NCBI GenBank assembly: GCA_963665275.2
Contig: CAXXIN010000014.1
Coordinates: forward strand, 64,001 to 128,000
Source: Negativicutes bacterium
Lineage (GTDB): Bacteria > Bacillota > Negativicutes > UBA1444
DNA: 64,000 nt
Reading direction: 5' to 3'
Translations under genes and position numbers: made by a program
Shown: one piece after another, positions 1 through 64,000 of the stretch
How positions within the stretch are numbered: the first letter of the stretch is position 1
How the letters are laid out: each line of letters begins with the position of its first letter
Notes under the pieces: model-generated
What the model saw: only the letters and a program-made list of their open reading frames with translations
Database searches by the model: none
Told to the model about the DNA's origin: nothing

Positions 1-2
1 TA

Positions 3-1433
3 TTGGGCCTACTGTTTTTGAAATACATTTCCGACGCATTCGAAGAAAAATACGAAGAGTTGAACAAGGATGCACTGTCTGATCCAGAAGACCGAGACGA
101 ATATACGGCAGTAAATATTTTCTGGGTCGCCAAAGAAGCCCGCTGGAACTTTATCAAGGAAAGTGCAAAAAGCCCGAAAATCGGTCAGATCATCGATGAA
201 GCCATGGTGGCCATCGAGAAAGATAATTCCAATCTCAAAGGGGTACTGCCAAAAGATTATGCCCGGTCCACGCTGGACAAAACCCGGCTGGGTGAACTGA
301 TCGATATTCTTTCCTTCAATATAGGGGATAAGGAGAGCCGGTCGCAGGATATCTTGGGCCGAGTCTACGAATACTTCCTCTCCAAATTTGCAAGCGCCGA
401 AGGTAAAAACGGCGGTGAATTTTATACGCCGCAGTGCGTAGTAAAACTGCTGGTGGAAATGATCGAGCCGATGAAAGGGAGAATCTATGACCCCTGCTGC
501 GGATCAGGCGGCATGTTCGTGCAAAGCGAGCGCTTCCTGAGTGCGCATAGTGGCAAGCGCGGCGATATTTCGGTATACGGGCAGGAATCCAATCCCACGA
601 CCTGGCGGCTGTGCAAGATGAATCTGGCCATTCGAGGCATCGATGGCAAGCTCGGCGACTACAATGCCGATTCCTTCCATAATGACCTGCACAAAAGTCT
701 GAAGGCGGACTATATCCTGGCGAATCCCCCCTTCAACATCAGCGACTGGGGCGGCGCGAAACTGACCGAGGATGTCCGCTGGAGCGGCTACGGCATACCG
801 CCGGCCGGTAACGCAAACTACGCCTGGATTCTGCACATGCTCTGGCATTTGGCTCCCAGCGGCATTGCTGGATTTGTCCTGGCCAACGGTTCCATGTCGA
901 CGTCAACGACGAGTGAAGGTGAAATCCGAAAACAGTTGGTGGAAAAGGACAACGTCGACTGCATCGTGACCCTGCCGGGGCAGCTGTTCTATTCGACGCA
1001 GATTCCGGTATGTCTGTGGTTTGTGACCAAGAATAAGGCGGCGAAGGGACACCGCAGCCGCAATGGCGAAATCCTGTTCATCGACGCGCGGAAACTGGGC
1101 ACCATGGCGGACCGGACCCATAAGGAATTTTATGACGAGGATATTAAAAAGATTGCCGATACCTACCATTCCTGGCGCGGTGAAGAAGGGACCGGAGAGT
1201 ATGCGGATGTCAAAGGTTTCTGCAAAGCAGCGAAGCTGGAAGAAGTCCGGGAACACGAATATATCCTGACGCCGGGGCGATATGTGGGGATCGAAGACGT
1301 GGAGGAAGACGCCGAGCCGTTCGAGGAGAAGATGACGCGCCTGACGGGGGAATTGGCCGAGATGTTTGCCAAGTCGCGGCATTTGGAAGGCGAGATTCGG
1401 CAGCGGCTGGGGGCGATCGGGTATGAGTTCTGA
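3..1433 (+). CDS. hsdM: Type I restriction-modification methyltransferase subunit M (5' truncated by window)
   Basis: GEFYTP, motif [10 protein letters not shown], catalytic NPPF, C-terminal ILTPGRYVG. Confidence 0.97.
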
Positions 1434-1456
1434 AAAGGAAAGATTAGTATTGGGAT

Positions 1457-2671
1457 GTGATTATGTTGAATGAAAAAAACACGGTGTGGAAAGACACGGT
1501 GCTTGGTATATTTATTTCCATTCAACGGGGTCATGATCTGCCAGAGCAAAACCGCAATAGTGGTGAAATTCCAATAATCGGATCCTTCGGAATTACTGGC
1601 TTTCATAATAAATCCATAGCTCAAGGTCCCGGAGTAACTATTGGTCGAAGTGGCGCGTCCATGGGTGTTGTGTCTTATTCCGACAAAAATTATTGGCCGC
1701 TAAATACCGTTTTATATGTCACAGATTTCCATGATAATGATCCTAAATTCGTTTATTACCGCTTAAAAACGATTGATTTTACAATATATAATTCTGGCAG
1801 TGCGCAACCATCATTAAATCGAAATTATATATATTCGGTTCCATTATGCATTCCAAATAAAAACGAGCAACGTGCCATCGCAGCCACCCTCTCCGCCCTC
1901 GACGACAAAATCGAAATCAACAACCGCATCAACAAAACCTTGGAAGAAATGGCCCAGGCCCTCTTCAAGCGATGGTTCGTCGATTTCGAGTTTCCGGACG
2001 AAAATGGCTTGCCGTACAAGTCCTCCGGCGGGGAGATGGAAGAGAGCGGACTGGGGCCGATTCCGAAGGGGTGGAAGGTTGAATCACTCGATAGTATCGC
2101 GGATTATTTAAATGGACTTGCTATGCAAAAATATCGACCTGAAGGCGAAGAGTTTTTACCTGTTATTAAGATTCGTGAACTCAATCAAGGGAAACCTGAT
2201 GGACAAAGCGATAAAGCCAGCCCCAATATTGATTCTAAGTACATTGTTAATGATGGTGATGTTTTATTTTCATGGTCGGGAAGCCTAGATGTGAAAATAT
2301 GGTGCGGAGGTAAAGGCGGTTTAAACCAACATTTGTTTAAAGTGACATCTGATCGATATGAAAAATGGTTTTACTATTTGTGGACCAAGCACCATCTTGA
2401 AAAATTTCGCGGAATTGCACAGGATAAAGCAACTACCATGGGACACATACAAAGAAAACACCTTAAAGAATCTTTGGTAGATGTTCCTGCGCAAGATGTT
2501 TTGGGGAAAATTAATTCGATAATGCGGCCGATTTTTGACCTTTATATCACAAGAGAAATTGAAGCAGCGACCTTGGTGGCAATAAGAGACACCCTATTAC
2601 CCAAACTTATCAGTGGCGAAATCCGTATGGATAGCTCATTTGCGGAGGACATCGGTAATGGAGAAAGTTAG
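1457..2671 (+). CDS. hsdS: Type I RM specificity subunit S
   Basis: Two low-GC TRDs separated by conserved EQRAIAATLSALDDKIEINNRINKTLEEMAQALFKRWFVDF; C-terminal RDTLLPKLISGEI. Confidence 0.95.
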   Translation: MIMLNEKNTVWKDTVLGIFISIQRGHDLPEQNRNSGEIPIIGSFGITGFHNKSIAQGPGVTIGRSGASMGVVSYSDKNYWPLNTVLYVTDFHDNDPKFVYYRLKTIDFTIYNSGSAQPSLNRNYIYSVPLCIPNKNEQRAIAATLSALDDKIEINNRINKTLEEMAQALFKRWFVDFEFPDENGLPYKSSGGEMEESGLGPIPKGWKVESLDSIADYLNGLAMQKYRPEGEEFLPVIKIRELNQGKPDGQSDKASPNIDSKYIVNDGDVLFSWSGSLDVKIWCGGKGGLNQHLFKVTSDRYEKWFYYLWTKHHLEKFRGIAQDKATTMGHIQRKHLKESLVDVPAQDVLGKINSIMRPIFDLYITREIEAATLVAIRDTLLPKLISGEIRMDSSFAEDIGNGES

Positions 2672-3935
2672 AATTGAATCAATTGGTGATTTCGTGGAAA
2701 TATTAAGCGGTCTCCGAACACTCTTGGCGGAAGAAGGCAACGACAAAATTGCTTTCTTCCGGGGGCAAAAAAATTCCGGCTGGGAAGAGATTTATCCGAG
2801 TGTCTTTCGCGCCCCATATTTGATGGCTGAAAATGAATTATATTACAATCTGTCGATGAAATGCCCAGAAGCAATACCAGCTAATTTTTCGATTATAGAT
2901 AAACTGGTGCTTATGCAGCATTATGGATTACCCACGCGACTTCTTGATGTTACAACCAATCCTTTAGTCGCTTTATTCTTCGCTTGCCAGAAAAACACCG
3001 AACGAGTACCAGCGTCTGAGAACTGTGAAATGAGTCATGAAGGCTGCTTTCGGGAAATCGAAACAGACGGAGAAATCCTTGTTTTACGTGATTATCGTCC
3101 TCAACAAACCGGATTTGAGAGAGCAAGCGTTATTGCTGCATTGGCAGAAATTAATTATCAGTTTACCCTGGGCGAGTTAAAAATGATCATAGATCGGCGA
3201 GGGTTAGGGACGTATTCAATATCAAGTTTGTCCGATATGTTGCAGCAAAGCTTGCCAATAAACACAAGAATGAATAACGAAAGAATTAAGAGACAATCAG
3301 GAGCGTTTATTATTTGCGGAACGCATCTGAATTTTGAAGATACTAACTCTGACGATTCTGTGGCGGTGAAGAAAGCAATTAATTTGCGGACCCGATTTGA
3401 ACAAGACGCTGGGGTACGCTACGTGGTTGCGTGGGATAAGAAAGAGCAAATATTGGAAGAGCTTGATTTCATAGGAATCAATGAATCCTTCCTTTATCCG
3501 GAAATAGAGTATCAGTCCAAGTATATTAGAGAGCATCAAATAAGGAATATCCAGTTTGATAGCGGGATCGATGGCGCTGAGCGAACGAAATTAGCAGAAG
3601 AGCTAGAAGAAGTGAATTTATATGTATCGCCTGAAAACCTTGAACGTTTTGCAGAAAGAGCGAAGATAGAAATACTTCTTATATTACAAGGCGTTGAGCA
3701 GAAAGAAATAATAACAGATTATATTGGCGAGATACTAAGAAACAACTTGGATGTGGATTGGATAAATAGAGAGGCCAGCAAGGCCAAAATTGCAGTAGCG
3801 ATTAAGCGCGTATTCAGGGAACACACAACGCTCGATTTTGTTCGAGTGAAAAAACTTATAGATGACATTCTTTTAATTGTTGAAGATTGCTATCATAAAT
3901 GCGCAGCTTCACAGGAGGTACCTGAAAATGTTTGA
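2658..3935 (+). CDS. FRG-domain protein with a C-terminal HsdR-like (DUF3387-like) helical domain
   Basis: FFRGQ, MQHYGLPTRLLDVTTNPLVALFFAC, NERIKRQSGAF and ELDFIGINESFLYPE motifs. C-terminal NNLDVDWINRE matches Hsd[15 protein letters not shown] 2658 overlaps the hsdS end. Confidence 0.85.
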   Translation: MEKVRIESIGDFVEILSGLRTLLAEEGNDKIAFFRGQKNSGWEEIYPSVFRAPYLMAENELYYNLSMKCPEAIPANFSIIDKLVLMQHYGLPTRLLDVTTNPLVALFFACQKNTERVPASENCEMSHEGCFREIETDGEILVLRDYRPQQTGFERASVIAALAEINYQFTLGELKMIIDRRGLGTYSISSLSDMLQQSLPINTRMNNERIKRQSGAFIICGTHLNFEDTNSDDSVAVKKAINLRTRFEQDAGVRYVVAWDKKEQILEELDFIGINESFLYPEIEYQSKYIREHQIRNIQFDSGIDGAERTKLAEELEEVNLYVSPENLERFAERAKIEILLILQGVEQKEIITDYIGEILRNNLDVDWINREASKAKIAVAIKRVFREHTTLDFVRVKKLIDDILLIVEDCYHKCAASQEVPENV

Positions 3936-4642
3936 AAAAATTGATCAGAACAAGGCTCGCATTGACGCGCTGCGTCCGATGCAGGGCAGCTTGCTCACAC
4001 AGATTCGAGACTATTACAAAATCGGCCTGACCTACTCCAGCAATGCGCTCGAAGGCAACTCCCTCACGGAAACGGAACCAAAGTTTTGTTGGAGGACGGC
4101 CTGACTGTCGGCGGCAAGCCGATCAGGGACTACTACGAGGCGACGGGTCACGCCAAGGCCTATGACTATATCTATACGCTCATGCAAGGCGAAGAACTGG
4201 GCGAAGTGCAGCTGAAAACCATCCACCGTCTGTTTTATTCCCTGATTGATGAAGCGCAGGCCGGGCAGTACCGCAAAGAAAGGGTCATTATCTCTGGGTC
4301 GAAGTATCCGGTGCCGCACCGGAGAAGGTCCAAGCACTCATGAACGGTTTTTTTCACTGGTTGTCTACGCAGGAAAAGCTGATGCATCCGGTGGAATTCG
4401 CCGCGAAGGCGCACAAGGAATTTGTCTTTATCCATCCTTTTGTGGACGGTAACGGCCGGGTGGCGCGGCTGCTGATGAATCTTTGCCTGTTGCGGCAGGG
4501 GTACACGATGGCGATCATTCCGCCGGTTCTGCGAGGCGACTACATCGCTCTGCTGGAAAAAGCGCATGAGGACGACACCGCCTTTGTGAACTTCATTGCC
4601 GAACGGGTGGAAGAAACGCAGAAGGATTTGCTGCGGCTTTAA
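3928..4642 (+). pseudogene. Class II Fic-family protein split by two apparent 1-bp deletions (~4077, ~4317); may be intact in vivo
   Basis: Three consecutive frames give YSSNALEGNSLT (inhibitory helix), LEDGLTVGGKP and HPFVDGNGRVARL (Fic motif). Adding one base at each junction restores a single ORF. Confidence 0.85.
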
Positions 4643-4693
4643 AATAGCGGGGTCTTCTGGACAGGGTCTGATTTTGTTGGGGGGGTGCGATTC

Positions 4694-7600
4694 GTGACGG
4701 CGTATAATTTCAATGAATCCGAATTGGAGCAGGCGGTGCTGGAGTGCTTCCAGGAACTCTATTACGACATTCAGCAGGGACCGGAGATTTCACCGGGCGG
4801 TGCTTATCCGAACGGGACGACTACAACCTGGTGATTCTGCAAGACCGTCTCATGAATGCGCTCCGGCGAATCAATCCGAAAATGCCGACGGAAGCATTGG
4901 AGGACGCCTATCGCCAGGTCGTCATCGCCAAAAGCCCCAGCCTGATTGTGAATAATAAGGAGTTCTATCGCCTTATCACCGACGGAGTCAACGTAGAAGT
5001 CCGGCGGGCGGATGGATCCATCAAGACGGACAAGGTGTGGTTGTTCGATTTTTCGGATGAAGGAACGGACAATAACGATTGGCTGGCCGTCAACCAATAC
5101 ACCGTGATTGAAAATCATAACCATCGCCGGCCTGATGTGATCGTTTTCATCAATGGGATTCCGCTGGCGGTGATTGAATTGAAGAGCACCTCCGATGAAA
5201 ATGTGGGGGTTACCGAAGCCTTCCGGCAGTTTGAGACCTATAAAAACGAAATTCCCTCTCTGTTCATCTACAATTCATTTCTGGTGATCAGTGATGGCGT
5301 GAATGCAAAAGCGGGAACCCTGACCGCCAATGAAGATTGGTTCATGCCCTGGCGGACCATCGATGGCGTGGAGGTTGCCCCAACAGCGCTGCCGCAGCTG
5401 GAAGTGCTGATCAAGGGAATGTTTGATAAGCAACATTTCCTCGACATTATCAAGAACTTTATCCTGTTCCAGACCGACGGCAAGGAAATCTTCAAGATTC
5501 TGGCCGGCTACCATCAGTATCATGCGGTCAAGAAAGCAGTGACTTGCACCGAACGGGCCACCACGGAAGGCGGCGACCGGCGCATCGGTGTCATTTGGCA
5601 TACCCAGGGATCAGGCAAAAGCTATTCGATGGTGTTCTATGCCGGTCAACTGATCATGACCATGAACAACCCGACCATTATTGTGGTCACCGACCGGAAC
5701 GACCTCGACGAGCAGATCTACTCTACATTCAGCCGCTCCGAGGAATTTTTGCGCCAGTCTCCGGTCCAGGCCCTCAATCGGGCTGAGTTGCGGCAAATGC
5801 TCAAAGAGCGTCAGGCGGGCGGAATCATTTTTACTACCATCCAGAAATTCTCGCCGGGCGAGGATGGCGATACTGAACCGCTGCTGAATGACCGGCGCAA
5901 CATTGTGGTGATCGCTGACGAAGCCCATCGCTCCCAATACGGATTTGATGCTAAAGTGTCTGCCGGCGACCAGGGGGCGGCTGTGAAATACGGCTATGCC
6001 CGCTATCTGCGCGAGGCCATTCCCAATGCCTCGTTCATCGGATTCACCGGCACACCGGTGGAACTCACGGATAAGAACACTCCCGCCGTATTTGGCGATT
6101 ATATTGATATCTATGACATGACGCGGGCCGTGCAAGACGGTACTACCGTGAAAATCTTCTACGAAAGCCGCATTGCCAAGCTCGACCTGCCAGAATCAGA
6201 ACGTCCGAAGATTGACTCGGAGTTTGAAGAGATCACGGAATTTCAGGAAGAATCCTACAAAGAAAAGCAAAAAAGCAAATGGTCCCGTTTGGAGGCCATT
6301 GTCGGTGCAGAAAATCGTGTGCAAAAGATTGCCGAAGATATCGTCGAACACTATGAAAAAAGGCAGGCTGCTGCCTTTGGCAAAGCCATGGTGGTATCCA
6401 TGTCCAGGCGCATTGCGGTGGATCTGTACAACGCGATTGTTGCGCTGCGCCCCGAGTGGCACAGTGATAGCGATAATGAAGGCGTCATTAAAATTGTCAT
6501 GACCGGTTCTGCCTCCGATCCACAGGACTGGCAGAAGCACATCGGCCACAAAGCCCGCCGTAAACTGCTGGCGAAACGTATGAAAGATGAGAAGGACCCG
6601 CTAAAAATCGTCATCGTGCGGGATATGTGGCTAACTGGCTTTGACGTGCCGTCTATGTACACCATGTATGTTGACAAGCCGATGTCCGGACATAATCTGA
6701 TGCAGGCCATTGCCCGGGTCAATCGGGTGTTCAAGGATAAGCCGGGCGGCTTGGTCGTAGATTACATCGGCATCGCCGATAATCTGAAAAACGCCTTGTC
6801 GCAATACACCGTTTCCGACAGGGAGAATACCGGCGTGGATGTGGACCAGGCCGTAGACCTGATGAAAGAAAAATACTCACTGGTACGCGATTTGCTGCAT
6901 GGTTTCGACTACAGCAAGTTCAAGACCGGGACCGCATCAGAACGGATGAAGGCGATCGTGGCCTGCATCGATTTTGTGTTGGGACTGGGCGAAAACGGCA
7001 AGAAAGAATTCCTGAACTATGTCACGGAGTTGGCCAGGGCGTATGCGCTTTGCTCGACAACTGATGAAGCTGAGGAGCTGAATGTGGAGACTGGTTTCTT
7101 CAAGGCCGTAAAGGTGGGGATCATCAAACTGATTCCGGCCGGAGGGCCCAAGAAGACCAAAGCGCAGATCGAAGCACAGTTGAACCAGTTGATCGGCAAG
7201 TCGATCATTTCGGAAGAGGTCGTCGACATTCTCAGCGTTGTGGGCCTTGATAAACCCAATATCGGCATTTTATCCGATGAATTCCTGGAGGAAGTCCGGG
7301 GGTTGCCGCAAAAGAATCTGGCCGTAGAACTGCTGAGGCGGCTGATCGCCGGCAAGGTGAAGTCGGTCTCGCGCAGCAACCTGATCCAGTCGAAGAAGTT
7401 CTCGGAAATGCTGGAGAATGCGCTGAAAAAGTACCAGAACCGTTCCATCGAAACGACCCAGGTCATTATGGAACTGATCGAACTGGCCAAGCAAATGAAT
7501 GAGATGCAAAAACGGGGCGAGTCGGTCGGGCTGTCCTCGGATGAACTGGCTTTCTACGACGCGCTGGGGTCGAGTGATGCCGCCGTCATGATTATGGGCG

Positions 7601-7884
7601 ATGATATTTTGAAGCAGATTGCCCGCGATCTGACCACGACCATTAAAAACAACCTGGGCGTCGACTGGGCCATTCGTGAAACTGTGCGCGCCCAAATGCG
7701 CCTGACGGTGAAGAAGCTGCTCAAGAAATACGGCTATCCGCCGGACAAGCAGGAAGCTGCGGTGAAGACGGTCATGGAGCAGGCTGAGCTGATGTGCGGG
7801 AACGAATTGGAATATGAAACGGAATACCCGGAAAAGTCCCACCATGAATTTCCGCTGGCGGCGGACGGGAAAGGCGCGTGCTAA
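4694..7884 (+). CDS. hsdR: Type I RM restriction subunit R, with an apparent 1-bp deletion near 4810
   Basis: N-terminus [17 protein letters not shown]...GPEISPGG from GTG 4694 lies in another frame. Then [19 protein letters not shown], Walker [37 protein letters not shown]. Confidence 0.93.
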
Positions 7885-7932
7885 GTATAGAGAAATTTGC
7901 AATTCAAATAAACTAATGGGAGGGATGCAATA

Positions 7933-8931
7933 TTGGCAAGTAACGTAAACACAGCGTTTGCAGAGTTTTTGAAAAACACTGTGAATCTGGATGCAAATGA
8001 AACAAATACGGCGAGAAATAGTCGTGATTGGTTGGTTGGGAAGATACACGGTTTTGGGGGCAAGGACATGTTCCCTGTGCTTTACAATGAGAAGGATATT
8101 TTCTTTGGCTCTTTTGCTAGAAAAACAAAAATTCGCGAACTTGACGATATTGATATTATGATATGTTTGAGTGCTCTGGGGAGTACTTATAATCCCTATC
8201 AAGCTGGAAGTATTGAAATCACTGTGCCTGAATCGGCTGAAGCGCTGTATTGCCTATGCCACGATTACACTGACAAGTTGAATTCTAGAAAAGTAATAAA
8301 TAAAGTAATTTCAAAGCTAAGCAGTGTGCCGCAATATAAAAAAGCAGAAATAAGCAGGAACCAAGAGGCGGCTATACTAAATTTGCAGACCTATACTTGG
8401 AGTTTTGATATTATTCCTTGTTTTTTTACCTCCCCAGATCAATATTGCCGAACCTATTACTTGATTCCAGATGGTAGCGGCAATTGGCAGAAGACTGATC
8501 CGCGAATTGATAGTGATCATGTCTCGTCATTAAACCAGAAGCACAACGGTTATGCATTGAATTTAATAAGAATCGTCAAGTATTGGAATCGAAGACCAAC
8601 GATGCCATCGATGCAATCATATCTACTGGAATGTATGCTGCTGAATCATTTGGAAGGTTCGACCCAATGTTCGGATTATATTGACATTGCGTTTAGGGAT
8701 GCATTGGCTTACATATATTCTGCAATTTATAATAGCGTTCAAGATCCAAAAGGTATCCAGGGGGATCTCAACAATTTGCCAACTGAGGAAAGAAAAAAAA
8801 TATCCGATAGGGCGGCGATGGACTACAATAAGGCAATTGACGCAGGGACTTATGAAGGAAAAGGAGACCATAAATCGGCAATTAACAAGTGGAGGGAAAT
8901 TTTTGGCGATCAATTCCCGCCATATACATAA
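7933..8931 (+). CDS. SMODS/cGAS-DncV-like nucleotidyltransferase (CD-NTase) 1
   Basis: FFGSFARKTKIRELDDIDIM (hGS...DxD), third Asp in FDIIP, YLIPDGSGNWQKTDPR, LIRIVKYWN, SYLLE, terminal WREIFGDQFP; TTG start after GGGAGGG. Confidence 0.85.
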   Translation: MASNVNTAFAEFLKNTVNLDANETNTARNSRDWLVGKIHGFGGKDMFPVLYNEKDIFFGSFARKTKIRELDDIDIMICLSALGSTYNPYQAGSIEITVPESAEALYCLCHDYTDKLNSRKVINKVISKLSSVPQYKKAEISRNQEAAILNLQTYTWSFDIIPCFFTSPDQYCRTYYLIPDGSGNWQKTDPRIDSDHVSSLNQKHNGYALNLIRIVKYWNRRPTMPSMQSYLLECMLLNHLEGSTQCSDYIDIAFRDALAYIYSAIYNSVQDPKGIQGDLNNLPTEERKKISDRAAMDYNKAIDAGTYEGKGDHKSAINKWREIFGDQFPPYT

Positions 8932-8989
8932 GACTCATTTAAGAAAATATCTGCTCATAGCAACTGCTGATTTTTCAGGAGGGATATTC

Positions 8990-9856
8990 TTGGCGACAAC
9001 AATTGCCCAATCTTTTGTGGGATTTAAATCCAACCTTGAGATTACGGGGTTACAGGCAGAAACCATTTCAACGCGACAAAATAATGTTCGAGATGCTGTC
9101 AAAAGAGACTTTGATGTTTTGGACTCGTTTTTAACTGGATCATATGCCAGAAGCACAATGATAGCGCCGTTAAATCAAGCGGATGTCGATATATTTACAG
9201 TTTTGAAAACGGAACACTATCGATCAGACGGGCAAGCATACTTGCTGGATAAGGTGAAAAATACATTAATAAAAACATATCCGAAATCACCCAAAGTCAG
9301 CAGAAATGGACAAGCTGTTACAATTACATTCACTGATTTTACAGTTGATCTTATTCCTGCATTTTATAGGAAGGGCGGCGGCTATTTGATTCCCAATACA
9401 ATTACTAGCAGTTGGATTGCCACTGATCCCAAACAGCATATTTCAATCTCAAGTGAGCAAAATAAAAACCACAATGGAATGTTGATACCATTGGTGAAAA
9501 TGATCAAATGCTGGAATAAGAGCATGAATTATTGGTTTGGTTCATTTCATCTAGAGGTAATGGCTCAACAAATACTCAAAAAGGTTATAATCAGTGATTA
9601 TCCGTCCGGGGTTAGGTTCTTTTTCGATAAGGGCAGGGATACAGTTGGAAAGAAAACCCCTGATCCAGCTGGCTATAACGACGATGTGGGTTGCAACATT
9701 AATACAAAGGCGAAAATTGATGAAGCCGCTAGTAAATTTACGACTGCTTACACTCGGGCAAGCAAGGCGGAATCATTTGCGCGAGACGGGAATATACCAA
9801 GTGCGGTTGAAGAATGGAGAAAAATTTTCGGCAATCAATTTCCGGCATTTGGATAA
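8990..9856 (+). CDS. SMODS/CD-NTase 2
   Basis: LTGSYARSTMIAPLNQADVDIF, VDLIPAF, WIATDPKQH, LVKMIKCWN, SFHLE, terminal WRKIFGNQFP; TTG 8990 after CAGGAGG. Confidence 0.88.
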   Translation: MATTIAQSFVGFKSNLEITGLQAETISTRQNNVRDAVKRDFDVLDSFLTGSYARSTMIAPLNQADVDIFTVLKTEHYRSDGQAYLLDKVKNTLIKTYPKSPKVSRNGQAVTITFTDFTVDLIPAFYRKGGGYLIPNTITSSWIATDPKQHISISSEQNKNHNGMLIPLVKMIKCWNKSMNYWFGSFHLEVMAQQILKKVIISDYPSGVRFFFDKGRDTVGKKTPDPAGYNDDVGCNINTKAKIDEAASKFTTAYTRASKAESFARDGNIPSAVEEWRKIFGNQFPAFG

Positions 9857-9868
9857 GGGGGGGCTTGT

Positions 9869-10744
9869 ATGATAGGCGATCAAAATTCACCTGAAAATTT
9901 ACGACTTCTTGCGGCCCAGCGGCAGATATATATTGATGCAAAGTCATATGGAAAGTTTAGATTTTGGGGGTCGTTGGCATTTGCGGTGGTTGGGCCACTT
10001 GCTGCAGCGTATTGTGCTGGTGCTAGCATTTGGGTGCTGCTTTTGAGCAGTATTGCATGGCCCATTATGGTTGAAATATTTAAAGTAAGACAAAAAACTT
10101 TGACCTCACGAGCTGCTACCATACAGGAAGAGTTTGATGTGAATATGTTCGGGCTGCCATGGAATCATATTTTGGTTGGAAACAAAATAGCTAAGGAAAT
10201 TATAATTGAAGCGGATCGTCAATTTAGAGGTGATAAGAAAGACTTACAGAACTGGTATCCTGTTAGTTCACAAGAAAAAGGGCCTTTGGATATTCTTGTG
10301 AAGCAACGTACCAATTTGCTTTGGGATAGGCGATTGCGTATTAAGTACGCGAGGTTGTTAGGACTGGTAATTGCTTCAGTTTTTGTTGTTGAAGTTTGTA
10401 TCTGTATCTATCGAGAAATGAGATTATTAGACTGGCTTATTCAGTATTTTGCTCCATTGATGCCACTGATTTTACTTGGGATTGAAAATATTTTAACTCA
10501 TTATGAAATTGCAGGACAGAAGAAGCAGCTGGAAGACGTTATTATGTCAATTTATGAAAAAATTAATGATGGTTTAGTTGAAATATCCTTCGATAAAGAA
10601 TATCGACAAATTCAAGATGCCATATATTCAACGAGAAGACAAACTGTGTTGGTGCCGGAATTTTGGTCTAATAGGTTAAGTAATTCCTTTCAGAGCAACA
10701 TGATAGAAGCCGCGCGTGAGTATCAAAATCTGAAATTAAAGTAA
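9869..10744 (+). CDS. S-4TM family putative pore-forming CBASS effector
   Basis: Two pairs of hydrophobic helices; LLAAQRQIY..AK, IQEEFDVNMFGLPWN, LQNWY, QRTNLLWDRRLR, RQIQDAIY..RR motifs; directly follows the CD-NTases. Confidence 0.82.
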   Translation: MIGDQNSPENLRLLAAQRQIYIDAKSYGKFRFWGSLAFAVVGPLAAAYCAGASIWVLLLSSIAWPIMVEIFKVRQKTLTSRAATIQEEFDVNMFGLPWNHILVGNKIAKEIIIEADRQFRGDKKDLQNWYPVSSQEKGPLDILVKQRTNLLWDRRLRIKYARLLGLVIASVFVVEVCICIYREMRLLDWLIQYFAPLMPLILLGIENILTHYEIAGQKKQLEDVIMSIYEKINDGLVEISFDKEYRQIQDAIYSTRRQTVLVPEFWSNRLSNSFQSNMIEAAREYQNLKLK

Positions 10745-10804
10745 TGTTTTCCGTACCCCTTGCCCGGCCTTCAGCCCGCCATCAGGTGGGCTTCCGTTTG
10801 CCGC

Positions 10805-10919
10805 TCCTCGGGCCGCTCTCGTTATCGCCCACGTCACCGTCGCGACCTTCCGAACAATCCTGCCCGCTTTCGCAGAACGCGCCAACATAGTGCTGGTTTC
10901 ATCATAGCGCCGCCACCGC
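10805..10919. repeat. Copy A of a diverged GC-rich non-coding repeat
   Basis: Blocks TCCTCGGGCCGCTCTCGTTA, AATCCTGCCCGCTT, AACGCGCCAACATAGTGC and CGCCGCCACCGC recur in the same order at 13201-13318. Confidence 0.85.
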
Positions 10920-11070
10920 CTGTAGATCCGTCCTCGCCTCGATTTGAGCGCGGACTTCGCTATGGCCGCCGGCGGCGCTAAATATATTCGTAACGCTATT
11001 GCGCGAAAAAAGGAAATGGGCCGCTCAAGCAGAAACAAATATTGATCGAAGAAAAAGCATGGAGGGACAA

Positions 11071-12768
11071 ATGGAAGTAGCCATGTTGCAAAACATGATC
11101 TCCGCCGGTGAACAGTTGTCGGTTGAGTTTAAATCAGACCGTAGCGGTTCCCGGGGTGAGCATATGCTGGGAGAAGAAACGATCTTGAGCGAAGCGGTGG
11201 CGTTGGCCAACTCCGGTGGCGGCTATTTGCTCATTGGGGTGGAAGATGATGGCAAGGTAACCGGCTTGAATTCTCAGCGCAGTGACCAGCGTCCGGAAGC
11301 CTTGCAGGCATTCATTTTTAATAAAACGCAGCCACCGATTTCGACTGAAACCGAAGTCGTTTCCCATGCGGATGGGAGTGTGATGGTGGTTCGGGTGCTT
11401 TCGATGCATGGCGTGGTTTATGCTACAATGTCTGGCAAAATGCTGCGCCGCGAAATGACTGCGCAAGGACCGGAGACTCGGATAATGTACCCTTATCAGG
11501 TGATCAGCCTGCTTTCACAACAACGGCAGATCGATTACTCGGAACAGATCCTGCATGATTTGGACTGGACGGCACTCGATCCGCTGGAACTCGAACGGGC
11601 GAAGCAAATGGTGGAACGAAATGCGGGTCGCAGCGATGCTTCGCTGGTGGGGCTGGATGCGGTTGAATTGGCCAAGGCGCTGGGGCTGGTTGTGACGGAT
11701 GGCAGCGTTTTGCGTCCCACCATTGCAGGACTACTGGTTGCAGGGCGGGAGGCGGTCTTGCGCCGGTACTTGCCAATGCATCACGTGCTTTTTCAGCGGA
11801 TCGATGAACGGGATGAAGTGCGGATAAACGATTCCTTCCGACAGGCGCTTCTCTCGACCCTGGACGCGGTTGAACAGCGGTTTGCCGCTCAAAATCAGGA
11901 ACAAGAGGTCATGGTGGGCTTGTTTCGACTGTCAATTCCTGATTATTCACAGATGGGCTTTCGTGAGGCCTTGCTGAACGCGATAGTTCATCGTGATTAT
12001 GCGGTCCGGGGCGAAGTTTTTATCCAGTGGCGACCGGATCATTTATTGATTACGAATCCGGGTGGCTTCATGCCAGGAATTACTTTGGAAAACCTTATAT
12101 ACCATGAGCCGTTGTCGCGCAACCCTTTGTTGGTCGATATTTTCAAGCGACTGGGACTGGTGGAACGGACGGCTCGGGGAGTGGATCGGATTTTTCAGGG
12201 TCAATTGCGGTTTGGGAGACCGGCGCCAGACTATTCGCGTTCGGATGCTTCCGGTGTGCGGGTGCTGTTGCCTGGCGGCAGGCCTTCGCTGGAGTTTGCC
12301 CGACTGGTGTATCAGGAAGAAAAAGCAATGGGAAAAACACTGCCGCTGGACCAGCTGATGGCATTAAACCACTTGTTTTTCTGCCGACGCACAGATGCAG
12401 AAACCTTGGCTAAGGCGATCCATCGAGATGTGAACGCGGCGCGGGCTTTGCTGGAGAATTTGGTGGAACAAGGCTGGGTGGAAGCTTCCGGCAATAAAAA
12501 AGGCCGCACTTATCACTTCGCAGCCAAAGTCTATGCTGCGGAGGGTAATCCGGCGGGATACGTGCGGGCGGCCGGGCTGGATCCTGAGGAACAGGAACAA
12601 CGGGTACGAAAATTTGTTAAGGCGCATGGGAGAATAGAGAGGAAGAACGTGATGGATCTTTGCAAGGTGGATGCGTCGGATGCTTTCCGAATTCTTCAAC
12701 GGCTTGTTAGCGCTGGCGAAATCGTCTTGGTAGGCAAAGGACGCAGTGCCTACTATCGAAAAAAATAG
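11071..12768 (+). CDS. Schlafen/AlbA_2 domain + RecG-C/HATPase_c_4-like domain + C-terminal wHTH protein
   Basis: VEFKS, AVALANSGGGYLLIGVEDDG, REALLNAIVHRDY, ITNPGG, RNPLL..IFKRLGLVERTARGV, terminal GKGRSAYY; GGAGG before ATG 11071. Confidence 0.85.
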   Translation: MEVAMLQNMISAGEQLSVEFKSDRSGSRGEHMLGEETILSEAVALANSGGGYLLIGVEDDGKVTGLNSQRSDQRPEALQAFIFNKTQPPISTETEVVSHADGSVMVVRVLSMHGVVYATMSGKMLRREMTAQGPETRIMYPYQVISLLSQQRQIDYSEQILHDLDWTALDPLELERAKQMVERNAGRSDASLVGLDAVELAKALGLVVTDGSVLRPTIAGLLVAGREAVLRRYLPMHHVLFQRIDERDEVRINDSFRQALLSTLDAVEQRFAAQNQEQEVMVGLFRLSIPDYSQMGFREALLNAIVHRDYAVRGEVFIQWRPDHLLITNPGGFMPGITLENLIYHEPLSRNPLLVDIFKRLGLVERTARGVDRIFQGQLRFGRPAPDYSRSDASGVRVLLPGGRPSLEFARLVYQEEKAMGKTLPLDQLMALNHLFFCRRTDAETLAKAIHRDVNAARALLENLVEQGWVEASGNKKGRTYHFAAKVYAAEGNPAGYVRAAGLDPEEQEQRVRKFVKAHGRIERKNVMDLCKVDASDAFRILQRLVSAGEIVLVGKGRSAYYRKK

Positions 12769-12862
12769 AGGCTCCGTTGGTTGCCTTTTTTGCGTGTTTC
12801 TGTGCGTTTATTTGTGCGTTTACCCGCTGGTAATGGCGAAATATCAAGTGTTATAGAAAATA

Positions 12863-12912
12863 TTTATTGCGAGCATTAAACGCACAATTGAGCGTTTAAT
12901 GCTCGCAATAAA
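12863..12912. repeat. 50-bp near-perfect palindrome
   Basis: TTTATTGCGAGCATTAAACGC-A-CAATTG-A-GCGTTTAATGCTCGCAATAAA (21-bp perfect arms). Confidence 0.9.
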
Positions 12913-13200
12913 CGAAATTCTTATAATCCAATCTTGGCTAAAAAAGCAATTAGGTAAATAAAAAACGCAATTAGAATTTCAGCGCAGGTCACAAATTCAG
13001 TAAAATGGGCCTATCTCGTATTTACACAAAGCGATGGAATAAATTGCGTATTTCAGCGACAGGTAAATAGAAAAAGGCTTAGCCCAGCGCTGCATACTAG
13101 AGGGGAATGGAATTGCAATTAATTGTAAAATGGGGAGTTGCGCGCCACTCGCGTCCCTGCGGGCCGGGCTGCGATCCGCTGCGCGGCTCTCCGCTCCCGG

Positions 13201-13318
13201 TCCTCGGGCCGCTCTCGTTACTGCTCCCGCCACCGGTCCCAAGCCTCTCAATGAATCCTGCCCGCTTCCGAAGAAACGCGCCAACATAGTGCCAGCCTCG
13301 TCAGTCCGCCGCCACCGC
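13201..13318. repeat. Copy B of the diverged GC-rich non-coding repeat
   Basis: Same four conserved blocks as 10805-10919. Confidence 0.85.
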
Positions 13319-13616
13319 AGCCGAAACGTCGGCCACGGTCGCGGCTTTTGCATTGCACCGCTGCGTCTTCGCCTGCGCTCTGGTTGCTCCCTTCGGGGGA
13401 AGGCGTCGTGGCTTGCGCCACCACGCCCGCGCTGCCGAAGTGCTCTGCCCGATCCGTCGGCGTAATTCGCCCCGGCACCTTCGGTCCCGGTCCGGATCAC
13501 TCCTCCTTACTGCCAGCCGCCCGCTACTGCCTGGGAGAGCAGCCACCGCACCCGAAGCGTCGGGCACGGTAGCTGCCGGGGCGGCTCCCGGTCGTTATCG
13601 CCAACATCACCGCCAG

Positions 13617-13716
13617 GCATCCGATAACATCCCGTTATGTATAGTTGTCCGCTGCGCGGCTACCGCTCGCTTTGCTGCGCGCCCTACGGGTCTACATAAC
13701 GAATGTTATCCGACGC
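13617..13716. other. attC-like imperfect palindrome
   Basis: GCATCCGATAACATCCCGTTATGTAT ... CTACATAACGAATGTTATCCGACGC: outer TAAC/GTTA boxes, inner GTTATGTA/TACATAAC boxes, asymmetric spacer. Confidence 0.45.
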
Positions 13717-13985
13717 TTCTGGCTGGTTTGGGTGGCGGCACACGAGAGGATTTGCCCTGCGGGCCGCCGCCTTTGCCGGCTGGGTCAGGTAGGCATCTGA
13801 ATTGCGTCGCTGTGCGCGGGCTCCAGATCGGCTGCGCCGCTCTTCCCGCTCCGTGCTCGCGCCACCTTTGCAACTGTAATTTATTTAAAAAGAAAGACCG
13901 CCGGAAAAGGCGATCGAAAATTCACGATGCGAAACGAAAAACTGCCGCAGGGACAGGCGCGAAAGCTTGTGCCGCAGGCAGTTTG

Positions 13986-14114
13986 TTTTTTTGCCCTCTC
14001 ATTTTAGCCGCTTTTACTATTTTGGCAAGGGCAGAGCTGCTGCGCAGCCGGTCGCTCACGCGCCCGCCCCTTGCCAACCTGATAGGAGCGGCTACGGAGT
14101 AACCAGCAAAAAAA
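13986..14114. promoter_or_regulatory. Frpo/ssi-like single-stranded-DNA promoter hairpin
   Basis: Nested arms TTTTTTTGC/GCAAAAAAA, TAGCCGCT/AGCGGCTA, CTAT/ATAG, TTGGCAAGGG/CCCTTGCCAA. The left arm on the minus strand reads TTGCCA-N16-TAAAAT. Confidence 0.55.
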
Positions 14115-14182
14115 GTTTGCCAGGGAGCGGGAGGCTGGCGACAGCTGGGCGACACACTCAAAAAGATGGGAGGCTGCACAAC

Positions 14183-14470
14183 ATGGAAAAATCGTTTAGT
14201 ATTTTGGAGAACCGGCAGAAAAGTGTCGAGGACATGCTGGAGGTGCTGCTGGAGCTGGACCAGATTCTGTACAAGCCCGACGGGCTGCCGTATGTGCTGG
14301 AGCGACATGAGCAGATGCAGCGGAAAATTGCCAGTGCGCGGGAGGAGATCGCGTTTTTGACAGAAGAGATAGCGCTGGCGGAAGCAAAACGGCAGCGGCG
14401 CCAGGAACGAGTGGAGCAGGCAGCTCGTCGTTTGCAGCGGAGAAGGGAAAGAAACAGGGGGCTGAACTGA
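14183..14470 (+). CDS. Small coiled-coil hypothetical protein
   Basis: GGGAGG RBS before ATG 14183; 95 aa, charged and helical; lies just downstream of the ssDNA-promoter-like hairpin. Confidence 0.65.
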   Translation: MEKSFSILENRQKSVEDMLEVLLELDQILYKPDGLPYVLERHEQMQRKIASAREEIAFLTEEIALAEAKRQRRQERVEQAARRLQRRRERNRGLN

Positions 14471-14992
14471 TATGCGGAAATGCTACGCATTTTTGGTAAT
14501 CGTGCTGTGGGTTTGTCTCTGCTTCGGTAGGCGGGGGACTAGTGGTGAGCGTTTTGAAATTTTTCCAATGGACAGGATGGCCGCCATCCTGTCCAGGGCG
14601 GGAATAGGGAAAACGGCGAAATTGTAAAAAGGTCGAGAAAAAACGTCTTCGCAGGATGCGTTTTAAAGCCTGTTAGAAAGTTTGCATGGGGTCGACCTAG
14701 TGGCCCCAGTTTCTTTTTTCGTAGCCTGCAAAAAAAATGGAGTTTGTTCGCTTTTAAGGGAGCTATTTATCGAACCTACATGCGCAAATATATGTTCGAT
14801 ATAGTAAGGCCAAACAGTGGGAAAATGATGCGTTGAATTCCCTTTGTGTTTGAGAAGACTTGCAGGATATTTGGATTATTATAGGAATTATTACTAAGTA
14901 CGGGAGGTATATGAGTGTAAGAGATGCGAAGACTGACCGCATCGTCAAACTTTAATAGATTGTTGAATTTTACAGGGAGGAACAATGACATT

Positions 14993-16828
14993 ATGAGGAT
15001 AACAAAAATCAATATACCTGAAATCGAATTCCAAGAAGATGGGCTCGGAACTATTATCATGGATCGACTTGGTGACACGGTGCTGATCGCTGGACGGAAC
15101 GGATCGGGGAAAACAAGACTATTAAATAGGATAAGATACTGTATCACCAATCGACCTGATTCCAATGAAATTATGAATTTGGAGAATAATCTCAGGTCTT
15201 GGATTAAGGCACTGGAAAATCAGCCGGACGATCCAAATGCTATGCAATGGAAAAATGCAATTGAAAATAACAAAAAGAGACTTTGTCTTATTGACTATAT
15301 AACCTTTTCAGAAGAAGCAGAAAAGTATATTGTTGTTGATTTTGTACCTAAAAAACTAGAGTTGGCCGATAGCGGAGCGTTGCCTCTCAATACCTTGATT
15401 GAACGCGCGAATAATTTGTCTCAAATAGGCGTTAGTAACCTTGCAGATGGTGCATTTGCGAGAATTCAATTTGAGCAGAACGCATACTGGCAGGTAACCC
15501 ATCCTGAATATACTATTGAGGAAGTCGAAAGAAATAGAATCATCGAATCGTACAAAGCTCTTTAACAATTGATAAAATCTCTTATGGGGTGTGATCTAAC
15601 TCGTTCACCTGAGGGTATCGCTCAGATATTCGGTTTTCCTTTGGGAAAAGCTAATTTATCAGATGGACAAAAAGTGTTATTGCAATTATGCGTAGCTATT
15701 CATTCTCAAGGAGCGTCTTTGAACAGTTTAATATTATTGATGGATGAGCCTGAAAACCACTTGCATCCATCATTATTGATAGAAGTAATAGATAAAATAC
15801 GAGAACAGGTTACAGAGGGTCAATTATGGATAGCGACACATTCTCTTACGCTATTGTCTCATCTGGATACATCTTGTATATGGTATATGGATGATAACAA
15901 AATTGGCTACTCTGGAAGACAACCTGAAAAAGTACTGCGAGGTCTACTCGGCAATGAGATTCAGATTAGTAGGTTTGCTGATTTCCTGAGCTTGCCTGCA
16001 CATTTTGCAGCTAACCGCTTCGCTTATGAATCGCTATTCCAGCCAAGCGCAACGCAAACTGACATCGGAGATGCTCAAACCTCGCAAATTACAGGTGAAT
16101 TAAGAAGGTATAAGCCCGGCGAAAGTATTAGAGTGATTGATTATGGTGCGGGTAAAGGTCGGCTGGCCGATGCCGTTTTTTACTCAGATAGCTTAGAGGA
16201 CAAAAATTCAATTTCAAATTGGTTCGATTATATTGCGTTTGATGCCTTTGCTGAAGATAAATGCTACTGCGAAATGGCCATTCAAAGAATATATGGGACA
16301 TCAGAAAATCGATATTTTAATGACGAGTATCAAGTGTTGGGGCGCTTTGGCGAAAATAGTGTTGACGTTGTTGTCATGTGTAATGTATTGCATGAAATCC
16401 CACCTACTGATTGGCTCAGACTGTTTTCAACAGAGGAATTAATCGTGAAGTGTCTAAAAAACGATGGCGTAGTGCTTCTTGTTGAAGATCTTCTGTTGCC
16501 AGTTGGTGAAAAGCCACATCGAAATGGATTTTGTGTTTTAGGGTTGTCTCAAGTAAAAGCCTTATTCCAGATTGAAGAGAACTGTGAAGGGTTTCGTTAT
16601 GCAGATGCAAGGGGAGATAATAGGCTTGTAGCATATCAGATCCCTAAATCTCATTTATCGAGAATAAGTAGTAACTCCCGTAAAAATGCACTTCAGGGCA
16701 TAGCAGCGCAGGCTAAATCGGAAATAAGAAGACTTAGATCTGCAGAAGCCAGTTATAAAAACGGGAAATTACTTGGATTTTGGGTACAACAGTTTGCAAA
16801 TGCACAATTGTGTTTGGAGGAGATATGA
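14993..16828 (+). pseudogene. ABC/AAA_21-type ATPase fused to a class I SAM-dependent methyltransferase domain, interrupted by in-frame TAA at 15563-15565
   Basis: Walker A GRNGSGKT before the stop. LSDGQK, LLMDEPENHLHP and WIATHS follow in the same frame, then VIDYGAGKGRL and DVVVMCNVLHEI. Confidence 0.8.
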
Positions 16829-16869
16829 GAAGACGAGGTAAAAGGATTTGAAATTTGGGGGGTTGAAAA

Positions 16870-18483
16870 ATGCAGTGTCCGGTTTGCAAAACGCAGGATC
16901 AAGTTCAAAAAGTTTCGGCAATAGTATCCGCTGGTACCAGCACGTCAAAAACGACAGGGAGCGCTGTGACAGTGGGAGTTACGTCGGCTTTGCAGCTCGG
17001 AGCGGCGCGCACTTCGATTAAGACTAATTCAACCTCATCAAGCGTATTGGCTCAGAAAGTGGCAGTACCCATAAACAACAATACCAGATCGAAAAACGCA
17101 TGTGCAGTGTTCTCTGGGGTGTTCATTATAGGGTATATACTCATGTTGGTTATTGGGATTAGTGCGAAAGGAAACATGCCGCCAATAATGTTTGTTATTG
17201 CAGTGATTGCCGCCGTAATTGCTTATCTTGCTTCAGCCCCTGAGGGTGAAGTCGCAACGCAGAAACATGAAATCGCTCTTCAAATATGGAATGACCTCAA
17301 TTATTGTCATCGCTGTGATGTGGTTTTTACTTCAGCAGGTTCGCATGTTCGTTTGGATCGAATCAACGAACTATTATTTCCGCCGGCGCAGACATATAAA
17401 ACGATAAGCCCGCAGGTGAACGGCATAATGGCTTTGAACGAGACGGCGGAAACAAAACTATTAATGGCTGCTAAGAGAGGGGATATACATGTTTTGCGGC
17501 ACCAATTAAAAATTGGGGCAGATATTAACACTAGAGATAGAGATGGCGCAACGGCGCTGATACTGGCGACCCGCGACAACTATGGTAACATTGTTCGGGT
17601 GCTAGTAAATCGCGGGGCAAGTGTACATTTAAAAGCTCATAATGGCGATACGGCATTAGGGGTTGCGACTAAGAATGCGCTGTCGGAAATTATTCAAATA
17701 CTACAAGAGGTGAGTACAAAGGGTGCGAATAGTTCGACCGATAGACTCGAATCAGTATCTCAAACACGAATGGGAAACGACAAGTTACTGTCCGGGGATG
17801 ATGAATGTGAAGTCGCCAAGCAAAAGCAGTTGACGGACCCAGGTAGCCTCGCGAATGCGAAGACGAAAGATGAGATTATGGAGGCTGTTTTTGCGAATAC
17901 AGCTTTGATGATTGCTGCGGAAGAGGGCAATTTGGCTGAGGTACGAAAACTTTTGAAGCAAGGTTCAGACATAAACGAAACAAATTGTCAACAAGAATCG
18001 GCTTTAATGCTTGCGGCTGGCGCTGGACATTTTGCAGTAATAAGCGAGCTCCTGCAAAATGGTGCAGGAACAAATGTGAATGATTGTGATCTGTTCTTAA
18101 ACATGTCGGCCTTACACAAAGCGGCGGAGATCGGCGATGTAAAAATTATCCACGAATTGCTGAAGCATGGTGCAAACGTGAATAATGCGGGGAAAGGCCT
18201 TGGACAAACGGCCCTGACATTTGCAGTTTCCAATGGACATGAGGCTGCTGTTCGCGAGTTGTTGAATCAGGGAGCGGATGTAAACGCAAAATGGATTGAG
18301 GGAACAACAGCATTGATGCTGGCGGCTATATCTGGTGATGTAGCAATAACGAAATTACTGCTGGAAACTGGTGCAAACCCCAAAGCAAAAGGAAGTGATG
18401 GTTTAACCGCTTTTAATCTTGCGTATAAACATGATCATGGAGACGTTGTTGATATACTTAAAGTTGCAGAAGGAAGAATATGA
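16870..18483 (+). CDS. Membrane-anchored ankyrin-repeat protein with N-terminal Cys pairs
   Basis: CPVC and CHRC flank two TM helices; multiple ankyrin repeats (GATALILA, GDTALGVA, TALMIAA, SALHKAA, GTTALMLAA) in two clusters. Confidence 0.9.
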   Translation: MQCPVCKTQDQVQKVSAIVSAGTSTSKTTGSAVTVGVTSALQLGAARTSIKTNSTSSSVLAQKVAVPINNNTRSKNACAVFSGVFIIGYILMLVIGISAKGNMPPIMFVIAVIAAVIAYLASAPEGEVATQKHEIALQIWNDLNYCHRCDVVFTSAGSHVRLDRINELLFPPAQTYKTISPQVNGIMALNETAETKLLMAAKRGDIHVLRHQLKIGADINTRDRDGATALILATRDNYGNIVRVLVNRGASVHLKAHNGDTALGVATKNALSEIIQILQEVSTKGANSSTDRLESVSQTRMGNDKLLSGDDECEVAKQKQLTDPGSLANAKTKDEIMEAVFANTALMIAAEEGNLAEVRKLLKQGSDINETNCQQESALMLAAGAGHFAVISELLQNGAGTNVNDCDLFLNMSALHKAAEIGDVKIIHELLKHGANVNNAGKGLGQTALTFAVSNGHEAAVRELLNQGADVNAKWIEGTTALMLAAISGDVAITKLLLETGANPKAKGSDGLTAFNLAYKHDHGDVVDILKVAEGRI

Positions 18484-18539
18484 TACCGTAAAGTGACGTG
18501 ACTCTGAAGCTCACTTAAGAAAGGTTGCGTGATGAATAC

Positions 18540-18938
18540 GTGGGACAGTTTGGAAGTGCCTCTATCTTGGCGGTTGATATATGCAAACGGGATGCGCTTT
18601 CCCCGGAAGTTGCTTGGCGTATCGCCTGTGGCGAAAAGATATCTAGTATAAACAGCAGAAATAAAGGATGCCCAAGGGCCACTTTTTTGGGGATGGTTTA
18701 CGCAGGTTTGATCAACGGGATTTCCACTGGTGTAGATGCTTGTTGTCAAAGTTCGAAAAATGGACAGTATGCTTTTGTTGCTGTAGGCGTTCTTCGTGAA
18801 TCCCCAATGCTTGCCAAGAACAAAAATGCTCTATGGAAAACCGTAATGGGTAAATTGGGCCAAGCAAGTAATAAGGCGCAAAACAATCAAATGGATATAG
18901 TAATTTCCCTGTGGAATCAAGGATTGGTCAATACATAA
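18540..18938 (+). CDS. Hypothetical protein (DUF6979-like)
   Basis: KGCPRATFLG, SKNGQYA and NNQMDIVISLW motifs resemble this family from memory; start uncertain (18525 or 18540). Confidence 0.6.
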   Translation: MGQFGSASILAVDICKRDALSPEVAWRIACGEKISSINSRNKGCPRATFLGMVYAGLINGISTGVDACCQSSKNGQYAFVAVGVLRESPMLAKNKNALWKTVMGKLGQASNKAQNNQMDIVISLWNQGLVNT

Positions 18939-19334
18939 ACGGTAAAACAAGACCCGCTCTATGCACGTATTTAGTGGTGGTACAGATAGGGTAGTTAGGA
19001 CGATAAAGTGGGCTCAAGAATCTTATAAACATGGGTTCAGCAACCATTAAAATGTATCTTTGGTTAAATCGTGAGAATGCCAATTTTTAACGGAGTATTA
19101 TCAAGCGACTTCCTCCCTTGGTTTTTAAATTACATTCAAGTGATCAAATCAAAGGTGAGAGAAACACAAAGATGTTGTCTATTACCAATGGACGTTTGTT
19201 GCGTATATCCGAATTTTCTTTCTAAAAGTCTTCTAAAAATCGATTCAAAACCCGTCACTATTCATCTCTCGGAAAGTGAATTCGTGGCGCGCCAATACTG
19301 AAAAGGCATTACGCATCTCGATGACCTCGCGCAT

Positions 19335-19379
19335 CTCTTAATCAGAGGGTTCCGGGTTCGAGTCCCGGGTGGGTCACCA
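19335..19379 (+). repeat. attR-like duplicated 3' half of tRNA-Lys(CTT)
   Basis: CTCTTAATCAGAGGGTTCCGGGTTCGAGTCCCGGGTGGGTCACCA gives anticodon loop, T-arm and CCA, with no matching 5' half upstream. Confidence 0.85.
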
Positions 19380-19388
19380 GCTAATTCG

Positions 19389-19421
19389 ACGCTTCCAGGC
19401 GCTTTGCCTGGAAGCGTTTTT
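19389..19421 (+). terminator. Intrinsic terminator after the tRNA-Lys fragment
   Basis: ACGCTTCCAGGC-GCTTT-GCCTGGAAGCGT followed by a T run. Confidence 0.75.
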
Positions 19422-19636
19422 CTGTTTTCGGACTAGCAGCACAGTGAAAGGGGGGGGGATAAGAGCGGATCGAACAATGGGGACGTTGCGTTGGCTGAAC
19501 CAGCAAATATATTTCAATGTGTATATGATGGTACAATGTTGCCATGGGCAGACAAGGACTATACTGAATCAAGCCAAATTACATTTCCAAGTGTAATCTG
19601 GAGAAAACAACAAAATCAATATCAAGGAGGAGACCT

Positions 19637-20716
19637 ATGTTTGAAATGCTCGTCGATATTCAAAACCGAATCATATCCGGTGGCTTTAAAATGCATTTGA
19701 TGGTTTACATTGTTAGTTCGGTGATCGGGATCAGCTTAATCCAAGTAGTCTTGTCCAATCTGCTCAAAATTATTGCGAGAAAAAACAATATTTCTTATTC
19801 CATTTTGCAACAAATATTTAAAGGAATTCCAGTGTTGTGGGGCATTTACATTGGTTTATCCATTGCTTTGGATGTTTTGATAATTCCGCCGCGGGCGCTG
19901 CTGTTCCTCCAAAGACTGTCCAACTCGATTGCCATTCTATCAATGGTTCTCTTAACTGCGCGTCTGGGCTCTGGATATCTGAAGCAAAAATTCAGTAAAA
20001 CAGCCGGAACCTTTTCGTCCACGTCGATTTTATCAACAGCAATCGATCTGATCGTTTACAGCATTGGTATCGTGTTTTTACTTCAATCCTTCGGAATCTC
20101 GATCACCCCATTGCTTACCGCGTTGGGTGTTGGTGGCTTGGCCATTGCTTTGGCGCTGCAGGACACTTTGTCAAATTTGTTTTCGGGCATCAATATTCTG
20201 TTGTCCAAACAAATCAAGATAGGTGACTTCGTTAAACTGTCAACCGGCGAAGAGGGGCATGTTGTAGATATGAACTGGCGCAATACCACAATAAAAAAGA
20301 CCACGGAGAATATGGTGGTTGTACCCAACCAAAAAATTGCTTCATCCATACTCACCAATTATGCGCAGCCCTTTGCTGAATGCTCCATCGCCATTCCCAT
20401 AGGAGTAAGCTATGAAAGTGATTTGGGCCATGTGGAAAAAATTACTGCCGCGGTTGCGAAAGAAACTCTCCAAGAAATCGAAGGCGGTGATAACCGTTTT
20501 GAACCATTCATCCGATACTTCGATTTCGCCGAGTCCAGCATTAAATTTAATGTTGTCTTACGAGTAAGGGCCGTAACGGACCAGCATCTCATTCGACACG
20601 AATTCCTCAAGCGCCTTCATGAAAGGTACCGACAAGAAAAGATAATAATTCCTTACCCAATCAGAATGGTCAAGTTTGAACCAGCAATGCCATTGGAGGA
20701 GGCACCCCAACGGTAG
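19637..20716 (+). CDS. MscS-family small-conductance mechanosensitive channel
   Basis: LGVGGLAIALALQDTLSNLFSG, IKIGDFV, VVVPNQKI, IGVSYESD, IPYP. Confidence 0.93.
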   Translation: MFEMLVDIQNRIISGGFKMHLMVYIVSSVIGISLIQVVLSNLLKIIARKNNISYSILQQIFKGIPVLWGIYIGLSIALDVLIIPPRALLFLQRLSNSIAILSMVLLTARLGSGYLKQKFSKTAGTFSSTSILSTAIDLIVYSIGIVFLLQSFGISITPLLTALGVGGLAIALALQDTLSNLFSGINILLSKQIKIGDFVKLSTGEEGHVVDMNWRNTTIKKTTENMVVVPNQKIASSILTNYAQPFAECSIAIPIGVSYESDLGHVEKITAAVAKETLQEIEGGDNRFEPFIRYFDFAESSIKFNVVLRVRAVTDQHLIRHEFLKRLHERYRQEKIIIPYPIRMVKFEPAMPLEEAPQR

Positions 20717-20776
20717 AATTTTCACTTTTTCAAAACGCATGATCTTAATAGAAGGTACAGGAGAAACTACCCCTGA

Positions 20777-21349
20777 TTAATTCGACGATCCAAGATTCTT
20801 TGATACAGAGATAATATGCAAAGCCCGCCACAGCTGTGACGGGCTTGAATTCAGAGTACGCGAGTAAGTTTCGCAGCCAAAAGTTAATTCAGCATGTTCT
20901 TTTTGTGCAGAATGCTTTTGGAATGCACAAGAGCGCCATTTTCCGACATAAAAAAAAACACTTCCGGCCAGTACTGGATCTGTTTTGAACAACTTTCGCA
21001 CCTGCAAGCGGCAGCTTGGCGTGTCAGGAATGATTTTGCGGATTTGGAACTCGATTTGACTGCCTGCTTTTTGGATTTGGGAGATATCTAATGAAGCGGC
21101 AGCCGCAAAGAAAAATTCCTGATCGGCAAAGGCAGAGTTTGTTTCTTGAGGGTTTGCCAAGAACTCATCCGCCTCTACTATTTCGTAAATATGGAATTGC
21201 CAAGTCTTTCTTTCGGTAGACAGGGCGACGAGGTAGGGACCTTCTCCGTTGTAATATTGGGGAGTAGAAAGTTGGTCGTATGCGTCCGCGCACGTCCGGG
21301 TAAAGGTGGTCAACATTTCTTCGGTTTTCACAGGCAAGAGACCTTTCAT
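20777..21349 (-). CDS. Hypothetical protein
   Basis: 190-aa ORF filling an intergenic gap; no motif recognised. Confidence 0.55.
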   Translation of the reverse strand: MKGLLPVKTEEMLTTFTRTCADAYDQLSTPQYYNGEGPYLVALSTERKTWQFHIYEIVEADEFLANPQETNSAFADQEFFFAAAASLDISQIQKAGSQIEFQIRKIIPDTPSCRLQVRKLFKTDPVLAGSVFFYVGKWRSCAFQKHSAQKEHAELTFGCETYSRTLNSSPSQLWRALHIISVSKNLGSSN

Positions 21350-21505
21350 AGTTTGATAATAGCTCGATTTTTATTATACGCCGTTGATATCAGCTTGAAA
21401 AGGCCTGTAGCCATTCTGAGGCGAAAACGAAAACAATCGCACAATTGACACGATTCGTAAAATGTGTTGATATATAATTAAGAGATCATAGTGGGAGGGA
21501 TTTTC

Positions 21506-21877
21506 ATGAAAATGAAGAAGAATGCCAAACCGCTCTCTGAAGCAACAATTGGTGATTTAACCGACCAAAAATGCGGATTTTGCGGCTTGTATCTCGAGTT
21601 TTCCGATGTGCAGCCGGACGAAAAGCTTGCATGGCTTTCGTGCCCGGCCTTTATGGCCGAACGTGAGTTTTCCCAAAATGAGCACTCCTCTTATGCCGTA
21701 TCTTTGGAAAAAACGAACTACCACGCAGGAGATGAGACAAAACTGCACCGCCCACTAAAGGAAGCTGGCGAAGAGACCGGACGTATGCACCACGACAGAC
21801 CCAATCTGACTGCACCGCCGAAAGCCGTGGGAAACAGTTTTAAATTCACGAGTGCATCGGAGCGGAAAAGGAAGTAG
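21506..21877 (+). CDS. Hypothetical protein, possible Zn-binding (CGFC...C...H)
   Basis: GGGAGGG RBS; TTGACA-like -35 upstream. Confidence 0.65.
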   Translation: MKMKKNAKPLSEATIGDLTDQKCGFCGLYLEFSDVQPDEKLAWLSCPAFMAEREFSQNEHSSYAVSLEKTNYHAGDETKLHRPLKEAGEETGRMHHDRPNLTAPPKAVGNSFKFTSASERKRK

Positions 21878-22083
21878 TAGAAAGCCTTTGTTTGAGCGGA
21901 AACCGTACAAGCAAAATCCTGTTGCAGCCCCGACTGAAAAGGTCAATGAGGGGTCGATAAGGTGAAAAGCAGGTAAAATAAAGATTTTTTCACTTTTTTG
22001 TCAAAAAAAAGAGGAATATTTTATGAGTTGCCGAAATAAGGAAACAGGTCCTAAACCCAAATATAAAGGAGGTATGTAACCAT

Positions 22084-22377
22084 ATGAACAAAACGGAACT
22101 TATCGCCTCGGTAGCTGCCAAGACTAAGAGCACCAAAAAAGCCGCAGGTATTGCGATTGAAGCAGTTGTAGAAAGCGTACAGAAGGAGCTTGCCAAAGGC
22201 GGCAAGGTTCAACTCATCGGTTTTGGAACCTTCCAGGTACGGGCCCGCAAAGAGCGTAAAGGCCGCAATCCCCAGACCGGCAAACCCATCAACATTCCGG
22301 CGTCCAAACATCCTGTATTCTCCGCCGGCAAGGCGCTGAAAGACGCTGTCAACGTTACCCCGAAAAAAAAGAAATAA
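22084..22377 (+). CDS. hup: DNA-binding protein HU
   Basis: MNKTELI...[25 protein letters not shown]...[13 protein letters not shown]. Confidence 0.97.
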
Positions 22378-22588
22378 TCTAGCGGGATACCCTATAATAT
22401 AAGGACTGGACCATTAGGACCGAAGAGGCTTTGCATCGTGACAAAGCCTCTTTTTTTATTTGCGCTTTATTTGTCCTTTGAATGGGGCAAATCGCTTGAC
22501 AGCAGGGGGTTAAAGACATAAGATAGTGAACGTGGTACCGATAAAAATAAAATAGTTTTTTGGGTATCGTGCAAGGAGGTTTTGGTGA

Positions 22589-23155
22589 ATGCGCACACGG
22601 ATCATGTCGGCAGCAGTGGCGGAGATGGATGAACATGGTGTTCGTTTTACGATGAGCGACCTGGCAGCCCGGTTGGCGATCAGTAAACGCACGTTGTATG
22701 AACATTTTGAGTCCAAGGAAGTTCTCATTTCGTCGATCGTGGATGCTGTCATTTCCGATCTGCGGGTGCAGCGGTGTGATATTGTCAACAATCCGGATCT
22801 GGATCTGCGTGAAAAACTCGTCAGGATGCTGACGGTAAGGTCCAAGGTGTTTTCTGAAGTGAGCGACAGGGTCAAGATGGAATTGGGCCAGCAGTATCCA
22901 GGTTTGTGGGAAAAAGCCCATAAGTCTCAGGAAGAACAGTGGAATGTTATTGACGATGTCATTAAAGAAGGCATTGAGGCAGGTTGCTTCCGCCCTATTT
23001 TTGTTCCCGTTCTGCGCAAGGTGCTGCAAGGCGCAGTAGGGGAAATAATCGATTATGAATTTTTATTGCAACATCGGACTTCTTTTCATGAAATGATCGG
23101 GCATATTACAGATATCGTCATATATGGAATCATGGCGCCGGAAAAGCAAGGATGA
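22589..23155 (+). CDS. TetR/AcrR-family regulator
   Basis: FTMSDLAARLAISKRTLYEHFESKE HTH; precedes RND genes. Confidence 0.93.
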   Translation: MRTRIMSAAVAEMDEHGVRFTMSDLAARLAISKRTLYEHFESKEVLISSIVDAVISDLRVQRCDIVNNPDLDLREKLVRMLTVRSKVFSEVSDRVKMELGQQYPGLWEKAHKSQEEQWNVIDDVIKEGIEAGCFRPIFVPVLRKVLQGAVGEIIDYEFLLQHRTSFHEMIGHITDIVIYGIMAPEKQG

Positions 23156-23183
23156 GGCGGTTGTACACGAAGGAGGAACTGGA

Positions 23184-24344
23184 ATGCAAGGAATGAAATG
23201 GCTGGGAAGTTCAAGTTTCAGGGTAAAGCTGATTGGGGGAATATTGCTGCTGTCCTTGGTGGGATTGGCAGCTTTCCGGATGGGATTGCTCGGGGGAAAA
23301 CCTCCCATGGGCGGGCCGCGGACGGTGGATGTCAAAGCTATGCAGATAGCCGCGAAGGATACACCAGTTGCCTATGAATTCGTTGGCGAGATAGAGGCGT
23401 TTGATTCAGCGCAGATTAGGCCCAAGGTAACAGGCAATATCGTGGAGAAATATGTGACTGGCGGTGCTGTAGTGAAGCAGGGGCAGCCGCTATTTCGTAT
23501 CGAAGCACGACAATATGAGACTACGGTTTTATCCAACGACGCCGCGGTTGCCGAATCGGAATCGGCTTTAAGTCAAGTCCGACTGGATTTGGCACGCTAT
23601 AAAAAATTGGCTGCTAGTGGCGCGATCGCTCAACAGGTGCTCGACAATGCACTGGCGCAGGAAAGCCAGTCAGTGGCGAAGGTAGAAGCGAACCGAGCCA
23701 AGGCGCAGCAGGCGCGTTTGGATCTGCGGGATACGCTGGTCGTGTCGCCGATCGACGGGCGCATCGACATTAAGGATGTTGGTATTGGCAACTATGCGAC
23801 GGCGGGTGTGACGACATTGGCCACGGTGTCTGCTATTGACAAGGTGCGGATCAAGTTCAGCATGAGCGAGAATGAATATCTGAAACTTTTTGCTCGAACG
23901 CAGAGTATAGGAGCACTGGAGCCCGGCCAAAGAATCACTCTCAAACTCAGTGACGGACAGGAATTTCCGACGCCAGGATCCATCGAACAGGTGGATAGCG
24001 GAATGGGGACAGGAACTGGAACAATAACACTGAAAGCACTGGTGGATAATCCACAGAAAATGCTCTTGCCTGGCATGTTCGCCCGGGTCGTGGCCGCCGG
24101 CGAAGTGCGTAAGAATGCGATCGTAATTCCACAACGGGCGGTGCAGGAACTGCTCGGCAAGACCTTTGTCACGGTCATCGGTGAAGGCGAGAAAACGGAA
24201 TCCCGGCCGGTGAAGATGGGACCGCGCGTCGGAACCAACTGGATTGTGGAAGAAGGACTCAAACCTGGAGACAGGGTGGTTGTGGAAGGTGCACTGAAAA
24301 CACCTCCTGGAACTCCGGTGAAAGCGGCGATGATCAATGGCTAA
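23184..24344 (+). CDS. RND efflux periplasmic adaptor (AcrA/MexA-like)
   Basis: N-terminal anchor, IRPKVTGNI, GQPLFRI, SPIDG, LLPGMF, GLKPGDRVVVEG. Confidence 0.93.
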   Translation: MQGMKWLGSSSFRVKLIGGILLLSLVGLAAFRMGLLGGKPPMGGPRTVDVKAMQIAAKDTPVAYEFVGEIEAFDSAQIRPKVTGNIVEKYVTGGAVVKQGQPLFRIEARQYETTVLSNDAAVAESESALSQVRLDLARYKKLAASGAIAQQVLDNALAQESQSVAKVEANRAKAQQARLDLRDTLVVSPIDGRIDIKDVGIGNYATAGVTTLATVSAIDKVRIKFSMSENEYLKLFARTQSIGALEPGQRITLKLSDGQEFPTPGSIEQVDSGMGTGTGTITLKALVDNPQKMLLPGMFARVVAAGEVRKNAIVIPQRAVQELLGKTFVTVIGEGEKTESRPVKMGPRVGTNWIVEEGLKPGDRVVVEGALKTPPGTPVKAAMING

Positions 24345-27300
24345 GTTTTTTATTGATAGGCCAATTTTTGCAATTGTTGTTTCAGTTTTCATTTTACTGG
24401 GTGGCCTGATCGCCGGCATGAACCTGCCGATCGCGCAGTATCCCCAGATCACGCCGCCGACGATCAACGTGGCCGCGAACTATAGCGGTGCCAACGCTGA
24501 CGTAGTGGAACAGAGCATCGCCCAGGTCATCGAACTTCAGGTCAATGGCACCGAAGGCATGGTTTCGATGGACTCGACGAGCGCCGACAACGGCGTGTAT
24601 TCCCTAAACGTCAAATTTGAACTCGGCAAAGACGCGGACCTGGCCTCCGTGCAGACGCAGAACCGTGTCACTCAGGCCAATTCCCGGTTGCCGACTGAAG
24701 TGACGAGCGCCGGCATCGTGACCCAAAAAGCCACGCCTGACCGGGCCATGATCTTTGCCCTGTGGTCGCCGAACAGTACTTATGACCGCGGTTTCCTCAA
24801 AAACTACGGCAGTATCTACATTGTTGAAGAACTGAAACGTGTCAAGGGTGTTGGTACGATACAGGAGTTCGGTTCCGATTATGCAATGCGAATTTGGTTG
24901 CAGCCGGACAAGATGGCTCAGCTCGGCGTGACGACCTCGGACATTGCAGCGGCGCTGAAGGATCAGAACGTGCAGGCTCCTGTCGGCGCGGTCGGGCAAC
25001 AGCCCTCGGAAGGCAAACAGGAATTCCAGTACACGGCTCGGGTCAAAGGCCGCATGGAGACTGCGGAGGAATTCAGCCAGATCATCATACGAAGCCAGAG
25101 CGACGGTTCGCTCATCCGGATTAAAGATGTGGCCCGAACCGAGATGGCGGACAAGGATTACATGTACGCAAGCTTCAGCAACGGCATGCCCTCCGTGGGT
25201 TTCTCAATCCAGTTGTCTTCCGACGCGAACGCTCTCGACACAATTCGTGAGTGTTCGGCGATCCTCGAGAGGGCTTCGAAGTCTTTCCCGGAGGATATGA
25301 AGTATGGTACGGTCGTCGATAATACCCGGTTCGTACGCGAATCGCTTGTCGAGGTGGCCAAGACATTCTTTGAAGCATTGCTGCTGGTAATGCTCATTGT
25401 GTTCATTTTCCTGCAGTCCTGGCGCGCCACGCTCATTCCGATGCTGGCGGTGCCGGTATCTTTGATCGGCACCTTCGGCGCGTTCCTGATTTTGGGATTT
25501 TCGATCAATACGCTGACGATGTTTGCGATGGTGCTGGCCATCGGTCTCGTCGTTGACGATGCCATTGTCGTAGTTGAAGCAGTGGAACACCACATGCGGT
25601 TTGAAGGACTGTCTCCGCGCGAAGCGACTTATAGGGCGATGGAGGATGTATCGGCTCCGATCGTGGCCATTGCCTTCGTGTTGGCGTCTGTGTTCATTCC
25701 GGTTGCGTTTTTCGGCGGAACCGTTGGCGTACTCTACAAACAGTTCGCCTTGACGATTGCGGTTTCCATGGGACTGTCCGCTATCGTGGCGTTGTCGTTG
25801 ACTCCGGCGCTCTGCGCCCTGTTGCTCAAACCGCATGACCCCAATGCTCATTCCGGGAAAATCGGACACTTTCTGTCGCGTTTTACCGATTGGTTTGAAG
25901 GGCTACGGGAACGTTATGAACGCGGCGCAACCAAAATTCTATTCCGGGCCAAATTCAGCTTGTTGTTGATGCCCTTGTTGCTACTATTGGCTTGGGGAGT
26001 GTCGAGTTTCGTGCCTTCATCCTTTGTGCCCAGCGAAGACCAGGGTTACTTCGTGGCAACCGTTTCCCTGCCGGAAGCGGCGAGCATGAAGCGGACAGAG
26101 GAAGTTGCCAATAAAATCGCTGAAGATATCCGCACGTTGCCCGGGGTCAAACAAACGATGATCGTTGCCGGCATTGATATGTTGGCGGGCGCGAACAAGT
26201 CCAGCTCCGCGGTTATCTTCGTGGAACTGGCTCCTTGGAACGAACGGACCACCGCGAACCTGAGCGTGGACAACATTGTCCGGAGCGTCATTGGCTTGGC
26301 GAACCGCATGCCGGAAGCCAACACGATGGCCTTCAATATTCCGCCATTGCCGGGTATCGGCAGTCTCGGCGGCTTCAGCTTCATCCTGCAGGACCGCGGC
26401 GGTCATACAACGCAGGAACTGAGCGATACGACCAATGCTTTCCTGGCGGAAGCGCGCAAACGTCCTGAACTTGCGGTGATCTACTCCACCTTCCGGACTG
26501 ACACTCCCGGTTACAGCTTCGACGTTGACCGGGAAAAAGCCCAGAAGATGGGTGTGCCAGTGAGCAGCGTGTTCAATACCCTGCAGGCTTTTTTGGGCGG
26601 ATTGCAGGTCAATGATTTCAACCGTTTCGGTCGAACCTATAAAGTGGTTATTCAGGCAGACTCTTCGTACCGTCGGGGTGTCGAAGACCTGCGAACTCTA
26701 TATGTGGAGAGCAACTCCGGAGTCATGGTGCCGCTCAGCACGCTGGTGCGTGCGGTGCCGGTGAACAATCCGACAGCTATCAAGCGCTTCAACGGCTTCC
26801 GTTCCGTATTGATCGGAGGCAGTCCGGCGGCGGGCTACAGTTCCGGCCAGGTTATCAAGGCGCTGGAGGAAGTGGCGGCGCAGTCGCTGCCGCAAGGCTA
26901 CAGTTACGAGTGGGCCGACCAGAGCCGGGAAGAAAAAGTTTCCGGCGGCCGGACTCCGATTCTCTTCGGACTCGCGCTTCTCTTCGTCTTCCTCTGTCTG
27001 GCGGCGTTGTATGAAAGCTGGACAGTACCCTTTGCCGTTCTGCTGACCGTACCCACGACGATTTTCGGCGCCTTTCTATTTATGTTCCTGCGTGGCCTCG
27101 AAAACAGCGTGTACATGCAAATCGGCCTTGTCACGCTGATCGGCCTGGCGGCGAAAAATGCGATTTTGATCGTCGAATTCGCCAAAGTCCGGGTGGAAAG
27201 AGGCATGCCGATTCGCCAGGCGGCGATCGAAGCGGCTAAACTTCGGATGCGTCCGATTGTGATGACCTCGCTTGCCTTTATTGTGGGCGTTTTCCCATTG

Positions 27301-27522
27301 GTGCTCGCCACCGGTGCAGGCGCCGGTTCACGTAACGCGATGGGCACAACCGTTGTCGGCGGCATGGTTCTCGATACGGCCATGGGAATTTTCGTTATTC
27401 CCTGCCTGTTCGTTGTCGTCGAGGAATTTTCAGAATGGCTGAAAAAATCGCGCCAGAAGCATAAAAATAATGACCCCATTACACCTACCCCTCGGGTTGA
27501 ACCAGTGCCGCCACAAGATTGA
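24337..27522 (+). CDS. RND efflux permease (HAE1, AcrB-like)
   Basis: FFIDRPIFA, LPIAQYPQITPP, AIGLVVDDAIVVVE, GLAAKNAILIVEFA, RMRPIVMTS. Confidence 0.97.
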   Translation: MAKFFIDRPIFAIVVSVFILLGGLIAGMNLPIAQYPQITPPTINVAANYSGANADVVEQSIAQVIELQVNGTEGMVSMDSTSADNGVYSLNVKFELGKDADLASVQTQNRVTQANSRLPTEVTSAGIVTQKATPDRAMIFALWSPNSTYDRGFLKNYGSIYIVEELKRVKGVGTIQEFGSDYAMRIWLQPDKMAQLGVTTSDIAAALKDQNVQAPVGAVGQQPSEGKQEFQYTARVKGRMETAEEFSQIIIRSQSDGSLIRIKDVARTEMADKDYMYASFSNGMPSVGFSIQLSSDANALDTIRECSAILERASKSFPEDMKYGTVVDNTRFVRESLVEVAKTFFEALLLVMLIVFIFLQSWRATLIPMLAVPVSLIGTFGAFLILGFSINTLTMFAMVLAIGLVVDDAIVVVEAVEHHMRFEGLSPREATYRAMEDVSAPIVAIAFVLASVFIPVAFFGGTVGVLYKQFALTIAVSMGLSAIVALSLTPALCALLLKPHDPNAHSGKIGHFLSRFTDWFEGLRERYERGATKILFRAKFSLLLMPLLLLLAWGVSSFVPSSFVPSEDQGYFVATVSLPEAASMKRTEEVANKIAEDIRTLPGVKQTMIVAGIDMLAGANKSSSAVIFVELAPWNERTTANLSVDNIVRSVIGLANRMPEANTMAFNIPPLPGIGSLGGFSFILQDRGGHTTQELSDTTNAFLAEARKRPELAVIYSTFRTDTPGYSFDVDREKAQKMGVPVSSVFNTLQAFLGGLQVNDFNRFGRTYKVVIQADSSYRRGVEDLRTLYVESNSGVMVPLSTLVRAVPVNNPTAIKRFNGFRSVLIGGSPAAGYSSGQVIKALEEVAAQSLPQGYSYEWADQSREEKVSGGRTPILFGLALLFVFLCLAALYESWTVPFAVLLTVPTTIFGAFLFMFLRGLENSVYMQIGLVTLIGLAAKNAILIVEFAKVRVERGMPIRQAAIEAAKLRMRPIVMTSLAFIVGVFPLVLATGAGAGSRNAMGTTVVGGMVLDTAMGIFVIPCLFVVVEEFSEWLKKSRQKHKNNDPITPTPRVEPVPPQD

Positions 27523-27530
27523 GGCGTACA

Positions 27531-27578
27531 GCAAAAAGTGGTCTGCTGACACAATTATGTCAGCAGACCACTTTTTGC
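27531..27578. terminator. Bidirectional terminator between convergent genes
   Basis: GCAAAAAGTGGTCTGCTGACA-loop-TGTCAGCAGACCACTTTTTGC. Confidence 0.85.
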
Positions 27579-27589
27579 ATATATAAAGG

Positions 27590-28636
27590 CTATTCCTGCT
27601 TCAACCAGCGCCGGAACATCAGGGGCGTCAGCAGCATGATGAAGAACAGACGGAAAAGCTGATAGGATGCGATTGCCGACAAATCGGCCTGCAAGGCGAT
27701 ACCAGTGACGCTCATTTCCGCCACGCCGCCCGGAGCCATGCTCAAAAACGAAGTAACATTAGAATATCCGTAGTAGCTGGACAGAAGATACCCAATCGCG
27801 AGCGACATTGCTATGACCACGACCACGCCCATCATCGTCGAAGCCAGCAGAATTCGCCAGCGGGTGAGGCTGGCCAGTTGAATGCCGCTACCCATGTAGG
27901 CGCCGACCGCAATTTGGGCAAGAATCGTCAACCAGGGCGGCAGAGACGGACAATGGATGCCGTTCATAGAGACAAGGGCGATGCCCAGAATCGGACCGAG
28001 CAGAAACGGTGTCGGGCAGCAGCCTTTTTTGGCGATAAAAGCCGAAACGATAGCGATAGCCAGAAGTGGCAGCGTATCGGGAGTCAGGAATGTGAAGACC
28101 GGCGAACTGGCTGCACTCGTGACGATGGTCGTCGGGACACGGTTGGCTGCCTGCGTGGCCAGATATGGTACGATGAAAACAACCGACAACAGGCGGACCG
28201 TGTGCATGAAAGAGACGACAGACATATCAGCGTCCTCGATTTCTTCACTCAACAGGACCATTTGGGAGAATCCACCAGGAACGCTTCCCATCAGGCCGGA
28301 GGCTAAGCTGATTCCTGCTTGGCGGTGCGTGACGTAGCCGCATACCAGACTGACAAGCAGAATGCCGAATGTCACGGCCAGCATGACTGGCAGTTGGACG
28401 ACGATTTGCTGTGCAGCCGCTGCGGTGAAGGCGCTGCCGATGACGTAACCGAGAAAAATCAGCGCCGCATTGCGCAAATTTACCGGCCAGCATACAGATT
28501 TCTTGCCGACCTGCGTCCAGAGAACGACAGTGGTCAAAGGACCCAACATCCAAGCCAACGGAATGTGCAGGGAAAAAAACAAAAAGCCGCCTGCGCCAGC
28601 CAGCATAAAAGTCTTGAGAATTGGAACAGTTTGCAT
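27590..28636 (-). CDS. AbrB-family (putative ammonia monooxygenase-like) membrane protein
   Basis: Duplicated hydrophobic halves with PLAWMLGP/PTPFLLGP and PGGFSQM/APGGVAEM. Confidence 0.88.
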   Translation of the reverse strand: MQTVPILKTFMLAGAGGFLFFSLHIPLAWMLGPLTTVVLWTQVGKKSVCWPVNLRNAALIFLGYVIGSAFTAAAAQQIVVQLPVMLAVTFGILLVSLVCGYVTHRQAGISLASGLMGSVPGGFSQMVLLSEEIEDADMSVVSFMHTVRLLSVVFIVPYLATQAANRVPTTIVTSAASSPVFTFLTPDTLPLLAIAIVSAFIAKKGCCPTPFLLGPILGIALVSMNGIHCPSLPPWLTILAQIAVGAYMGSGIQLASLTRWRILLASTMMGVVVVIAMSLAIGYLLSSYYGYSNVTSFLSMAPGGVAEMSVTGIALQADLSAIASYQLFRLFFIMLLTPLMFRRWLKQE

Positions 28637-28917
28637 GTGATGATATACTCCCCGACGTTAAAATATGAAGCATTGTTGATTCATTCTACATTTATATCGT
28701 CATTGGACGGATTTTGCAAGTCCTACTTCGTAGTTAAAAAGAAAAGTGCCAACAAATTGTGTTGCTGACGAGTGGAAAATAAAATGTGACAAAAAGTGAC
28801 GTTATATAATATAGTATCGGAGTGGATAATGGTAATATATTATATTCTATAAGATAAAGGAACTCCACGCCTATTGTCGAAGGAGTAACTATTGATAAAT
28901 AGGAGGGGGATAGTCAA

Positions 28918-29169
28918 ATGAGTGTTGCTCTGAATTATAGTCCCACGTTTTATAAAATAGTTCGCAGTGATAAGGTTGTTGGCGAAAAAATTCGAGGGTT
29001 AAAACACAAAACATCCATAGAGCTGGGGATGAAGACGGATGTTCAGGTGGGCGATGTCATAGAAAATCTTGATGATCACACTAAATATGAAGCGTTTGAA
29101 ATAACCATCAGAAATAATAGCCAGGGAAGACCCGACTGTTACCTGGTATATGTAAGCTCCCTGCAGTAA
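28918..29169 (+). CDS. Small hypothetical protein
   Basis: AGGAGGGG RBS and a downstream hairpin. Confidence 0.6.
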   Translation: MSVALNYSPTFYKIVRSDKVVGEKIRGLKHKTSIELGMKTDVQVGDVIENLDDHTKYEAFEITIRNNSQGRPDCYLVYVSSLQ

Positions 29170-29256
29170 TCCGCCCTCCAATAATAAAGAATCCGCACCG
29201 TTGATAGGCGTGGATTCTTTGCAAGAGGGAACGGTGATCGTTATTTTATTGTTGGA

Positions 29257-29652
29257 CTAAAGAGTCAGAGTTTTGCTCTCTCCAGACATTGAGGAAAAAT
29301 TGGCAACGGCATCTTCAAGATAGAAAACTTCCATAATAGTATCCTCTGCTGAATACATATTTTTAAGCATTGGCAAGATCTCAAGCGCTTTCGACTTATT
29401 TTGTTTTGTTGTGCAGAAAACAGCTTTCCCGCTGAGCCGCAACCATTGGAAACCCTTGGATGTCGCACAGATTTCAACATTCGGATTAGCCTTAAGTTGT
29501 GCATAGATGGGTTTTTGATTGCTTGTCGCAAAACAGATTTTGCCTTCGTACTCCATTACAAAACTAAATGGACGAACTTTGGGCTGATTGCCATCAACTG
29601 TGGAAATAAAGAAAATTCCGCAGTCTTGGAGAAATTTAAAAACCTCATTCAT
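29257..29652 (-). CDS. Pyridoxamine 5'-phosphate oxidase-like FMN-binding protein
   Basis: FISTVDGNQPKVRPF, QLKANPNVEIC, WLRLSGKA. Confidence 0.88.
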   Translation of the reverse strand: MNEVFKFLQDCGIFFISTVDGNQPKVRPFSFVMEYEGKICFATSNQKPIYAQLKANPNVEICATSKGFQWLRLSGKAVFCTTKQNKSKALEILPMLKNMYSAEDTIMEVFYLEDAVANFSSMSGESKTLTL

Positions 29653-29752
29653 GGTATAACCTCCATTAAATATTTATTTGCTGATTATAGTATAAAACGA
29701 TTCCAAACAGCGCTCAACTGGTTGGCGAAGACGGGTCGGGGGGAATTGGCGT

Positions 29753-29824
29753 ATGTGGGATATTATTGCCACATTCATAGTTGGAATTATCGGTTTATAC
29801 TTGCTCAAACAACATCTGAAATAA
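29753..29824 (+). CDS. 23-aa hydrophobic peptide, Fst/type I toxin-like
   Basis: GGGGGA RBS, then MWDIIATFIVGIIGLYLLKQHLK*; one TM helix with a basic tail; below the ORF-track size cut-off. Confidence 0.5.
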   Translation: MWDIIATFIVGIIGLYLLKQHLK

Positions 29825-30120
29825 CTGGTGGACACTGACCGCTTTCTGGTTTAATGAAGCACGCTTGAGGGCTTTTTTATTGGGCAACGAGATTCGAGGT
29901 TGTGAGAGGGAACTTTCCTAAATTGCTGGTTCGGCTTGTATAGATATTAGCGATATACAAGGGGTCAACATTTTTGGGAAGCCGCCTTATTTACGGCAAA
30001 ATGTTGATTTTGCGGTGTTTGTCGTATATAATAAATTGCGTTGGGAAGTACACCTCAAGCATACATTGGGGAGTTTTGACAACATGGTTTTTTCTAATCC
30101 CTTATTTTATAAGGGTTCGG

Positions 30121-30195
30121 GCGGGCGTAGCTCAGTGGTAGAGTACCGGCTTCCCAAGCCGTGGGTCGCGAGTTCGAATCTCGTTGCCCGCTCCA
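30121..30195 (+). tRNA. tRNA-Gly(CCC)
   Basis: GCGGGCG acceptor, GCTCAGTGGTAGAGT D-arm, CGGC-TTCCCAA-GCCG anticodon arm, GCGAGTTCGAATCTCGT T-arm, CCA end. Confidence 0.95.
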
Positions 30196-30199
30196 GTAA
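30151..30199 (+). repeat. attL (tRNA-Gly 3' half)
   Basis: TTCCCAAGCCGTGGGTCGCGAGTTCGAATCTCGTTGCCCGCTCCAGTAA, identical to 44468-44516. Confidence 0.95.
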
Positions 30200-30217
30200 A
30201 TTAGAGCGATTTGACAA

Positions 30218-30264
30218 TGGGTGCAACCAAGGCGATGGTCGAATGGGGGCAATGTGGGTGCGAT
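30218..30264 (+). promoter_or_regulatory. Putative integrase arm-type sites near attL
   Basis: TGGGTGCAAC (30218), TGGGGGCAAT (30244), TGGGTGCGAT (30255); same motif near attR at 44318 and 44329. Confidence 0.6.
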
Positions 30265-30401
30265 CGCTAAAAATTAAGGCCAGTTTTCCTTTGCGGAAGA
30301 CTGGCCTTTGTAATGCATATAAGGATGTTTGAAAAAATGAAGGTATTTGTTTTCATTGCAATGAAGATAAGTTCAATGTAACGAAAATTAAAGTAAATCC
30401 C

Positions 30402-30671
30402 TTACTTAAACGAAATATGCACTTCTTTACCCAGCCCAGCTGCCACTCGCTTAAGAAATTTCAAGCTGGGGTTATAATTTCCGGATTCCAGGCGGCTGAT
30501 GTGAGCCTGATTGATTCCGGTTCGTCGGGCAAGTTCTTGTTGAGAAAGGTTCAATTCACTACGCCCGTCGATCATAGCGCGAATGATTTCATACTCCGGC
30601 TCCAGATCATCATAAGCCTTCTTGAATTCCGCATCTTGCATCAGTTGTTTTTTAAATTCATCAAAGTTCAT
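30402..30671 (-). CDS. HigA-like XRE HTH antitoxin
   Basis: LSQQELARRTGINQAHISRLESGNYNPSLKFLKRVAAGLG; overlaps the upstream toxin stop. Confidence 0.9.
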   Translation of the reverse strand: MNFDEFKKQLMQDAEFKKAYDDLEPEYEIIRAMIDGRSELNLSQQELARRTGINQAHISRLESGNYNPSLKFLKRVAAGLGKEVHISFK

Positions 30672-31015
30672 TTCGATGACCTCCTTTCGTAGTCGGCTTT
30701 ATATCGAAGCGCTTTTTCTATTTCTCTGGTCGGTGTTTTCTGCGTTTTCTTCACAAATCCATGGACTAAGATAATAGTTTCGTCAACGAAGAAGAAGTAA
30801 AAAATACGGGCCGCATCACCGGAAGTCTGTATTCGAAGCTCAAACAATCCTTCTTGAATGTGTTTTGAATAAGGCTCTCGTGGCTGATATCCGCGCTCCG
30901 CCAGAATATCAATATCGCGAACAGCTTTTGCTTTCAGGCTTTGTGGAAGATCTAGGATAAATTCGGCTACGGGTCGTTTTCCTGTCGGCGTTTCATAGAA
31001 AACAAGATTGAACAT
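30668..31015 (-). CDS. HigB/RelE (Gp49-like) toxin
   Basis: REPYSKHIQEGLFELRI, RIFYFF, LVHGFVKKTQKTP; toxin-first order; minus-strand TTGACT-N17-TAAAAT promoter over a near-palindrome at 31041-31060. Confidence 0.9.
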   Translation of the reverse strand: MFNLVFYETPTGKRPVAEFILDLPQSLKAKAVRDIDILAERGYQPREPYSKHIQEGLFELRIQTSGDAARIFYFFFVDETIILVHGFVKKTQKTPTREIEKALRYKADYERRSSK

Positions 31016-31095
31016 ATCCCGCCTCCCATGCAAACTCATTTTATGTCATATATGATATAAAGTCAACGAGGTGTGGGCACTAAAGGACCAGTCTG

Positions 31096-32313
31096 CTATT
31101 CGGCAGACTGGTCCTTTTCTATTTCAAACTTATATAGTTTGGCGACTTTTTGCGCCAATTTCACATCGTTGCCTGGAATAGCGTGCCCGTAAAGATCAAG
31201 AGTTGTGGAGGCTTTACTGTGCCCCAATCGTCGGGTGACCTCCATGATGTTTTCCCCACCAGCGAGAAGATCTGTTGCATGGGTGTGGCGAAGGGCATGA
31301 AACTTCTTGTGACGGGCAATAAGGGCTTCTTTTTGTTGGGCGAGTATGTTGGTATACTCTTCGGTATCTTTCTTGCCTTTTAACGCCTTACGCTGCGTTT
31401 CCAGTGCAATCCATTCCGGGTTGCAGTTGCGCTGCAATGAAGCAAACCATCGTTCGAAATTTTTAGGCTGGATAGGAGAACCGTTGGCGGCGGTAAAGCA
31501 TAGCTCTTGATCCATAGCTTTTTTGCGATAATTTTTGAGTATAATGGCCGTTTCTTTCGGAATGGGTATTCTTCGTTTGCTGGCCTTGGTTTTTGGTTGT
31601 TCAAAGATGATGCCTGTGCTTGCGTGCTGAAGTGTTTGCCGAATGTGGATGGTTTTCAATGCGAAATCCACATCTGACCACCGTAGCCCTAGGAGCTCTC
31701 CGAGTCTAGCCCCGGTATGTACGGCCAACAATAGAACTGGGTACCAACGATGAGGCTTTGCTTTTGCGAGTAGCGCCTCGATTTCAATCTTTGTAAATGT
31801 CGTTACTTCTTCTCGGACAACTTTAGGCACGGTTACAGCCTCTAGAGGATTGCTACCCAAAACACCGTCACGCATGGCTTGTCTCATCGCTGCATAGAGA
31901 AGATTATGCACTTTCTTTCTTGTTTCGCCAGAAAAATGGCCTAAATCGACATAAAGCGACTGAAAATGCGTTGGTTTCAAGTCCTGTAATTTGCATTCTG
32001 CTAAAGGCGCGACATGTTTGGCGGTGGCCAGTAATCGATCAAAACTTCGTTGGCGCAAATTTTGACGGCAGTATATGCGTAAGTACTCGGGAATCCATAC
32101 ACCTAGGGTAATGGCTGAAGTGGATATAAATGCTCCCTTGGCCATGTTGTGCAATTGTTCGTGAAGCCAATCGTGAGCATGCTTTTGCCCGGTTTCGGAG
32201 TCGGGGAATCTCTTTGACATACGATCACCACCGGGGGTGGTGATTTGGGCGCGGTAACCGCGTCCTTTTTCATAGTATACAGAGCCGGTATTGTTTAGGC
32301 GTTTTTTGGGCAT
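31096..32313 (-). CDS. int: Tyrosine integrase
   Basis: HTGARLGELLGLRWSD (R), PKTKAS (K), FHALRHTHAT (HxxR), RLGHS, LDLYGH (Y). Confidence 0.96.
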   Translation of the reverse strand: MPKKRLNNTGSVYYEKGRGYRAQITTPGGDRMSKRFPDSETGQKHAHDWLHEQLHNMAKGAFISTSAITLGVWIPEYLRIYCRQNLRQRSFDRLLATAKHVAPLAECKLQDLKPTHFQSLYVDLGHFSGETRKKVHNLLYAAMRQAMRDGVLGSNPLEAVTVPKVVREEVTTFTKIEIEALLAKAKPHRWYPVLLLAVHTGARLGELLGLRWSDVDFALKTIHIRQTLQHASTGIIFEQPKTKASKRRIPIPKETAIILKNYRKKAMDQELCFTAANGSPIQPKNFERWFASLQRNCNPEWIALETQRKALKGKKDTEEYTNILAQQKEALIARHKKFHALRHTHATDLLAGGENIMEVTRRLGHSKASTTLDLYGHAIPGNDVKLAQKVAKLYKFEIEKDQSAE

Positions 32314-32328
32314 AGGTCCTCCGCAAAG

Positions 32329-32988
32329 TTAATAATTTGCCAAAAACTTAATTTTTTCTTCTGATGGCCAGTTCAAGTAATTTGCAATGAAATCCTCGTG
32401 TCCGCTAGGATATTCTTTTAAGGCAATACTACCGTCATCACCCAAACACATTTTTTTGTAGCGACTCATGACCGTCCATGCGTCTTTAACGGACACAATA
32501 ATATCAGTACGGTGGAGACCAGTCTCTAATTTTGATATTTCATAGCCAAGATTAAAGAATGTGTTAATTAGACTAACAAATCCCAAAAACTCGAAGCTTC
32601 CTAAGGAGGTTTGAGTTTTTTCTATCAAATCTCCTTCCGCATCATGGACAAAGAAAAAGGGTGTCCCGGGATGCATCGGAAAATAGCCAAAAGAATACCT
32701 AAACGAGCCTTCTACTACAGTGCCGTTGCTTGAGCGCAGATTGCGATATTGCATCATCCCGTCTGGCTCAGAAAAAAGGCGCGATTTGCGCCCGACAAGA
32801 TAGTCTAAAGACACATTGAAAAAATTGGCAAGAGTGATAATAACATCTAACGGCGGTAATCGAATAGCGGTTTCCCAATGGCCGACTCCTTGCTTCGAGT
32901 GCGAAAGTATGTTGCCAAGTTGTTCAAGCGTTAGATTGCGCTCTAACCGAAGCTCCTTTAGACGTTTGCCGAAAATATTTTGTGACAC
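32329..32988 (-). CDS. XRE-family repressor (CI/Stl-like) with an unrecognised C-terminal domain
   Basis: FGKRLKELRLERNLTLEQLG...WETAIRLP...LANFFNVSLDYLVG; GTG start after GGAGG. Confidence 0.88.
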   Translation of the reverse strand: MSQNIFGKRLKELRLERNLTLEQLGNILSHSKQGVGHWETAIRLPPLDVIITLANFFNVSLDYLVGRKSRLFSEPDGMMQYRNLRSSNGTVVEGSFRYSFGYFPMHPGTPFFFVHDAEGDLIEKTQTSLGSFEFLGFVSLINTFFNLGYEISKLETGLHRTDIIVSVKDAWTVMSRYKKMCLGDDGSIALKEYPSGHEDFIANYLNWPSEEKIKFLANY

Positions 32989-33003
32989 ACAAAATCCTCC
33001 CTA

Positions 33004-33060
33004 TTGACCGTCTACCAATTGTAGACTATTATATAGGCAAGTGGTCTACAAAATGTAGAC
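33004..33060. promoter_or_regulatory. Genetic switch: sigma-A promoter with two 17-bp palindromic operators
   Basis: TTGACC-N17-TATTAT; GTCTACcaattGTAGAC (33010-33026) fills the spacer; GTCTACaaaatGTAGAC at 33044-33060. Confidence 0.8.
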
Positions 33061-33084
33061 AATAATGATTCGGGGGCAATAATT

Positions 33085-33276
33085 ATGAAGAGAATTAGAC
33101 TGATTGCTGCAAGAAAAAAACAAAAAATGACCCAAAAGCAAGTTGCACTTGCAATTGGACTAAAAACACGGCAAGCCTATTCACATATTGAGCTTGGGCG
33201 AAGAGGTACTTCTGTGCAAAAATGGGATGCGGTCGAAGATCTTTTTGGGATCGATCAGCGCATTTTACGCAAATGA
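33085..33276 (+). CDS. Cro/Str-like small HTH regulator
   Basis: ARKKQKMTQKQVALAIG..RQAYSHIELGRR; divergent from the repressor. Confidence 0.88.
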   Translation: MKRIRLIAARKKQKMTQKQVALAIGLKTRQAYSHIELGRRGTSVQKWDAVEDLFGIDQRILRK

Positions 33277-33332
33277 TTAATTAGAGATTATCACATTGTG
33301 CTTAGAAAACATAGGTTTTGAGGTGATTTTGA

Positions 33333-33665
33333 TTGGATACAACAGATGCCCATACTCCTGCTTTTGCGTTTCCAGCTAAATTTGCGAAAATAACTGGTTT
33401 GTCTGCGAAAGAAGTGCGGCGGCTGTGTTTACAAAAAGTTCTACCCAACGAAAAGACGCGAAAAGGCTTTCGAATTGATGTAGAGGCGGGCTTGATAGTT
33501 TTGCATGAACGTGCAGCAGGATTTGTCGGACATGATTGGCGATATAACCAACGAGATATCCCTTCGAGTCCACAGTATAAGAAGAAACAGAAAACAAAAG
33601 TGGCAGACGGGTTCATTACTGCACTTAATGCATTAAAAGGTGGTAATGATCATGGAAGAAATTAA
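33333..33665 (+). CDS. Excisionase-like DNA-binding protein
   Basis: FAKITGLSAKEVRRLCLQKVLP..K..KGFRID resembles HTH_17/Xis; position after Cro fits. Confidence 0.6.
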   Translation: MDTTDAHTPAFAFPAKFAKITGLSAKEVRRLCLQKVLPNEKTRKGFRIDVEAGLIVLHERAAGFVGHDWRYNQRDIPSSPQYKKKQKTKVADGFITALNALKGGNDHGRN

Positions 33666-34464
33666 ATGGATCAAAATTACGACTGGTGTATTTGATAACC
33701 GAAAAATCAAACAAATTGATGCCCTTCCAGATTCAGATTCGATATTGGTCATTTGGTTTAAATTGTTGTGTCTGGCCGGTACCGTAAATGAGCGTGGATA
33801 CTTACTTATGACAGATAACATAGCGTATACGGATGAAATGTTGGCTGGCGAATTTAAACGCTCCTTGAACACCGTGCGGTTTGCTCTTCTAACATTTCAA
33901 AAATTTGGGATGATTGAACTTGATGTCGCTCCCCAAGACCAAAAAGTTATTCGTGTGAAAAACTGGGAAAAGTATCAAAGTGTTGACGGGATGGAGAAAG
34001 TAAAAATGCAATCCCGAGGCCGTTCAAAAAAATATAGAGACACGCAAAAGTTATTATTGTTGGAAGCCAAAGGAAGTAATGACCGTCACGTGACGCGTGA
34101 TGTGACGCATCACGATGAAATCACGTCACGTCACCCAACAGAGAGAGAGAAAGAGGAAGAGAAAGATACTACTCTCTCTATTACAGATGAAACTGTGGAT
34201 AAGTTGATAGAAACATTGCGAAACAATGAAATAAAAGTTATCAATGAACGAGACCTCAAGACGATCAAGGAATGGCTGTATATTTATAAAATTGAGCAAA
34301 TCGAGAATGCCATTGCCCAAAGCCGGGAAAGTGGTGCGGAGTATATCTCATCCGTTGATAAAAAATTAAAAGGGAGCGCTGTGGATGGAATCAAAAGACA
34401 AAAACAAAGACATGGAACAGCTCTTTGCAAGAATCCTAACCCGGACTACACACAATCTCTCTAA
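33652..34464 (+). CDS. Phage replisome-organizer-type replication initiator
   Basis: IKWIKITTGVFDNRKIK, VIWFKLLCLAG, YTDEMLA, NTVRFAL..F..FGMIE, NWEKYQ; DnaD-like C-terminus. Confidence 0.9.
   Translation: MEEIKWIKITTGVFDNRKIKQIDALPDSDSILVIWFKLLCLAGTVNERGYLLMTDNIAYTDEMLAGEFKRSLNTVRFALLTFQKFGMIELDVAPQDQKVIRVKNWEKYQSVDGMEKVKMQSRGRSKKYRDTQKLLLLEAKGSNDRHVTRDVTHHDEITSRHPTEREKEEEKDTTLSITDETVDKLIETLRNNEIKVINERDLKTIKEWLYIYKIEQIENAIAQSRESGAEYISSVDKKLKGSAVDGIKRQKQRHGTALCKNPNPDYTQSL
34085..34134. repeat. Iteron-like cluster (probable origin) inside the rep gene
   Basis: GTCACGTGACGCGTGATGTGACGCATCACGATGAAATCACGTCACGTCAC: dense TCAC/GTGA units followed by an AG-rich tract. Confidence 0.6.
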
Positions 34465-35443
34465 TGAAGTCGCGGAAACTATAGTTTCGCAAGAAGAGAA
34501 AGAATGGTTACGAAAATTGGAAAGAGCCGGAGTGCAAAAGCGCTATCAAGGATGCACGATCGACAAACTTTTTGAAAAAAAGGTTTCAACACAAATTAAT
34601 GATTCCATAGCTCCCAAAACTGGTGTGTTAATAAACAAGTGGGCAATTGCTAGCAAGCAAGAACTTGAGCGAATTGAGAGGCGGTATACTGCAGGCAGAA
34701 TAGTTGAACTGCGAGCAAAGTCCATCGCCGGGAACTTCGATTTATTCCACCTGCAAAAAATACATAAGCAAATCTTTCAGGATATATATGCATGGGCAGG
34801 AAAAATCCGTAGGGTGAACATCTCCAAGGGGGACGTGTTTTGCCTGCCGGAGCATATTGAGGGAGCCTCAGGCGACATCTTTCGAAAGCTAGACCGGCAA
34901 AACCACCTGAAAGAATTAAACGAGGCGGATTTTGCTGCCAAGGCAGGTGAACTGCTTTCCGACCTGAACCACCTTCACCCCTTCCGGGAAGGCAACGGTC
35001 GATCGCAGCGAGAATTTATCAGCCAGCTGGCTGAAGAAAACGGATATCATCTTGATTGGGAGAAGATATCCAAGGAGCGAATGATCGAAGCATCCATTGA
35101 AGGCATGCGGGCCAAAGACGACAAGCTGAAGGTAATATTCCGAGAAATCATTTCTCAGGCAACGAATCAAGAATCCAGATATGTAGGGCAGCAGGTCCGG
35201 CCAACGAAAGGAAAAACAATAATGCGTGAATCAATAGCGGAATCCGTGCGGCAGGCAATAGCTAGTCTGCGCATGGAGGGATTGGATCTTGCGCCAGAAG
35301 AAATCGCCGACCTTGAGCGTGTTGCAAGAGGTGAAAATCTTATTGAGCAACATATTGCGGATCTCAATGCATGGGTTAAACTACGTCGGACCGAACACCC
35401 TGAACTGTGTACTGCGAGAAACCGGAGAAATGATGAAAAATAA
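34385..35443 (+). CDS. FicT/VbhT-like Fic protein with a helicase-loader-like N-terminus and a fused C-terminal VbhA/FicA-like inhibitor
   Basis: LERAGVQKRYQGCT; FDLFHLQKIHKQIFQDIYAWAGKIRRVNISKG; HPFREGNGRSQR; C-terminal SVRQAIASLRMEG...LERVARGE. Confidence 0.85.
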   Translation: MESKDKNKDMEQLFARILTRTTHNLSNEVAETIVSQEEKEWLRKLERAGVQKRYQGCTIDKLFEKKVSTQINDSIAPKTGVLINKWAIASKQELERIERRYTAGRIVELRAKSIAGNFDLFHLQKIHKQIFQDIYAWAGKIRRVNISKGDVFCLPEHIEGASGDIFRKLDRQNHLKELNEADFAAKAGELLSDLNHLHPFREGNGRSQREFISQLAEENGYHLDWEKISKERMIEASIEGMRAKDDKLKVIFREIISQATNQESRYVGQQVRPTKGKTIMRESIAESVRQAIASLRMEGLDLAPEEIADLERVARGENLIEQHIADLNAWVKLRRTEHPELCTARNRRNDEK

Positions 35444-36020
35444 CCCTAACCCGTCACTTATCTTGCCCATGCCAGGAAAAAATAACCAATGCGTAAAGAA
35501 ATATTTGGTACAAATGCGTAAAATCCCCGCACCACTGGTCAGCGAGGTGATCCGACAAGGCAAAGTATATGAAGATCAGCACAAACGCTGCATTTTTGTG
35601 TCACACGACCCAGACGGCAACCCGATGGGGGCTTATATACGCGGCACATACCATGTGCTCGATAAAATCGTCAACAGCGCCAAGGGTCATGATGGCACAT
35701 GGGGATGGCGAATCGGCGATCTAGAATACCGCGCCAAGTTGATAGTCGTTGAGAGCCCTATCGACGCCATGAGCTACAAAGTGCTTTTTAATCCCAAAGC
35801 GATCATTTTAGCCATCGGTGGGCTAAACCTCAAATGTCTAAAGACTGTGGCTGCCTGGCTGCAGCCGGAATATATTACCGTGGCTGTGGATAATGACCCG
35901 GCTGGGGTACAATTTCGACAAACTTGTGCCAAACTGTTTCTTGACGCTGCTGTCGAACATCAGGTTCCAAAGTATAAGGACTGGAACGAGGATTTGATTA
36001 TGGGCGGGCTGCTGGCTTAA
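35430..36020 (+). CDS. Toprim-domain primase-like protein (DUF3991/Toprim_2-like)
   Basis: KYLVQMRKIP, LIVVESPIDAMSY, VAVDNDPAG, KDWNEDL. Confidence 0.85.
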   Translation: MMKNNPNPSLILPMPGKNNQCVKKYLVQMRKIPAPLVSEVIRQGKVYEDQHKRCIFVSHDPDGNPMGAYIRGTYHVLDKIVNSAKGHDGTWGWRIGDLEYRAKLIVVESPIDAMSYKVLFNPKAIILAIGGLNLKCLKTVAAWLQPEYITVAVDNDPAGVQFRQTCAKLFLDAAVEHQVPKYKDWNEDLIMGGLLA

Positions 36021-36272
36021 TTCTGTGCGAGGTTTCGTAATGGGCAAAAACCTTTGTCTTATCGTGTGCAAATAAGTAACAAAATAGTTTATTTCAAACA
36101 AATGGGGAAAGCATGAATTGGAATCAGTTATTATCGGTTTTCAAAGATGCGCAAAGGTTGAAAGATCGGTTCAGCCGACATTCTCGCTCATGGGGCGTGT
36201 TGAAGTCGTCGACGTGGATATCCTGCAGACCGCGACCGGAGAACCGGAGAATAGCGAAGCCGCATAAAAACA

Positions 36273-36298
36273 GCGAGGCCGCCGAAAGGCGGCCTCGC
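36273..36298. terminator. Strong GC hairpin with GAAA loop ending the replication operon
   Basis: GCGAGGCCGCC-GAAA-GGCGGCCTCGC; poly-T tract weak on the + strand. Confidence 0.6.
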
Positions 36299-36348
36299 AT
36301 TGTTCAAACCGGGAGTTGTTTTGGTTGAAGCACTACAGATTAGTTCGG

Positions 36349-36451
36349 CATACCCCACAAATTCGTCGTTTGTTTTGCTTTGTGGGGTATGTTGTATTGG
36401 CTTGCATTCATACCCCACAATGGATATAATTTGATTAACTTGTGGGGTATG
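36349..36451 (+). promoter_or_regulatory. Promoter with two identical inverted-repeat operators at 60-bp period
   Basis: CATACCCCACAA-N19-TTGTGGGGTATG at 36349-36391 and 36409-36451; TTGCAT (36402)-N17-TATAAT (36425). Confidence 0.85.
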
Positions 36452-36466
36452 AAGAGGTGAAGGATC

Positions 36467-36802
36467 ATGTCGCAACAACAAAAGGAAAATAAGCCTGTGG
36501 TAATTCACGGAGTGCTGCGCGATGAATATGAACGAATAGGCCGCATGGTGGAAATACACCGGGCGGAAATAGCAAAAATGCCGAAAGGCGTTGTTCGAGA
36601 AAAGCGGGTACAGGGACGTGTTTATCGTTACTTGCACTTTCGCGATTCGGACGGAAAAGTTAAAGATGTTTACATCAAGGGAGGCGATTCCGCAATCGCT
36701 GCAGTGAAGGATCAAGTTGCTCAGCGCAAACAGCGGGAAAGCGCTTTGAAGCAGTTTCGTCGGGAACAAAAAGAGATTGAAAGGATCTTGAAGAAAAAAT
36801 GA
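36467..36802 (+). CDS. Small basic DNA-binding/antitoxin-like protein (DUF6788-like)
   Basis: MPKGVVREKRVQGRVYRYLHFRDSDGKVKDVYI plus coiled coil; ATGA overlap with the next gene. Confidence 0.7.
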   Translation: MSQQQKENKPVVIHGVLRDEYERIGRMVEIHRAEIAKMPKGVVREKRVQGRVYRYLHFRDSDGKVKDVYIKGGDSAIAAVKDQVAQRKQRESALKQFRREQKEIERILKKK

Positions 36803-37494
36803 TTTCTGTTGCGCAAAAAGCTTCTTTCCACGAAATATTAACGATTCTGTCGGAGCATGGGCTGCTGGATCATCTTATATTGATTGGTAGTTGGGCCGAA
36901 TTCATTTATGAGGCATCCGGAACTCTCGGTACCTTTGAAGCAAATCTGCGTACTCGTGACTATGATTTTTTTGTTCCCAATGCAGCCAGGCCATCGCCGC
37001 CGGTTAATTTGAAAGAGATTCTGAGTTCGCATGGATGGATTGCGATGGATGATCCCATGACGGGCGCTACAAAATTTCTCAAAACAACCGAAACGATGGA
37101 CGTGTTTGAAGTCGAATTTTTGGTTGGAATGCGGGGGAAAGGGTGCGAATCTATTTTTCCGGTAAAATCCTTGGCAATAAAAGGGCAAAGCCTGCGGGAG
37201 CTAAATATGCTGGATGAAGAGCCGCTGGAAATTCAGTATGGGAAGCAGCTTTTGCGAGTGCCGAGCCCGGTTCAATATGTGTTGCACAAGATATTGATTA
37301 ACCCGTCAAGGTTAACTGAAGAAAAGCAACTAAAAGATATCCAGGCGGTTCGGAATCTATTGGACAATATGAGAACCAATGTATGGCGGAGCTCGCTGAA
37401 TAGAGCTTATGGAGTTTTAACCAAAAAACAAAAGAAGGTTATAAAAGAAGTGACGGCTTCACAGGCACTTTATCTGGGGTTTGAGCTCGATTGA
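36799..37494 (+). CDS. GSU2403-like nucleotidyltransferase-fold protein (AbiEii/MenT-related)
   Basis: LILIGSWA, LRTRDYDFFV, EVEFL, VPSPVQYVLHKIL, KQLKD. Confidence 0.8.
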   Translation: MISVAQKASFHEILTILSEHGLLDHLILIGSWAEFIYEASGTLGTFEANLRTRDYDFFVPNAARPSPPVNLKEILSSHGWIAMDDPMTGATKFLKTTETMDVFEVEFLVGMRGKGCESIFPVKSLAIKGQSLRELNMLDEEPLEIQYGKQLLRVPSPVQYVLHKILINPSRLTEEKQLKDIQAVRNLLDNMRTNVWRSSLNRAYGVLTKKQKKVIKEVTASQALYLGFELD

Positions 37495-37566
37495 TTCATT
37501 TGGCAGACTGTTTTTTCTGTGCCATTCATTTAGGAAGTGGAAATTTATAATTGTGGAGGGAGATAG

Positions 37567-38343
37567 ATGGGGGAAAAAGATTTTTCCGCATTAAATTCAT
37601 CGGATACAATGGACGACATGAGTAAAATATGGAGATACATGGATATGGCAAAGTTCGTCTCCATGCTGTTAGAAGAAGCGCTATATTTTGCATGTCCCTG
37701 TGAATTTGTCGACCCGTATGAAGGTTATCTCCCTAAAAGCTATATGGAAAATTTAAAGCAAAAGAGAGAATGGGATTTAGACTTTATGCGCCACTCGGCG
37801 GCATGGGATAACGATGAAAACCTTCGGAACGAATATGCCAAACTGCAAAATGACCTTGAAGAGAATCTGAATAGAGCGCCTTTTGAGGCAGCATGTAAAT
37901 TTGGAGTGAACTGTTGGCATGCAAGCGAGTATGAATCAGAAGCAATGTGGAAAATGTATTCATCGTATGGGATAGCTATAGAGTCAACAATTGGACAGTT
38001 AAGAAATTCGATACTCAACAAAGAACATTTAAGAATTGCCAATGTTAGATATGCAGATTTTGAAAAAGACCAAATTGAACAAGGGCATAGACACTATGCG
38101 CTATTTATGAAAAGAAAGTCTTTTGAACATGAAAAAGAACTGCGCGCAACGGTGCTGCTCGAAAAAGAAAAACAAGGCGTTCTTATGAAATGTGATTTAG
38201 ATACTTTGATCACCAGAATTCACATATCTCCTTTCGACAAGCCATATTTTAAAAAGATCATAGAAAATCTCTGTTCCGGAAAACTAAGCAATATTCGGAA
38301 GCCCGTTATTCAATCAACATTATTCGATAAACCTTATTTATAG
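37567..38343 (+). CDS. DUF2971-like protein
   Basis: IWRYMD..KF..LYF...F.DPYEG, NCWH...ESEAMWKMY, KRKSFEHEKELR, IHISP. Confidence 0.75.
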   Translation: MGEKDFSALNSSDTMDDMSKIWRYMDMAKFVSMLLEEALYFACPCEFVDPYEGYLPKSYMENLKQKREWDLDFMRHSAAWDNDENLRNEYAKLQNDLEENLNRAPFEAACKFGVNCWHASEYESEAMWKMYSSYGIAIESTIGQLRNSILNKEHLRIANVRYADFEKDQIEQGHRHYALFMKRKSFEHEKELRATVLLEKEKQGVLMKCDLDTLITRIHISPFDKPYFKKIIENLCSGKLSNIRKPVIQSTLFDKPYL

Positions 38344-38474
38344 GCGACTGGCATGCTTACAGAGTCGGATTGCCATTTGTGGCAGTATTTCTCTTAAGCC
38401 GATGTGCATAATGTCTCTGGAAGACAGTTTATATATTTCCTTCGAAAAAGGGCACGTTTTTACATGAAGGCTCT

Positions 38475-38547
38475 GTTCGCAAAAGTATACTTTTGCGAAC
38501 GGAGGAAAAGTGCGTTCGTAAATGCTTTATAAAATGGTTTACGAACG
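38475..38547. other. Paired palindromes resembling serine-resolvase res subsites
   Basis: Perfect 26-bp GTTCGCAAAAGTATACTTTTGCGAAC, then CGTTCGTAAA-N15-TTTACGAACG. Confidence 0.5.
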
Positions 38548-38811
38548 TTCGCGGTGAGTCATGGACATTTATGGGCGGAAGATAGTGCTCATATCATTTT
38601 CTTGCCCAAATTAATAGCTGGCTTGAATCCGTGGGGTATTTCAAGGGGGTGATGCTTGTAAGGAGGATTCTGTAGAAACAAGAGGAATAATGACTAACAT
38701 AGCTGATTGATTTGGTGTGCAAGCCTTACATATAGAGACAGTCAGAAACGGATTTTAAAACTTGCATTTTGCTTTGTAACAAGTGCAATAAATATGAAGT
38801 GAGGCAATCAG

Positions 38812-40353
38812 GTGAAAATTGGTGCTGAATCCATAAAATGGGCATTAAATCATTTGTCAACCATTGGTGATTCCGATTTATTCCCCATACCAATAGAATT
38901 TGAAGCTATAGTAGGTCAAGGTGAGACAGCCATTAATTTTCTGTCTGACCTTGATCTTAATCAAGTTAATCCAGGATCATCTAGACGCTTTATCGTTCCT
39001 AAAGATGAATTATCATACCGAGTTGCCACGCAACTAGACCCATTAGATAGCATTTTCTTAGCTGCAATAATGCATCAATTTGGAGCTGAAATTGAGAGCA
39101 AACGGAGACCGGTGGGGGAAAACAAAGTTTTTAGCTATAGATTTGCGCCAGATTCCAGTGGAAACTTTTATGATAAGAAATTTTCATGGAATGAGTTTTG
39201 GTTAAATTGCTTTGAAAAATCCAAGTCTTTTGAATACGCACTTGTTTTGGATATTTCCGATTTCTATAACCAGATTTATCACCATACTTTAGAGAATCAG
39301 CTTGTTGAATGTGGCTTGCCAAATCCGGCAATCAAATGGATCCTTGCCTTATCGGAAAGTATAACGGCAAAAACGTCTAGAGGAATTCCGGTTGGTCCGC
39401 ACTCTGCTCATTTGTTAGCTGAAATTTCCTTAAAACCAGTTGATAATAGCTTGGTCACTCGAGGAATTGAATTTTGTCGCTTTGTTGACGATATTATTGT
39501 TTTTTGCAATTCAGCAACCGAAGCGAGAATCGATATTTTGACAATAGCGGATGTTTTAGATAAGCAGCAACGCCTTATTTTGCAGCGGCAGAAAACAAAA
39601 ATTCTTGATAAAAAAAGTTTTCAGAAATACTGTATAGAAATGGTTGAAGATCGACCCATTAATGATTTAGAGACCAATCTGTTAAAAATTATTCGTAAGC
39701 ACTCAGGGGGCAACCCATATGGCATAGTCTATTTGAATCAGCTTTCACCGGAGGAACTTAGCTCATTTAGTGAGAACTCAATAACAAAAATATTTAACGA
39801 CTATCTAGCACAAAATGAACCAGATTATACGCGCCTTCGCTGGTTTATCCGAAGACTTTCCCAAGCTGGTCATCCTGGCGCGGTAAATTATTGCGTCGAT
39901 AATATTCATAAGTTAATGCCTGCTTTGAGTGACATCTGTCAATATTTTGTTTCAGTAAGTAATTTCAATACATCAGAATGGCCTATATTGGGCGAGAAAA
40001 TACTAAGCTTGATTGAGGATCCAATAATTCAAGCAAATGAATATTACCAGCTTTCAATCTATTCCCTATTTAATCGAAAGCTCGAACTTAACCACTTCGG
40101 GAAAATGCTTAAGAATTATCAAGCAAACCCCTCAAACTTAAAACGAGAAACCATTATTGCAGCTTTCAAGTACGATGCAGCAGATTGGCTGAGAGAATTG
40201 AAAGAACATTATCAAGGGATGGATCGTTGGATGCAAAGAGCATTCATTGTTGCATGTTCAAAATTGCCCAAGGAGGAAAAGAGGTTTTTTTTAGGCAATG
40301 TTACTAAGAATGATCCGCTGGACGAGATACTCATCAAGTGGGCTAAGGGATAG
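38812..40353 (+). CDS. Abi/DRT-like (unknown-group) reverse transcriptase with a helical C-terminal extension
   Basis: VPKDELSYR..TQLDPLD, LDISDFYNQIYHH, GIPVGPHSAHLLAE, RFVDDI (catalytic), LQRQKTKI; ~240-aa helical tail; no maturase or endonuclease domain seen. Confidence 0.9.
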   Translation: MKIGAESIKWALNHLSTIGDSDLFPIPIEFEAIVGQGETAINFLSDLDLNQVNPGSSRRFIVPKDELSYRVATQLDPLDSIFLAAIMHQFGAEIESKRRPVGENKVFSYRFAPDSSGNFYDKKFSWNEFWLNCFEKSKSFEYALVLDISDFYNQIYHHTLENQLVECGLPNPAIKWILALSESITAKTSRGIPVGPHSAHLLAEISLKPVDNSLVTRGIEFCRFVDDIIVFCNSATEARIDILTIADVLDKQQRLILQRQKTKILDKKSFQKYCIEMVEDRPINDLETNLLKIIRKHSGGNPYGIVYLNQLSPEELSSFSENSITKIFNDYLAQNEPDYTRLRWFIRRLSQAGHPGAVNYCVDNIHKLMPALSDICQYFVSVSNFNTSEWPILGEKILSLIEDPIIQANEYYQLSIYSLFNRKLELNHFGKMLKNYQANPSNLKRETIIAAFKYDAADWLRELKEHYQGMDRWMQRAFIVACSKLPKEEKRFFLGNVTKNDPLDEILIKWAKG

Positions 40354-40406
40354 CAAGACTTTAATCATTCGTAATAATGATTCCATACGGATAATCTCAG
40401 GAGGTT

Positions 40407-43400
40407 TTGTTGTTGCATCTTATAACTGAAAATCAACTGGATGAATGGGTTCGCGGGCATGCGCAAGATGCGCAAAGAGTTATTGTTGAATTAGTTTGGC
40501 GCCTTGTCGCGGCATCGAGTCCACATCCACGAGAGCGGCGGTTTCCTTTGGGAGATAGCATCGGCCAACACGGACCTGACGGGATTCTTGACGCTATTGA
40601 AGAATTTAACCCGTTCTTTTCTGAAGGAATATCATATTGGGAGATAGGCACTAACAATAACGCAGGAAAAAAAGCGACGGATGACTATACGTCAAGCACT
40701 GCGACAACTCCCCAAGAAATAAGGCACAATGCGGCATTTATTTTTGTCACACCTTTATCAGGTAGGCGTGATTGGCAATATACCTGGAAGGAAGAACAAC
40801 AAGCAACTTGGCTTGAGACCAGACGCCAACGTGCCGAATGGCGAGATATTCGTGTTATCGACGGCACAAAACTGATTGATTGGTTGCATAGTTTTCCAGC
40901 AGTGGAACGTTGGTTGGCAGGAAAAATGGGTAGAATTTCAATCAATCAAGCCGAAACACCAACAGAATTGTGGGATGAGCTGAAAACTATTGGAGAGCCG
41001 CCACCATTACCTCCCGAATTATTTCTTGTTAACCGCGAGGAAGGACGTAATAGAATTGCAGACGTATTTGCAGGGACTATTGTGCAACTGCGTCTCGATA
41101 CCCACTTTCCTGATCAAATTCCCGAATTTGTTGCCGCGCACATTGCAACCCTTAATAAAGAAGAAAATGCAGAAGCAGCCGGTCGATGCATTATCTTAAA
41201 TAGCATAGATGCTTGGCAGGCTGTTTTATCATTACTAACGGTTCCGCATGTTTTTGTGGCGAACTTCGCATTCGAAGATACAGATGTGGCAGTGACAAGA
41301 TTATTGCAAAGAACTCAGCGGATGGGACACGCTATTATATTTCGTGGGTTGCCAGGAGGAATTCCGCACCCTAATAGAGTAAAGATTGTTAACCCCAAGA
41401 GTTATGAAATTCAACAAGAGCTTGAAAAGGCCGGATACTTGCCAGAGCGGGCCCGTGTTCTTGCACAAAAGAGTGATGGCAATATTGGGTCCCTGTTAAG
41501 ATGTATACAAAACCTTTCGATAATGCCGGAATGGTCGCAGGGAACGGCTGCAGCTGAACTTGCCGTCGCGGTTATGTTGGGATCATGGTCTGGAAATGCA
41601 AATGCAGACCAAAGTTTGGTTGAAAAACTGTCGGGAGAGCCTTTCGGGGAGTGGGTTGACAAATTGCGTGCAGTGACACTTCTTCCCGCCACTCCCCTAA
41701 TGCAGCGGGAAGGAGCATGGAAGTTTATTTCTCGTTACGAAGGGTGGTATTCGCTGGGACCGAGAATTCACGATGACATTCTTGATCGTTTTCAAGAAAT
41801 AACGATAACAGCGTTAAGTGAAAGAGACCCCCAATTTGATTTACCACCAAACGAAAGATATATGGCCAATTTTCAAGGTAAAACCCTTGCGCATTCTTCA
41901 TTACTTCGGCAGGGCTTAGCGGAGAGTTTGGCATTGCTTGGCAGTCATCCCGCTGCCTTGATATCTTGTTCTGCAGGAACAGCAGAAGCCACCGCAAATA
42001 TTGTTGTTCGCAAACTATTGGCATTATCAGAATGGATAGATTGGGCCAGCCTGGATAGAGTATTGCCATTATTGGCTGAAGCGGCTCCTGAACAATTTTT
42101 AAGCGCGGTAGAGAATTCATTAAAAAGTACCCCTTGTCCTTTTGATATGTTGTTTGCACAAGAGGGCGATGGATTAACAGGAGGAAATTGCACAACCGGA
42201 CTACTTTGGGCGTTGGAAACACTTGCGTGGGACAATAATCATTTTATTCGGGTAATGTTAATTTTAGGTGACTTGGCGCACAGAGATCCAGGTGGTAAGT
42301 GGGTAAATCGTCCATCGAATTCGCTTACAACAATATTACTGCCATGGTTACCACAAACCTGTGCACCCATTACTAAACGTTTGCGTTGCGTTGAACTTCT
42401 TTTAACGCGTGTTCCTGAAGTTGCTTGGAAACTAATTCTAACTCTATTGCCAGATTCTCACCAGTCATCTTCAGGAACACATAAACCAACATGGCGTAGC
42501 TATATCCCTGATAATTGGACTAACACAGTCAAAAATTCAGAGTACTGGACACAAGCTAATGCCTATTTAGAAATGGCTCTTAATACAGCAAAAAATGATT
42601 GTTCAAAGCTGGTAGAGCTAATACGGCGGATCGATGACTTCCCTCCGCCTTCACGTGACGAAATGCTGGGATATTTGAAGTCGGATTCCGTGTTGGTGTT
42701 ACCAGATGAACAGCGTATAAAGTTGTGGACCGAACTAGTGGCTTTGGTATCAAAGCACAGGAAATTCTCCGACGCTGAATGGGCTTTGGAAGAAGCTGTG
42801 TTGACCAGGATTGATGAGGTAATTGAATGCTTAAGACCTCATTCTCCATTTTTCCTACATCAACGTTTATTTGGGGAAAGAGAATGGGAATTGCTCGATG
42901 AAATAGGGGACTATCAAGAGCAATTTAAAGCACTCGAAGTTCGACGGCAGAGCGCCGTAAATGAATTGTTTTTGTCCGGTGGTATTAACGTTGTCTTAAA
43001 ATTTGCACAGACAGTTGATTTACCATGGAGAGTTGGCTTTTCTTTTGGCGCAACAGCGCCTCAGGACGATATTTTTCCTGAAATACTGCCAATAATGCTC
43101 TTGGAGTCCGAATCCACATCTAAGGCAGTGTCGCAATTTGCCGGAGGTTTCGTGCAAGGGCGGTATACGACATTGGGATGGAAATGGGTCGACGGTATTG
43201 ATATGATCCAATGGGATTCCTCGCAAATCGGGCAGTTTTTGAGCTATTTGCCATTCACCTTCGATACTTGGCACAGGGTTGATCAGCTTTTGGGAACTAG
43301 CGTACATTATTATTGGACGATGACCAATGTCAATCCATACGAACCTAAAGAGGGCTTGGAGTATGCGATCGATCTTCTAGTCCAACATGGGCGACCCAAT

Positions 43401-44240
43401 GATGCTGTTAGGTGCCTTGAAGCAATTCTTCACGAAAAGAAAACCCTCAACATAACGCAAGCGATGCAAGTTTTAAAAGCATTACTTAAGTCTTCAACAA
43501 AAAGCCATGGAATTGACGATGATGCCGTATTGAAAATAATCAAAGCTCTTCAGAATGATGAAAAGGCTAATCCTGAAGAACTATTACAGATCGAATGGGC
43601 TTATCTGCCCCTGCTTGACCAGTATCGCAAAGCTGCGCCACGTTTTCTCGAATTAAGATTAGCTAAAGAACCAGAGTTCTTTTGTGAAATCATCAGAATT
43701 ATATTTAAATCCAATAAAGCTGAACAGCCACCAGAAGAGAGCACGGAGGAAAGAAAATTTATTGCACGAAATGCATATGAGCTACTTCGAAAGTGGAAAA
43801 CACCGCCCGGGATTCAACCTAGCGGATTATTTGACGGAGATATCTTTTTCTCTTGGATAGAACGGGTCAAAAAGGCTTGTGCAGAATCTGGCCATTTGGA
43901 AATAGCCCTAACTATGGTTGGCCACGTCTTGATTCATGCTCCTCGAGACCCTGATGGTTTGTGGATTCACCAGTCTGTAGCAGATGCCTTGAATGCACCC
44001 GATGCTGATGATATGAGAAATGGTTTTCGCACTGAATTGTTTAATTCCAGAGGGGTACATTCGTGGACATTAGGGAATGAGGAAAAACAACTGTCGGAGA
44101 AATACAAACAAATGGCTGAAGAGCTAGAAGAGCACGGGTATATTAACTTTTCGGTAACTCTTCGGAATCTTGCCGATTCTTATGCTCGAGACGCCGAAAG
44201 AGAAGCCGCGAGAGATCCGTTTGACGATTGGAACCATTAG
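40407..44240 (+). CDS. Large 1277-aa protein: N-terminal PD-(D/E)xK-like domain and a long helical-repeat region; probable defence protein
   Basis: GPDGILD...SYWEIGT...KKATDDY...FIFVTP...WRDIRVIDGTKLIDWL; GLLWALETLAW; helical C-terminus; AGGAGG RBS; no intact Walker A found. Confidence 0.75.
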   Translation: MLLHLITENQLDEWVRGHAQDAQRVIVELVWRLVAASSPHPRERRFPLGDSIGQHGPDGILDAIEEFNPFFSEGISYWEIGTNNNAGKKATDDYTSSTATTPQEIRHNAAFIFVTPLSGRRDWQYTWKEEQQATWLETRRQRAEWRDIRVIDGTKLIDWLHSFPAVERWLAGKMGRISINQAETPTELWDELKTIGEPPPLPPELFLVNREEGRNRIADVFAGTIVQLRLDTHFPDQIPEFVAAHIATLNKEENAEAAGRCIILNSIDAWQAVLSLLTVPHVFVANFAFEDTDVAVTRLLQRTQRMGHAIIFRGLPGGIPHPNRVKIVNPKSYEIQQELEKAGYLPERARVLAQKSDGNIGSLLRCIQNLSIMPEWSQGTAAAELAVAVMLGSWSGNANADQSLVEKLSGEPFGEWVDKLRAVTLLPATPLMQREGAWKFISRYEGWYSLGPRIHDDILDRFQEITITALSERDPQFDLPPNERYMANFQGKTLAHSSLLRQGLAESLALLGSHPAALISCSAGTAEATANIVVRKLLALSEWIDWASLDRVLPLLAEAAPEQFLSAVENSLKSTPCPFDMLFAQEGDGLTGGNCTTGLLWALETLAWDNNHFIRVMLILGDLAHRDPGGKWVNRPSNSLTTILLPWLPQTCAPITKRLRCVELLLTRVPEVAWKLILTLLPDSHQSSSGTHKPTWRSYIPDNWTNTVKNSEYWTQANAYLEMALNTAKNDCSKLVELIRRIDDFPPPSRDEMLGYLKSDSVLVLPDEQRIKLWTELVALVSKHRKFSDAEWALEEAVLTRIDEVIECLRPHSPFFLHQRLFGEREWELLDEIGDYQEQFKALEVRRQSAVNELFLSGGINVVLKFAQTVDLPWRVGFSFGATAPQDDIFPEILPIMLLESESTSKAVSQFAGGFVQGRYTTLGWKWVDGIDMIQWDSSQIGQFLSYLPFTFDTWHRVDQLLGTSVHYYWTMTNVNPYEPKEGLEYAIDLLVQHGRPNDAVRCLEAILHEKKTLNITQAMQVLKALLKSSTKSHGIDDDAVLKIIKALQNDEKANPEELLQIEWAYLPLLDQYRKAAPRFLELRLAKEPEFFCEIIRIIFKSNKAEQPPEESTEERKFIARNAYELLRKWKTPPGIQPSGLFDGDIFFSWIERVKKACAESGHLEIALTMVGHVLIHAPRDPDGLWIHQSVADALNAPDADDMRNGFRTELFNSRGVHSWTLGNEEKQLSEKYKQMAEELEEHGYINFSVTLRNLADSYARDAEREAARDPFDDWNH

Positions 44241-44467
44241 TTGACCGGATGGAAAGCGGGGGTCATATTAGATGCGATCACAAATTTATTGATTCAAATA
44301 AAGTGTAGAAAAAGAACTGGGTGCAACGCGGGAGCAACGGGTAGAAAAAACAAGGTATAATTCGGTGTTTTATGGCATGGTTGAAAAAGAAGAAAAACCG
44401 CAGTAAACGCTAGAATAATAGTATTTACGCGTAAAACTGACCCAATGAAGTGTTTGATTTCCTCGGA

Positions 44468-44516
44468 TTCCCAAGCCGTGGGTCGCGAGTTCGAATCTCG
44501 TTGCCCGCTCCAGTAA
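44468..44516 (+). repeat. attR (duplicated tRNA-Gly 3' half)
   Basis: 49-bp identity to 30151-30199; no tRNA 5' half upstream. Confidence 0.95.
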
Positions 44517-44520
44517 TTTC

Positions 44521-44556
44521 GGGCCTTCCAGCCTTCGGGTTTGGAAGGCTTTTTTG
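44521..44556 (+). terminator. Intrinsic terminator, probably the original tRNA-Gly terminator displaced by the insertion
   Basis: GGCCTTCCAG...TTGGAAGGCT followed by a T run, immediately after attR. Confidence 0.7.
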
Positions 44557-44590
44557 CGTTTGGTTCCTAATTTGGGTCCTTTGCCAATGT

Positions 44591-45274
44591 TTAGATCATG
44601 ATCGGCATCAAAAACTGGACGGTAGAAATGGTGATGATAGCCGCCAAGATCATGGACACGCAGGCAACGGTGCCGGTGGTCGCGCTAAATTGAAAGGCCC
44701 TGACTGTTCCAACTGCGTGGGAGCTAGTGCCGAAGAGCACGCCACGTGCAATTTCGCTTTCGATTTTGAAAAACTTGATAACGAAAGGGCCGAGTATTGA
44801 ACCCAGGATTCCGGTCATGATGACGATGACGGCAGTAACGGACGGCACGCCGCCAATAAGCTGAGAAATATCCATCGCAATCGGGGTGGTCACGGAACGT
44901 GGAATGAGGCTCCCGATCAATTGTTTGTCGACACTCAGCCCTTCGGCAATCCACGCGGAAGAAAGCATCGCGATCACAGAACCGAGGATCACGCTCGGAA
45001 TTATTTCCACAGCATGCTTTTTCAGGATTGCGCGATATTTGTAGAGTGGTATGGCAAAAGCGATCGTGGCAGGCTGCAACATGATATTCAGCCATTTGGC
45101 GCCGCTATTATAGGTATCATAGGAAATATGAGCGCCAAGCAGTAATACCGCCAAAAGCGTCGGGACTGTAACGAGCGGAGAAAAATAGATCCGAGGGTTT
45201 TGCTTGTAGAACCATTTGGCAAAAGAGTACAGTGCGATGGTTGCAATAAAACTTAATAACGGCAGGCTGTTCAT
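44591..45274 (-). CDS. lrgB: LrgB/CidB family membrane protein
   Basis: LQPATIAFAIPLY, PRSVTTPIAM, ARGVLFGTSSHAVGT. Confidence 0.93.
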   Translation of the reverse strand: MNSLPLLSFIATIALYSFAKWFYKQNPRIYFSPLVTVPTLLAVLLLGAHISYDTYNSGAKWLNIMLQPATIAFAIPLYKYRAILKKHAVEIIPSVILGSVIAMLSSAWIAEGLSVDKQLIGSLIPRSVTTPIAMDISQLIGGVPSVTAVIVIMTGILGSILGPFVIKFFKIESEIARGVLFGTSSHAVGTVRAFQFSATTGTVACVSMILAAIITISTVQFLMPIMI

Positions 45275-45639
45275 GATTTTCTCCTCATAATGGCAATTTT
45301 TTTGGCGACCAAGCCGGAACTTGCCATAATCGTAAAGGTGCCGACGATAACCACGGTTAAAATCTGTAATCCATTGGTGAGCAGCAATGATTGATACTGG
45401 ATAATTCCTACCGCCGAAGGAATGAAGAATAAAAGCAGTTCCGCTAGCAATAGATTGGCGCCAAGTTCAATCCAGTCCAATCGCAGTATGTTGAATTGAA
45501 GCAGGGAAAATAAAATCACTAGCCCAATAATACTGCCGGGCAACGGGAGGGAAAACAGGGCCGATATATAGTTTGAAATTAATGACAAGGAACACAAGAG
45601 AGCTATTTGTGCGATCCCTTTCAATACACTCTTCATCAT
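45271..45639 (-). CDS. cidA: CidA/LrgA holin-like protein
   Basis: LPLPGSIIGLVILF, LLAELLLFFIPSAVGI. Confidence 0.9.
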   Translation of the reverse strand: MMKSVLKGIAQIALLCSLSLISNYISALFSLPLPGSIIGLVILFSLLQFNILRLDWIELGANLLLAELLLFFIPSAVGIIQYQSLLLTNGLQILTVVIVGTFTIMASSGLVAKKIAIMRRKS

Positions 45640-45751
45640 GGCGTCACTCCCTACTGGTTTCTGATTCAAAGTATACAGGGGACAGTGTTATGTGTAAAAT
45701 ACATATATAGTATTGATTGCATACGTTTCATCTATGAGGAGGCGGGGCCCG

Positions 45752-46651
45752 TTGGAGATCCGGAATTTAGAATATTTTCTTGAAGTTGTGCGCACGAAAA
45801 GTTTTACGAAAGCTGCGCAAAATCTATTTATTACCCAGCCCACGATCAGCAGAATGATCAAAAACCTGGAAGACGAGCTGGAAGTGGTTTTGTTTGAACG
45901 GTTGGGAAAAGGCGTGGAATTAACAGATGCTGGACGGACCATTTTGTTCCAGGCGCAAAACATTGTGAGCTCGGTTCATAGTCTGTCGGATGAATTGGCT
46001 GATGTGATGCAGCTAAAAAAAGGGCAAATAAAAATTGGCTTGCCGCCGATGATCGGCGCAAACTTTTTTCCCCAGGTAATCGGACAGTTCAATAAGACCT
46101 ATCCCAATATAAAAGTTCAATTATGGGAAAGCGGCGCCAAAAAGGCTGAAGATGATGTTGCGAACGGAAACCTGGAAATTGGGGTCACGCTTCTGCCGGT
46201 TCAGGAAGACGTTTTCCAATGGTTTTCATTTGTACAGGATAAATTGAGCGTGGTGGTGCATCCATCCCATCGATTGGCGGGGAAACCTTCAATATCGCTG
46301 CTCGAGCTGGCGTCAGATGGGTTTATTTTGTTTAATGAAGACTTTTTACTGCATGACCGGATTATCAATGAATGTGTGCGCGTTGGGTTTCAACCGCAGG
46401 TTGTTTATGAAAGTTCACAATGGGATTTCATTAGCGAAATGGTGGCAGCTGGTTTGGGAGTGGCATTATTGCCGGGAACCATCTGCAACCAGTTGGACAA
46501 ACAGCGCTTGAGTGTTTTGCCGCTGGTTCAACCAGAGATCCCCTGGCATCTGGCGGTAATCTGGCGAAAGAACCGCTATCTATCCTTTGCCGCGCGGGAA
46601 TGGCTGGAATTTACCCGCAAGCTGTTGCAGGCAAACGAGAAAGAATTCTGA
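45752..46651 (+). CDS. LysR-family regulator (CidR-like)
   Basis: SFTKAAQNLFITQPTISRMIKNLEDEL...LTDAG; SSQWDFI; divergent from cidA-lrgB. Confidence 0.93.
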   Translation: MEIRNLEYFLEVVRTKSFTKAAQNLFITQPTISRMIKNLEDELEVVLFERLGKGVELTDAGRTILFQAQNIVSSVHSLSDELADVMQLKKGQIKIGLPPMIGANFFPQVIGQFNKTYPNIKVQLWESGAKKAEDDVANGNLEIGVTLLPVQEDVFQWFSFVQDKLSVVVHPSHRLAGKPSISLLELASDGFILFNEDFLLHDRIINECVRVGFQPQVVYESSQWDFISEMVAAGLGVALLPGTICNQLDKQRLSVLPLVQPEIPWHLAVIWRKNRYLSFAAREWLEFTRKLLQANEKEF

Positions 46652-47060
46652 TGGTGAATGGATTAAAGAAGCCAGCTTTTCATTTTAAGAAAAGCTGGCT
46701 TTTACTATGGAATAATAAGAATTTTAGAAAGTTAATTGCTCGGTTCGGTCGCTTGTTTAGTGAGCGTAATACAAGGTGTTTTCCAGCAAATATTACGCGG
46801 TCTTAGGAATGGTAGGTGGAGCCGGAAGCGGATTTTTCCGCAGAGAAAAAGGTGAAAGAAATTATCCTTCCGATTTCTTTATGGTTATTGTGAAGATATT
46901 CAAAGGTTCGTTATAAAATCAAGTGCAACAGAACCCAAGGCTGTTAAGTAAACAGCCATAGTGAAAAACGGTGTATCGTTTATGATGTAATCGTCCAAAC
47001 CCAATCATCCATAAAAAGTTTCGACGCCGAATTTGTTTGTCGCAAAAGCAGGCTTCATTC

Positions 47061-47951
47061 CTATTTTGCAGTCTTCTTCTCGACCTTCGAGCCTAACAGA
47101 TCTTCGAATACGCAGATCATTGCGCCTTTGTCTTTTTCCCCCAGCCCTTTCAGCAATGCCATCTGATAAGTAGTTGTTGCCGCATGCATAACCGGCAGGG
47201 GAATACAAAGCTGAGCGCCGATTTCGGCGCCGCTGACCAAGTCTTTGTAGGCATGTTCCAGCGGGTAACCGTCACTAAAGTGCCGTCTGAGAATTCTGGG
47301 CAGAAAAAAATCAGAGGCATAACTTTTTCCTGAACTGCTGTTTATAACCGACACAATGGCTTCCGGATCCAGACCCAGTTTGACTGCCATTGGCAGGATT
47401 TCAGCAAATGCAGCGATGTTGATATCAAACAGGATATTGTTGATGGCTTTGGTCAATTGACCGCATCCATGAGTTCCCATATACATGATGTTGGTTGCGA
47501 TGCATTTGAAGAAGGGAACCAGCCGATCGTAGATTTCTTTTTTGCCGCCGCACATAACGGTTAGCGTACCGTCGATGGCTCGAGCCTCCATGCCTGATAC
47601 CGGCGCGTCCATGAAATCTACCTCTTTGGCCTCGAGCATTCGGGCGATTTCTGTACTGGCTGTATAATTGATTGTGCTCAGGTCAACAATCAGTTGTCCC
47701 CGTTTTAAGCTGGACAAGATTCCTCTCTCGCTCAGAACGGTTTGGACCACCTTGGTATCAGGCAACGATAAGAAAATCAGATCACATTGGGCGATGTCCT
47801 GCAGGTTGGTTGTGGTTTTTGCTCCTTTGGACTGGAGTTCGGTAAAATGCTCCGTTCGCAGGTCGGTTACCAATACTTCTTCGCCGCACGCAAGCAAATT
47901 CGTGGCCATGGGTTTTCCCATCTGTCCCAAGCCGACAAAACCGATTTTCAT
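47061..47951 (-). CDS. Beta-hydroxyacid dehydrogenase (3-hydroxyisobutyrate/tartronate semialdehyde reductase family)
   Basis: IGFVGLGQMG, DAPVSG, GTLTVMCGG, GQLTKAINN, KDL. Confidence 0.92.
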   Translation of the reverse strand: MKIGFVGLGQMGKPMATNLLACGEEVLVTDLRTEHFTELQSKGAKTTTNLQDIAQCDLIFLSLPDTKVVQTVLSERGILSSLKRGQLIVDLSTINYTASTEIARMLEAKEVDFMDAPVSGMEARAIDGTLTVMCGGKKEIYDRLVPFFKCIATNIMYMGTHGCGQLTKAINNILFDINIAAFAEILPMAVKLGLDPEAIVSVINSSSGKSYASDFFLPRILRRHFSDGYPLEHAYKDLVSGAEIGAQLCIPLPVMHAATTTYQMALLKGLGEKDKGAMICVFEDLLGSKVEKKTAK

Positions 47952-47962
47952 AGCTATTCCCC

Positions 47963-49579
47963 CTATTTAATATTATAAGCACTCATACGCACATAAAGAG
48001 TAGTCAGTGATATGCTCAACAGTTTGGCTGCTTCCTTTTTCCCGTTGACACTTCTACCACACTTATCCAGGGTTTCGATAATAATCTCTTTTTCGGAAGC
48101 GTGTTTTGCCGTTTTTAGACTTACAGTCCCGTTTTGTTGAGAATGAGTGATGCTCACCGGTAATGATTGCGTTCCATGTTGAAAAAAAACTTGGGGCAGA
48201 TAGTCGGGTGTGATTGTTTCGCGGTCTGTAATATTGGCAATAAACCGAACGGTGTTTTCCAGTTCGCGGACATTGCCCGGCCAGGGATAATTAATCAAGG
48301 TGCGCATCGTTTCGGGCGCGATTTCCAGCTTGGCTAAATCCGGACGAACACATTGCGATAGAAAGTGTTCTGCCAAGATGGGAATATCAGAGGTGCATTC
48401 ACACAAGGGCGGGATATATACTTGCGAAACATTTAACCGGTAAAATAAATCTTCGCGAAATTTACCAGCATCAATCATTGTTTCCAAATGACGATTTGTC
48501 GCCGCAATGATTCTTACATTCAGTTTTGTCTTGTTAGTATTGCCCAGGGCTTGCACTTCCCCTGTCTGCAGCACACGTAACATTTTCGCCTGCAGCTCGA
48601 TATCCATATCACCGATTTCATCCAGAAACAGCGTTCCGTTATGGGCAAGAGTGATCAGGCCGACCTTGCCACTCGGTTTCGCTCCCGAAAAAGCGCCTTC
48701 GCCATAGCCAAACAATTCGCTTTCCAGCAAAGGACCGGGAATAGCGGCGCAATTAACGGTGACAAATGCCTGATCGCTTCTGCTGCTGCATAGATGAATC
48801 GCGTGCGCAAACAGCTCTTTGCCGGTGCCGCTTTGGCCTCGCAATAACACCGGCAAATCCGATTTTGCCAACTTTTCCGCCAGACGCTTGGCGGATGTCA
48901 AGGCGGCGCTGTTGCCGCGAATATCGGAGAATTGATACAATGCGGCATGACCCTTGTGGACCTGACGCAGCAAATGATTATAGCGAACCTGGTATTTGTT
49001 TAGCGAGGTCTGAAGTTGTTGGATTTCAGTTATATCGCGCGCAATGGTTACGCCGCCGATGCATTCGCCGTTAATGATAATCGGGTGCATATCGGTCATG
49101 TATTCAATTTCACCAAATTTCCGGCGTACACCCAATAGCGGCTTTCTGCTGCGCACAACTTTTCCCAACTTCGCTCCAGGTCTGGCCTCCACCAAATCTC
49201 GTCCGACAATTTCCGAGAAGACTGCACCGCTGATTCTTTCGAAAGATTTGTTGATGTAACGAATCACCTCATTATGATCAATAATCAGAACTCCATCGTG
49301 CATTGACTCAAAAACGCTGATAAACCAACGCATGACAAATGTTAGGGAAGCCGGGTCGGAATTGGCGGGTGATGAAATCAAGTGGGGATTGAGGGTTTGG
49401 GTGGACTTGAGGCTGAGATCAACGGGATAACCGGAAGCAAGGAGGGCCAGGATCTGCTCCCGGTAAATTTTGTGCTCAAGCCCAGTTTCCTCATCCCGAT
49501 AATAGGCGTCCTGCGCGGGAAATTGCAGTAGTAGGCGAGACACTTCCAGGATGGACTGATCAAGAGAGACGGTTAACAT
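47963..49579 (-). CDS. PAS-domain sigma54-dependent transcriptional activator
   Basis: GQSGTGKELFA, LLESELFGY.EGAFSGA, LFLDEIG, YPWPGNVRELEN, C-terminal HTH. Confidence 0.95.
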   Translation of the reverse strand: MLTVSLDQSILEVSRLLLQFPAQDAYYRDEETGLEHKIYREQILALLASGYPVDLSLKSTQTLNPHLISSPANSDPASLTFVMRWFISVFESMHDGVLIIDHNEVIRYINKSFERISGAVFSEIVGRDLVEARPGAKLGKVVRSRKPLLGVRRKFGEIEYMTDMHPIIINGECIGGVTIARDITEIQQLQTSLNKYQVRYNHLLRQVHKGHAALYQFSDIRGNSAALTSAKRLAEKLAKSDLPVLLRGQSGTGKELFAHAIHLCSSRSDQAFVTVNCAAIPGPLLESELFGYGEGAFSGAKPSGKVGLITLAHNGTLFLDEIGDMDIELQAKMLRVLQTGEVQALGNTNKTKLNVRIIAATNRHLETMIDAGKFREDLFYRLNVSQVYIPPLCECTSDIPILAEHFLSQCVRPDLAKLEIAPETMRTLINYPWPGNVRELENTVRFIANITDRETITPDYLPQVFFQHGTQSLPVSITHSQQNGTVSLKTAKHASEKEIIIETLDKCGRSVNGKKEAAKLLSISLTTLYVRMSAYNIK

Positions 49580-49840
49580 ATTATCTTCTCATTCCTTCGT
49601 GTAAAATCGGGCCGACAGTGAACACAGGAGCTACAATGCATTGTGGCCCCTGTTATTATTCTCCGGAAAAAAGAAAATGCCTTCTAAGCCAACACGAAAT
49701 TTCCGGATTTCCGAAAAAAAATAAAGATTGCGCTACTTCGGAAATCTGAGTTATCGGAAATCCGAGGATCGCAGTCTCTGAAGTAAGGAAATACCTGCAG
49801 TTTCATTTTTTCTTGGAAAAGTGTGAGATGGTTTTTCTTA

Positions 49841-49856
49841 TGGCACGGTTTATGCA
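49841..49856 (+). promoter_or_regulatory. sigma54 -24/-12 promoter for the BKACE-DASS operon
   Basis: TGGCACGGTTTATGCA (GG-N10-GC); repeated CGGAAATC/GATTTCCG motifs at ~49700-49766 are plausible activator sites. Confidence 0.8.
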
Positions 49857-49978
49857 ATATTACAATTAAAATGAAAAGGTGTCACGGGGTAGGGGGGAGT
49901 ATTTTCGACGCGAGACGCTAAAGTTACAGTTCCAGAATAATACCAGCGCCAAAATAAATTGTTTGAGGTGAATTTAAC

Positions 49979-50809
49979 ATGAGTGATTTGAGTAACAAAG
50001 TTATCCTTACCATCGCACCGACCGGTAATGTTCCCACCAGAAAATTGACGCCCCATGTCCCGATGACTCCCGCAGAAATAGCTGCGGATGCTTACGCTTG
50101 TTGGAAAGAAGGCGCCTCGGTCGTTCATATCCATACCCGGGACAAAGAGGGGCTACCCACATCAGATGTTGAAATTAATCGTGAGGTCATGGCGGAACTG
50201 GACAAATATCCTGACTGTGATATCATTCGCCAGGTTTCAACCGGCGGACGCGCCGGCAAAAACTATATGGAACGCGGTCAAATGATTTGTTTGTCGCCCG
50301 ATATGGCAAGTTTGGCTACCGGTTCATCCAATTTTCCGGCCAAGGGAAACTATAATGACCCGGAAACCGTGTCCTTCCTTGCAGCTGAAATGATGAAATA
50401 TAATGTGAAACCGGAAATCGAAGTGTTCGACACTGCTATGATTTGGAATGCCGTGCGATTGTCCGAGAAAGGTGAAATCAAAACTCCGCTCCATTTCAAT
50501 CTTGTACTCGGGGTTGGCGGATCACAACCGGCAACAGTTGATGCATTAATGTATTGTTATCAACATTTGCCGAAGGATTGCACATGGGGGATTTCTGCCA
50601 TCGGCAAAGATCACGTACAACTTTCGACCATTGCACTGGCTTTGGGCGGGAATGTTCGGGTCGGCCTGGAAGACAACATTTATTACACTAAAGGTGTTTT
50701 GGCGACCAACCTAACGTTGTTGAAACGTATGACAAACATCGCTAAAGCTATTGGGCGCGAGATTGCCACGCCAACTGAAGCGCGGGAAATTCTGAACCTT
50801 AAAAAATAA
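49979..50809 (+). CDS. BKACE/Kce (DUF849) beta-keto acid cleavage enzyme
   Basis: APTG, VPMTPAEIA, GASVVHIHTRD, VSTGG, KPEIEVFD, GGNVRVGLEDN, ATPTEAREIL. Confidence 0.93.
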   Translation: MSDLSNKVILTIAPTGNVPTRKLTPHVPMTPAEIAADAYACWKEGASVVHIHTRDKEGLPTSDVEINREVMAELDKYPDCDIIRQVSTGGRAGKNYMERGQMICLSPDMASLATGSSNFPAKGNYNDPETVSFLAAEMMKYNVKPEIEVFDTAMIWNAVRLSEKGEIKTPLHFNLVLGVGGSQPATVDALMYCYQHLPKDCTWGISAIGKDHVQLSTIALALGGNVRVGLEDNIYYTKGVLATNLTLLKRMTNIAKAIGREIATPTEAREILNLKK

Positions 50810-50833
50810 TTGGTGACGATCGGAGGAAGTGAA

Positions 50834-52237
50834 TTGAGTAACCTGACTAAAAAATGGCTGATTGTTATTGGCAGTGGCATGCTTGTCTATCTTATTCCTG
50901 TTCCCGCCGGAGTGAAGCCTCTTGCCTGGAATTTGCTGGCTGTCTTTGTGGGAACTATTATTGGCTGCATAGTCCAGCCGATACCCCTGGGGGCTATTTC
51001 ACTGGCCAGCCTGAGCCTCATTGGGTTTCTCGGGTTAGCGCAAATCAATGAACTGCTGGCAGGATTTTCGAGTTCAACCATTTGGCTCATTGTGTCGGCG
51101 TTTTTATTGTCTCGTGGGTTCAGCAAAACGGGGCTGGGACGTCGTATATCCTACCTGTTAATTCAAAAATTTGGCGACAGAACGATGAAGCTGGGGTTTG
51201 CCATTATGTTAAGCGAGTATGTATTCAGCCCGGCAACTCCGTCAACGTCTGCCCGTGGCGGAGCTATTGTATATCCCATTGCCAGAAGTCTGGCCAGCGC
51301 CTTTAATTCCGAACCGGGGCCAACAGCCAAGAAAATTGGCGCTTATTTGATGCAGGTTGGATTTCAGTCCAATTGCATGAGCGGTAGTTTATTCATGACC
51401 GCAATGATTGCTAATCCTATGATGGCGATGTTTGCTCAACAGGCATTCGGCATTAACATTACTTGGATGGATTGGGCCATTGCCGCCTTTGTGCCTGGAA
51501 CACTGGCGATGATTCTGATTCCTGTCGTACTGTTTTATATTTTGCCGCCAGAGCAAAAAATAACCCCGGAAGCGGGGAGCTTTGCCACCGCAGAATTGAG
51601 CAAAATGGGACCTATGAGTCGCGAAGAAAAAATCATGTCCGCTGTGTTTATTGGCAGCATTCTACTATGGGCAACCGCTTCCTTTACCAAACTGGATGCT
51701 ACACTTATAGCACTGGGAAGTGGGTCGGTTCTGATTGTAACCAATGTTCTGACATGGAAAGATGTGCTGAATGAAAGCGGAGCATGGGACACTATGGTGT
51801 GGGTCGGAGTGCTGAGTACTATCGCAGGGTTGCTCAACAAACACGGTTTGATTGCATGGTTCAGCAAACTGACTGCGGCCTCTTTGGTAGGCATTCCCTG
51901 GATGCTTACATTGATCGCTCTATTGTTAATTTATCTATATTCGCATTATTTGTTTGCTTCCATTACTGGTCACGTTGTTGCGATGTACCCGGCATTCATT
52001 GCAGTGGCTGGAGCTGCAGGAGCGCCGCCTATGCTTGTGGCGCTGTCCATGGGCTTTTTCTCCAATTTTTTTGCTTGCCTGACCCACTATGGGAACGGAG
52101 TTGGCCCAATTTATTCCGGAGCCGGTTATATGAGCCAAGGTACCTGGTGGCGTGTCGGCTTTACCATGTCCCTGGTCTATTTGGCATGCTTTTTCGGGGT
52201 GGGGTTACCCTATTGGAAAGCCATCGGACTCTGGTGA
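50834..52237 (+). CDS. DASS-family di/tricarboxylate transporter (CitT/TtdT-like)
   Basis: KTGLGRRI, PSTSARGGAI, FMTAMIANP, AWDTMVW, HYLFASITGH, THYG. Confidence 0.93.
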   Translation: MSNLTKKWLIVIGSGMLVYLIPVPAGVKPLAWNLLAVFVGTIIGCIVQPIPLGAISLASLSLIGFLGLAQINELLAGFSSSTIWLIVSAFLLSRGFSKTGLGRRISYLLIQKFGDRTMKLGFAIMLSEYVFSPATPSTSARGGAIVYPIARSLASAFNSEPGPTAKKIGAYLMQVGFQSNCMSGSLFMTAMIANPMMAMFAQQAFGINITWMDWAIAAFVPGTLAMILIPVVLFYILPPEQKITPEAGSFATAELSKMGPMSREEKIMSAVFIGSILLWATASFTKLDATLIALGSGSVLIVTNVLTWKDVLNESGAWDTMVWVGVLSTIAGLLNKHGLIAWFSKLTAASLVGIPWMLTLIALLLIYLYSHYLFASITGHVVAMYPAFIAVAGAAGAPPMLVALSMGFFSNFFACLTHYGNGVGPIYSGAGYMSQGTWWRVGFTMSLVYLACFFGVGLPYWKAIGLW

Positions 52238-52408
52238 TCATGATTGCGCATGCTCGAAAATAGGTAAGCTCTGCGTTGCAGGAACGCCATTATAATAGGT
52301 AGAGTCGGTTTTTCGTAAAGGGAAGACCGGCTTTATTTTTGCGAACATTTAAGTTTAATTGTGATATGCTTTTAGCAGGATTATTTTAAATAGTGTGGAA
52401 TAATTAAA

Positions 52409-52426
52409 ATGGTAAACGTTTACCAT
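52409..52426. promoter_or_regulatory. LacI-family operator
   Basis: Perfect palindrome ATGGTAAACGTTTACCAT with central CG, directly before the LacI gene. Confidence 0.8.
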
Positions 52427-52434
52427 GGAGTGGT

Positions 52435-53496
52435 GTGAAAGATTTGGCTGAGCAAATAAAACCAAGAGCGACGATTAAAGAAATAGCGCAACGTGCGGGA
52501 ACTTCCATTGCGACAGTTTCCCGGGTTTTACGCAAAGTTGATCATCCGGTGAAGCCTGAACTGCGGGAACAGGTGCTGCGGGCCGCGCAGGAACTCAATT
52601 ATTCGCCCAATTTGATTGGCCGTTTTTTGAAAAGCAGTAGCAGTAATGATATTGGAGTTATCATTCCCACAATTTCAAACCCCTTTTACCCATTGCTGAT
52701 TTTAGGTATTGAGGAGGTATTTGACCGCTACGGCTACAACATGCTGCTGTGCAATTCGTTTCGTAATGAAAAGAAAGAAATGAATTATGTGAAATTGTTA
52801 CGGCAAAAACAGGTGAATGGGCTGATTATCGCCTCCATCAGCAGTGATCGGGAGTATCTGCAGGCGCAGATCGATGCGGGACTCCGTGTGGTAACGCTGG
52901 ATCAGTCGGTCGCAAACCTGAATTGCAGCAAGGTGGTCATTGACTATGAATTGAGCAGTAGGATGGCGATGGAACACCTGTGGGCCAATGGGCATCGCAA
53001 AATCGGCTTCATTTCGGCGCCTCTGAGCATCATCAGCCGTAAATTAATTTACAGCGGTTATGTCAAATCGCTGGAGAAATATCGGATACCGCTCAATAAG
53101 GAATGGCTCTACATTACGGAACATGAGACAGAAACAAACGGCGAATTTTACGAATTTGAAAACGGTAAAAATCTTGCCAGACGCCTGGTTAACACGGAAG
53201 ACCGGCCCACGGCGCTGTTGGTCATCAATGATATGACTTCCTATGGGTTGATGCATGAATTAGCCAATCAAAACATCAGCGTTCCGGCGGATATATCGAT
53301 CGTCAGTTTTGATAATATCTTTTTTTCACAGGTTACCAATCCTCCGCTGACCACCATTGGATATTCAACTTATGAAATGGGTCGGCTGGCGGCTGAATGT
53401 CTGATTAAGGACATGACGGGCGAGCAAATCGAAACAGCCGATATTGTTATCAAACCGGAATTGATCGAACGAAAAAGTGTGCAAAAACTATTTTAA
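52435..53496 (+). CDS. LacI-family regulator
   Basis: ATIKEIAQRAGTSIATVSRVL, ELNYSPN, VSFDNI, PPLTTI. Confidence 0.95.
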   Translation: MKDLAEQIKPRATIKEIAQRAGTSIATVSRVLRKVDHPVKPELREQVLRAAQELNYSPNLIGRFLKSSSSNDIGVIIPTISNPFYPLLILGIEEVFDRYGYNMLLCNSFRNEKKEMNYVKLLRQKQVNGLIIASISSDREYLQAQIDAGLRVVTLDQSVANLNCSKVVIDYELSSRMAMEHLWANGHRKIGFISAPLSIISRKLIYSGYVKSLEKYRIPLNKEWLYITEHETETNGEFYEFENGKNLARRLVNTEDRPTALLVINDMTSYGLMHELANQNISVPADISIVSFDNIFFSQVTNPPLTTIGYSTYEMGRLAAECLIKDMTGEQIETADIVIKPELIERKSVQKLF

Positions 53497-53517
53497 TAAA
53501 GAAATGGGGCGGGCTTC

Positions 53518-54711
53518 GTGAAGACGTTATTGTGCAATGGGACAGTCATCACTCCCTTTCGTATCATCGAAAACGGGGCCGTGTTGGTTGAAAAAGGCAA
53601 GATAGCAGAGGTTTTCGCTGAATCGCCGCAATCTGAAGATTCGGCAGTACAGCGTATCGATGTTGGAGGGCGATATATTTCTCCCGGATTTATCGACATG
53701 CATGTACATGGAGGTGGAGGCTGCGAAGTGATGGATGCTTCCGTCGAGTCGGTTCAGACCATGTGCAGGGCCCATGCCCGGTTTGGGACCACGGCTATTG
53801 TCCCCACTACCGTGGCGGCTCCATGGGAAGATATCTACGCGGCTATTGATGCAGTGCGATTGGCGCAGCCGGATAGTACCGGCGCGGAAATCTTGGGCAT
53901 CCATTTGGAAGGACCTTATTTTTCACAGGCGGAAAAGGGTGCGCAAAGTGCCGATTTCATTAAAGACCCGGTGCCGGCAGAGTATCTCAAAGCCTTGGAT
54001 TACTGGGACGGGATCAAAATCATGGGTGTCGCCCCGGAGCTGCCTGGAGCTCTGGAATTGGGCCGGGAATTGCGGCGCAGAAATATTTTGGCGTCGATCG
54101 CTCATTCCAATGCAGACTATGATGAAGTGGTTCTGGCCCTTGAAAATGGTTATACCAACATTACCCACTTCTATTCGGGCTGTTCGATCGTTCATCGCAA
54201 GAATGCCTATCGGTTTGCCGGTGTGGTGGAAAGCGGTTATTTAATTGACGAATTGACTGTTCAGGTAATTGCCGATGGCAAGCATTTGCCGCCCAGCTTG
54301 CTCAAGTTGATTTATAAGGTGAAGGGCGCCGACAAAATAGCGCTGATTACAGATGCCTTGAGCTATGCGGCCATGCCGTCCCTGCAGGAAAATATCGTTT
54401 ATACGCAAAAGAATGGGGTTCCGGTCATATTGGAAGATGGGGTCATGAAGCTTCCTGACCGGTCCAGCTTTGCCGGCAGCGTCGCGACCACCCGCGACCT
54501 GGTGCGGAATATGGTGGAACTGGGAGAGGTGCCGCTGTGTCAGGCTGTGAAAATGGCCTCGCACACCCCGGCCAGAATTTTGAACATCGCCGACCGCAAG
54601 GGGAGTCTGTCGATTGGACTGGATGCGGACATCGTGGTTTTTGATGCCGAGTTTGCGGTCCAGCTGACGATGGTCGCCGGCAAGATCGTTTATCAGACTA
54701 CATCCGATTGA
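53518..54711 (+). CDS. nagA: N-acetylglucosamine-6-phosphate deacetylase
   Basis: PGFIDMHVHG, GIHLEGPY, APE, AHS, THFY, IADGKH, LITDA. Confidence 0.9.
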   Translation: MKTLLCNGTVITPFRIIENGAVLVEKGKIAEVFAESPQSEDSAVQRIDVGGRYISPGFIDMHVHGGGGCEVMDASVESVQTMCRAHARFGTTAIVPTTVAAPWEDIYAAIDAVRLAQPDSTGAEILGIHLEGPYFSQAEKGAQSADFIKDPVPAEYLKALDYWDGIKIMGVAPELPGALELGRELRRRNILASIAHSNADYDEVVLALENGYTNITHFYSGCSIVHRKNAYRFAGVVESGYLIDELTVQVIADGKHLPPSLLKLIYKVKGADKIALITDALSYAAMPSLQENIVYTQKNGVPVILEDGVMKLPDRSSFAGSVATTRDLVRNMVELGEVPLCQAVKMASHTPARILNIADRKGSLSIGLDADIVVFDAEFAVQLTMVAGKIVYQTTSD

Positions 54712-54749
54712 ACCTAATAAGCAGAGAAAAATTGGCGGCAAAGGGGGCA

Positions 54750-55649
54750 GTGACTAGGTTGAGTTCGCTGCAAAATTCACGAAAAAAAATAGCAGGCTTT
54801 TTGTTTGTAACACCGGCTCTGTTGTTCATTTTTTCCTTTATGCTTTATCCGCTGATCAATTCGCTGTACATGAGCGTGCACAAATACAATTTTGTCTATG
54901 ACAAAGAACCGAAATTCATAGGCCTCGGCAACTACATCACCGCATTTTCCGATAAGGACTTTCTGGTCGCGCTCGGGAACACCTTTACGTTCGCATTTTT
55001 TTATGTGGTGTTTGTCATGGTCATATCGCTGGTTTTGGCGCTGCTGATTTTCCAGAAAATCCGGTTCAATTATTATTATCGGACTGCCATATTTATTCCG
55101 ATTGTAGTGCCGCTGTCGCTGTCGGCACTGGCGTTCATGTGGATTTTGCAGGAAAACTACGGATTGCTGAATCATCTGCTCGGCAATGTATTGGGGTTGA
55201 AATCGTTGACCTTCCCCTGGTTGAACAATGGCACTACGGCCATGGGCAGTATTATCGGCGTAGCATTGTGGGCTACGATCGGGTTTGAGACGATCTTGTT
55301 TTTGGGCGGACTGCAAGCAATCCCGCAGGATATCCTCGAAGCGGCTGAAGTGGATGGCGCCAGTGGACTGAAAAAAGTGTATTATATTATCCTGCCCAAT
55401 TTGAAGGAAACCTATATATTGACGGGGATTTGGGCGCTCCTGCACGGCATCAAGGTTTTTATCGAACCGATGGTCATGACTTCCGGCGGCCCGGGCGTCA
55501 GCACGCTGGTGTTGTATCAACATATTTACCACACGGCATTTACTTATTTCGATATGGGCTACGCCTCGGCGATGGCTTATATATTGGGCGCGATTGCACT
55601 GCTTTTTTCGGCCGCCAACTACTGGGTGAACCGGACAAAAGAAGCCTAG
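54750..55649 (+). CDS. Carbohydrate ABC transporter permease
   Basis: FIGLGNY, GLQAIPQDILEAAEVDGA (EAA loop), MGYASAMA. Confidence 0.93.
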   Translation: MTRLSSLQNSRKKIAGFLFVTPALLFIFSFMLYPLINSLYMSVHKYNFVYDKEPKFIGLGNYITAFSDKDFLVALGNTFTFAFFYVVFVMVISLVLALLIFQKIRFNYYYRTAIFIPIVVPLSLSALAFMWILQENYGLLNHLLGNVLGLKSLTFPWLNNGTTAMGSIIGVALWATIGFETILFLGGLQAIPQDILEAAEVDGASGLKKVYYIILPNLKETYILTGIWALLHGIKVFIEPMVMTSGGPGVSTLVLYQHIYHTAFTYFDMGYASAMAYILGAIALLFSAANYWVNRTKEA

Positions 55650-55700
55650 TTTCCCTTGGCGATTGTAACGGAATTAATGCTTTGGCGGTAAGGAGCGGAA

Positions 55701-56555
55701 ATGGTGAAACCGATAAAAGGCCTGCATGGGTTGTCTTTTGGAAAGGTCATGATTCATTTATGTTTGGGGTCGGTGGCGCTGGTATTCCTCACCCCTTTTG
55801 TCTATGTATTTTTGAATTCGTTTAAAACAACCGAAGAAATTTACTGGGTTCCGCAAAGCTTTCTGCCCAAACAGTGGATTTTAGATAACTATCTGCAGAT
55901 CGGCGAGAAGGGACATTTTGTCGACTATTTCATGAACAGCGTCATTATTACCTGCACAGCAGTTTTCCTGGTCCTGGTGATCAGCTCTCTGGCCGGATAT
56001 GCTTTTGCGCGCTTGCCGTTCAAAGGCCGCCAGTTGTTGCTGGGCTTTATTCTCATGACCATTGCGATTCCGCTGGTCGTGTTTTTGATTCCAATGTTTC
56101 TCATGGAAAACGCCGCCGGATTGCTTAATACGAATCTGGGCCTGATTTTACCGAATGTGGCGGTGGTCCTGCCGTTTGCCATATTCATCATGCGGTCGTC
56201 ATTTGTCGGCATTCCCAAGGAAATCGAGGAAGCGGCTGAAATGGACGGATGCGGAGTATTCATGACGTGGTGGCGGATCATGTTGCCGATGGCGAAAAAT
56301 GGGTTGATAACCGTACTGATCATGTCGTTCAACGCGATCTGGGGCGAGTATGCCATTGCCAAGACGATGGCGACAGACCAAGCCTCGATGCCGCTGTCGG
56401 TGGGGTTGACGCTGATGAAGGGCGAGGTATGGGATTTTGGCACGTTGGCGGCTGTGATTGTCTTGTCGATGTTGCCACCGATCATCATTTTCATCATATT
56501 CCAGAAGCGCCTAGTCGAGAGGAATAACGCAAGGCGCAGTGAAGGGGTGATATAA
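55701..56555 (+). CDS. Carbohydrate ABC transporter permease (apparent 1-bp insertion near 56520 alters the last residues)
   Basis: LAGYAFARLPFKGR, IPKEIEEAAEMDG; the typical ending GITQGAVKG* is present one frame off. Confidence 0.92.
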   Translation: MVKPIKGLHGLSFGKVMIHLCLGSVALVFLTPFVYVFLNSFKTTEEIYWVPQSFLPKQWILDNYLQIGEKGHFVDYFMNSVIITCTAVFLVLVISSLAGYAFARLPFKGRQLLLGFILMTIAIPLVVFLIPMFLMENAAGLLNTNLGLILPNVAVVLPFAIFIMRSSFVGIPKEIEEAAEMDGCGVFMTWWRIMLPMAKNGLITVLIMSFNAIWGEYAIAKTMATDQASMPLSVGLTLMKGEVWDFGTLAAVIVLSMLPPIIIFIIFQKRLVERNNARRSEGVI

Positions 56556-56628
56556 GGCTGCTTACAGAGGCTTTTGAATGGCTGAAACGAATTTAAGGAA
56601 ATTAAGTTAAGCGAAGGGAGATATTTGT

Positions 56629-57927
56629 ATGCGAAACCGAAAAACGATTGCCTGTTTACTGATGTTCAGCTTCATGCTCATGCTGGTTGCGGCGGGGTGC
56701 TCCTCCAAACCGGCAGCGGCGCCAACAGCACCAGCGCCTAAAGTGCTCAAGGTGGCCGCCGAAGCGTGGATGATTGACAAGTTCCACATGAAAAAAGCCG
56801 CCGATGCCTTTAAAGCCAAAAATCCCGATATTGAAGTCATAATCCAACCGTATGCCGATCGGCAAGTACTGTCGAATTTCGCGCTGCAATGGAGTCAGAA
56901 TAAATCGGATGTCGATATCGTCATTGTCGATGGCGCGTCAACTGCGGCACAATTTTTAGCTAAAGATTTGATCGTCGATTTTAACAAAACGAAATTCTTC
57001 AGCGGCCCGACGGCCAAAGAAAACTTTGTCGGCAAGACGCTGGAATTCTGCGCGGTGGATGGGGTGCAATTCGCGATCCCCATTGGTTTGGAAGCGTATG
57101 ATATCAATGCCAACAAAAAGTTCTTCGCGGAAGCGGGATTGCTTGATGCGCAGGGCAATATAAAAGCCCCCAAGAGCTGGCAGGAAATCTATGAATACGC
57201 CAAAAAGATGACCAAGAAAGAGGGCGACAAAGTGGTGCGCCCGGGAATGACCATTCAATGGGGACCGAATGCCTACTTCGTTTTGATTGCCGTGGAGCAA
57301 GCGGCGAGAGGCAGTTTCTATAAAGCCGACGGCAAGACGAACACCTTTGATACGCCTGAAATGCGCGAAATATTGCAGATCTGGAAGAAGGGCGTAGAGG
57401 AAGGGGTCTTCTCCATCGACACCTTTACCAACAAAGATGCTGGCCGCAACAACTTCAACGCAGGACAGGTGCCGATGTTGCTGCAAAGCGCAGCGCATGT
57501 CGCCGAAGCGGCTCCGACCGTCGGCAAGGACAACCTGACGCTCATCTCCATTCCGGGTTCAGAGAAAAACGGCACCTATGGATTTGCCGCCGGAATCATC
57601 ATCCCCAAAGCATCGCCGAACCAGGAACTGGCCGTCAAATTTATTCAGGAAGCCCTGATGTCCGATGTGCAGGCCGGTGTTGCAAATCAATGGGGCAAGT
57701 TGCCTGTTATCAAGAGCCACTTTGACAAGATCGATGCCGGTTGGAAGACACATATCTTCAATTTGGTGAAGATTTCGCCACCAGCGCCATTCTATAAAGA
57801 TTTGCCCAAATTGATGGTGGAATCGCCGAAACAATTGCAGCAATATCTGATGGGGCAGCAAAGCCTGGATGATTTCATTGCGAATATGGAAAAATTGATC
57901 GGGACACTGGACAAAAACGCCAAATAA
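56629..57927 (+). CDS. Sugar ABC transporter substrate-binding lipoprotein
   Basis: Lipobox VAAGC; NKKFFAEAGL...PKSWQEIYEYAKK; FNAGQVPM. Confidence 0.9.
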   Translation: MRNRKTIACLLMFSFMLMLVAAGCSSKPAAAPTAPAPKVLKVAAEAWMIDKFHMKKAADAFKAKNPDIEVIIQPYADRQVLSNFALQWSQNKSDVDIVIVDGASTAAQFLAKDLIVDFNKTKFFSGPTAKENFVGKTLEFCAVDGVQFAIPIGLEAYDINANKKFFAEAGLLDAQGNIKAPKSWQEIYEYAKKMTKKEGDKVVRPGMTIQWGPNAYFVLIAVEQAARGSFYKADGKTNTFDTPEMREILQIWKKGVEEGVFSIDTFTNKDAGRNNFNAGQVPMLLQSAAHVAEAAPTVGKDNLTLISIPGSEKNGTYGFAAGIIIPKASPNQELAVKFIQEALMSDVQAGVANQWGKLPVIKSHFDKIDAGWKTHIFNLVKISPPAPFYKDLPKLMVESPKQLQQYLMGQQSLDDFIANMEKLIGTLDKNAK

Positions 57928-58019
57928 ACAATAAATTGACGATAGCCCCGCGAGCAGGCTTTCGGGGCCATCGTCGCTATTTCAAGTAAAATAAGAGATA
58001 TGACGGGGGAAACCGGGAT

Positions 58020-58778
58020 ATGAAAGTGAAAGTATATCAAACCTCAGACGAATTGGGCCAAGCGGCAGCAGCGGTTGCGGCGGATATTCTGAGACAGACC
58101 ATAGCCCAAAAGGGTAAGGCCAGGTTATTGCTGTCGACAGGCGCTTCCCAGTTCGACACGATCAAGCATCTGGTCACCTTTGACCTTGCGTGGGACAAAG
58201 TTGAAATGTTTCATTTGGACGAATATGTGAACTTGCCGGAACAGCATCCCGCCAGTTTTCGGAAATACCTGAAGGAACGTTTCGTCAATATCGTGAAACC
58301 CAAGCAGGCCTATTTCGTCAACGGCGAGGGTGATGTTGCGCGAAATATTGCCACGTTAACAGCTGCGCTGCAGGCAGAACCAATTGATGTGGCGCTGATC
58401 GGGATTGGCGAAAATGCCCATATCGCATTCAATGACCCACCGGCGGATTTTGCCACGCAAGTTGCCTACAAGGTCGTCGATTTGGATGACAAATGCAAAC
58501 AGCAGCAAGTGGGCGAAGGTTGGTTCGCCACGGTGGCGGACGTTCCCGCACAGGCTATCACGATGTCGGTTCATCAAATCATGCAAAGCAAGGTGATCCT
58601 ATCTTGTGTGCCGCGCAGCGTCAAAGCCATGGCCATCAAGCAGACTTTGGAAAGCGACGTTACTCCGCTCGTGCCGGCCACGATTCTCAAAACCCATGCA
58701 AACTGGACCTTGTTCATTGATCAGGATTCGGCTGCATTGGCTGATCCGGCTGTTTTGAAATCGCTGCAAGGAGAATAA
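58020..58778 (+). CDS. nagB: Glucosamine-6-phosphate deaminase/isomerase family protein
   Basis: LSTGASQ, FHLDEY, HPASFRKYL, LIGIGENAHIAFNDP, AITMS, PATILKTH. Confidence 0.85.
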   Translation: MKVKVYQTSDELGQAAAAVAADILRQTIAQKGKARLLLSTGASQFDTIKHLVTFDLAWDKVEMFHLDEYVNLPEQHPASFRKYLKERFVNIVKPKQAYFVNGEGDVARNIATLTAALQAEPIDVALIGIGENAHIAFNDPPADFATQVAYKVVDLDDKCKQQQVGEGWFATVADVPAQAITMSVHQIMQSKVILSCVPRSVKAMAIKQTLESDVTPLVPATILKTHANWTLFIDQDSAALADPAVLKSLQGE

Positions 58779-58780
58779 AG

Positions 58781-59212
58781 ATGGCCATTCCCCTGAAAAG
58801 TTTAACTCAGAGTGATTTTGCCAACTATGGCCGGATATTGGATTATAATCCCGAAGAGCAGGACCTTTTTCAGGTCGTGGTGCTGGAAGGCGAAAGTCAC
58901 GGCTGGCGCATAGCGATGATGAAAGTTGTGAACCAGCCGATTGCCAAAGTCGCCTGCCATCCTAATACAATGGAAGCCTTTGAACCGGTGAGCGGTGTCT
59001 GCGGAATTCTGGTGGGAAGCTATGATAAACCGGCGGAGTTGGAGGCTTTCATCCTGGATCGGGCAGTATGTATTAACAAATCAGTCTGGCATGCCGTGTT
59101 TTCCCTGTCCGGGTCGGCGCTTGTCCGAGTCACGGAGAATGCCGAGGTTCAATCTGAAACCTTCGAATTGAGCGATATACTGTGCATCGGATTGACAGGA
59201 TGCAAGGGGTAA
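58781..59212 (+). CDS. Ureidoglycolate-lyase-like cupin protein
   Basis: LT..DFANYGRI, HPNTMEAFEP, VWHA pattern. Confidence 0.65.
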   Translation: MAIPLKSLTQSDFANYGRILDYNPEEQDLFQVVVLEGESHGWRIAMMKVVNQPIAKVACHPNTMEAFEPVSGVCGILVGSYDKPAELEAFILDRAVCINKSVWHAVFSLSGSALVRVTENAEVQSETFELSDILCIGLTGCKG

Positions 59213-59228
59213 ACGGAGGAGCGTCCAT

Positions 59229-60329
59229 ATGTCGTGTGTAGTGCTGAATAATGTTGTGAAATCTTTTGGGGAAACGGTAGTTGTTCACGATTTCAATCTG
59301 GAAGTTCAGGACAAGGAGTTCCTGGTGCTCGTGGGTCCGTCCGGTTGCGGCAAAACAACAACTCTGCGCATGATCGCGGGCCTGGAAACAGCCACGTCCG
59401 GCGATATTTATATCGGGGACCGGTTGGTGAATGATGTTCCGGCCAAAGACCGGGATATCGCCATGGTCTTCCAGAGCTATGCGCTGTATCCGCATATGAA
59501 CGTGTATGAAAATATGGCGTTTGGTCTGGAAATGCGCAAGTTTTCCAAGACGGAAATTAACCGTCGGGTGCAGGAAGCGGCAGAAATATTGGATATCGGG
59601 CATTTGTTGGAGAGAAAGCCGAAAGCGTTGTCTGGTGGACAGCGGCAGCGGGTGGCGTTGGGGCGGGCGATCGTCCGTGAGCCAAAAGTATTCTTGATGG
59701 ATGAACCATTGTCCAATCTGGATGCCAAATTGCGGGTTCAGATGCGGGCGGAGCTGACCAAGTTGCACCAGCGATTGCAAACGACTTTTATTTACGTTAC
59801 GCATGATCAGACGGAAGCGATGACAATGGGCGACCGTATCGTGGTCATGAAAGACGGCTTCATACAGCAGGTGGATAATCCGCTAAACCTGTACAAGTAT
59901 CCGCAAAATATCTTTGTGGCCGGATTTGTCGGGTTACCTTCCATGAACTTTTTTTCGGTGGAAGTGCTGGAGGATGCAGGCTCGCTTTGGCTAACTAATC
60001 ACTGTTGTCGCATTGCCGCCTGTTCGTCTCAACGTACCCTGCTCCAGCCATATGTTGGCAAAGATATCATATTGGGCGTTCGTCCGGAAGTTTTTTCCGA
60101 TGATCCGCATTTTCTGGCTTCGCATGAGGCCTGGGTTAATGAGGTGAAGGTGGACATTGTGGAGCACATGGGCGCGGAGACCAACGTTTATTTCTCTTTC
60201 GGCGGGGTAAATACCATAGCGCGACTGGATAACTCGACCTTAGCTAAGGCGCAGCAATATCACAAGATTGCTTTTGACATGGAATTGGCCTGCTTCTTTG
60301 ACGCTGTCACTCAGAAGGTTATCTGCTAA
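59229..60329 (+). CDS. Sugar ABC transporter ATPase (MsmX/UgpC-like)
   Basis: GPSGCGKTT, FQSYALYPHM, LSGGQRQR, MDEPLSNLDAKLR, YVTHDQ. Confidence 0.96.
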   Translation: MSCVVLNNVVKSFGETVVVHDFNLEVQDKEFLVLVGPSGCGKTTTLRMIAGLETATSGDIYIGDRLVNDVPAKDRDIAMVFQSYALYPHMNVYENMAFGLEMRKFSKTEINRRVQEAAEILDIGHLLERKPKALSGGQRQRVALGRAIVREPKVFLMDEPLSNLDAKLRVQMRAELTKLHQRLQTTFIYVTHDQTEAMTMGDRIVVMKDGFIQQVDNPLNLYKYPQNIFVAGFVGLPSMNFFSVEVLEDAGSLWLTNHCCRIAACSSQRTLLQPYVGKDIILGVRPEVFSDDPHFLASHEAWVNEVKVDIVEHMGAETNVYFSFGGVNTIARLDNSTLAKAQQYHKIAFDMELACFFDAVTQKVIC

Positions 60330-60640
60330 TGATCCCAAAGATTTGAACGAACTGATCTAGAGTTTCAAGCCTTCCGACCTTCGGGTTCGGGAGGCTTTAT
60401 TTTGTAGAACCTGAAAAAATCCGGGAGATGTTGAAACAAAAAAGATATTGCTCGGTGATTCATGCTGATCTTTAGGTATGCTCTCAGTCGAAAAAATGAG
60501 AACGGCAGGAAAAATCGACCGTGAAGCGAAGAGATATGTATTCAATAATATTGAAGAGTCTGGGGAGAAGAGCTGAATCCTTGCTGTTTCTCCCAATATG
60601 CCTAATTTTAGTGAGTGAATTGCTCTCCATATGGAATAAG

Positions 60641-61381
60641 ATGGGGCGTGGTTTTGTGGGAAAATATCGGACAGGTTGCTTGCTGATGAGTATTCTGTTG
60701 TTTTCTGCCAGTGGAGTCGCTGCGCCGATTTTTGGACCACCGCAGCAGGGCTCTGTATCACCATCGAGAGAAAACTGCCGAATTTACTTTTTCCTGTCCA
60801 ATGATCCTGAGCCGCCGCTGAACATCCGCTCCTCTCCGGAAGAAAGAGAAGATAATGTCATTGCCACGATGCCGAATGGCAGGTATGGCGACATTCTGGC
60901 AGAAAAGAACGGGTGGTTCCAAATTTCCTTGCACGGGCTAAAAATCCCCCAGGGTAAAGGGTGGATTGCAGCTAACCGCACGGAGTATGATTGTAACGAA
61001 TTCCGAGAGACAATTACTTCATTTCCTTATTTAATCCCAGGCAGTAGACTCGTTGGCACGGGGACGCACGCATATGAATTCGAATTAAAAAAGGGACAAG
61101 TCCTGGTGATTCGTCCTGAACCGCCTGCTAATGGCAAATTGTTGCGCGACTGGCCGACCGCTGTTGGCGGACCGGGAGTTCCGCGGCAAGCGAAGGGATT
61201 TCCCAATCCCTATGCGCAGTGGTGGCGGAAAACAGACGACACATCAACTCCCGAACCGCCGGAGTGGCGTTGGATTGTGACGCAAAGCGGCTCCTATACC
61301 ATATACTTTGAGTCGAACTACAAGGGCTTCAGTTATGGGGCCAGTGTTGTCGAGCTTGAAGAAGCTGCTACTAAAGAATGA
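60641..61381 (+). CDS. Secreted protein with a bacterial SH3-like domain
   Basis: Signal-like hydrophobic stretch; LNIRSSP...VIA...G...NGWFQI...KGWI; start uncertain. Confidence 0.65.
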   Translation: MGRGFVGKYRTGCLLMSILLFSASGVAAPIFGPPQQGSVSPSRENCRIYFFLSNDPEPPLNIRSSPEEREDNVIATMPNGRYGDILAEKNGWFQISLHGLKIPQGKGWIAANRTEYDCNEFRETITSFPYLIPGSRLVGTGTHAYEFELKKGQVLVIRPEPPANGKLLRDWPTAVGGPGVPRQAKGFPNPYAQWWRKTDDTSTPEPPEWRWIVTQSGSYTIYFESNYKGFSYGASVVELEEAATKE

Positions 61382-61832
61382 TTGCTGACTGCCTGAGGCA
61401 GAGAATGCAGCGGAATTATAAGAAGCGGAATGCGCAGCAAGATGCCTCATTACTAATGAGGCATCTTGCATGAAATAGAATTGCAAACCCGATCTGGCCT
61501 TTTCAACCCCAGCTGAAGGGCACGTTGTTAATATAGCACCCGTATTGCGCGGCAACGATTGATGGACCGTTTTATAATCAGTTTTGCTCACAAGAATATA
61601 AGCCAGGGAATCTGAATTTTGGGGACCCAAGACCGAGAATCCGCTCCGGATGCCAGGCTTTCGCAAGGGTGATACGATGATCGTTCTCCTTCGCTATGTC
61701 GACGACGGTGAATGTTACGTATCGGTTGAAATGATGGAACGCCTTGCCAATGCTTTACCGTTGTGCTTTTTTCTTTTATACTAGCTTTATACCTGCACGC
61801 ACACGTTCTATAGAAGTTTGGGGAGGCACAGT

Positions 61833-62546
61833 GTGGAAAAGAACCAATCCTTGGATCGGACGCTGGATATTCTGGAGTGTTTTTCTACTAGTCGGTCAAA
61901 AATCGGACTTTCCGACCTGGCTAGAGCCGTTTGCCTGCCAAAGGCAACAGTGTATCGAATCGCCGAAACTTTGCTGGCGCGAGGATATCTGATTAAAGAT
62001 GCGGCGGACCAGTCCTATCAGCTCGGCTACAAAGTGCTGAACCTGGCCGGCGCAATGCTTGCCAATCTTGATTATCGGAAGATCGCGCTTCCCTATATGC
62101 AACAGATGCGCAATGAAACAAATGAATCGATTACCCTGTATATTGCCGCCAATGATCGGCAGCGACTGTGCGTTGAACGAGTTCAAAGTACTGCGGGTCT
62201 AAGTCGGATCGTGAATGTCGGCGATGTATTTCCAATTGATCGTGGCGCACCGGGTAAGGTGCTGCTTGCCTATCAGGACCCGGCAGCCCTGCTGAAGGAT
62301 TATGCGGTTTCGTCAACAGAACTGCAAACGGTACGCAGCTGCGGCTATGCGATCAGTTATGCGGAACGCGAAACAGGAGTCACCGCTGTGGCTGCGCCGA
62401 TTTTTAACCGGGAAGGCCAGATCTTGGCGGCGCTTTCCATATCCGGACCCTCATTTCGGTATGAAGGTGAGAACATGGATAGGTTCATTCTTCTAATAAA
62501 AGAAGCGGCTGCCAGCATCTCGCAAAAACTTGGTTGTACTAAATAG
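61833..62546 (+). CDS. IclR-family regulator
   Basis: SLDRTLDILE, LPKATVYRI..TL..RGYL, GAPGKVLLA, AVAAPIF..G...AALSISGP. Confidence 0.93.
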   Translation: MEKNQSLDRTLDILECFSTSRSKIGLSDLARAVCLPKATVYRIAETLLARGYLIKDAADQSYQLGYKVLNLAGAMLANLDYRKIALPYMQQMRNETNESITLYIAANDRQRLCVERVQSTAGLSRIVNVGDVFPIDRGAPGKVLLAYQDPAALLKDYAVSSTELQTVRSCGYAISYAERETGVTAVAAPIFNREGQILAALSISGPSFRYEGENMDRFILLIKEAAASISQKLGCTK

Positions 62547-62661
62547 AACGAGGAGTTCTATTTTTTTTTGCCTTGCAGGGAAATAACGTTGCAGGCAGAA
62601 TATAATAATAAAACAATAATGAACCGATGGTTCGCAATATGAACCGAAAGGAGGGAGTGAT

Positions 62662-62937
62662 ATGCTCAGGATAAAACGTTGTAGTCAATCCGGAAGTGCG
62701 GAGAAAAGCGATGTATTGGTTGTGATGGAGCCGCGGGGACCAGGAACCGGCACGAAGGTTGTGGTGAAAAGTCCGGTGTTCATGGAATTTGGTCGCCACA
62801 TGATCGCGACGGTAGAGTCTGTTCTTAAAGAACAGGATATCGTAGATGTCGCCGTTCTGTTGGAAGACAAGGGCGCGCTGGAATTTACATTGCGCGCGAG
62901 ATGCGAAACTGCTTTGCGGCGAGCGCTGATAGAGTGA
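62662..62937 (+). CDS. citD: Citrate lyase acyl carrier protein
   Basis: SGSAEKSDVLV, FGRHM, DKGALEFTLRARCETA. Confidence 0.9.
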   Translation: MLRIKRCSQSGSAEKSDVLVVMEPRGPGTGTKVVVKSPVFMEFGRHMIATVESVLKEQDIVDVAVLLEDKGALEFTLRARCETALRRALIE

Positions 62938-62946
62938 GGTGAGAAA

Positions 62947-63834
62947 ATGAAGCTTCGGAGAACAATGTTGTTTGTTCCGGGCAATGACCCGGGGAAGTTG
63001 TTCAATGCAGGCATTTACGGCGCGGATAGTCTGGTGTTTGATCTGGAAGATGCTGTGTCGGTCGGTGAGAAAGATGCCGCGCGCGATCTGGTAAAAAACG
63101 CGATCATGTTCAACGAATATCCTTGCGAAGTGGGCGTTCGTATCAACCACATCAGCACTCCCTTTGGTTATGACGACCTGCGGGAGATCATGAAAGCCCG
63201 TCCTGCCTTCATTCGGGTACCAAAATCTGAAGAAACGGCGGACATTGTTGCCGTTGACGACTATATCACCCAATTGGAAAAGGAATATGGCTATGAAGTC
63301 GGCGGGGTGAAAATCGTACTGACCATTGAGACGGCTTTGGGGATCATTAACTCGTACCAGCTGGCGAAATCCAGCAAGCGGATTGTGGCAATCGGACTGG
63401 GGGCAGAGGATTTCGCCGCTGATCTGGAGACGAATCGGACCGCAGATGGACGGGAAATTCTCTTTGCGCGCAGTCAGCTGCTTTTGTCAGCTCGGGCTGC
63501 AAAAGTTCAGGCTATTGATAATGTCTATGCGGATGTTACCAATGAAGCGGGATTCATGGCTGATACTTTGTTGGGCAAAGAGTTGGGGTTCAGCGGAAAA
63601 TCAGTTATTCATCCAAATCAGGTCGAAATCGTGCACAGGATTTATACGCCGACGCTGAATGAAGTTTCCAAGGCTCAAAAGATTATTGGCGCATACCAAG
63701 AGGCCTTAGCGAAAAAATCGGGAGTCATTGCCCTGAATGGCAAGATGATCGATGGCCCAATCGTGGCGAGGGCCGAACGCACGTTGCGTTTCGCGCAGGC
63801 GGTCGGACTGGTAAAGGATGGTGAACTGGTGTGA
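62947..63834 (+). CDS. citE: Citrate lyase beta subunit (citryl-ACP lyase)
   Basis: LRRTMLFVPG, FDLEDAV..EKDAAR, IETALG, LGAEDF, GFSGKSVIHPNQ, GKMIDGP. Confidence 0.93.
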   Translation: MKLRRTMLFVPGNDPGKLFNAGIYGADSLVFDLEDAVSVGEKDAARDLVKNAIMFNEYPCEVGVRINHISTPFGYDDLREIMKARPAFIRVPKSEETADIVAVDDYITQLEKEYGYEVGGVKIVLTIETALGIINSYQLAKSSKRIVAIGLGAEDFAADLETNRTADGREILFARSQLLLSARAAKVQAIDNVYADVTNEAGFMADTLLGKELGFSGKSVIHPNQVEIVHRIYTPTLNEVSKAQKIIGAYQEALAKKSGVIALNGKMIDGPIVARAERTLRFAQAVGLVKDGELV

Positions 63835-64000
63835 TTAACGCAGCAGATCGGGAAATACCGGAAGTTAGTGGGATGCATGTTTTGCCGTATCAGGGGCCAT
63901 GGGCCAATGTGCAGCCAAATGCCCGGGGAACCAAGACTGTCGATGTGCCGCCATCGGCCAAAATACTGCAATCCATCGATGCAGCGATTGATGCGGCAGG
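63831..64000 (+). CDS. citF: Citrate lyase alpha subunit (3' truncated by window)
   Basis: GTG overlapping the citE stop; INAADREIP...KILQSIDAAIDAA; citDEF gene order. Confidence 0.7.
   Translation, partial: MINAADREIPEVSGMHVLPYQGPWANVQPNARGTKTVDVPPSAKILQSIDAAIDAA

Follow-up and report, generated by a model that had tools for sequence, protein, structure and literature searches.

The stretch of DNA considered here (the window, 64,000 nt from a Negativicutes bacterium) opens inside a type I restriction-modification (R-M) operon on the + strand. It begins with the 3' part of hsdM (3..1433; Pfam N6_Mtase and HsdM_N), whose full ORF (512 aa) begins shortly before the window (L161:9895), and continues with hsdS (1457..2671, + strand, 404 aa, two Pfam Methylase_S domains), a gene for an FRG protein (ORF 2658-3935, + strand, 425 aa), fic (3928..4642, + strand) and hsdR (4694..7884, + strand, with its start near 4694; Pfam HSDR_N, SWI2_SNF2, and PF11867 at residues 692-1018). 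The FRG gene overlaps both of its neighbours, as the original prediction had noticed, by 14 nt with hsdS, which ends at 2671, and by 8 nt with fic, whose ATG lies at 3928. In a structural model its product consists of a confident core (residues 1-296, 2658..3545, +; Pfam FRG, PADLOC PDC-S15), a low-confidence and probably flexible linker (residues 299-317, 3552..3608, +; pLDDT <50 and ~21% mean pairwise identity over its columns), and a tail of four helices (residues 325-417, 3630..3908, +), which the model and hhalign point to as a captured HsdR C-terminal domain (T1RH-like_C / DUF3387 end). The assembly presents fic in three frames and tblastn finds the N-terminus of HsdR in two, with one frameshift near 4807; since one extra base stands after 4075, 4316, 4637 and 4807 in the contigs of each of three public runs (which represent at most two samples, one of them possibly the source of this assembly), these frameshifts in all likelihood arose in assembly and the operon is most probably intact, and the idea of a decayed operon was rejected. 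On the 3' side of hsdR lie two SMODS nucleotidyltransferases, followed by an S-4TM effector and an AlbA/RecG-C protein.

The core belongs to the FRG family, matching Pfam FRG (PF08867) at residues 32-115 with 65.6 bits against a cut-off of 25, and the PADLOC PDC-S15 model PDLC04927 (422 positions) matches the protein over its full length, at residues 3-412 (E 2.5e-74). Across 70 sequences the residues R35, G36, R51, E58, Q87, H88, Y89, T93, R94, D97, N101, R209 and Q213 are invariant, and R35, which closes the first core strand in the model, may have a part in NAD+ cleavage or transfer. Modelled alone the core is predicted with confidence (pLDDT 91.6, pTM 0.90), and a fold search with it gave 8s2m_B as its best match (Z 5.5, rmsd 3.2, 106 residues aligned), while Foldseek with the core returned nothing at E 0.001. 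Among these matches, all with Z under 8, ADP-ribosyltransferase (ART) folds recur across residues ~25-290 and winged-helix domains across ~145-245, and 18 of the 50 rows are proteins that I take to have the ART fold. The core is thus weakly indicated to be ART-like with a winged-helix-like insert (about 145-245), in agreement with a published account that assigns the RES/Frg clades to the ART superfamily and lists Frg there as a potential effector against viruses that may be an NADase (PMC9503650). The FRG domain had been introduced to this analysis as one of unknown function, a description that no longer holds entirely, given that superfamily listing and its cataloguing as PADLOC PDC-S15.

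Turning to the tail, the claim had been that the FRG protein ends in a segment aligning without gaps to the C-terminus of its own operon's HsdR, and the gapless match of 29 residues is indeed there (FRG residues 359-387, nt 3732-3818, against HsdR nt 7639-7725, with 10 of 29 identities), although the protein does not end in it, as 38 further residues follow. In a pairwise BLASTP the FRG protein matches this HsdR with E 1e-4 over 105 columns, and PF11867 is detected at residues 352-389 with 21.4 bits, or 24.3 when only the last 111 aa are searched, so that the T1RH-like_C (PF11867) gathering threshold of 26.8 is not reached and only positions 268-306 of the 329-position model are matched. Profile comparison, as had been proposed for this homology, gave a positive answer: 23 tails against 32 HsdR C-termini reach an hhalign probability of 97% (E 1.1e-10, 53 columns), and an HMM built from FRG tails only, run against 5166 ORFs from 161 loci, matched at E<0.1 nothing other than FRG tails and HsdR C-termini, two results by which chance similarity was rejected. 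Both D367 and W368 are invariant, being kept in 23/23 tails and 32/32 HsdRs, and a pattern search found a DW-containing extension in 75 of the best 120 homologues, of which 4 bear a precomputed PF11867 annotation. A language-model search with a relative's tail also placed PF11867-bearing clusters at the top (0.91 and 0.90, with the family on 12-26% of their members). The likeness to PF11867 therefore concerns the last ~55-90 residues of that family, namely the DW motif and the basic helix that follows, and the tail differs in being the terminal helical subdomain only, diverged, less basic and below the Pfam cut-off. At the level of structure, the fold search with the full model matched the tail only to generic helical bundles (best Z 9.3), Foldseek with the same model gave nothing at E 0.001, a sequence search of solved chains with the HsdR C-terminal and FRG alignments matched none, and no solved structure of the T1RH-like_C / DUF3387 domain was found.

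The tails have diverged much more than their counterparts, with a mean column identity of 29% versus 70% for HsdR C-termini. When tails were scored against HsdRs, the cognate HsdR stood above the others, at a mean relative rank of 0.31 with a nominal p of 0.004 in which kin are not independent, and the window's own HsdR ranks only 13.5 of 32 for its tail. Over nine pairs, dN/dS is 0.23 for the tail, 0.09 for the core and 0.27 for the linker, and the tail is under purifying selection.

The prediction that tailed FRGs would be confined to type I R-M operons is borne out in a set of 160 loci retrieved on FRG core motifs without regard to tail or neighbours, which together with the window form 73 clusters at 70% identity: in all 25 tailed clusters the gene lies upstream of an hsdR with the same domain. 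By locus, hsdR is found downstream in 78/82 cases (the other four stop within 214 nt of a contig end), within 60 nt in 73 of the 78, and in the 78 tailed loci printed the HsdR nuclease motif D...ELK, read by eye, is kept; a Ronin-like decoy with a dead or missing HsdR was rejected on these grounds. Many tailed loci hold several hsdS copies in both orientations. The 48 clusters that lack this first tail comprise two with a second type of tail, described below, and 46 untailed ones, which divide into 14 in R-M loci, 23 with no R-M gene in their flanks and 9 too short to say, the calls resting on HMMs seeded from this operon that may miss divergent R-M genes. FRG genes without tails already adjoin hsdR, and free-standing ones without R-M genes occur in prophages, plasmids and chromosomes. 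On 80 viral contigs R-M genes sit beside five FRGs only, and these are the five tailed ones (four by HMM and one by eye); the 84 ORFs with an HsdR C-terminal domain in the viral-contig loci are HsdR or pieces of it. Counting against the reading preferred below, the slot between hsdS and hsdR is described as a general cargo site (10.1101/2024.01.29.577857).

The tailed form is also rare. Across 401 genomes of the window's phylum the first tail gave 66 matches, consisting of the window's own tail, 39 frames of >1000 aa that were assigned to HsdR by their length, and 26 shorter matches, of which 23 are HsdR pieces, two match nothing at the thresholds used and one is a weak lone match, so no further copy was found in the 400 other genomes. 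Among the best 150 of 642 tail matches, 76 are FRG-linked, 13 are strong HsdR pieces and the rest, judged by eye, are mostly short fragments, and the suggestion that many types of effector use the tail finds little support in those 150. One other full tail architecture, P0368, is present among the same 150 and is without relatives. Phage records searched with the FRG tail gave no match; searched with the HsdR end, they gave five unannotated records.

The second type of tail repeats the arrangement with a different domain. In Vibrio aestuarianus (L059) and Agarivorans (L031), FRG genes lie between hsdS and an hsdR of a type I family without PF11867, and their extensions of ~95 residues match the end of their own HsdR; the same tail is present on 52 of 120 relatives of the Vibrio FRG, a lineage that matches PADLOC PDLC04930 (E 1e-218). 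An HMM of this second tail, run against the 5166 ORFs, matches the two FRGs and four HsdR C-termini of that family only (the HsdRs at E 1e-19 to 1e-27) and none of the PF11867-type HsdRs, and profile comparison finds no similarity between the two tails (probability 0.2% and 0.7%). A survey of 401 genomes from the order of the Vibrio isolate gave 27 matches to the second tail, two being FRGs in their operons and 25 HsdR or its pieces; with the phylum survey above, a tail common outside R-M loci was not found in either set of 401 genomes, bar the one weak lone match and the two unassigned ones. In a quick tree of 70 FRG cores, with tails left out, proteins with the second tail group among untailed neighbours from their own R-M family (support 100), and a branch with support 98 separates them from those with the first tail. 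Similarly, an AU test on 48 of the 70 cores, leaving out 22 rows (mostly non-R-M, and two long branches), rejected a single clade of both tail types (p 7e-7), tree and test both omitting three split or cut rows. Trees and sequence matches thus show that two FRG lineages captured HsdR C-termini independently, each matching its own HsdR family. The window's FRG is a long branch of unsure placement outside the main first-tail group, and may therefore be a further capture. A third capture lineage is likely to be represented by PADLOC PDLC04934, a more distant FRG subfamily with an FRG front and a last ~140 positions that match HsdR C-termini, of which no full-length member was found in 401 genomes searched.

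It is here that the plainest explanation of the tail can be weighed, namely that a local duplication of the end of hsdR left behind a generic DNA-binding or solubility domain, its linkage to R-M being an inherited position. The untailed FRGs next to hsdR would have offered the chance for such a fusion, the tail's dN/dS resembles the linker's, its helix is basic, and contact with DNA has been suggested for the C-terminal regions of HsdR (PMC2777439). However, two unrelated domains, each from the extreme C-terminus, were captured and have persisted through deep divergence, with neither turning up in the surveys apart from its matching system, and the complex model described next passes its controls, for which reasons I give this explanation little credence.

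A contact between HsdR C-terminal regions and the methyltransferase core has been proposed (PMC2777439), and the original prediction had the FRG protein tethered there by its tail, which complex modelling supports as a prediction. HsdM (24-row alignment) and the tail (23 rows), modelled alone together, gave ipSAE values of 0.73, 0.73 and 0.74, with 100% of contacts shared between runs and a partner pLDDT of at least 84, while the best of three controls, none of which was the HsdM of another family, reached 0.01. The ipSAE mark used is reached by 116/157 solved complexes and 2/215 mismatched pairs, and is roughly valid for the custom alignments used. In the predicted interface the helix after DW (residues 365-388) lies on HsdM residues 61-74, with further contacts at 113, 194-196, 221-226 and 250-252, and the predicted docking patch at ~61-74 is an acidic segment, EDRDEY. 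The predicted contact positions of the tail keep the pattern of HsdR, since K/R stands at 371 in 22/23 tails and 32/32 HsdRs, a small residue at 376 in 22/23 tails (Ala in 32/32 HsdRs), and K/R at 379 in 15/23 tails and 32/32 HsdRs. The charges agree as well: the DW helix is basic in 23/23 tails and 31/32 HsdRs (net charge +1 to +8 in tails, mostly +2 to +5, and +5 to +9 in those HsdRs), and the HsdM segment is acidic in 24/24. One HsdR alone departs from this with a non-basic helix (L159, net -2); it shares its HsdR type with L058, the locus whose HsdM has the weakest acidic patch (-1, versus -4 to -8), a single case. On this modelling, the tail's basic DW helix quite probably binds the acidic N-terminal segment of HsdM. 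The model may echo solved EcoR124I complexes; the EcoR124I C-terminal domain has no sequence match to this tail domain, and no solved holoenzyme was found for this HsdM family.

The same positions bear on whether the tail might instead be bait, an integrated decoy for phage proteins that bind the HsdR C-terminal domain, with their binding activating the fused enzyme and any contact with HsdM incidental. The tails do diverge far faster than HsdR C-termini and yet resemble the cognate HsdR more, as a decoy might, but what they conserve are the positions predicted to face HsdM, a decoy would need no confinement beside a matching HsdM, and no phage protein is known to bind the HsdR C-terminal domain, all of which makes bait a very improbable role.

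With docking on HsdM as the starting point, my preferred reading, to which I assign a little less than an even chance, is that this is an FRG-family, likely NAD+-consuming anti-phage effector with a tail from its own operon's HsdR, predicted to dock on HsdM and likely to guard the restriction complex. The M2S core would have two HsdR sites, of which the tail would take one by occupying the HsdR-binding patch of HsdM, and because the tail helix is less basic than that of HsdR the site would be held weakly or in part. A phage anti-restriction protein, by displacing HsdR or by binding as a DNA mimic, would change the occupancy or shape of this site, and the enzyme would respond by cleaving NAD+ or ADP-ribosylating a target, which would halt the infected cell. 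That disturbance by anti-restriction proteins activates the effector, as had been proposed, is reasonably probable provided that docking occurs, by analogy with PrrC and RonA, and this trigger, which I infer, is the weakest step of the mechanism. Since untailed FRGs without R-M genes exist, simple caging could not control the whole family and the core would need a trigger of its own; a core that does not depend on a cage makes it more likely that the tail adds a new input or a location.

The docking evidence (tail homology, second capture and HsdM model) would equally suit an effector that acts as an alternative R subunit, in which the docked FRG rides M2S to unmethylated phage sites and, with target recognition as its trigger, ADP-ribosylates DNA or protein or burns NAD+ locally. 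The winged-helix-like insert suggests contact with nucleic acid, and ARTs that modify nucleic acids, such as Scabin, are among the weak fold matches. Such a role is nevertheless unlikely, given that the neighbouring HsdR keeps D...ELK, so that a second cutter-like arm would compete with it, and that untailed relatives carry the same insert without R-M genes. The predicted use of an HsdM surface that HsdR's homologous helix would occupy also raises the thought of a regulator, a tail that competes with HsdR or recruits an ART to modify one of the subunits, so that restriction is toned down and the host spared, for instance when the operon has just arrived or hsdS has switched. The multiple hsdS copies in both orientations would fit regulation of this kind, as would the stand-alone DUF3387 gene of Synechococcus, reported to have helped, not hindered, a phage (PMC5490813). 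However, FRGs in prophages and plasmids without R-M genes fit a defence effector better, and a competitor would need no conserved enzyme core (dN/dS 0.09), leaving regulation a distinctly unlikely function. Returning to the guard, its docking is well supported in silico as a prediction and the function of the tailed FRG is putative.

The closest precedent is PrrC of EcoprrI, an ABC-ATPase/ribonuclease whose gene, like the tailed FRG here, lies between hsdS and hsdR. PrrC reportedly stays bound to the R-M complex and becomes active once T4 Stp inhibits that complex (PMC12707154), and by analogy the tailed FRG would most likely work like it. The two differ in that the ABC-ATPase and anticodon nuclease domains are absent here, where Pfam finds only FRG and PF11867, and in that an ART-like effector would here be joined to the complex through a segment captured from HsdR; furthermore, a PrrC-like confinement to type I R-M operons is true of the tailed FRG (25/25 clusters) and not of FRG overall. 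Ronin offers another comparison, since HsdMS is described as keeping its toxic effector RonA in check until ArdA, Aop1 or Ocr releases the toxin, in a system without hsdR where RonA is a 61-aa membrane protein (10.1101/2023.04.06.535777), whereas the operon here includes an hsdR that retains the nuclease motif, and its effector resembles a soluble enzyme of 425 aa. PDC-S15 itself belongs to the PDCs that Payne et al. found by their embedding in BREX, DISARM and type I R-M operons and presented as candidates only (10.1101/2024.01.29.577857); the main text of that preprint makes no mention of PDC-S15, FRG or HsdR, and describes neither the captured HsdR domain nor any mechanism. In the literature searched, which leaves aside Burroughs and Aravind 2020, Aravind et al. 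2015, the EcoR124I C-terminal and holoenzyme papers and the preprint supplements, there is no account of an effector that carries an HsdR docking domain.

More broadly, I lean slightly towards the view that host immune effectors plug into type I machines by HsdR mimicry, in that FRGs would repeatedly have captured the docking domain of their own system (two lineages shown, a third likely), taking an HsdR site and making the complex serve an NAD+-consuming effector as its sensor or as a platform for targeting. Little is understood of how type I R-M enzymes physically hold accessory proteins such as PrrC, and here the coupling is legible in sequence, as the effector bears the system's own docking domain, taken from two unrelated HsdR families. 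The outcome is a model, at the level of residues, for a guard or for an alternative effector arm. It suggests what DUF3387/PF11867 and the second, still nameless HsdR C-terminal domain probably do, predicts where HsdR binds HsdM in a large family, and offers a condition under which the FRG/PDC-S15 candidates should show activity. It also yields a search rule, by which an HsdR tail on a protein that is not HsdR may point to further guards and to phage inhibitors. If true, host guards and phage inhibitors alike would use the HsdR C-terminal domain as a portable plug specific to its family.

Over residues 1-150 the FRG protein P0001 is 82-100% identical to its closest relatives, P0003 and P0004, with identity falling to 56-70% over residues 151-300 and down to 18-48% in the linker and tail, a mosaic pattern that suggests swapping of the back half by recombination. 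The 466-aa non-FRG protein P0368 ends in the same HsdR-type tail (PF11867, 26.3 bits); a search for P0368 relatives found none, and its unusually many tryptophans hint at another genetic code. In P0309 (625 aa), an HsdS recognition domain, FRG and tail are joined in one protein, which may be either a true fusion or the product of a chimeric contig. The HsdR C-terminal region is also found in separate ORFs of 193-371 aa (L208:5627-6658, L210:4759-5871 and L211:4340-4918), which lie close to hsdM or follow a gene resembling hsdR and are either split genes or stand-alone DUF3387 proteins.

Many of the tailed loci (L020, L022, L033, L093, L102 and others) hold several hsdS copies in both orientations, an arrangement like that of phase-variable systems. 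A clade of 430-460-aa FRGs (loci L019, L038, L042, L078 and L158) bears an N-terminal extension of 130-180 residues, and no R-M neighbors were found for its members. Just upstream of the window and abutting hsdM lies a 549-aa gene (L161:8244-9893, equivalent to G000:C14:62244-63893) in which a degenerate N6-methyltransferase part is fused to one HsdS-type recognition domain; none of the other loci has a closely similar gene. Directly after hsdR comes a CBASS-like set (7933-10744) of two SMODS nucleotidyltransferase genes in tandem plus one for an S-4TM effector, and the island ends with a protein combining AlbA_2, a RecG-C-like ATPase and HTH (10999-12768). Compared with three public runs, the assembly lacks single bases at four sites in the window (4075, 4316, 4637 and 4807), and further apparent pseudogenes of the same genome may also be artefacts.

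Finally, a cluster of approximately 94-aa proteins, 40% of them viral, resembles the tail in language-model features (score 0.90), providing a lead toward phage proteins that mimic the HsdR domain predicted to dock.
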